A stretch of DNA of 26,883 nucleotides from Gemmatimonadales bacterium (GTDB lineage: Bacteria > Gemmatimonadota > Gemmatimonadetes > Gemmatimonadales > GWC2-71-9). The stretch lies in contig JBBRGR010000001.1 in assembly GCA_038223815.1 (NCBI GenBank), positions 1-26,883 on the forward strand. Direction: 5' to 3'. The notes beneath the pieces are model-generated. The model did no database searches, was not told the DNA's origin, and saw only the letters and a program-made list of their open reading frames with translations. Made by a program: the position numbers and the translations under genes. Below, piece after piece: positions 1 to 26,883 of the stretch; the stretch's first letter is position 1, and every line of letters starts with the position of its first letter.

Positions 1-1566
1 CGGCTCGTACTGCGGTCCACCTCCCTGCACCGTGAAGTAGAGCCAGGCGCAGAGCATGCCGCCCAGGTCGCGATGTCGCGCCCACACCGGGTCGGTCGCG
101 ATTTCCGTGGTGATCACCGCCGCGTTGTGCCATGCTGCGGCACCGCACGACCCCGCCTCCGGGCCGATCGGCTCCCCCTCGATCGCTTCCGAGAAGCCGA
201 CCGGAAGGTGCGGAGCCGCCCCCACCCTGAGCCGTCCTTCGCGCACCAGCATGATCGAGCCCCGCGCCCCGTCCACCAGCGTCTCCACGGAATGCACCAG
301 GTCCGCCAGGATCTCCGCCAAAGGTGCCCGGCCTGCGAGGTGTTCGAGCGCCCTCCGCTGCAGCGCCTCGATCGCGCGGGCGCGGCGTAGCTCGGTCACG
401 TCCCGCACGGTGCCGAACACGAGTCCCTCGGCCCGATCCGGGTACGCCTCCCACGACAAGCGGCGCCAGCCTCCCTCGGCGTGCAGGTAGCGATTCTCGA
501 AGTCCCGCGTCTGTTCTCCTGCCTCCAGCCGGTCCCGTTGATCCGCGGTGGCAGCGAGATCGTCAGGATGGAGCCAGGTCGTCCATGGGACGGCGAGCAA
601 CTCGTCCCGGCTCCGTCCCAGCATCCGGCAGAAGGCATCATTGACACGGCGGAAGTACTGATCCGTACCAGCCACCACCAAGCCATCCAGGTTCGACTCG
701 AAGCAGTACTGCAGCAGTGTGGCATTCCGCTGCGCGAGCACAAGCGCACTCAGCCGCGGCACAAATCGCTCCATCAGCGCGCACCACGGATCGGCGGCAA
801 GGGCCGCCCTATGCAAGAAGAGCAGCACCCCGAGGGGGCGGCCGCCATCGAGCACCGGGATTGCCAACGCGCTCGTCAGCCCGGCATCCCGCGCAAGATC
901 GCTGCGCAGGAACCCCGCCTCGACCGTGAGCGCATCGAGGCGAAGCCACGTCCCCTTCGCTACGGCGCGTCCCGGGAGACCATGGCGGAGCGAGATCGCG
1001 TCATGCCGCGATGCCGCCAGAAAAGCGTCGAGCTCTGGCCGACCACTCGCGAAAGCGGCGTGCAACCGCCAGCCATGATCCCCATGTGGCAACCAGAGTT
1101 CGCCGATCTCCCAGCCAGCCAAGCGACGGAATTCCTCAGCCGCACGCGCCAACATGCCGAGGGTTCCGGCGCCGTCCGAAGGGGAGACCACCAGACACCC
1201 CTCGAGCTCCTCGAGTTGCTGGCGAACGACGCGTGCGGTGCTGTCCCTACCGAAGATCACCACGCGCTCGTGGTGCGCCTGCACCCGGAAGTCCATCCAG
1301 ACCGGTTGCAGATCCAGGCATTCCGTGAACTCGACCACGACCCCATCCTGCCCGGCGCGCTGTGTGGCATGCTCGAGGCGATGACGGAGGGGCTCCGACA
1401 AATGGCGCCAGAGGGGGGCGTCGGTCGGCACGGCGTCGGCGCGGCCGAGGAGGGCCTCGCTCCGGGTGTTGCGATAGACAATGTGCCCGGCCATGTCGGT
1501 GACGATGATGACATCATCCACACCGTCCAGGGCCTGAAGGAGCGTCGCCTGCCCTTGCTGCATCAT
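1..1566 (-). CDS. PAS/GAF/PAS/GAF multi-sensor signal transduction protein, 3'-truncated by the window edge (output domain not visible)
   Basis: Translated by hand (not in the ORF track because there is no stop in the window). Open frame from ATG 1566 to base 1: MMQQGQATLLQALDGVDDVIIVTDMAGHIVYRN (PAS), GWEIGELW...GLPGRA...GLTSALAIPV (GAF), FRRVNDAFCRMLGRSRDELLAVPWTTWLHPDD...FENRYLHAEGGWRRLSW...GTVRDVTE (PAS/PAC), GSIMLV...APHLP...IGPEAGSCGAAAW (GAF). Confidence 0.85.
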   Translation of the reverse strand, partial: MMQQGQATLLQALDGVDDVIIVTDMAGHIVYRNTRSEALLGRADAVPTDAPLWRHLSEPLRHRLEHATQRAGQDGVVVEFTECLDLQPVWMDFRVQAHHERVVIFGRDSTARVVRQQLEELEGCLVVSPSDGAGTLGMLARAAEEFRRLAGWEIGELWLPHGDHGWRLHAAFASGRPELDAFLAASRHDAISLRHGLPGRAVAKGTWLRLDALTVEAGFLRSDLARDAGLTSALAIPVLDGGRPLGVLLFLHRAALAADPWCALMERFVPRLSALVLAQRNATLLQYCFESNLDGLVVAGTDQYFRRVNDAFCRMLGRSRDELLAVPWTTWLHPDDLAATADQRDRLEAGEQTRDFENRYLHAEGGWRRLSWEAYPDRAEGLVFGTVRDVTELRRARAIEALQRRALEHLAGRAPLAEILADLVHSVETLVDGARGSIMLVREGRLRVGAAPHLPVGFSEAIEGEPIGPEAGSCGAAAWHNAAVITTEIATDPVWARHRDLGGMLCAWLYFTVQGGGPQYEP

Positions 1567-1683
1567 CGCGCCACCACACGGCCGAAGGAGCTGCTTGATG
1601 GAGAAGCCGGAACAATACGACCAATCGCCGTCCAGCGATACCGACGCCTAGGGCGACTGGTCGCATGGCGATAGTTTGCCATC

Positions 1684-2517
1684 ATGCCGCTGCTTGATCT
1701 CGTCACGTCGTGGGTCGCGGTCGTCAGCGCGGGCGGCGACGCAACCGCCCGGTTCCGCGCGCGTCACGCCGCGCTTCTGGAACGCGTCCGACGCCAGGCG
1801 GCGCCGGACCGGACCGCACTCCCGTTGCTGCCGCACGGCCTCCTCCTCGACCTCGCGGTCCGCCAGGCGCATGACGCGACCACCCTCGATGCGTTGGAGC
1901 ACGTCGAACGCGCCGCCGCGGCGCTTGGCGCGGACGTTCCACATACCACCGTCCTGCTCGCCCAGGATGGCCCGGGGGAATCGATGCTGGCGCTGCCAGG
2001 CGACCCGTCACTCGTGGTGCTCTCTCTGGCGCAGCGCACGGACGCGACCGCGCTGTCGCTCGCCAAGGTGCGCGGGCAGGCGCTGCTCACCCGATGGAGC
2101 GCCTCCGAGGGCGCATCACCTCTTCGGACCGTGGCGCAGGGAATGGTCTGGGATCGATGGGAGCTGGCACGCACCACACGACTGCGTGAGTGGCTCTATG
2201 CGAGCGGGGTCGCCACCCACCTCGCGGCGGCCGTACTGCCGACACTCGCCCCGCACCAACTGCTGGGACTCAAGCGGGGCGAGCTGGCGCGGCTCCGCGA
2301 ACGAGAACGCCCACTCCGCGACCTGCTCGCGACGGAGATGGATCACACCGGCCTCGGCCCACTCCTCCGCTGGCTGATTCCGGAGACACCGGCAGGGCTG
2401 CGCACCACGACCACGCAGATCATTCCGCCGGGCGCCGGAAACTATCTGGCGTGGCGGATGACCGCGGAACGGGTGGAACGGGTCGGGCTCCGCGAGGCGC
2501 TGCGACTCGAGGCGTGA
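1684..2517 (+). CDS. Hypothetical protein (277 aa), resembling the DUF2268-type Zn-peptidase layout but lacking HExxH
   Basis: Protein-like composition, GC-rich third positions, TAGTTT 6 nt upstream of the ATG. The C-terminal pattern LYASGVATHL...P...LLRWL...GAGNYLAWRM recalls DUF2268 (pattern recognition only). Confidence 0.7.
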   Translation: MPLLDLVTSWVAVVSAGGDATARFRARHAALLERVRRQAAPDRTALPLLPHGLLLDLAVRQAHDATTLDALEHVERAAAALGADVPHTTVLLAQDGPGESMLALPGDPSLVVLSLAQRTDATALSLAKVRGQALLTRWSASEGASPLRTVAQGMVWDRWELARTTRLREWLYASGVATHLAAAVLPTLAPHQLLGLKRGELARLRERERPLRDLLATEMDHTGLGPLLRWLIPETPAGLRTTTTQIIPPGAGNYLAWRMTAERVERVGLREALRLEA

Positions 2518-2526
2518 CGCCGTGGG

Positions 2527-2766
2527 TCAGGGAGTCGGCGCGACCACCGGTTGCATGGTCAGCGCATTGTGTGCGCCGTCGCAGACCGGCCACTTGGCAC
2601 TCTGGCCACAGGAACAGAGCGAGAGCCGCTGCTGGTTCACGCGGGGTGGGAGCGCGATGGGGTTGCCATCCGCATCCACCACCTCAAAGTCGCCGTTCAG
2701 GACATAGGGCGCGCAGGGCGTGGCACTGCGGATCGTCACGCGGAGGGGCATGGGGGTCTCAGACAT
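2527..2766 (-). CDS. CDGSH iron-sulfur (2Fe-2S) domain protein, 79 aa
   Basis: [17 protein letters not shown] fits the CDGSH consensus C-x-C-x2-S-x3-P-x-C-D-G-[SA]-H; upstream [15 protein letters not shown] strand is typical. Start placed at ATG 2766; the longer ORF-track call runs through a DNA repeat. Confidence 0.9.
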
Positions 2767-2780
2767 TCCCAAACATAGCA

Positions 2781-2923
2781 GGGGCGACGCATGCGTCGCC
2801 CCAGCAGGCGTCGCCCCAGCATGCGTCGCCCCAGCAGGCGTCGCCCCAGCATGTGTCGCCCCAGCATGCGTCGCCCCAGCAGGCGTCGCCCCAGCAGGCG
2901 TCGCCCCAGCAGGCGTCGCCCCG
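2781..2923. repeat. REP-like palindrome GGGGCGACGCATGCGTCGCCCC (2781-2802) with nine tandem 15-bp half-site units GCA[T/G]G[C/T]GTCGCCCC[A/G] (2789-2923)
   Basis: Read directly from the sequence; intergenic between the RDD-SpoIIM stop (2940) and the CDGSH start (2766). Confidence 0.95.
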
Positions 2924-2939
2924 ACCCGCACCGCCAGAT

Positions 2940-4688
2940 CTAGCGCGCCCGGGCGCTCCACGCGCCCGCAGCCAGATAGGTCGCCAACAACACCGCCGAC
3001 CCTCCGCTCACCAGCCACCGCGTCGTCAACGTGGCCGTGCTCGCCGAGATGAGTCCTTCGATCAGACCGGCCACCAGCAACAGCACCACGGCCGCACCAA
3101 CCATGGGCAGTGCGCATCGCGAGGCCAGCACCAGGGCGTCGCGACGGCTATAGTCGCCGGGCACGATGACAGCGCGCCCCAGCAGGAAGCCGGCCGCGCC
3201 CGCCACCCAGATCGCGAACAACTCCAGCACCCCGTGGCCCAGCACGAAACTCCACAGGTACCCGAGCACTCCCAGATTGGCGTAGTGGCCGCTGATCGCG
3301 CCGAGCTGCAGGCCGTTCATCGCCAGCAGGAGGAGCGAGCCGACCCCGAGGACGATCCCCGAGGCGAAGCAGAGTGCCGCCACGCGCACGTTGTTGGCAA
3401 TGATCGAGGTGGCCATCACCGGCCGCTGATCGGCACCCATCTCGACGTAGCCACTGCCCGCGGGGCCGCGGTGCTGGCCTGCTTCCGCGCGCTCGAGCAT
3501 CACGTCGGGAATCAGCGAGGGTGCCAGGCCGGGTTGCTCCCGCAACAGCGCGTAGCCGGCCACCCCGGGGAGGATGAAGAGCGCGGCCGCGAGCAGCACC
3601 GTGCGCCACGACGCCACCACCGCCGCAGGCGCATCCGTCGTCACGAAGCGCCAGAGGGTCTTCCAGTTGCGTCCCTCGGCGCGATACAGGGCGTTGTGTC
3701 CTGCGGCCACCAACCGTTCGAGTCGTGCCGTCGTGGTGGCGTCGGCGCCGTAGGTGCGGACGCGCGCCAGATCGGCGGCCACCTCCCGATAGCGCGCCGC
3801 GAAGTCCGGCAACTCCTCGGCGCTCAGCACATCGAGCCCGCCACGTGCCACCCGCGTCGCCAGCAGATCAAAGGCATCCCAGCGAGTTCCCTTGCGCGCC
3901 ACGAGTCGCTCGGCGACCGAACGACGACCACTGCCACCGCGTGCACCAAACTTGCCACGGCGTCTGCCCCGTTCCCGTTCGAAGAGCTCCTGCAGGAACA
4001 GAAAATCATCCGCAGGACGCAGCGGGAAGCGTGCGGCGAGCCGAGACGCGAACTGGGTCGCGAAGCGATTGCGCACTGGGCGCGGCAGTGCGGGGGCGCG
4101 CCCGATGAACTCGCGAACCAGCGCGAACTCGTCGTCCGGAAGCTCTGGCGAGCCGCCATCGCCTTCGTCCTCGTCCTTGTCGGCGGCGGACGTCGTCGGG
4201 ACGGCCACCTCCACCGGCAGATCCCGGACGACCACCGTCCCGGCGACCAGATCGCCGAGTCGTTTGGCGCGCGGGTGCACCGCGATCAGGATCAGGCCGA
4301 TCATCCCGACAAGGTCGATCGGCGTGAGCAGATGGCGTGTGGCCGCATCGGCGAAAGTCAGCCCATGCCCGCTCTCGCGAATCGTGCGGATCCCGACCAA
4401 CCGCTTGCCGGGGGTCTGGCCGCGGCGAAGCCCCTCGAAGAGCGCGAAGTAGAGCCAGACGAGCGAATAGAGCAGCAACACCTGCAGCGCCGTCACCCAG
4501 GCCGAGAAGTTGCCCCAGAAGACCAGCGAGAGGGTCAACGCGAACGACAGTACACCGATCAGGAGTAGATCCACGATCGCCGCCATGGCGCGACTCCCCG
4601 CGCCGGCCAGCTCGTAGTCGAGGACCACGTGCTCGGGGGTTTCGAGTTCCAGGTGCTGTCGGTAGCTCGGTGCTGGGGCGTCGGCCAT
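2940..4688 (-). CDS. RDD-family domain fused to a SpoIIM/DUF95 membrane domain (582 aa)
   Basis: N-term LETPEHVVLDYELAGAGSRAMAAIVD...GQTPGKRLVGIR...KRLGDLVAGTVVV (RDD). C-term FAARYREVAADLAR...IIANNVRVAALCFASG...NGLQLG...HGVLELFAIWVAGAAG...AGLIEG (SpoIIM). Start moved to ATG 4688 because the longer ORF overlaps the divergent gene. Confidence 0.9.
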   Translation of the reverse strand: MADAPAPSYRQHLELETPEHVVLDYELAGAGSRAMAAIVDLLLIGVLSFALTLSLVFWGNFSAWVTALQVLLLYSLVWLYFALFEGLRRGQTPGKRLVGIRTIRESGHGLTFADAATRHLLTPIDLVGMIGLILIAVHPRAKRLGDLVAGTVVVRDLPVEVAVPTTSAADKDEDEGDGGSPELPDDEFALVREFIGRAPALPRPVRNRFATQFASRLAARFPLRPADDFLFLQELFERERGRRRGKFGARGGSGRRSVAERLVARKGTRWDAFDLLATRVARGGLDVLSAEELPDFAARYREVAADLARVRTYGADATTTARLERLVAAGHNALYRAEGRNWKTLWRFVTTDAPAAVVASWRTVLLAAALFILPGVAGYALLREQPGLAPSLIPDVMLERAEAGQHRGPAGSGYVEMGADQRPVMATSIIANNVRVAALCFASGIVLGVGSLLLLAMNGLQLGAISGHYANLGVLGYLWSFVLGHGVLELFAIWVAGAAGFLLGRAVIVPGDYSRRDALVLASRCALPMVGAAVVLLLVAGLIEGLISASTATLTTRWLVSGGSAVLLATYLAAGAWSARAR

Positions 4689-4731
4689 GGACCCGGGGGA
4701 CGTGGGGGGTGCCGGAACGTCGGGGACCCGG

Positions 4732-4738
4732 TAATCTA
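4732..4738. promoter_or_regulatory. Overlapping bidirectional -10-like elements (TAATCT on +, TAGATT on -)
   Basis: TAATCTA heptamer in a very GC-rich divergent intergenic region; no clear -35 elements found. Confidence 0.4.
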
Positions 4739-4790
4739 CGGTGTCGCCGGGTGCCTGCCCACCTCCACTCTCCCGTCCGGAGCTCCTTCG

Positions 4791-5537
4791 ATGCGCGCAC
4801 CGATTCTGCGCCCGCTCTCTGCTGGTGAAGTGCTCGATGTGTCGTTCGGCGTCTATCGTGCGCACTTCGTGCCACTGGTCACCATTGCGGCAATCACCCG
4901 CGCGTTGCCGGACTCCCTGGCGATCTTCGTCGAGGCGTCCGGGGGCATCGCCCAGAATCTGCCGCTTGGCTTTCTCCAATTGGTGTGCTCTGTCGCGCTC
5001 TCGATGATCGGCGTCGCGGCCACCACGTCGATCGTCTCCGATGCCTACCTCGGCCGTTCGATGCAGGCGATGGAAGCCGTGCGGAACGCCACGGGCATGC
5101 TCGGCCGGCTGTTGGTGGTCTCGATTGGCAGCACGATCCTGATCTTCGCCGGCCTCATCCTGCTGCTGATCCCGGGGCTGATCGCGCTGTCCGGCCTTGC
5201 CCTCGCGTCCGTCGTGGTCGTCCTGGAGCAACGCACCGGAATGGATGCCCTGCAGCGTTCCTGGGATCTCACCAAGGGGTTTCGCCGTAAAGTCCTGCTG
5301 GTGATCGGCATTGCGCTCGTCTTCCTGATCGTGCCGACCATGGTGATGGGGGTGGTCAGCGCGATTGCGACCGCGTCGATCGAACCGAACCTCTGGGTGA
5401 TGGTCGGTAGTTCGGTCCTGTCCATTTTCATCTTCCCCTTTCTGTACGTCGCGACCGTCGTGCTCTACTACGACATCCGGGTGCGGAAGGAAGGCTTTGA
5501 TCTCGAGCTGTTGGCCGGGGACGTTCCCGCGACGTGA
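4791..5537 (+). CDS. Integral membrane protein of the MoxR/DUF58 cluster (248 aa; GDPD-membrane-domain-like)
   Basis: MRAPILRPLSAGEVLDVSFGVYR start, several hydrophobic helices, ALQRSWDLTKG and VLYYDIRVRKEGFDLE C-terminal motif typical of genes preceding DUF4129. GGAG upstream of ATG 4791. Confidence 0.8.
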   Translation: MRAPILRPLSAGEVLDVSFGVYRAHFVPLVTIAAITRALPDSLAIFVEASGGIAQNLPLGFLQLVCSVALSMIGVAATTSIVSDAYLGRSMQAMEAVRNATGMLGRLLVVSIGSTILIFAGLILLLIPGLIALSGLALASVVVVLEQRTGMDALQRSWDLTKGFRRKVLLVIGIALVFLIVPTMVMGVVSAIATASIEPNLWVMVGSSVLSIFIFPFLYVATVVLYYDIRVRKEGFDLELLAGDVPAT

Positions 5538-6139
5538 CCCTCCAGTCCGGGGATTCGCTCCGCACCGTGCTGGATTCGGTGTTCGCCGCCCCGGTCTATC
5601 GCTGGGTCGAGCCGACGGACCCGTTTACCACGCTCCGGCGGCGTGTGGCGCAGGTGGTGGATTGGATCCGACACCTCGAGTCGAACAGTCCCGCGCTCTA
5701 TTATCTGGTGATGGGCGTCCTGATGGTGGTGTTGGTCGCGCTGCTGGTGCATATCGGCTGGCTCGTCTGGCAGACGCTGCGGGCGCCGCCGGTCGTGGCC
5801 GCCGAGACACCCCAGACCGCCGTGCGCCGGGATGCCGCGTGGTATCGCGCGGAGGCGGATCGGCTTGCCAGCGCCGAGCGCTACCGTGAGGCGGTGCAGG
5901 CGGATTTTCTCGCGCTGGTCCTCACCCTCGACGCCTGGGGCGCGGTGCACTTCCATCCCAGCAAGACGCCGGCGGAGTACCTGAGCGAACCGGCGCTGCG
6001 TGGGGAGTCGCGCGAAGACTTTCGCGCGCTGGTGCGGCAACTCTATCGGATCGGGTTCGGGGGCGAGCCGTGCGACGCCGCCAGCTACCTCGCGTGGCGC
6101 CGTCATGCGGCACCGGAGCGCTATGCGGCCGCGCACTGA
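5534..6139 (+). CDS. DUF4129 domain membrane protein (201 aa)
   Basis: GTGA overlap with the upstream stop; one TM helix, then ADRLASAERYREAV...SKTPAEYL...FRALVRQLYRIGFGG. Confidence 0.8.
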   Translation: MTLQSGDSLRTVLDSVFAAPVYRWVEPTDPFTTLRRRVAQVVDWIRHLESNSPALYYLVMGVLMVVLVALLVHIGWLVWQTLRAPPVVAAETPQTAVRRDAAWYRAEADRLASAERYREAVQADFLALVLTLDAWGAVHFHPSKTPAEYLSEPALRGESREDFRALVRQLYRIGFGGEPCDAASYLAWRRHAAPERYAAAH

Positions 6140-7313
6140 ACTCCTGCTCGTCGTCACCACGGTGGCGCTGCTCGGTGCCGCCGCCGCCCTGCTCGCGGAC
6201 CGCAGCAAGATCATCTCGACCGACGCACGCCCCTCGACCCTCCTGAACGGGCCGGGCGGCACCAGCGGCTTCCTTGAGGCGAGCCGCGCCCTCGGCCTCT
6301 CGACCCGACGCTTCCGCGACCGCACCACGCGCCTCGTCGCCCCTGACACGGGTCGACGGACCGTGTTGGCCATCCTCGGGCCCTCGGCGCCGCTCAGCGG
6401 CCCCGAGCGCGCCGCGGTCGAGCGCTTCCGCCGCACCGGGGATCTGCTCATCGCCGGGCTCTCGGCCAGCGGACTGATGCGCTGCTACGGCTATCGCGTG
6501 CGGTCGCATCTGCTGGATCCGCTCGTCGCACGCGAAGCATCGGTGAAGGTGCTGGCGGTGTTGCAACCGACTGGTGAGAAGGTGGCCACGGATTCAAGTC
6601 GCGCGTTCGACACCGGCACCTCCCGGTGCGAGGTGCCCACGTATGCGCGCGTCACGCCACTGCTCACAACGCCGAAGGGCGTGGTCGCTGTGCGCCTGGA
6701 ACCCGCCGATTCGAGTGGGGCGATTGTCCTGGTGGCGGATGTGGCACTCTTTTCGAATCGCGAGGTGCGGCGCCGCGACAGCGGTGCGGGCCCCTTTGTC
6801 CTCGGGCTCGTCGCGGGGCGCTACGATGACCTCGTCGTCGAGGAGTATCATCATGGCTTCGGAGCGGCGGGATCGCTCAGCGACGAAGTCCTCGCCTGGA
6901 GTGGCCGCTCTCCCTGGGGGTGGGCCGCCTGGCAACTCGCTGCCGTCGGGGTGCTCGCGTTGCTGGTCGATGCCTTCCGCTTCGGACCGATCACAGGTCG
7001 GGTCGATCGGCCACGACGCAATCCGCTCGAGCACCTTCGCGCGCTGGCCACTGCGCTCTCCGCCGCCAAGGGCCACGACGAAGCGATCGGCGCGATCGTC
7101 CGTGGCCTCCGGCGTCGGTTGACCCCGACCTCGCTCCGCCCACGGGGGGATTGGCGTCGATGGCTGGTCGAGCAGGACCGCACCATCACCTCCGTCGAGG
7201 GCCGTCGCGCCCTCGATACCCTGATTCATCTCACGGCGCCTGGGCAACCGGCGTCGAGTGTCTTGCAGGCGGCCAACGCCGCGGAGGAACTGTGGCAGAG
7301 CATGCGTACCTGA
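6123..7313 (+). CDS. DUF4350 domain protein (396 aa)
   Basis: N-terminal TM, PSTLLNGPGGTSG, GAIVLVADVALFSNR, VVEEYHHGFG motif, second TM, RRNPLEHLRALA. Position between DUF4129 and MoxR. Confidence 0.85.
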   Translation: MRPRTELLLVVTTVALLGAAAALLADRSKIISTDARPSTLLNGPGGTSGFLEASRALGLSTRRFRDRTTRLVAPDTGRRTVLAILGPSAPLSGPERAAVERFRRTGDLLIAGLSASGLMRCYGYRVRSHLLDPLVAREASVKVLAVLQPTGEKVATDSSRAFDTGTSRCEVPTYARVTPLLTTPKGVVAVRLEPADSSGAIVLVADVALFSNREVRRRDSGAGPFVLGLVAGRYDDLVVEEYHHGFGAAGSLSDEVLAWSGRSPWGWAAWQLAAVGVLALLVDAFRFGPITGRVDRPRRNPLEHLRALATALSAAKGHDEAIGAIVRGLRRRLTPTSLRPRGDWRRWLVEQDRTITSVEGRRALDTLIHLTAPGQPASSVLQAANAAEELWQSMRT

Positions 7314-8275
7314 CGGCTGACGAAGCGATGGCGCACGCCGAACGCGCCGGCCGGATCCTCACCGAGATCCAACGCGTGGTGCTGGGGCAGGATGTGGTGG
7401 TGCGCGAAGCCCTCCATGCGCTGCTGGCGCGCGGCCATGTGCTGCTCGAGGGGCCGCCAGGAACCGCCAAGACGCTGCTCGTCCGTGCCTTCAACGAGGC
7501 GCTGGGTCTCGCCTTCCGGCGGATCCAGTTCACCGCGGACCTGATGCCGTCCGACATCACCGGCGTCAGCATCCTTGGGAGCAGCGGTGAGTTCACCTTC
7601 CGCGCCGGACCACTCTTCGCCGATCTGGTGCTGGCCGACGAGATCAATCGTGCCCCAGCCAAGACGCAGGCCGCCCTGCTCGAGGCGATGGAGGAGCGCA
7701 GCGTCACCGTGGACGGCACCAGTCACCCGATGAGCCCGTCCTTCACGGTGTTTGCCACACAGAACCCGATCGAATTCGAGGGGACCTACCCACTCCCCGA
7801 GGCGGAGCTCGATCGCTTCCTGATCAAGAGCACGTTGCGGTATCCGGACGCCGACACCGAGCAGGGCGTCCTGCATCGGGTCCTCGCTGGCTTCGAGTCC
7901 TCCTCGGTGGCGACCTTCGGTATCGCGCACGTGCTCGATGCGGTGGGCTTGGCCACGCTTCGCGCGGCCGTGCGCCGGGTGCGCGTCGAGCCGGCGCTGG
8001 TCGAGTATATCACGGCGCTGGTGCGCGCCACACGAAACGCGCCGGCACTGACCCTCGGCGCCTCGCCGCGCGCCAGCGTGGCGCTGCTCAAGGTCTCGCA
8101 GGCGGCCGCTCTGGTCGAAGGGCGCGAGTACGTGACCCCGGATGACGTGAAGTCGCTCGCTCCGGCGGTCCTGCGGCACCGGGTGGTGGTGGCACCAGAA
8201 CTGGAACTCGAGGGCGTCTCCGCCGATGACGCGCTGATGACCCTGATTCAGCGGGTCGAGGCACCGCGCGGGTGA
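7292..8275 (+). CDS. MoxR-family AAA+ ATPase (327 aa)
   Basis: Walker A LLEGPPGTAKT, RIQFTADLMPSDITG, Walker B LADEINRAPAKTQAALLEAMEE, ATQNPIEFEGTYPLPEAELDRF, GASPRA. GGAGG at 7283-7287 ahead of GTG 7292. Confidence 0.95.
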   Translation: MAEHAYLTADEAMAHAERAGRILTEIQRVVLGQDVVVREALHALLARGHVLLEGPPGTAKTLLVRAFNEALGLAFRRIQFTADLMPSDITGVSILGSSGEFTFRAGPLFADLVLADEINRAPAKTQAALLEAMEERSVTVDGTSHPMSPSFTVFATQNPIEFEGTYPLPEAELDRFLIKSTLRYPDADTEQGVLHRVLAGFESSSVATFGIAHVLDAVGLATLRAAVRRVRVEPALVEYITALVRATRNAPALTLGASPRASVALLKVSQAAALVEGREYVTPDDVKSLAPAVLRHRVVVAPELELEGVSADDALMTLIQRVEAPRG

Positions 8276-9594
8276 TCCTCCCGTCACGGCGCTGGTTCCT
8301 CGTGGCCGGCGGACTCGCCGCGCTCGCCCCGCTCACCCTCTGGTGGCCGGCGGCGGGGACGCTCTGGTTGACGCTCGATCTCGGGTGGATTCTCGCCTTC
8401 CTGCTCGATGCGCGCGACGCCGCCGCCCTGCCCCTCGCGGAGTGGCCGGTGTCCCGGGACGCTCCGCCGGCGTTCTCTGTGGGACGCGTGTTGCCGGTGA
8501 GCTATCAGTGGACCAACCCCCTGCCACGGCGAGTGGAGCTCCGCGTGCGCGAGGCGCTCCCTGCCCCACTCGATTGGCCCGCGGGGCACGAGCGCGCGGT
8601 GCAACTCGACGCACACGGCGCCTGGCGCGAGGAGATCCCGTTCACGCCCGCGCGGCGTGGCAAAGCCACTGCCGGCGATCTGCACCTCCGCGGTCTTGGC
8701 CGATGGGGCCTGGCTTGGCGTCAGGCCAGGCGACCGTTGCCCTGGACCGTCACGGTCTATCCGAGCCTGCGGCACGCCGCGATCCGGGCGCTCCCAACGC
8801 AGGCCCAGCGACGCCGGGAAGCCGGGCAGCGCACCGTCCGCCGCCTCGGCGAGGGGCGGGTCTTCGAGAGTCTCCAGGAGTGGGTCCCCGGTGAGGAGAC
8901 GCGCTCGATCGATTGGAAGGCGACGGCGCGCCGCGGCAAGTTGATGGTGCGGCGCTACGAGGATGAGCGGCGACAGCAGGTGATGATGGTGATTGACGCC
9001 GGACGCCTGCTCACGGCCGAGAGTGAGGGGCGGCCGCGCCTGGAGGCCGCGATCGACGCAGCGCTGGAGCTGGCGCACAGTGCCGTCCTGCACGATGACA
9101 ACATCGGTCTCTTCGTCTTCGCTGACCAGGTGATGCGCTACATCCCGCCCGCGCGAGGGCGCCGGGCGCTGCGGCAAGTCCTCGACGCCCTCGCCACGAT
9201 CGAGGGCCGCATGGTGGAGCCTGACTATCCGGCGGCGTTCGCTTACCTGGCCGCACGCAACCGCAAGCGTGGGCTCACCGTGTTCTTCACCGATGTGGTG
9301 GACCGGACGGCGAGCGATGCAGTGGTGTCCCAGGCCGGCTCGCTGCGCCCACGCCACCTCCCGCTGGCCGTCACCCTGCGCGACACCGCGATGGAGCGGA
9401 CCGCCACGCGCCACACCGTTCGGGTCGAGGAGGCCTTCGAGCGCGCCGCCGCCGAGGAATTGCTGGAGGCGCGCGATGGGGCACTCGCCGAGCTGCGTGC
9501 CCATGGGGTGCTGGTGCTCGACGTGCTCCCCGAGAACGCGGCGAAGATGGTCGTGGAACAGTACGACATGCTCAAGCGGCGGGCGATGGTGTAG
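8272..9594 (+). CDS. DUF58 domain protein (vWA-like MoxR partner, 440 aa)
   Basis: FESLQEWVPGEETRSIDWKATARRGKLMVRRYEDER and VMMVIDAGRL are DUF58 hallmarks; GTGA overlap with the MoxR stop. Confidence 0.92.
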   Translation: MILPSRRWFLVAGGLAALAPLTLWWPAAGTLWLTLDLGWILAFLLDARDAAALPLAEWPVSRDAPPAFSVGRVLPVSYQWTNPLPRRVELRVREALPAPLDWPAGHERAVQLDAHGAWREEIPFTPARRGKATAGDLHLRGLGRWGLAWRQARRPLPWTVTVYPSLRHAAIRALPTQAQRRREAGQRTVRRLGEGRVFESLQEWVPGEETRSIDWKATARRGKLMVRRYEDERRQQVMMVIDAGRLLTAESEGRPRLEAAIDAALELAHSAVLHDDNIGLFVFADQVMRYIPPARGRRALRQVLDALATIEGRMVEPDYPAAFAYLAARNRKRGLTVFFTDVVDRTASDAVVSQAGSLRPRHLPLAVTLRDTAMERTATRHTVRVEEAFERAAAEELLEARDGALAELRAHGVLVLDVLPENAAKMVVEQYDMLKRRAMV

Positions 9595-9708
9595 GGGCGA
9601 CGCATGCGTCGCCCTGCACGCACCAGGCCCCGTCGTCACGGGCGACCCATGCGTCGCCCTGCACGCACCAGGCCCCGTCGTCACGGGCGACGCATGCGTC
9701 GCCCCTAC
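9591..9708. repeat. Composite REP/BIME-like element: GTAG + palindrome - 25-bp linker - palindrome - identical linker - palindrome + CTAC (45-bp period)
   Basis: GGGCGACGCATGCGTCGCCC at 9595-9614 and 9685-9704, one-mismatch copy at 9640-9659; linker TGCACGCACCAGGCCCCGTCGTCAC twice. Confidence 0.95.
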
Positions 9709-11060
9709 TTCCCGATGCAGAACCCCGCAAACACCCGATCGAAGACCTCCTCGCCGTCCACCACCCCGATCAACCCCTCAAGTGCCGCGACCGACGCCTG
9801 CAACTGATGCGCCGCCAGCACGACCTCCCCTGCCCCGAGCTCCGTCACCGCCGCGTCCAGCGCAGTCAGCGCGCCCTCAATCGCCACCCGGTGCCGAGCC
9901 CTGGTCAGGACCGCCTCGTCCCCGCCGCCAGCCATGACCCCAGCGAAGAGTCTGTTCGCCAGCTGCTGCCGGAGCTCGGCGACGCCCTCCCCGGTGTGGG
10001 CGGAGATGGAGAAGTATGAATCGCTACTCATACCATGACCTAACTTCTGATCAGACTTGGTCAACAGTCGAATCACTCGCACAGTATCCATAAGTGAGTA
10101 GTCGTTTATTTTTGCGTATTCCAGTAAGTCGTTACAGTACAGGATGATATCCGCTGTCTCCAGGTACCGCTTGGCAACCTGCACCCCCATGGATTCAATG
10201 CGGTCGTCGCTGTTACGGAGTCCCGCAGTATCAACTAATCGAACCGGCCAACCGAGGACGGTTGTCTCCGCCTCGATGGCGTCGCGGGTGGTGCCTGGGA
10301 TCTCGGTCACCAGGGCGCGCTCCTGTCCGAGCAGCGCGTTGAAAAGCGAGGACTTGCCGGCATTCGGGGGTCCGGCGAGCACCACCAGAGCACCGCGACG
10401 CACCCGTTCGCCATCCCGCGAGGTCGCCAGCAACCGCTGCAACTCGGCCCGGATTGCGTCGAGGGCGCCGAGCGGTCGCTCCAGGGGGATCGGCCCGTCA
10501 TCCTCGTCGGGAAAGTCGATCGCGTAGGCCAGCAGAGCCTGCGCCTGCAGGACCCCCTCGCGGAGCGCGGCGATTTGGCGCGAGAGCCCGCCATCGAGCT
10601 GATGGAGCGCGACCCGCGCCTGCCCCGGGGCAGTGGCGGCGATCAGGTCGCCGACGGCCTCCGCTTGCAGCAGGTCAAGCTTCCCGTTCAGCACCGCCCG
10701 GCGGGTGAACTCCCCCGGCGCCGCCAGCTGCGCCCCCGCCGCCAGAATGGCCGCCACCACCTCGCTCGACACCAGCGCACCGCCATGCACTGAGAACTCC
10801 ACCGTGTCCTCGCCGGTGAACGAGTGCGGGGCAGGGAAGCAGGTCACCAGCGCCTGGTCCAGCGGCACGCGATCCGGGCCGACCAGCACCACCAGTTGCG
10901 CCACGCGGGCACGAAGGACCACGAGGCCTGACGCGAGGCGCTGGGCCACGGCGAAGGCCTCCGGCCCCGCCACGCGCACAATGGCGATGGCCCCGAGGCC
11001 GGGCGGGGTGGCGAGCGCGACGATAGTCGTGAGTCGTTGGTCGTTGGTCGGTAGAGGCAT
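9705..11060 (-). CDS. mnmE: tRNA modification GTPase MnmE/TrmE (451 aa)
   Basis: TIVALATPPGLGAIAIVRVAG, PHSFTGEDTVEFSVHGG, APGEFTRRAVLNGKLDL, G1 GPPNAGKSSLFN, G2 IPGTTRD, G3 DTAG, C-terminal FAGFCIGK. Start inferred at ATG 11060. Confidence 0.97.
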   Translation of the reverse strand: MPLPTNDQRLTTIVALATPPGLGAIAIVRVAGPEAFAVAQRLASGLVVLRARVAQLVVLVGPDRVPLDQALVTCFPAPHSFTGEDTVEFSVHGGALVSSEVVAAILAAGAQLAAPGEFTRRAVLNGKLDLLQAEAVGDLIAATAPGQARVALHQLDGGLSRQIAALREGVLQAQALLAYAIDFPDEDDGPIPLERPLGALDAIRAELQRLLATSRDGERVRRGALVVLAGPPNAGKSSLFNALLGQERALVTEIPGTTRDAIEAETTVLGWPVRLVDTAGLRNSDDRIESMGVQVAKRYLETADIILYCNDLLEYAKINDYSLMDTVRVIRLLTKSDQKLGHGMSSDSYFSISAHTGEGVAELRQQLANRLFAGVMAGGGDEAVLTRARHRVAIEGALTALDAAVTELGAGEVVLAAHQLQASVAALEGLIGVVDGEEVFDRVFAGFCIGK

Positions 11061-11074
11061 CCGGTAAAAGGTAA

Positions 11075-11113
11075 GAGGTGAGACGCGTGCCCACGCGGGC
11101 CACGTCTCACCTC
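11075..11113 (-). terminator. Hairpin between yidC and mnmE followed by TTACCTTTT on the minus strand (possible intrinsic terminator)
   Basis: 11-bp arms GAGGTGAGACG (11075-11085) / CGTCTCACCTC (11103-11113), with an inner GCCC/GGGC stem. Confidence 0.5.
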
Positions 11114-11141
11114 CAACGACGAACGACGACCACCTCACGAC

Positions 11142-12860
11142 TCATTTCTTCTTCGTCTTCACCTCAACGGCCGGTGCCGCCTTCGGCACCAACTTCTTCC
11201 GCTCCTGCATGATCAGCCACTGCTGCGGCAGCGACACGATGTTCTGCACGGCGTAGTACAGATTCAGGCCGGCGGCGAACTTGAAGAAGAACACCAGCAT
11301 CATCACCGGCATCAGATACGCCATCATCTTGGTCTGCGGATTCGGCGGCATCCCCATCATGCCGATCTTCGAGACGGCAAACATCGAGACCGCCATGATC
11401 ACCGGGATGATGTAGAGCGGATCAAAGCGTGCGAGGTCATTCATCCAGAGGAACGGGACACCGCGCAATTCGATCGTGTTGGCGAGCACGAAGAAGACCG
11501 CCACCAGCAATGGGTAGGGCAGCAGCATGGGCCAGCAGCCGCCCAGGGGGTTGACCTTGTTCTCCTTGTAGAGCTTGAACATCTCCTGCTGCAGCCGCTG
11601 CGGATCTTCCTTGTAGCGCGCCTGGAGTGCCTGAAGTTGCGGCTGGATCGCCTGCATGGCAGTCATCGACCGCATCGCCTTCTGGTTGAGCGGCCAGAGG
11701 AGAACGCGGACCAGCACGCCGAAGAGGACGATCACCCAGCCGTAGCCCACATTGAGCGTCTCGTGCATCCAGACGAAGACCGTCCGGATCGCCACGGCGA
11801 ACGGCCGGATGACGGTGCGGAAACCGGGCCAGCCGTAGGGATTCACATCGTCGAAGTCGTGCCCCATCGCGGTGAGGCGGTCGTACTCCATCGGGCCGAG
11901 AAAGACCGTCCACCCGAAGGTGCCGCTCGCTGGCACGACCAGTGACGCCGCGACCTCGGCGCGGAGCGGATTCTCTCCCGCTTCGGGGTGCGCCGTCGCC
12001 CGGACGCCGCCAAGGAGCCCTCGCGCGCCGGCGGTGGCGCTCGAGTCGTAGGCGAAGAGTCCGGCCACGAAGTACTTCGACTTGACCGCCACCCACTCGT
12101 ACGGGCCGGAGAGGATGGTGGACTGGTTCGGATCGAGCGACGAGAAGCGGGTCAACTCCGTGCCGTCGAGCTTGGTGACAACCCCGCTCTCGCGGTGATT
12201 CTCCACCGTGTCGGATTCGGTGTCGCGAAACCCTTCGCCGAGGCCGATCAGCAGCGTCGCGCCATTGCGGAGTCCGCGGACGACGCCCTCCACGCGGAAG
12301 TGGTAGTCATCCGGGACGAAGCTGTAGGTCAGCTCGATCGCATACGGGCCCGAAATGCCGGTGAGGGTCAGGACTTCGGGACCATTGATGACGCCGAGGG
12401 AATCCGCGGAGGGTGTGAACGCCACCCGATCGAGCCGGATCGTGTCGCCGCCGACCACGAGGCGATTGGCGAGTAGCGGTGCCTCAGGGCGGATCAGCTC
12501 GATGGTGTCGCGCTCCCCCGAGGCGAGCGTGTCGCCAGGGTGCATCGCCGGATAGCGCAGGAAGCGCGACGAGACGATCCGCCCGCCAACGCTCGAGATG
12601 CCATAGCGGTACAGGGGCGAGCGGACCGCGATGACCTGCTCCGGGATCGCAGACGCCGCCACCACCAGCGCGGCGCTGTCGAGGGCTCCCGCCACCGGTG
12701 CGGCCAGCGCGGGTGCCGGGGCCGCGGGCTGCGGCACCTGCTCGGCGGGTGTCCGCGAGTCGGTGACCACCCCTGGCGGAACTGGCTTCTTCCAGAACAT
12801 CGGTGCCACGGAGATCAGCAGAATCAACGCGATCGCGATCAACGGCCGACGATCGTTCAC
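11142..12860 (-). CDS. yidC: Membrane protein insertase YidC (572 aa)
   Basis: N-terminal TM, large periplasmic domain, GYGWVIVLFGVLVRVLLWPL, AMQAIQPQLQALQARYKED, MFKLYKENKVNPLGGCWP, DPLYIIPVIM, AGLNLYY. Start GTG 12860 (TTG 12866 is an alternative). Confidence 0.96.
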   Translation of the reverse strand: MNDRRPLIAIALILLISVAPMFWKKPVPPGVVTDSRTPAEQVPQPAAPAPALAAPVAGALDSAALVVAASAIPEQVIAVRSPLYRYGISSVGGRIVSSRFLRYPAMHPGDTLASGERDTIELIRPEAPLLANRLVVGGDTIRLDRVAFTPSADSLGVINGPEVLTLTGISGPYAIELTYSFVPDDYHFRVEGVVRGLRNGATLLIGLGEGFRDTESDTVENHRESGVVTKLDGTELTRFSSLDPNQSTILSGPYEWVAVKSKYFVAGLFAYDSSATAGARGLLGGVRATAHPEAGENPLRAEVAASLVVPASGTFGWTVFLGPMEYDRLTAMGHDFDDVNPYGWPGFRTVIRPFAVAIRTVFVWMHETLNVGYGWVIVLFGVLVRVLLWPLNQKAMRSMTAMQAIQPQLQALQARYKEDPQRLQQEMFKLYKENKVNPLGGCWPMLLPYPLLVAVFFVLANTIELRGVPFLWMNDLARFDPLYIIPVIMAVSMFAVSKIGMMGMPPNPQTKMMAYLMPVMMLVFFFKFAAGLNLYYAVQNIVSLPQQWLIMQERKKLVPKAAPAVEVKTKKK

Positions 12861-12875
12861 GAGCAACTCACAGGG

Positions 12876-13136
12876 TCAGGGAACCGGATCGTATCCACCC
12901 GGATGCCAAGGGTGGCAGCGGGCGATCCGTTGAAGTGCCATCCAGCCGCCACGCACGGCCCCGTGGCGGCGCACCGCCTCAAGGCCATACTGGGAGCAGG
13001 AGGGCGAGAACCGGCACGCCGGTGGCAACGCCGGCGAAATGAAACGCTGATAGCCGCGAATGAGGAGGGCGAGGGCACGGGCTGGACCAGACGGGATTGG
13101 GACACCGGACGTTTCAGGGGGGCGCGAGGCGCTCAC
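12876..13136 (-). CDS. yidD: Membrane protein insertion efficiency factor YidD
   Basis: [10 protein letters not shown]...[19 protein letters not shown]...[17 protein letters not shown]. Confidence 0.96.
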
Positions 13137-13480
13137 GCGACCGCCGCATCGCGCCAGGCGAGCAGCTCCACCCGAAGGGCGTCAAAACTGGCGGCATAGA
13201 CCTCCGGACGCGCCCGGATGACCACATCCAGGGCAGGGAGGGAGGACTGAAGCTCACGCCGCCACAGCTCCTTCAACCACCGTCGGACACGATTGCGGGC
13301 CACCGCGTTCTGCCGGAACTTCGGAGTAACAAGTCCGAGACGCGAATGGCCCGTGGCACCGGCCGTCCAGATGATATCCACCGCGAGGTGGCGGCTCCGA
13401 CGGCCGACCCGGAGGACCCGGCGGACGTCGTCACTGCGGACCAGCCGGCGCGAGCGCGGAAAGCGCTCGTCGCCGGTCAG
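13133..13480 (-). CDS. rnpA: Ribonuclease P protein component (~115 aa)
   Basis: [31 protein letters not shown] (RNR motif), LDVVIRAR. Start uncertain; placed at CTG 13480 overlapping the rpmH stop. Confidence 0.92.
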
Positions 13481-13638
13481 ACGCGGGCGTGCTTCGAGCC
13501 GATGGACACGGTCAGCTGCTTCCGGCCCTTCTTGCGACGGCGCGACAGGACGGCACGACCCCAGCGGTCTTCCATCCGGTTGCGGAACCCGTGCTTGGCC
13601 ACGCGACGCTTGTTGCGGGGCCGGTACGTTGGCATCAT
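13477..13638 (-). CDS. rpmH: 50S ribosomal protein L34 (53 aa)
   Basis: Hand translation [53 protein letters not shown]; SD GGAAGGAG upstream. Not in the ORF track. Confidence 0.97.
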
Positions 13639-13668
13639 GGCAGAACTCTCCTTCCAAGGTAGCCGAGC

Positions 13669-13697
13669 AACCTACCGCGCCGCCCACCGGAATTCAA
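13669..13697 (-). promoter_or_regulatory. sigma70-type promoter for the rpmH operon
   Basis: Minus strand TTGAAT-N17-TAGGTT. Confidence 0.7.
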
Positions 13698-13702
13698 GGG
13701 GT

Positions 13703-13731
13703 TTGACTTTTCCACATTCGGGACCTAGAAT
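13703..13731 (+). promoter_or_regulatory. sigma70-type dnaA promoter with an embedded DnaA box
   Basis: TTGACT(13703-13708)-N17-TAGAAT(13726-13731). TTTTCCACA at 13708-13716 matches the DnaA-box consensus TTWTNCACA. Confidence 0.8.
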
Positions 13732-13780
13732 CGGCCTCCCTTGAGTACTGCCATACCCTGCTTCCCGTCATAAGAGCCTG

Positions 13781-15172
13781 ATGCCGCTGTCCGCCAAAGA
13801 TCTCTGGAAGCGTGTCCTCGAGGGCGCCAAGCGCGCTATCCCCGAGCCCATGATCCAGACCTGGTTGTCCTCGAACGAGCCCCTCTCGTTCGAAGGCGGC
13901 ACGCTGACGGTGAGCACGCCCGACGACTTCGCCAAGCGCTGGAACGAAGAGAAGTACGCGGCGACGTTGACGCAGGTCGCGACCGAGGGTGCTGGGGAGC
14001 CGGTGACGGTGGTCTTTCAGGTCGCGGCCGAGCGGCAGAAGCGCCCGCAGATGGATCTCTTCGTCCCCCTGGCCCCAGCGGATCCTGCCGCCGTGCCGCC
14101 GACGCCGGTGAATCCGAGCGCCCAGCCGCTCAACGGCCGCTACACCTTCGGCCACTTCGTGATCGGCAAGTCGAACGAACTGGCCGCCGCCGCCGCCCAC
14201 GCGGTCGCCGAGGCCCCGGGGAGGCAGTACAATCCGTTCTTCATCTACGGCCCGACCGGCCTCGGCAAGACCCACCTCATGCAGGCGATCGCGCACGAGG
14301 TGCTCTCCCGCGCCCCGAACACGCGGGTGCTCTACATCGGCGCCGAGCAGTTCATCAACGAGGTGATCGAAGGGATCCACGGTCGCACGATGCCCGACCT
14401 CCGTCGGCGCTATCGGAGCGACGTCGATCTCTTCATCGTCGACGACGTCCACTTCCTCGAAGGGAAGGAAGCGACCCAGGAAGAGTTCTTCCACACCTTC
14501 AATGCGCTCTACGAGGCCGGCAAGCAGATCGTGCTGACCTCGGATCGGTTGCCGAAGGAGATCCCCGGGCTCGAGGCGCGGCTGGTGTCGCGCTTCGAGT
14601 GGGGCATGGTCGCCGACGTCAAGCAGCCAGACCTCGAGCACCGGATCGCCATCCTGCGGAAGAAGCAGGAGCAGGATCACCTCGAGACGACGATCCCCGA
14701 CGACGTGCTCCGCTTCATTGCCGAGAATGTCCGGTCGAATGTGCGCGAGCTCGAAGGCTGCATCATCAAGCTGCTGCTGTACGCGTCGCTGCGGCATCGG
14801 GAGATCTCGATCGACCTCGCCCGCGAGGCGCTGTCGGACAAGATGCGCCCGGGCGACGAAGCCGAGGCCCGGCAGAAGGCGTTGCCGTCGATCGAGAAGG
14901 TCCAGGAGGTCGTCGCGCGCCGCTGGGGGGTCACCCCGGAGGGGCTCCGCTCCAAGGCGCGGATCAAGACGCTGACCGTCCCGCGGCAGATCGCCATGTT
15001 CCTCGCCCGCGAGCTCCTGCAGATGCAGTTGGTCGAAATCGGCCAGGCCTTCGGCGGCCGCGACCACTCGACCGTGATCCATTCGGTGGACAAGGTGCAG
15101 ACCCAGCTCCAGCGCGACCGCGACTTCAGAACCCGCGTGGACTCTGCCCGGCAGGAGTTGTTGACAGTCTGA
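13781..15172 (+). CDS. dnaA: Chromosomal replication initiator DnaA (463 aa)
   Basis: YTFGHFVIGKSN, YNPFFIYGPTGLGKTHL, Walker B FIVDDVHFL, TQEEFFHTFN, RSNVRELEG, PRQIAMFL, GGRDHSTVIHS. Confidence 0.99.
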   Translation: MPLSAKDLWKRVLEGAKRAIPEPMIQTWLSSNEPLSFEGGTLTVSTPDDFAKRWNEEKYAATLTQVATEGAGEPVTVVFQVAAERQKRPQMDLFVPLAPADPAAVPPTPVNPSAQPLNGRYTFGHFVIGKSNELAAAAAHAVAEAPGRQYNPFFIYGPTGLGKTHLMQAIAHEVLSRAPNTRVLYIGAEQFINEVIEGIHGRTMPDLRRRYRSDVDLFIVDDVHFLEGKEATQEEFFHTFNALYEAGKQIVLTSDRLPKEIPGLEARLVSRFEWGMVADVKQPDLEHRIAILRKKQEQDHLETTIPDDVLRFIAENVRSNVRELEGCIIKLLLYASLRHREISIDLAREALSDKMRPGDEAEARQKALPSIEKVQEVVARRWGVTPEGLRSKARIKTLTVPRQIAMFLARELLQMQLVEIGQAFGGRDHSTVIHSVDKVQTQLQRDRDFRTRVDSARQELLTV

Positions 15173-15401
15173 TCACAATGTTTGCGATGGCGCGGGCAGC
15201 TCGTGGGGAAGTGTGGGAGCGCGTGGGGAACCGGGGGAGCTATCCCCGCTCGTCCACGCGGCGTAAACAGGGACAATCTGTGCAGTGCAGTGTACCGGAA
15301 GCAGTTAGGGGTTTGCTGCACATTTCAGCCCCCTCTACTACTACTACTATCATATATATCTTGAAAACAGCAGTAGTTCTTGGCAACCCTGGGGATCGCC
15401 C
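15173..15401. other. Probable replication origin oriC (dnaA-dnaN intergenic region)
   Basis: GC-rich stretch CAGCCCCCT, then (CTA)5 DnaA-trios at 15335-15349 and an AT cluster TCATATATAT at 15350-15359, the layout known from Bacillus-type basal unwinding elements. Degenerate box-like 9-mers at 15202-15258 and 15314-15322. Confidence 0.8.
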
Positions 15402-16514
15402 ATGAAGTTCACCATCACGCGGGAACAGCTCTCCGAAGGCGTCAGCGCCGTGAGCGCGGCCGTGCCCTCCAAGACGACCCTCCCCGTGCTCGCCAACATC
15501 CTGCTCGAGGCCACCAAGGACGGGCTGCGACTTTCGGGTACCGACCTCGACATCGCAGTGAGCACCACGGTGCCGGCCTCGGTGGACCAGGAGGGCGCGA
15601 TCACGCTTCCTGCACGCAAGCTGCAGGAATTGGTGCGCGAACTGCCGAGTGCGGGCATCCGCTTCACGACGCAGGGCGAGCAGCGCGTCACCATCGAATG
15701 CGGCCGCTCGAAGTTCAAGCTGCTGGGTTTGCCGCGCGAGGAGTTCCCGGCCTTCCCGCAGGTGACCTTCGACGGGGCGTCGCGCACGACCGCGCGTGAC
15801 CTGCAGAAGCTCGTGGCGCACGTGGCCTTCGCCGCCTCCACCGAAGAGAGCCGACCGATCCTCAACGGCGTGCTGTGGCAGCTGACCGCCGATCGGATGC
15901 GCATGGTGGCGACCAACGGGCACCGCCTCGCCAAGATGGAAGTGCCCCTGCAGGGCGCTGCCGCGCAGCCCGCCGAGTTGATCGTGCCGCCCAAGGCGCT
16001 GGAGCAGTTCCGCAAGCTCTTCGGGGCCGACGACGAGATCGAGATCGGTCGCTCCGAGAACCACCTCGGCTTCCGTTCCGCCACGACCCAGGTGTACACC
16101 CGCCTCATCGAAGGGCCGTACCCGAATTACGAGCAGGTCATCCCCCGCGAAAACGACAAGTTCGCCACCGTGGAGAAGAGCACCCTCATCTCGGCGTTGC
16201 GCCGGATGAGCATCGTCGCCTCCGACCAGACCCACCGGATCCGGATGTCCTTCGGCGATGGCTCGTGCCGCCTCTCGGTGACCACGCCAGACCTCGGCGA
16301 GGCACAGGAGGAGATCACCGTCTCCTACGAAGGCGAACCGCTGGATATCGGCTTCAACGCGAATTACCTCCTCGAAGTGCTGAAGTACATGCCGACCGAG
16401 GAAGTGCGCCTCACCTTCAAGGCACCCGAACGCGCTGCGACGGTGGAACCGGTCGGCTGGGATGACCCTGCCGCCTATTTGACCCTGGTGATGCCGCTCC
16501 GCCTGATCGACTGA
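15402..16514 (+). CDS. dnaN: DNA polymerase III beta sliding clamp (370 aa)
   Basis: MKFTITRE, LPVLANILL, GTDLDI, RPILNGV, VATNGHRLA, RLIEGPYPNYEQVIP, IGFNANYL, LVMPLR. Confidence 0.99.
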   Translation: MKFTITREQLSEGVSAVSAAVPSKTTLPVLANILLEATKDGLRLSGTDLDIAVSTTVPASVDQEGAITLPARKLQELVRELPSAGIRFTTQGEQRVTIECGRSKFKLLGLPREEFPAFPQVTFDGASRTTARDLQKLVAHVAFAASTEESRPILNGVLWQLTADRMRMVATNGHRLAKMEVPLQGAAAQPAELIVPPKALEQFRKLFGADDEIEIGRSENHLGFRSATTQVYTRLIEGPYPNYEQVIPRENDKFATVEKSTLISALRRMSIVASDQTHRIRMSFGDGSCRLSVTTPDLGEAQEEITVSYEGEPLDIGFNANYLLEVLKYMPTEEVRLTFKAPERAATVEPVGWDDPAAYLTLVMPLRLID

Positions 16515-16540
16515 GAGGGTGCCAGACGCAGCAATCGAGA

Positions 16541-16615
16541 GACGGGAATCGAGAACTTCAGGTGGCATTCGCTGGTACAGATGAGCGAGACGACACCAGC
16601 CCCTCGATTCCCGTC
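16541..16615. repeat. 13-bp inverted repeat enclosing a 6-bp inner stem, downstream of dnaN
   Basis: GACGGGAATCGAG (16541-16553) / CTCGATTCCCGTC (16603-16615); GCTGGT (16571-16576) / ACCAGC (16595-16600). Confidence 0.7.
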
Positions 16616-16649
16616 GTCCGTTTCCGCCCCATAGCTCTGGAGTTTCTGG

Positions 16650-18416
16650 ATGAAACGTTTCCTTGCCGTTGCCCTCCTCGTGGCTGCCGCTGCCCCGCTC
16701 CCCGGTCAGGTCAAGCCCGCCACCAGGGCGGCTACGAAGGCCGCCGCGCCCAAGACGGTCTGGCCCGACGAAGGCGCCCGCACGTGGGCTCCGCGCCCGA
16801 CCAAGCCCGTGATCGACGCCAACGACCTGCGGACCCGTCTCTACCAGATCGCCGATGACTCGATGATGGGTCGCGAGGCCGGGACGCTCGGCAGCTTCAA
16901 GACGACCGAGTACATCGCCACGGAGCTGGTGCGCCTCGGCCTCACGCCGGCTGGTGAGAACGGCACCTTCTTCCAGGATGTGCCCTTCGGCCCGACGGGC
17001 TACGACGTTGCGGTGAGCACCCTGACCCTCGATGGCCGGAAGCTCACCCCCACCACCGACTGGGTGCCAATGAACCCGTCGGCGGTCAACGGGATCAGCA
17101 ACCGGATGAACGCCACCGTCCCGGCAACCGTCTTCGGCGGCCGCTGGGGGGACAGCACACGCCTCGACCCGGCCGTCGTGACCGGGAAGGTCGTCGTCTT
17201 CCTGCCGGCCGCCGCACCGGCCGCTCCGGCCGCTGGCGGCGGTCGCGGGGGAGCGGCAACCGTCCGTGACCAGCGTGCTCAGCAGGCCGGTGCGGTGGGC
17301 GTCCTGGTGGCCGGGCTTGATGCCATGTCCGAAGCCCAGCGCGGTGCCGCCTTCACCCAACGGATCGCCCTGAAGCCGGCGAACCCGGCCGACATCGCCG
17401 GAGTACCCGGTGCCACGATCACTCGCGCCGCGGCCAACAGTCTCTTCGGCGCCCCACTGGAACAGCTGGCGATCGGAGCGGCGGGCAAGGGGATGAGCGG
17501 GCTGTGGGTCAGCCAGTGGACCATGTCGAAGACGCCAGGCCGCAACGTGATCGCCATGCTGCCCGGATCGGATCCGCAGCTCAAGGGGGAGTATGTCCTG
17601 ATCGGCGCGCACACCGACCACGTCGGCATGGTCAACGGCACCCCGCCCGAGCATGACTCACTCCGCGCCTTCAATCGCATCATGCGGCCGCAGGGCGCCA
17701 ACGATCGTCCTGGCCCGCCGACCGCGGAGCAGTGGTCGCAAATCAACGCGCTGGTCGCCACGGCCCGCGCGATCCGTCCGGCCCGCCCCGACACCGTCAA
17801 CAACGGTGCCGACGACGACGGCTCGGGCACCGTGGTACTGCTGGAGATCGCCGAGCGCTTCGCCACCGAGCCGGCGCCGGCTCGGTCGATGATCTTCAAC
17901 TTCCACATCGGCGAGGAGAAGGGATTGGTCGGCTCGAAGTGGTTCGTCGATCATCCGACGATCCCCCTCGACAAGATCGTCGCCGCCCACAACATGGACA
18001 TGCTCGGCAAGGGGCGTGTGACCGATGTCCGCTACGGCGGCCCGGCCTCCGTGCAGATGCTCGGCTCCCGCCGCCTCTCCGACGACTTTGGTCACGTGAT
18101 CGACTCGCTCAACGCCGTGCGCAGCGAGCCGATGGTGATCGACTACTCCTGGGACCGCACCAACGCCCTCAACCGCTTCTGCCGCTCCGACCAGGTGAGC
18201 TACTTCAACAAGCAGATCCCGGTCACCTACTTCTCGCTCGGCTACGCGGTGGACTACCACATGCCGACCGACGAGCCGCAGTACATCGACTACGAACACG
18301 GCGCCCGCGTCGGCCGCTTCGTCCACGAGATCGCGCGCACCGTCGCCAACCGGCCGGAACGGTTGCAGGTGTTGCCGTTGGACAAGCGCGACTTGAGCGC
18401 GAGTTGCACGAGATAG
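16650..18416 (+). CDS. Secreted M28-family metallopeptidase with PA-like region (588 aa)
   Basis: Signal peptide MKRFLAVALLVAAAAP; GAHTDHVG, NGADDDGSGTVVLLEIA, GEEKGLVGS, NMDM, RSDQ, YHMPTDE. Confidence 0.93.
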   Translation: MKRFLAVALLVAAAAPLPGQVKPATRAATKAAAPKTVWPDEGARTWAPRPTKPVIDANDLRTRLYQIADDSMMGREAGTLGSFKTTEYIATELVRLGLTPAGENGTFFQDVPFGPTGYDVAVSTLTLDGRKLTPTTDWVPMNPSAVNGISNRMNATVPATVFGGRWGDSTRLDPAVVTGKVVVFLPAAAPAAPAAGGGRGGAATVRDQRAQQAGAVGVLVAGLDAMSEAQRGAAFTQRIALKPANPADIAGVPGATITRAAANSLFGAPLEQLAIGAAGKGMSGLWVSQWTMSKTPGRNVIAMLPGSDPQLKGEYVLIGAHTDHVGMVNGTPPEHDSLRAFNRIMRPQGANDRPGPPTAEQWSQINALVATARAIRPARPDTVNNGADDDGSGTVVLLEIAERFATEPAPARSMIFNFHIGEEKGLVGSKWFVDHPTIPLDKIVAAHNMDMLGKGRVTDVRYGGPASVQMLGSRRLSDDFGHVIDSLNAVRSEPMVIDYSWDRTNALNRFCRSDQVSYFNKQIPVTYFSLGYAVDYHMPTDEPQYIDYEHGARVGRFVHEIARTVANRPERLQVLPLDKRDLSASCTR

Positions 18417-18425
18417 CCCACACAG

Positions 18426-18480
18426 GGTTGTCATCCTGAGCGAAGCGGCCTTGCAGGCCGCTTCACTCAGGATGACAACC
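18426..18480. repeat. 25-bp-arm palindrome of the (C/T)GTC-tagged REP-like type (TGTCATCCTGAGCGAAG...); likely bidirectional terminator
   Basis: GGTTGTCATCCTGAGCGAAGCGGCC-TTGCA-GGCCGCTTCACTCAGGATGACAACC, one mismatch; lies between convergent stops at 18416 and 18489. Confidence 0.85.
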
Positions 18481-18488
18481 TCGAGTGC

Positions 18489-19229
18489 CTACATCCTGCC
18501 CAAAATCCAATCCCGCTTCCACAACATCCGTCCCGGTCGCTTGCGCGGGTTGCTGAAGGTCGGGCCTGGGAGTGTTGCCGCCAGGGTAGCCGCCTCGACC
18601 CGGGAGAGTCGGGCGGCTGATTTCTTGAAGTAGCTCTGGCTCGCAGCTTCCACACCCCAGATCTCGTCCCCGAGCTCCGCGGTGTTCAGGTACAGCTCGA
18701 GAATCCGATCCTTGCCGAGCCAGAATTCGAGTCGCCACGCGGTGATCACCTCCTTCACCTTGCGGAGTGGATTCCGCGAGGGTGAGAGGTAGAGATTCTT
18801 GGCGAGCTGCTGGGTGATGGTGCTGGCGCCGCGCACATCACCCAGGTCACTGCGACGGAGGCCACGCCAGAGATCGCGTCGGTCGCGTGGCGAGGTGAAG
18901 GCGAACGAGTCGCGCGGATAGCCGACCGCCTTCCGCAGCTCGACGTAGTCCACCCCAGCGTGACTGTAGAAGCGGTGATCCTCGGCGACCAGCACCGCGC
19001 GCTTCACGTTCGGCGAGATCGCCGCCATCCGCACCGGCGTGTATCTGCGCTGCTCCGCGGCCTCGCGGTCCTGACTTCGCCGCATCGCCTGGAATGCCGT
19101 CTGGCGCGGAAAGGTCACCCGGTACCAGAGCGGTGGCGGCCAGACGGCGAAGAGCCAGAAGAGGAAGAGACCAATGCAGAGCAGCAGGAGCTGGCCGACC
19201 CGACGCCACCACGGTGTGGCGTCAGTCAT
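18489..19229 (-). CDS. mtgA: Monofunctional biosynthetic peptidoglycan transglycosylase (GT51, 246 aa)
   Basis: AVLVAEDHRFYSHAGVD, RGASTITQQLAKNLYL, RKVKE, KDRILELYLN, GVEAASQSYF; no transpeptidase domain. Confidence 0.93.
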   Translation of the reverse strand: MTDATPWWRRVGQLLLLCIGLFLFWLFAVWPPPLWYRVTFPRQTAFQAMRRSQDREAAEQRRYTPVRMAAISPNVKRAVLVAEDHRFYSHAGVDYVELRKAVGYPRDSFAFTSPRDRRDLWRGLRRSDLGDVRGASTITQQLAKNLYLSPSRNPLRKVKEVITAWRLEFWLGKDRILELYLNTAELGDEIWGVEAASQSYFKKSAARLSRVEAATLAATLPGPTFSNPRKRPGRMLWKRDWILGRM

Positions 19230-20076
19230 CCTTCGGCTTGGTCGCGAGCGGGCGGAAGCGGACGATCGTTCTGCTGTACTGCATCGTGGGGATCGACTGC
19301 TTGGCGGTCGGGATCGTGATCAGCTTGGCGATCGAGTCGACGGTGATGATTTGCTCGACTCTGCCGTCGGCTGTCATGTAGTACACACCACTACGACTAC
19401 CCTGGGCGGTCATCGTCATCTCCCGTCCCGCTGAGGTGCCGCGACCGATCTGTTCGAAGGTCTCGCGCACCTGGACGGGGACCAGGAGGAGTCCATCGCG
19501 CTCTGCGGTGGGATTCACGCGCCAGCGAGAGGTTCGGCTCTCCTCGGTGCGGAAGATCTCGACCCGGATGGTGCGCTTGCCGCTGTCGGCCCAGTTCTCT
19601 CCTGCCTTGGCACCGCCGCGGGGGAGGCTGGGGAGGAGCGCGGCGACGGCAGTGGTCAGTTCCTCGACGAGGATCCCACCGCGGGAGGCCGTCAGGTTTT
19701 CCATGCGGCCGTACGCCCCGATCCGGCCGTTCCAGATGGTACCGAGGGCGGCACGCGCGACGGCAGGCTCGGCCGGGACGAGGACCAGCGAGTCGAGGCG
19801 TGCGGAGAGTGCGTTGCCGTCGATGGTGAGGTCGAAGAGCGCCAGCCGTCCGATCCGTTGCACCTGTTTGGTCCCGTTCGGCAGCGTGAGAACAAGCGAG
19901 TCCCGCCGATCGAGCAGCACCTGGCTCTGCCACGCCCTCGTCAAGGCGACGCCGCCGGTGGTGCGGACCGGCGGTGTTGCCACGGGGGTGGGCCGTGTCG
20001 TGGCAGCGGGGGACCCGCCGCAGGCGGCGAGCAGGATCATGGCGAGTGTGGGGCCGTGGGTTCGGTGCAGGGGCAT
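19222..20076 (-). CDS. Hypothetical lipoprotein (284 aa), beta-rich, possibly DUF6263-like
   Basis: Lipobox LLAAC (Cys19), Pro/Thr linker, LPSLPRGGAKAGENWADS motif; 8-nt overlap with the mtgA start. Confidence 0.75.
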   Translation of the reverse strand: MPLHRTHGPTLAMILLAACGGSPAATTRPTPVATPPVRTTGGVALTRAWQSQVLLDRRDSLVLTLPNGTKQVQRIGRLALFDLTIDGNALSARLDSLVLVPAEPAVARAALGTIWNGRIGAYGRMENLTASRGGILVEELTTAVAALLPSLPRGGAKAGENWADSGKRTIRVEIFRTEESRTSRWRVNPTAERDGLLLVPVQVRETFEQIGRGTSAGREMTMTAQGSRSGVYYMTADGRVEQIITVDSIAKLITIPTAKQSIPTMQYSRTIVRFRPLATKPKDD

Positions 20077-20131
20077 CGGTTCTTCCGGTCGGTGTCAGTT
20101 GCTGTGGGGAAGGGTGGCACCGAAGCGCGGA

Positions 20132-20169
20132 AATGCAAAGTCGCCGCCGCCCCGAGGGGCGACGGCGAC
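20132..20169 (-). terminator. Rho-independent terminator between the two paralogous exported-protein genes
   Basis: Minus strand GTCGCCGTCGCCC-CTCG-GGGCGGCGGCGAC then TTTGCATTT, 19 nt after the stop at 20189. Confidence 0.7.
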
Positions 20170-20188
20170 CGGTGTACGGCGCGGTGAA

Positions 20189-20959
20189 TCAGGGCAGCTT
20201 GACGAAGGTGATTTCGGTGGTCGCGGTGACGGGAATCGCGTCCGGATTGCCTTCCATCGAGACCAGCAGGTCCTGCATCGCCTTGATCATTCCTTGGTGC
20301 ATCGGGCCGGCCGGCGGGCCAGAGATCTTCCGGGTACCGGTGATCTTGGCGTTGATCGTCTGCTTGCCGGCAGGGCCGGGGCCTTCGCGCATCAGGGTCC
20401 CGACGGTGTTCGCCTCATAGGTCAGCATCCCCGTGGTGCCGCCGGTCACCTTCCAGTCGAGCATGGTGACCGATTTCTGGCTGTTCCCCTCGGCGCTGCT
20501 CTCGGCCTTGACGGTATCGGCCCAGGTGTCACCGAGCTTGGCGGTGGTGCGGAGCCCGGGGAAGAGGTTCTCGATACCACCGGCGAGCAGCGACACCATC
20601 CGGTGGGGCGCCGACGGCATCAGGGTGCCCTGAACCTTGCCGTCGACGATGTAGGCATGGAAGAAGATGCCCGCGCCGCCGTCGGTGGAGAAACCGGGGG
20701 GCAGCTCGAGCCCTGCCGGGATCTGGAGCGAATCGACGACGATGTGCGCCAGTTGGCCACCGGTCGTGTCGCTCATGGTGACCGAGAGGAAGCCGATGGC
20801 ACCGAACTCCGTTGTCTGGGTGCCCTGCCCCATGGCCGAGAGATCCACGTCCTGCTTCGATTTCACTTCAATGCGATAGCGCTGTGGTGCGGACGGGCCC
20901 GACACGGCACCAGCCAGCGACACGAGAGCGAAAAGACCAGCCAGCATGCCGAACCTCAC
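20189..20959 (-). CDS. Hypothetical exported protein (~256 aa), paralog-like to the downstream lipoprotein
   Basis: Signal peptide (M)RFGMLAGLFALVSLAGA, VVDSL and LFPGLRTTAKLGDTWADT. Start GTG 20959 or ATG 20947; the ORF-track start overlaps rnpB. Confidence 0.72.
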   Translation of the reverse strand: MRFGMLAGLFALVSLAGAVSGPSAPQRYRIEVKSKQDVDLSAMGQGTQTTEFGAIGFLSVTMSDTTGGQLAHIVVDSLQIPAGLELPPGFSTDGGAGIFFHAYIVDGKVQGTLMPSAPHRMVSLLAGGIENLFPGLRTTAKLGDTWADTVKAESSAEGNSQKSVTMLDWKVTGGTTGMLTYEANTVGTLMREGPGPAGKQTINAKITGTRKISGPPAGPMHQGMIKAMQDLLVSMEGNPDAIPVTATTEITFVKLP

Positions 20960-20993
20960 TGAGTAGCGGCCCCTCGTGGTGGGGGCCCGGTGG

Positions 20994-21024
20994 AAACCCG
21001 CGCCATCGTGTTGGGCGGCGCGGG
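20994..21024 (-). terminator. Hairpin right after the rnpB 3' end (possible terminator)
   Basis: CCCGCGCC (20997-21004) / GGCGCGGG (21017-21024) followed by only TTT on the minus strand. Confidence 0.4.
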
Positions 21025-21413
21025 ACGGGTGAGACTGTAAGCCGAGTTTTGTTTCCCGCACCGTGAGGCGTGGGAGATGATCATCTGTCTGGGACGTTCG
21101 TCGCCGAACGCCTCGAGCAGCCTACCCGTGGCTTTGACGGTGCGGGCCGCACCTCGCCACCTATTTGGCCTTGCTCCGACCGGGGGTTACCGTGCCACTG
21201 CCCGTTGCCGGGAGTGCGGTGGGCTCTTACCCCACCGTTTCACCCTTGCCTGTGTCCTCTGGGTCTCCCCGGGGGACCATCGGCGGTTTGCTTTCTGTTG
21301 CCCTGTCCGTCGCCTTGCGGCGCCCAGGCGTTACCTGGCGGTCTGCCCTGTGGAGCTCGGACTTTCCTCGACCCCGCGTTGCCGTGGAGCCGCGATCATC
21401 GCGTCCTACCCGT
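21025..21413 (-). ncRNA. rnpB: RNase P RNA (bacterial, type A-like)
   Basis: Minus strand carries GAGGAAAGTCCGAGCTCCACAG, ACAGAAAGCAAACCGCCG, AAGGGTGAAACGGTGGGGTAAGAGCCCACC, GGAGCAAGGCCAAATAGG, GGTAGGCTGCTCGAG, AGACAGATGATCATC and ACAAAACTCGGCTTACAG. The P1 ends ACGGGTAGGAC / GTCTCACCCGT pair. TAACTT lies just upstream. Confidence 0.97.
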
Positions 21414-21545
21414 ACCGAAAGTTAATCGGCGGATTCCTCTACGCACGATTTGGACCCCTGGTGTCATCGGATGGTCCCTGGGGCGGATTGAGCCGAGGTT
21501 GAGGGGTGGGGGTCACCATGGGGGACCCTTAGCCTAGGAACGCCG

Positions 21546-22379
21546 ATGTCGCAGACCCCCACGATCGCTGCTGTACTGGATCCGCAGGAACGGAGTCGGG
21601 TGGACGCCGCGGGTCAGGGCTATTTCGCCGTGGTGCACCGAGAATCGGTGCGGGATGCCATCCGGGTGGTGCGGGAGCGCCCGGTCGATGCCGTGCTCGT
21701 CTCGGTGCGTCGCTGTGCCGGGGAGGCGCCGGCCCTGCTCGAGCAGTTTGCGCGGGCCTTCCCGGCCATCCCGACGGTGGCGCTGCTCTCCAGCCACGAC
21801 GCGGGGTCGAGCGAGGCGTTGCTGCGCCTCGGGGCAACCGGGGTGCGCCGCGTGGTCGATACCACCGATCCGGCGGGGTGGCGTCGGCTCCGCGACGTCC
21901 TTGCGACCCCGCCGGCCGAGCGTGGCCTCAGCATCCTCACCCCGGTGCTGAGGGCGATCGGCCCGCTGCCCGCGGGCTCCCTTCGCTTCTGGGATGAACT
22001 CTGCCGTGCCGCACCCGAGACCACCACCGTGCGCCAGTTCACCCGGCGCCTGGGTGTGACCCCGTCGACCTTCGTCTCGCGCTTTGTGCGGGCGGGGTTG
22101 CCGTCGCCGAAGGATCATCTGGTCGCCGTGCGGCTCTGTCATGCCGCAAAACTCTTTGACGAGGGCGACCTGACGATCGGCGATGTGGCGTACCGACTCG
22201 ACTATGCCTCACCGCAATCGTTTGGTCGGCACCTCCGCGTGGTCCTGGGGATCACGCCGAGCGAGTTCCGCTCCCGCTTTCCCTTCTGCGCGGTGCTGGA
22301 CCGCTTCCTGGATCGGCTGGTGCGGCCGCATGTGGAGACGTGGCGGGGCTTTCACCCATTGGCGCCGGGGCGGGGATGA
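21546..22379 (+). CDS. AraC-family transcriptional regulator with an N-terminal receiver-like domain (277 aa)
   Basis: C-terminal double HTH (TVRQFTRRLGVTPSTFVSRF...AGLPSPKDHL...LTIGDVAYRLDYASPQSFGRHLRVVLGITPSEFR); N-term AIRVVRERPVDAVLVSV...PTVALLS. Confidence 0.88.
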   Translation: MSQTPTIAAVLDPQERSRVDAAGQGYFAVVHRESVRDAIRVVRERPVDAVLVSVRRCAGEAPALLEQFARAFPAIPTVALLSSHDAGSSEALLRLGATGVRRVVDTTDPAGWRRLRDVLATPPAERGLSILTPVLRAIGPLPAGSLRFWDELCRAAPETTTVRQFTRRLGVTPSTFVSRFVRAGLPSPKDHLVAVRLCHAAKLFDEGDLTIGDVAYRLDYASPQSFGRHLRVVLGITPSEFRSRFPFCAVLDRFLDRLVRPHVETWRGFHPLAPGRG

Positions 22380-22410
22380 TGGATGATGGATGATGGATGG
22401 TCGATGGTCG
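22374..22410 (+). repeat. Heptamer tandem repeat (GGATGAT)3 decaying into GGATG-GTCGATG-GTCG
   Basis: Seen directly; the first unit contains the araC-family TGA stop. Confidence 0.85.
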
Positions 22411-22499
22411 TCTACAATCGCAGGACGATTCTCATTTGATGATTGGTTGACGGTGGTGCGGTAGTCTGGGGGAGCGGAGAGAAGCTGGCTGGTACATGT

Positions 22500-22532
22500 A
22501 CGGCGAGACGCGGGCCGCACGCGTCTCGCCGT
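22500..22532. repeat. Perfect 13-bp hairpin (terminator or second REP-like palindrome)
   Basis: ACGGCGAGACGCG-GGCCGCA-CGCGTCTCGCCGT between convergent genes. Confidence 0.8.
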
Positions 22533-22536
22533 TCGT

Positions 22537-22615
22537 GTTGGGCGACGCGTGGGGCGACGCATGCGTCGCCCCCGCAGCGTCGCCCCCGCAGCGTCGCCCC
22601 TACGCGTCGCCCAAC
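22537..22615. repeat. REP-like element (GGGGCGACGCATGCGTCGCCCC core, two extra half-sites, CTAC tag) inside a 14-bp outer inverted repeat; overlaps the pyrE 3' end
   Basis: Outer arms GTTGGGCGACGCGT (22537-22550) / ACGCGTCGCCCAAC (22602-22615); core at 22551-22572; half-sites GCAGCGTCGCCCC at 22574 and 22588. Confidence 0.92.
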
Positions 22616-23160
22616 CCCAGCTCCGCCGCCGAGACGAGCGCCATCACCGGCACTCCCGCGTCGGCGATCTTCTCCATGCCGCCCGCATTGCGGTCCACCA
22701 CCGCGAGGACCCCGACGACGGATCCACCGGCCTCGCGGATCGCCTCGATCGCGGTGAGGGCCGAGCCGCCGGAGGTGATCACATCCTCGATCACCACGAC
22801 CGCGTCGCCACTCGTGAAGTTCCCCTCGATCTTCCGGCCGGTGCCATGCTCCTTGGCGGCCTTGCGCACCGAGAACGCATCGAGGATCGGTGCGGCGTCC
22901 ACGCTGGCCCGGGCGATCGCATAGCTCACCGGATCGGCGCCCATGGTGAGCCCGCCGATGGCGGTGGGCGCCCAGCCGGCCTCGCGGATCGCCTGCAACG
23001 CGAGCGGCCCGATCAGTGCCTGGCCCGCGGCACTCATCGTGGTGAGGCGGCAGTCGATGTAGTAGCTGGATCGCGCGCCCGAGGCGAGGACGAACTCGCC
23101 GAAGCGGACCGAGCGTTCGCGCAACAGCGCGACGAGGGCGTCGTGGGTGCGCGTGGGCAT
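22600..23160 (-). CDS. pyrE: Orotate phosphoribosyltransferase (186 aa)
   Basis: GEFVLASGARSSYYIDCR, GGLTMGADP, VRKAAKEHGTGRKIEG, PRPP-binding VVVIEDVITSGGS, VLAVVDR. Confidence 0.96.
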   Translation of the reverse strand: MPTRTHDALVALLRERSVRFGEFVLASGARSSYYIDCRLTTMSAAGQALIGPLALQAIREAGWAPTAIGGLTMGADPVSYAIARASVDAAPILDAFSVRKAAKEHGTGRKIEGNFTSGDAVVVIEDVITSGGSALTAIEAIREAGGSVVGVLAVVDRNAGGMEKIADAGVPVMALVSAAELGLGDA

Positions 23161-23173
23161 CGTGGGGGGGTGG

Positions 23174-24064
23174 CTACTTCTTGAAGAGCGAGGAGAAGAA
23201 GCCGCCCTTCTTCTCGGGCTCGGCCGTGACCGCGTCCTGGAACGCCTTGGTGAAATCGGTCACCGTCTTCCAGCGCTTGCCGAGGTCGCGCGCGAGCCCC
23301 TTCATGACGACTTCCTCGAGGCGTCCCGAGAACTTGAGCCCCTTCGCGGCCTCGTTGAGCGGGATCGGATCCTGCGTCAACAGCTGCTGGAAGAGTTCGC
23401 GGGGGTTCTTGCCCGGAAACGGCGTCAATTCTGTCAGAAGCTGGTACGCGATGACCGCAAGCGAATAGACGTCTGCCTGCTCGCCGACGAGCTCGCCACT
23501 GAGCGCTTCGGGCGCCACATACTGCAGCGTGCCGACGAAGAATCCGGCGCGCGTGAGGCGCTCTTCGGCCGGCAATTCGGCGTCCCGGGCGATGCCGAAA
23601 TCGAGCAGCCGCGCCGTCTGGCTGCCCGGGTCATACATGATGTTGGCTGGCTTGAGATCGCGATGGATGATGCCGGCGCGATGCGCCTCCTGCAGGGCGG
23701 CGCCAAGCTGCACGACGATGTTCGCCGCCACCGGGACCGCGATCGGGCCGGAGCGCGCGATGAATGTCTCCAAGGGCTCGCCGGGCGCCCATTCCAGGGC
23801 GAGGTACTGCACGCCGTCGGCCTCGCCGAAGTCGAAGGTGCGCACGACATTCGGATGCACCACGCGCGCACCGAATTCGGCCTCGCGCAGGAAGCGCTTG
23901 ACCGCGACCGGGTCGGAGGCGAGACGGGGACGAAGAAGCTTCAGCGCGACCGGGCCCCGCTCGGGGTGCTCCGCGAGATAGACTTCTGCGGTTCCGCCTT
24001 CACCGACGGCCTTCTTGAGCGTGTAGCCGGCGATTGTGCGACCGACGAAAGGATCTTGTGCCAT
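23174..24064 (-). CDS. Hanks-type Ser/Thr protein kinase, catalytic domain only (296 aa)
   Basis: GEGGTAEVY, VALKLL, HRDLKPANIM, DFGIA, GTLQYVAPE, DVYSLA; no TM or PASTA region. Confidence 0.96.
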   Translation of the reverse strand: MAQDPFVGRTIAGYTLKKAVGEGGTAEVYLAEHPERGPVALKLLRPRLASDPVAVKRFLREAEFGARVVHPNVVRTFDFGEADGVQYLALEWAPGEPLETFIARSGPIAVPVAANIVVQLGAALQEAHRAGIIHRDLKPANIMYDPGSQTARLLDFGIARDAELPAEERLTRAGFFVGTLQYVAPEALSGELVGEQADVYSLAVIAYQLLTELTPFPGKNPRELFQQLLTQDPIPLNEAAKGLKFSGRLEEVVMKGLARDLGKRWKTVTDFTKAFQDAVTAEPEKKGGFFSSLFKK

Positions 24065-24131
24065 GGGATTCCCAAAGGTACTCCCCGCCCCGGCATTGCG
24101 GCAAGCGCAAGCGGAGCCGGTTCGGACGTCC

Positions 24132-24138
24132 TATACTA
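24132..24138. promoter_or_regulatory. Overlapping bidirectional -10-like elements (TATACT on +, TAGTAT on -)
   Basis: TATACTA between the divergent kinase and GWxTD genes, 5 nt before the second ATG (24143). Confidence 0.5.
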
Positions 24139-24139
24139 C

Positions 24140-25504
24140 ATGATGCCTCTCATCCCGCTCCGCCGCCTCGGCGTCCTCGCCGCCCCCGCCCTCCTCCTGC
24201 TGAGTTCCGGCTGCACCGGCTGGCAACGGGTCGGCTCCTCCCAGGTGACCGCCGCCGATCAGCAGCTGCTGCAGCTCTTCGATCCGATGGCGATGTACAC
24301 CCGGATGGGGCGGATCGTCTCCGCCGACCAGGTCCCCTTCGTGGGCACGATCGCCCTGGTTCCGGCCGCCGGGGACTCCACCCTCGCCATGGTCGGCCTC
24401 TCCCTCGGCAACCGTGCCTTCGCCTTCGAGCGAACCGGCAGCGGATGGCAGGCGCGCTATCGGGTGGAATACCTCTTCGAGCGCCCCGGGACCCCCGCCG
24501 TCTCGATCGGCCGCGACGAACTGCTTCGCGTCGAGAGTTTTCAGGAAACCGCCCGGATCGACGAGAGTATCCTCCTCCAGCAGGTTGTCCACTTGGCACC
24601 GGGCGAGTATCAGGTGACGGTCCGGGTCCGCGATCGGGGCAGTGATCGGGTCGGGGTCGGGAAGCAGGCGCTCTCCGTCCCCAGCTTCGCGCCGGGGAGT
24701 GTGACCGCTCCGATCCTCGCGTACGAGGTGGCCGGGCGCGGCGCCCGGGGCGACTCCCTCCGGCTGGTCCTGAATCCGCGCGGCACCGTCTCCTATGGCA
24801 CCGATACGCTGCTGATCTACTTCGAGGGGACGGGATTCCGGCAGGAGACCACCGTCCCGGTGCAGATCCGCGACGAACGCGACTCGGTCGTCTTCCAGAG
24901 CAGCGCCCGCTTCACCGGGGCACGGGAAGTCGAGAGTCAGATCATCCGGATCGTTCCCGACTCCACTCCGCTGGGTCGGCTCGAGATCCTGGTGGGCGAG
25001 CCCCCCGCGATGCGGCGGATCAACGGGATCGTCTCGTTCTCGTCGAACTGGGTGGTCACCAACTTCGAGGACCTCCTCGATCTGCTCCGCTTCCTCGGTC
25101 AGGACACCCGGGTCAACCTGATGCGGAAGGCGGCGCCGCAGGATCGGGCGGAAATGTGGCGCGACTTCTCCAAGTCGACCGACCCGAACCCCGCGACCCC
25201 CGAGAACGAGCTCCTCTCGGGCTACTTCGCCCGGCTCGCTTTCGCGAATACGCGTTTCCGGGACGAAGGTATCGCGGGCTGGCGCACCGATCGGGGTGAG
25301 GTCTTCATCACCCTTGGTGAACCGGACGAGATGTACGACGCCTCGATGCAGACCGGGCCGGTCCGCTATCTCCGCTGGACCTACAACGAGCTGCGCGTGG
25401 TCCTCTACTTCGAGGACCAGACCGGGTTCGGACGCTTCCGGATGACGCCGCAGAGTCGTCTGGACTTCGAGCTCGCCAAGACCCGGGCCCGCCGCACCCG
25501 GTAG
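24140..25504 (+). CDS. GWxTD-domain lipoprotein (~454 aa)
   Basis: Lipobox LLLSSGC; C-terminal DPNPATPENE...RLAFANTRF...IAGWRTDRGEVFITLGEPD. The ORF-track N-terminal extension is antisense to the kinase. Confidence 0.88.
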   Translation: MMPLIPLRRLGVLAAPALLLLSSGCTGWQRVGSSQVTAADQQLLQLFDPMAMYTRMGRIVSADQVPFVGTIALVPAAGDSTLAMVGLSLGNRAFAFERTGSGWQARYRVEYLFERPGTPAVSIGRDELLRVESFQETARIDESILLQQVVHLAPGEYQVTVRVRDRGSDRVGVGKQALSVPSFAPGSVTAPILAYEVAGRGARGDSLRLVLNPRGTVSYGTDTLLIYFEGTGFRQETTVPVQIRDERDSVVFQSSARFTGAREVESQIIRIVPDSTPLGRLEILVGEPPAMRRINGIVSFSSNWVVTNFEDLLDLLRFLGQDTRVNLMRKAAPQDRAEMWRDFSKSTDPNPATPENELLSGYFARLAFANTRFRDEGIAGWRTDRGEVFITLGEPDEMYDASMQTGPVRYLRWTYNELRVVLYFEDQTGFGRFRMTPQSRLDFELAKTRARRTR

Positions 25505-25530
25505 GCGCGCTCCGTGGGTTATTCTTCGAG

Positions 25531-26883
25531 ATGCCCAATCACACTCCGCCGCAACTCTTCCTCGTTGACGGCTTTGCGCTGATCTTCCGGGCGTTCTTCG
25601 CCCTCATCTCCAGGCCGCTCCGCACCGCCAAGGGCGAGAACACCTCGGCGGCCTGGGGAATCACCAACTTCCTGCTGCGGCTCCGCGAGAAGTACCGCCC
25701 CGACTACCTCGTCTGGGTGAACGACGCCGGCGACTCCTTCCGCACCGTCGAGTACCCCGAATACAAATCCACCCGCGAGAAGCTCGACGACGAACTGCAG
25801 GCGGACTTCGACACCGCCGTCGCCCGGGTGACGCAGTTGCTCGAGGCGTTCGGCATCCCGCTGGTCAAGGTGGACGGCTACGAGGCAGATGACGTGATCG
25901 GGACCCTCGCGCTCCGCGGCGCCGCCAAGGGGCTGCAGACGGTCATCGTCTCCGGTGACAAGGACTTCTATCAGCTCATTCGTCCTGGCGTGTCGCTGCT
26001 CAACCCCGGCCGCGGTGGCCCCGGGGGCGTGGACGAGATCTGGGTCGACATGGCCAACGCCGCGGACCGGCTCGGCATCCCGCCCCATCAGGTGACCGAC
26101 TATCTCTCGCTCCTGGGCGATGCCTCGGACAACGTCCCCGGCGTCAAGGGGATCGGCGAGAAGGGCGCGGTCGAATTGCTCCAGCAGTTCGGCGATCTCG
26201 AGAACATTCTGGCGCACGCCGCCGAGGTGACCAAGAAGCGGCCGCGCGAGGCGCTGCTCGAGCAGGCGGAGCAGGCACGACTCTCCAAGCGGCTGGTCAC
26301 CATCAAGACCGACGTCCCCGTCGACCTCGACCTCGACGCGCTGGTGGTGCATGCGCCTGACAAGGCGGCGCTGATGCGCTTCTGCCAGGAGCTTGAGTTC
26401 TCCTCGCTCGTCCCGCGCCTGGGCAACCTCGGCACCAGCCAGGATCCGGCCCTCTTTCCGGTGGGCGCCACCCACGCACCCGGCGCCGCGGCCGTGGTGG
26501 CGGCTGCCGAGGGCGACGTCGAGGCGCCACCTGCTGCACCAGCGGCCACACCAGCACTCAACCTGACCATCGTCACGGACGCGAGCGAATTGCCGGCGCT
26601 GGTGGCGACGTGGCGCGCGGCGCCCATCATTGCCTTTGACACCGAGACCTCGTCACTCGAAACGCACGACGCCGAGTTGATCGGCCTGTCGATCGCCACA
26701 TCGCCCACCGACGTCTGGTACCTGCCCTTCGGCCATCGGGCGCCGGTTTCTGATCTCTTCTCGGCGACCTCCACCGACGCTGGCGTGACGCCGCCCAGCG
26801 ACGAAGCGCCGAAGAACCTGCCGGCAATCACCTCGCCCGCCTGCGCCCCGCTCGCCGCGCTGCTGCGCGACGCCGCGGTGAAG
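25531..26883 (+). CDS. polA: DNA polymerase I, 3'-truncated by the window edge
   Basis: Hand translation MPNHTPPQLFLVDGFALIFRAFFA...GYEADDVIGTL...IVSGDKDFYQL...LLGDASDNVPGVKGIGEKGA (5'-3' exo), then IAFDTETSSL (3'-5' exo I). Not in the ORF track. Confidence 0.97.
   Translation, partial: MPNHTPPQLFLVDGFALIFRAFFALISRPLRTAKGENTSAAWGITNFLLRLREKYRPDYLVWVNDAGDSFRTVEYPEYKSTREKLDDELQADFDTAVARVTQLLEAFGIPLVKVDGYEADDVIGTLALRGAAKGLQTVIVSGDKDFYQLIRPGVSLLNPGRGGPGGVDEIWVDMANAADRLGIPPHQVTDYLSLLGDASDNVPGVKGIGEKGAVELLQQFGDLENILAHAAEVTKKRPREALLEQAEQARLSKRLVTIKTDVPVDLDLDALVVHAPDKAALMRFCQELEFSSLVPRLGNLGTSQDPALFPVGATHAPGAAAVVAAAEGDVEAPPAAPAATPALNLTIVTDASELPALVATWRAAPIIAFDTETSSLETHDAELIGLSIATSPTDVWYLPFGHRAPVSDLFSATSTDAGVTPPSDEAPKNLPAITSPACAPLAALLRDAAVK

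What the first reader, a model, noticed from the sequence alone, without database searches (positions are those of the whole stretch)
14048..14062. Beta-clamp-binding-like motif QMDLF in the DnaA domain I-II linker
Residues 90-94 read QMDLF and are followed by a Pro/Ala-rich, probably disordered linker. This closely matches the established clamp-binding consensus QL[S/D]LF used by Hda, DnaE, Pol IV and MutS. In E. coli, DnaA reaches the clamp only through Hda (RIDA). A motif in DnaA itself would suggest a direct initiator-clamp coupling, for example Hda-independent inactivation or sequestration at forks. I am not aware of this being described. A five-residue match can arise by chance.
Basis: partly seen in the sequence, partly recalled or inferred. 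Interest (0 to 1): 0.72.

Follow-up and report, generated by a model that had tools for sequence, protein, structure and literature searches.

The report
Sliding-clamp docking motif inside DnaA
The chromosome replication initiator DnaA of this Gemmatimonadales bacterium carries, in its floppy linker, a strictly conserved five-residue peptide (QMDLF) that matches and models as the signal other proteins use to dock onto the DNA sliding clamp, which suggests a direct initiator-clamp link that I did not find described for any chromosomal DnaA.

Summary
dnaA is at 13781..15172 (+) and residues 90-94 read QMDLF (nt 14048-14062). It is not a chance match. The strict pattern occurs 4 times in 2.43 million ORF residues of this assembly. 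R-x-Q-[MI]-D-[LFM]-F-V is present in all 56 sampled species of the order and in about 120 protein clusters. The next ~15 residues are hypervariable, and codons vary synonymously at every motif position.

An AlphaFold2 model puts the motif at the start of a disordered linker. A complex model docks residues 88-94 into the canonical cleft of the neighbouring DnaN (0.66 against 0.00 for the best control). This may partly be recall of solved clamp-peptide complexes. No binding was measured.

Canonical Hda and YabA were not found. Relatives do carry a tandem DnaA-ATPase paralogue without a clamp motif.

A W-ending variant (QMDLW) occurs in another class of the phylum. An unrelated low-GC lineage has QL[SD][IF]F at the same site.

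My best reading is a genuine clamp-binding motif (about 0.65), most likely coupling DnaA control to ongoing replication. Plasmid RK2 TrfA is the known initiator precedent. This scan already reported the same motif on two other Gemmatimonadales genomes.

The parts
13781..15172 (+). dnaA, chromosomal replication initiator (463 aa)
   Evidence: ORF. Pfam DnaA_N, Bac_DnaA and Bac_DnaA_C. It is the only PF00308 match in the assembly. Context is rnpA/yidD upstream and dnaN downstream.
13793..14023 (+). DnaA domain I (residues 5-81), folded
   Evidence: AlphaFold2 model: helices 5-16, 22-29 and 49-71; strands 34-38, 41-46 and 76-81; block pLDDT 83-90. Pfam DnaA_N covers 7-68.
14042..14065 (+). Conserved block R88-P-Q-M-D-L-F-V95
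   Evidence: In 55 species representatives of the order, R(-2), Q, D and the final F are 100% conserved, M 96% and V 95%. Position 4 is only L, F or M. The same columns are invariant in alignment A2.
14048..14062 (+). QMDLF, candidate beta-clamp-binding motif (residues 90-94)
   Evidence: Sequence. It matches the consensus QL[SD]LF. It is present in 56/56 sampled species of the order and in 119 of the 120 closest protein clusters; the 120th could not be placed by the script. It is modelled in the DnaN cleft.
14066..14110 (+). Hypervariable Pro/Ala-rich spacer (residues 96-110) between the motif and the AAA+ domain
   Evidence: Column entropy is 2.6-3.4 bits with 10-16 residue types at +8..+16. 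pLDDT is below 50 for residues 88-111, with no secondary structure between 84 and 121. Spacer length from the motif to LNxRYxF is held at 16-24 residues in 55 species.
14129..14614 (+). DnaA AAA+ ATPase core (Pfam Bac_DnaA, residues 117-278)
15402..16514 (+). dnaN, beta sliding clamp (370 aa), the proposed partner
   Evidence: Pfam DNA_pol3_beta, DNA_pol3_beta_2 and DNA_pol3_beta_3. 31% identical to E. coli beta over the full length.
15912..15929 (+). DnaN residues 171-176 (T-N-G-H-R-L), one wall of the peptide-binding cleft
   Evidence: Interface residues 171, 173-174 and 176 in the complex model. They align with E. coli beta T172, G174, H175 and L177.
16122..16139 (+). DnaN residues 241-246, cleft wall
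   Evidence: Interface residues 241, 243 and 246. 241 and 246 align with E. coli P242 and V247.
16485..16502 (+). DnaN residues 362-367 (L-V-M-P-L-R), C-terminal strand of the cleft
   Evidence: Interface residues 362 and 364-367. They align with E. coli V360, M362, P363, M364 and R365.

Best explanation
QMDLF (DnaA residues 90-94) is a genuine beta-clamp-binding motif. It sits about 8 residues after the last strand of domain I, at the start of a disordered linker. It inserts into the hydrophobic cleft between domains II and III of DnaN, as the motifs of DnaE, Pol IV, Hda and MutS do. This tethers DnaA directly to the sliding clamp. What is shown: sequence match, accessibility in a model, strict purifying selection at the protein level, and a confident modelled dock in the canonical cleft. 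What is inferred: clamps left on DNA by the replisome capture DnaA and thereby couple initiator control to ongoing replication. That could work by sequestering DnaA at forks (as YabA does in Bacillus), by blocking the nearby domain I, or by promoting ATP hydrolysis (as Hda-clamp does in E. coli). I put direct clamp binding at about 0.65. Given binding, I put a negative, replication-coupled role at about 0.6 and a positive role like that of plasmid RK2 TrfA at about 0.3.
For: The motif matches QL[SD]LF at all key positions. The strict pattern is very rare in the genome, 4 in 2.43 M ORF residues. It is present in 56/56 species representatives of the order (families f1-f3). The 119 closest protein clusters that could be read all have it (94 QMDLF, 23 QMDFF, 1 QMALF, 1 QIDMF). 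R(-2), Q, D and F are 100% conserved, while the next ~15 residues have 10-16 residue types per column. Synonymous codons vary at every motif position, so selection acts on the peptide and not on the DNA. In the AlphaFold2 model, domain I is confident and residues 88-111 have pLDDT below 50 with no secondary structure, so the motif is not packed. In the complex model of DnaN with DnaA 72-125, ipSAE is 0.63/0.67/0.66 against 0.00 for the best of 3 controls. That mark was reached by 58 of 80 solved complexes and by 2 of 110 mismatched pairs. The three runs share at least 66% of their contacts, and partner pLDDT is 47-48. Contacts are DnaA 88-94 and 97 with DnaN 171, 173-174, 176, 241, 243, 246, 319, 343, 345, 362 and 364-367. 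These align with E. coli beta T172, G174, H175, L177, P242, V247, N320, V344, S346, V360 and M362-R365, which I recognise from memory as the canonical cleft. The lineage's own DnaE carries QASLF or QVTLF at the expected internal site, so this motif type is in use there. The motif recurs independently: Q[MI][DNE]LW in 9/9 DnaAs of family f10 in another class. All 22 relatives in an unrelated low-GC lineage carry a Q-initiated penta- or hexapeptide at the same site; most read QL[SDNQP][IFM]F, the others QMSLL, QPSLL, QLSIL, QLDFL and QISLPF. YabA was not found, and the only other DnaA-type ATPase in relatives has no clamp motif.
Against: No binding was measured. Clamp-peptide complexes are abundant among solved structures, so the model pass may reflect recall of the likeness and not this pair. 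Partner pLDDT is below 50. The motif is internal and lies 32 residues (Q to the TF anchor) from the AAA+ domain, against 12 in E. coli Hda, so Hda-like geometry is not reproduced. Other orders of the same class (f4-f9) lack the motif yet replicate, so it is not essential to DnaA function. Motif presence tracks neither presence nor absence of the tandem paralogue, which gives no genomic hint about the pathway. The own assembly is only 75.6% complete.
Confidence: 0.62

Rival explanations
1. The motif does bind the clamp, but its role is positive. Origin-bound DnaA recruits DnaN (or the clamp with its loader) to oriC to speed replisome assembly, as the QLSLF motif of the plasmid RK2 initiator TrfA does at oriV. 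This rival shares the binding step with the best explanation and differs only in the consequence.
For: The only documented initiator with a clamp-binding motif works this way. TrfA lacking L137/F138 no longer binds beta, and the TrfA-clamp complex is needed for replisome assembly at oriV in vitro (PMC4980987, read). The long flexible spacer (16-24 residues) suits a recruiting tether as well as a regulatory one.
Against: From general knowledge, DnaA-dependent oriC systems studied so far load the clamp at primers without help from the initiator. The two known chromosomal DnaA-clamp links (Hda, YabA) are both negative. Neither point was tested here.
Confidence: 0.2
2. R-P-Q-M-D-[LF]-F-V is a conserved short linear motif for something other than the clamp. 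Candidates are the replicative helicase or its loader, a DiaA/HobA/SirA-type domain I regulator, the tandem DnaA-ATPase paralogue, a protease adaptor, or an intramolecular contact with domain I or III. On this reading the likeness to QL[SD]LF is coincidental.
For: Conservation alone does not name the partner. The invariant flanking R88 and V95 are not part of the classical clamp consensus. The f10 variant ends in W, which I do not know from characterised clamp motifs. Complex models can pass from memory (caveat stated). A conserved paralogue of unknown function exists in most relatives.
Against: All four defining positions of the clamp consensus are the invariant ones. The unrelated low-GC lineage shows both the pentapeptide and a hexapeptide (QISLPF) form of the clamp signal at the same site, which is hard to explain by another partner. 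R88 is among the modelled clamp contacts. Genomes with the motif but without the paralogue exist, e.g. genera g42 and g48. The AlphaFold2 model shows no confident intramolecular packing.
Confidence: 0.15
3. The match is a chance five-residue hit with no function.
Against: Expected about 7e-4 per protein of this size in this genome. The motif is invariant across an order while the flanks are hypervariable, and codons vary synonymously.
Confidence: 0.02

Closest known systems
Hda (E. coli) / HdaA (Caulobacter) with the DNA-loaded beta clamp (RIDA)
   Same: A DnaA-type AAA+ module is joined to a Q-initiated clamp-binding peptide on its N-terminal side. The presumed logic is the same: the clamp reports ongoing replication to the initiator.
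   Different: Hda is a separate protein without domains I and IV. Its hexapeptide QLSLPL is at residues 6-11, 12 residues (Q to the TF anchor) before the AAA+ core, against 32 here. Here the motif sits inside full-length DnaA. No canonical Hda was found in the order.
YabA (Bacillus subtilis), which bridges DnaA and DnaN
   Same: It tethers DnaA to the clamp/replisome without needing Hda, which is the function I think most likely here.
   Different: YabA is a separate zinc-binding coiled-coil adaptor (PF06156). It was not found in this genome. Here the link would be direct.
TrfA, replication initiator of plasmid RK2 (QLSLF motif)
   Same: It is an origin-binding initiator that itself carries a pentapeptide clamp-binding motif. 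Deleting the LF abolishes clamp binding (PMC4980987).
   Different: TrfA is a winged-helix iteron-binding Rep protein, not an AAA+ DnaA. Its clamp contact acts positively in replisome assembly at oriV. It is a plasmid initiator, not a chromosomal one.
Classical clamp clients (DnaE internal motif, Pol IV, Pol II, UmuC, MutS, MutL)
   Same: They carry the same consensus QL[SD]LF in a disordered or terminal segment and use the same cleft on DnaN. The DnaE of this lineage has QASLF/QVTLF.
   Different: Those proteins act on DNA at the clamp. DnaA is an origin-binding initiator with no known need for processivity.

Membership tests
Beta-clamp-binding motif (QL[SD]LF / QLxLx[LF]) clients | Peptide matches the consensus: Q, an aliphatic residue at position 2, a hydrophobic residue at 4, and F/L at 5 | tested here: met
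   QMDLF at residues 90-94. Variants in the order are QMDFF, QMDMF, QIDLF and QIDFF.
Beta-clamp-binding motif (QL[SD]LF / QLxLx[LF]) clients | Motif lies in an exposed, disordered terminus or linker | tested here: met
   In the AlphaFold2 model, residues 88-111 have pLDDT below 50 and there is no secondary structure between 84 and 121, next to a confident domain I. This is a model only.
Beta-clamp-binding motif (QL[SD]LF / QLxLx[LF]) clients | Motif conserved among orthologues while the flanks drift | tested here: met
   56/56 species of the order. Q, D and F are 100% conserved against 10-16 residue types per column in the spacer. Synonymous codon variation is seen at every position.
Beta-clamp-binding motif (QL[SD]LF / QLxLx[LF]) clients | Docks in the cleft between domains II and III of DnaN (in a model) | tested here: met
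   ipSAE 0.66 against 0.00 for the best control. That mark was reached by 58/80 solved complexes and 2/110 mismatched pairs. Partner pLDDT is 47-48 and at least 66% of contacts are shared between runs. The interface aligns with E. coli T172, G174, H175, L177, P242, V247, N320, V344, S346, V360 and M362-R365. The pass may be from memory of solved complexes.
Beta-clamp-binding motif (QL[SD]LF / QLxLx[LF]) clients | Physical binding to DnaN that is lost on LF-to-AA mutation or competed by a known motif peptide | not testable with these tools
   Needs purified proteins (ITC, SPR or pull-down).
Hda / RIDA factor | Stand-alone DnaA-type AAA+ protein lacking domains I and IV | tested here: not met
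   The motif-bearing protein is full-length DnaA with DnaA_N and Bac_DnaA_C.
Hda / RIDA factor | Clamp motif at the extreme N-terminus, directly before the AAA+ core | tested here: not met
   In E. coli Hda the Q is at residue 6 and the TF anchor at 18. Here Q is at 90 and TF at 122, and the motif is internal.
Hda / RIDA factor | Clamp-dependent stimulation of DnaA-ATP hydrolysis | not testable with these tools
   This is a biochemical assay.
YabA | PF06156 YabA domain protein present | tested here: not met
   No match in the own genome (75.6% complete). The control search found it in B. subtilis and L. lactis.
DnaA, chromosomal initiator | Domains I, III (AAA+) and IV (HTH), with origin-type gene context | tested here: met
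   Pfam hits. rnpA and yidD lie upstream and dnaN downstream. It is the single PF00308 match in the assembly.
Rep-type initiators with a clamp motif (TrfA) | Winged-helix iteron-binding Rep fold | tested here: not met
   The Pfam hits are those of DnaA, with no Rep family among them. Only the 'initiator plus clamp motif' logic is shared.

The most novel reading that the evidence does not exclude
Gemmatimonadales DnaA is regulated by the sliding clamp directly, with no adaptor. DNA-loaded DnaN captures DnaA through QMDLF and inactivates or sequesters it. This would be a third, adaptor-free solution to replication-coupled initiator control, beside Hda and YabA. The same site carries clamp-type motifs in a second class of the phylum (QMDLW) and in an unrelated low-GC lineage (QLS[IF]F, QISLPF). 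Direct initiator-clamp coupling may therefore be ancient or repeatedly evolved, and more widespread than the model organisms suggest.
Probability: 0.3. Interest if true: 0.85.

Novelty: new variant of a known kind. Interest (0 to 1): 0.7.

Why it matters
How bacteria outside the Proteobacteria and Firmicutes stop re-initiation is largely unknown. The two well-studied systems both route the signal 'replication is under way' from the clamp to DnaA through an adaptor (Hda or YabA). A clamp-binding motif built into DnaA would be a simpler, adaptor-free version of that logic. It would extend the list of clamp clients to the chromosomal initiator itself. It can be tested directly with a peptide, two purified proteins and an LF-to-AA mutant. 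The order also includes cultured Gemmatimonas species (my own knowledge); whether their DnaA carries the motif was not checked here. Independent recurrence at the same linker position in other lineages suggests a general principle and not a curiosity of one clade.

Tried and rejected
1. A DNA-level explanation (a conserved nucleotide element inside dnaA) is rejected. All motif codons vary synonymously among 55 species.

2. I tested whether the motif replaces or accompanies a Hda-like gene. Neither holds. Motif-bearing genera with a single PF00308 match exist (g42, g48, g13). Family f4 has the tandem paralogue but no motif.

3. I tested whether the tandem DnaA-ATPase paralogue is the lineage's Hda. 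Its ORFs start directly at LNPxYxF with no N-terminal motif. No clamp-like motif is conserved in 16 aligned orthologues; QAELLRL lies inside the AAA+ fold. It was not found in the own assembly, which is 75.6% complete, although all 8 same-genus genomes have it.

4. The one apparent exception, G187, resolved. The motif QMDFF is present, followed by a frameshift in the spacer.

5. The other strict-pattern hit, on contig C91, is a spurious antisense ORF. The own DnaE is only a fragment on a 1.6-kb contig, so I read the DnaE motif from relatives.

6. A DnaA-box scan of the window found 2 one-mismatch boxes against 1.07 expected, so there is no enrichment and no origin call was made.

7. The search of 50% representatives left the phylum quickly, so it served only as a background set.

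8. I could not name the taxon of the second, low-GC lineage.

9. Six literature searches found no report of a clamp-binding motif in a chromosomal DnaA. The library lacks most subscription journals, so absence is not proven.

10. Spacer length (16-24 residues) looks constrained, but the species are related and I made no control against other orders, so I give it little weight.

Full report
**Observation**

The window comes from a Gemmatimonadales metagenome-assembled genome. The closest DnaA loci are all labelled Gemmatimonadales or Gemmatimonadetes. The assembly (G000) has 2.65 Mb in 597 contigs and is 75.6% complete.

dnaA is the 463-aa ORF at 13781..15172 (+). It has Pfam DnaA_N (7-68), Bac_DnaA (117-278) and Bac_DnaA_C (371-439). 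dnaN follows at 15402..16514. rnpA and yidD lie upstream on the minus strand.

Nucleotides 14048-14062 (cag atg gat ctc ttc) encode Q90-M-D-L-F94. The sequence VPLAPADPAAVPPTPV follows.

**Is it more than chance?**

The strict pattern Q[LM][SD][LF]F occurs only four times in 2,427,007 residues of six-frame ORFs of at least 150 aa in the assembly.
- One hit is DnaA.
- Two lie in stretches that I recognise from memory as conserved parts of ThrRS-like and ThiF/MoeB-like enzymes.
- One is a spurious antisense ORF.

That gives about 7e-4 expected per 463-aa protein.

Conservation is the stronger argument.
- The 119 closest protein clusters that could be read (52-91% identity over the N-terminal 135 residues) all carry the motif: 94 QMDLF, 23 QMDFF, 1 QMALF and 1 QIDMF. 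It is embedded in (K/Q)RPQMD[LF]FV. The 120th cluster could not be placed by my script.
- I surveyed 200 high-quality species representatives of the phylum. I then read the DnaA N-termini of 105 of them.
- All 56 members of the window's order (families f1, f2, f3) have Q[MI]D[LFM]F. The one apparent exception (G187) has QMDFF followed by a frameshift in the spacer.
- Anchored on Q, the columns R(-2), Q, D and the last F are 100% conserved in 55 species. M is 96% and V(+5) is 95%. Position 4 is only L, F or M.
- Columns +8 to +16 have 10-16 residue types and 2.6-3.4 bits of entropy.
- Codons vary synonymously at every motif position: CAA/CAG, GAC/GAT, TTT/TTC, six Arg codons and several Leu codons. 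Selection therefore acts on the peptide and not on a DNA element.

**Anatomy**

An AlphaFold2 model built from a 40-sequence alignment (A2) gives a confident domain I: helices and strands between residues 5 and 81, with block pLDDT of 83-90. From 84 to 121 there is no secondary structure, and pLDDT is below 50 for residues 88-111.

The motif therefore begins about 8 residues after the last strand of domain I, at the start of a disordered linker. In the model it is not packed on domain I.

The spacer from the motif to the LNxRYxF anchor of domain III is 16-24 residues in all 55 species, although its sequence is hypervariable. I give this little weight because the species are related.

**Does it fit the clamp?**

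I ran a complex prediction of DnaN (alignment A1) with DnaA residues 72-125 (alignment A2).
- It scored ipSAE 0.63, 0.67 and 0.66 in three runs, against 0.00 for the best of three controls.
- In the tool's calibration, that mark was reached by 58 of 80 solved complexes and by 2 of 110 mismatched pairs.
- The runs share at least 66% of their contacts. Partner pLDDT is 47-48.
- The confident contacts are DnaA 88-94 and 97 with DnaN 171, 173-174, 176, 241, 243, 246, 277, 279, 319, 343, 345, 362 and 364-367.

By pairwise alignment with E. coli beta (31% identity), most of these correspond to T172, G174, H175, L177, P242, V247, N320, V344, S346, V360, M362, P363, M364 and R365. From my own knowledge of the published beta-peptide structures, these are the residues of the canonical peptide-binding cleft.

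This supports binding but does not show it. Many clamp-peptide complexes are solved, so the pass may be recall of that likeness.

The lineage uses this type of motif elsewhere. DnaE of a same-genus genome has QASLF, and a same-family genome has QVTLF, both at about residue 918 of a ~1066-residue open frame. From memory, this corresponds to the internal clamp motif of E. coli Pol III alpha.

**Hda and YabA**

YabA (PF06156) was not found in the own genome. PF00308 finds only DnaA there.

Nearly all complete genomes of family f1, including all 8 of the same genus, give three PF00308 matches. The extra two belong to one protein of about 640-690 aa with two tandem DnaA-type ATPase domains and no domain I, II or IV. 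An example is L092:307-2322.
- It starts directly at LNPxYxF. It has no N-terminal clamp motif, and no clamp-like motif is conserved among 16 orthologues. It is therefore not a canonical Hda.
- It was found in 15/15 f1 and 4/5 f2 genomes sampled and in f4. It was not found in f6, f9 and most of f7.
- It was not found in the own assembly, probably because that assembly is incomplete.
- Motif and paralogue do not track each other. Genera g42, g48 and g13 have the motif and a single PF00308 match, while f4 has the paralogue and no motif.

Compared with E. coli Hda, the geometry differs. Hda has QLSLPL at residues 6-11, and its T18-F19 aligns with DnaA T122-F123. The Q-to-TF distance is therefore 12 residues in Hda and 32 here.

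**Distribution beyond the order**

- Families f4-f9 (other orders of the same class) and f11 lack the motif. f6 has a conserved RLDFPEI, and one f7 genome has ELDLFEAP.
- All 9 DnaAs of family f10 (another class) have Q[MI][DNE]LW at the same place.
- f12 shows EIDFSDE-like remnants.
- Among 128 diverse DnaA representatives with an N-terminal region, four match the strict pattern. Three are Gemmatimonadales-like. One (P0156, 43% identical) has EQLSFF at residue 91.
- All 22 relatives of P0156 carry a Q-initiated motif at that site. Most read QL[SDNQP][IFM]F. The others are QMSLL, QPSLL, QLSIL, QLDFL and the hexapeptide-type QISLPF.
- This is a low-GC lineage I could not name. Its gene order is dnaA-dnaN, then an SMC_N-family gene (probably recF), then dciA.
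- Finding both known forms of the clamp signal at the same linker position in an unrelated lineage is, to me, the strongest indirect argument that the partner is the clamp.

**Mechanism**

I put direct clamp binding at about 0.65. Given binding, I favour negative coupling at about 0.6. On that reading, clamps left on DNA behind forks capture DnaA. They then sequester it, block the adjacent domain I, or promote ATP hydrolysis. Both known chromosomal DnaA-clamp links (Hda and YabA) are negative, and neither adaptor is evident here.

The alternative, at about 0.3 given binding, is recruitment as in plasmid RK2. The TrfA initiator carries a clamp-binding motif, which I recall as QLSLF. Loss of L137/F138 abolishes clamp binding, and the TrfA-clamp complex is needed for replisome assembly at oriV (PMC4980987).

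A different partner for the motif remains possible, at about 0.15.

**Novelty**

Six full-text searches found no description of a clamp-binding motif in a chromosomal DnaA. The library misses most subscription journals.

Clamp-binding motifs, Hda, YabA and TrfA are all known. I therefore file this as a new variant of a known kind.

This scan reported the same motif earlier on two other Gemmatimonadales genomes (e1-5278139, e1-5292383). My results agree with both, and I re-tested them here independently.

**Unpublished genomes**

G178, G053, G093 and G153 and G203 and G204 are included only in the tallies of PF00308 and paralogue matches. I used no sequence from them for any motif count. Locus L228 (G093) was fetched automatically and not analysed.

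Noticed in passing
L092:307-2322 (+) (G034:C13); also L205-L217, L220, L222, L223: A protein of about 640-690 aa has two tandem DnaA-type AAA+ domains (PF00308 twice) and no domains I, II or IV. A conserved middle region (DEF..FL...WR...W..EG) links the two. It is present in 15/15 f1, 4/5 f2 and the f4 genomes sampled. A small P-loop protein of about 200 aa lies upstream and a DUF4388-TPR protein downstream. It was not found in the window's own (incomplete) assembly. Its function is unknown and it is not a canonical Hda.
   Followed up: partly
P0141 (697 aa): A tandem DnaA-ATPase paralogue from another lineage begins MSAGNQLQLF, immediately followed by LNPNFTF. This is an Hda-style N-terminal clamp motif on the tandem architecture. 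Other tandem paralogues (P0132, P0173, P0204) lack it.
   Followed up: no
L157-L165 (family f10 DnaA N-termini): All 9 sampled DnaAs of another class of Gemmatimonadota have Q[MI][DNE]LW (e.g. EQMDLWQ, DQIDLWSF) at the position of QMDLF. I do not know this W-ending variant from characterised clamp motifs.
   Followed up: partly
P0156, P0272-P0292; L236:3001-4341 (dnaA) and L236:4571-5731 (dnaN): An unrelated low-GC lineage that I could not name (MAG GCA_964521915.1 and metagenome contigs) has a Q-initiated clamp-type motif right after DnaA domain I in 22/22 relatives. Most read QL[SDNQP][IFM]F; the others are QMSLL, QPSLL, QLSIL, QLDFL and QISLPF.
   Followed up: partly
L083, L129-L136 (family f6 DnaA): DnaAs of family f6 lack the Q motif but share an invariant RLDFPEI in the same linker position. 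This could be a degenerate remnant or a different motif.
   Followed up: no
P0131 (1876 aa), P0137 (1990 aa): Two giant proteins of about 1900 aa each have two widely spaced DnaA-like Walker A sites. Their N-termini resemble the N-terminal domain of type II secretion/T4P ATPases (my reading of the sequence, not tested).
   Followed up: no
window 13708-13716 (+): TTTTCCACA (8/9 match to the DnaA box) lies 65 nt upstream of the dnaA start. The window has only 2 one-mismatch boxes against 1.07 expected, so no DnaA-box cluster marks an origin here.
   Followed up: partly
window 16650-18416 (+): dnaN is followed by a 588-aa M28-family peptidase, not by recF or gyrB. Its N-terminus looks like a signal peptide by eye.
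   Followed up: no
L181 (G187:C1:303992-306037): dnaA of this species representative has a frameshift within the linker. Domain I and QMDFF are in one frame, and LNERYTF and the rest are in another. This is either an assembly error or a real disruption.
   Followed up: partly
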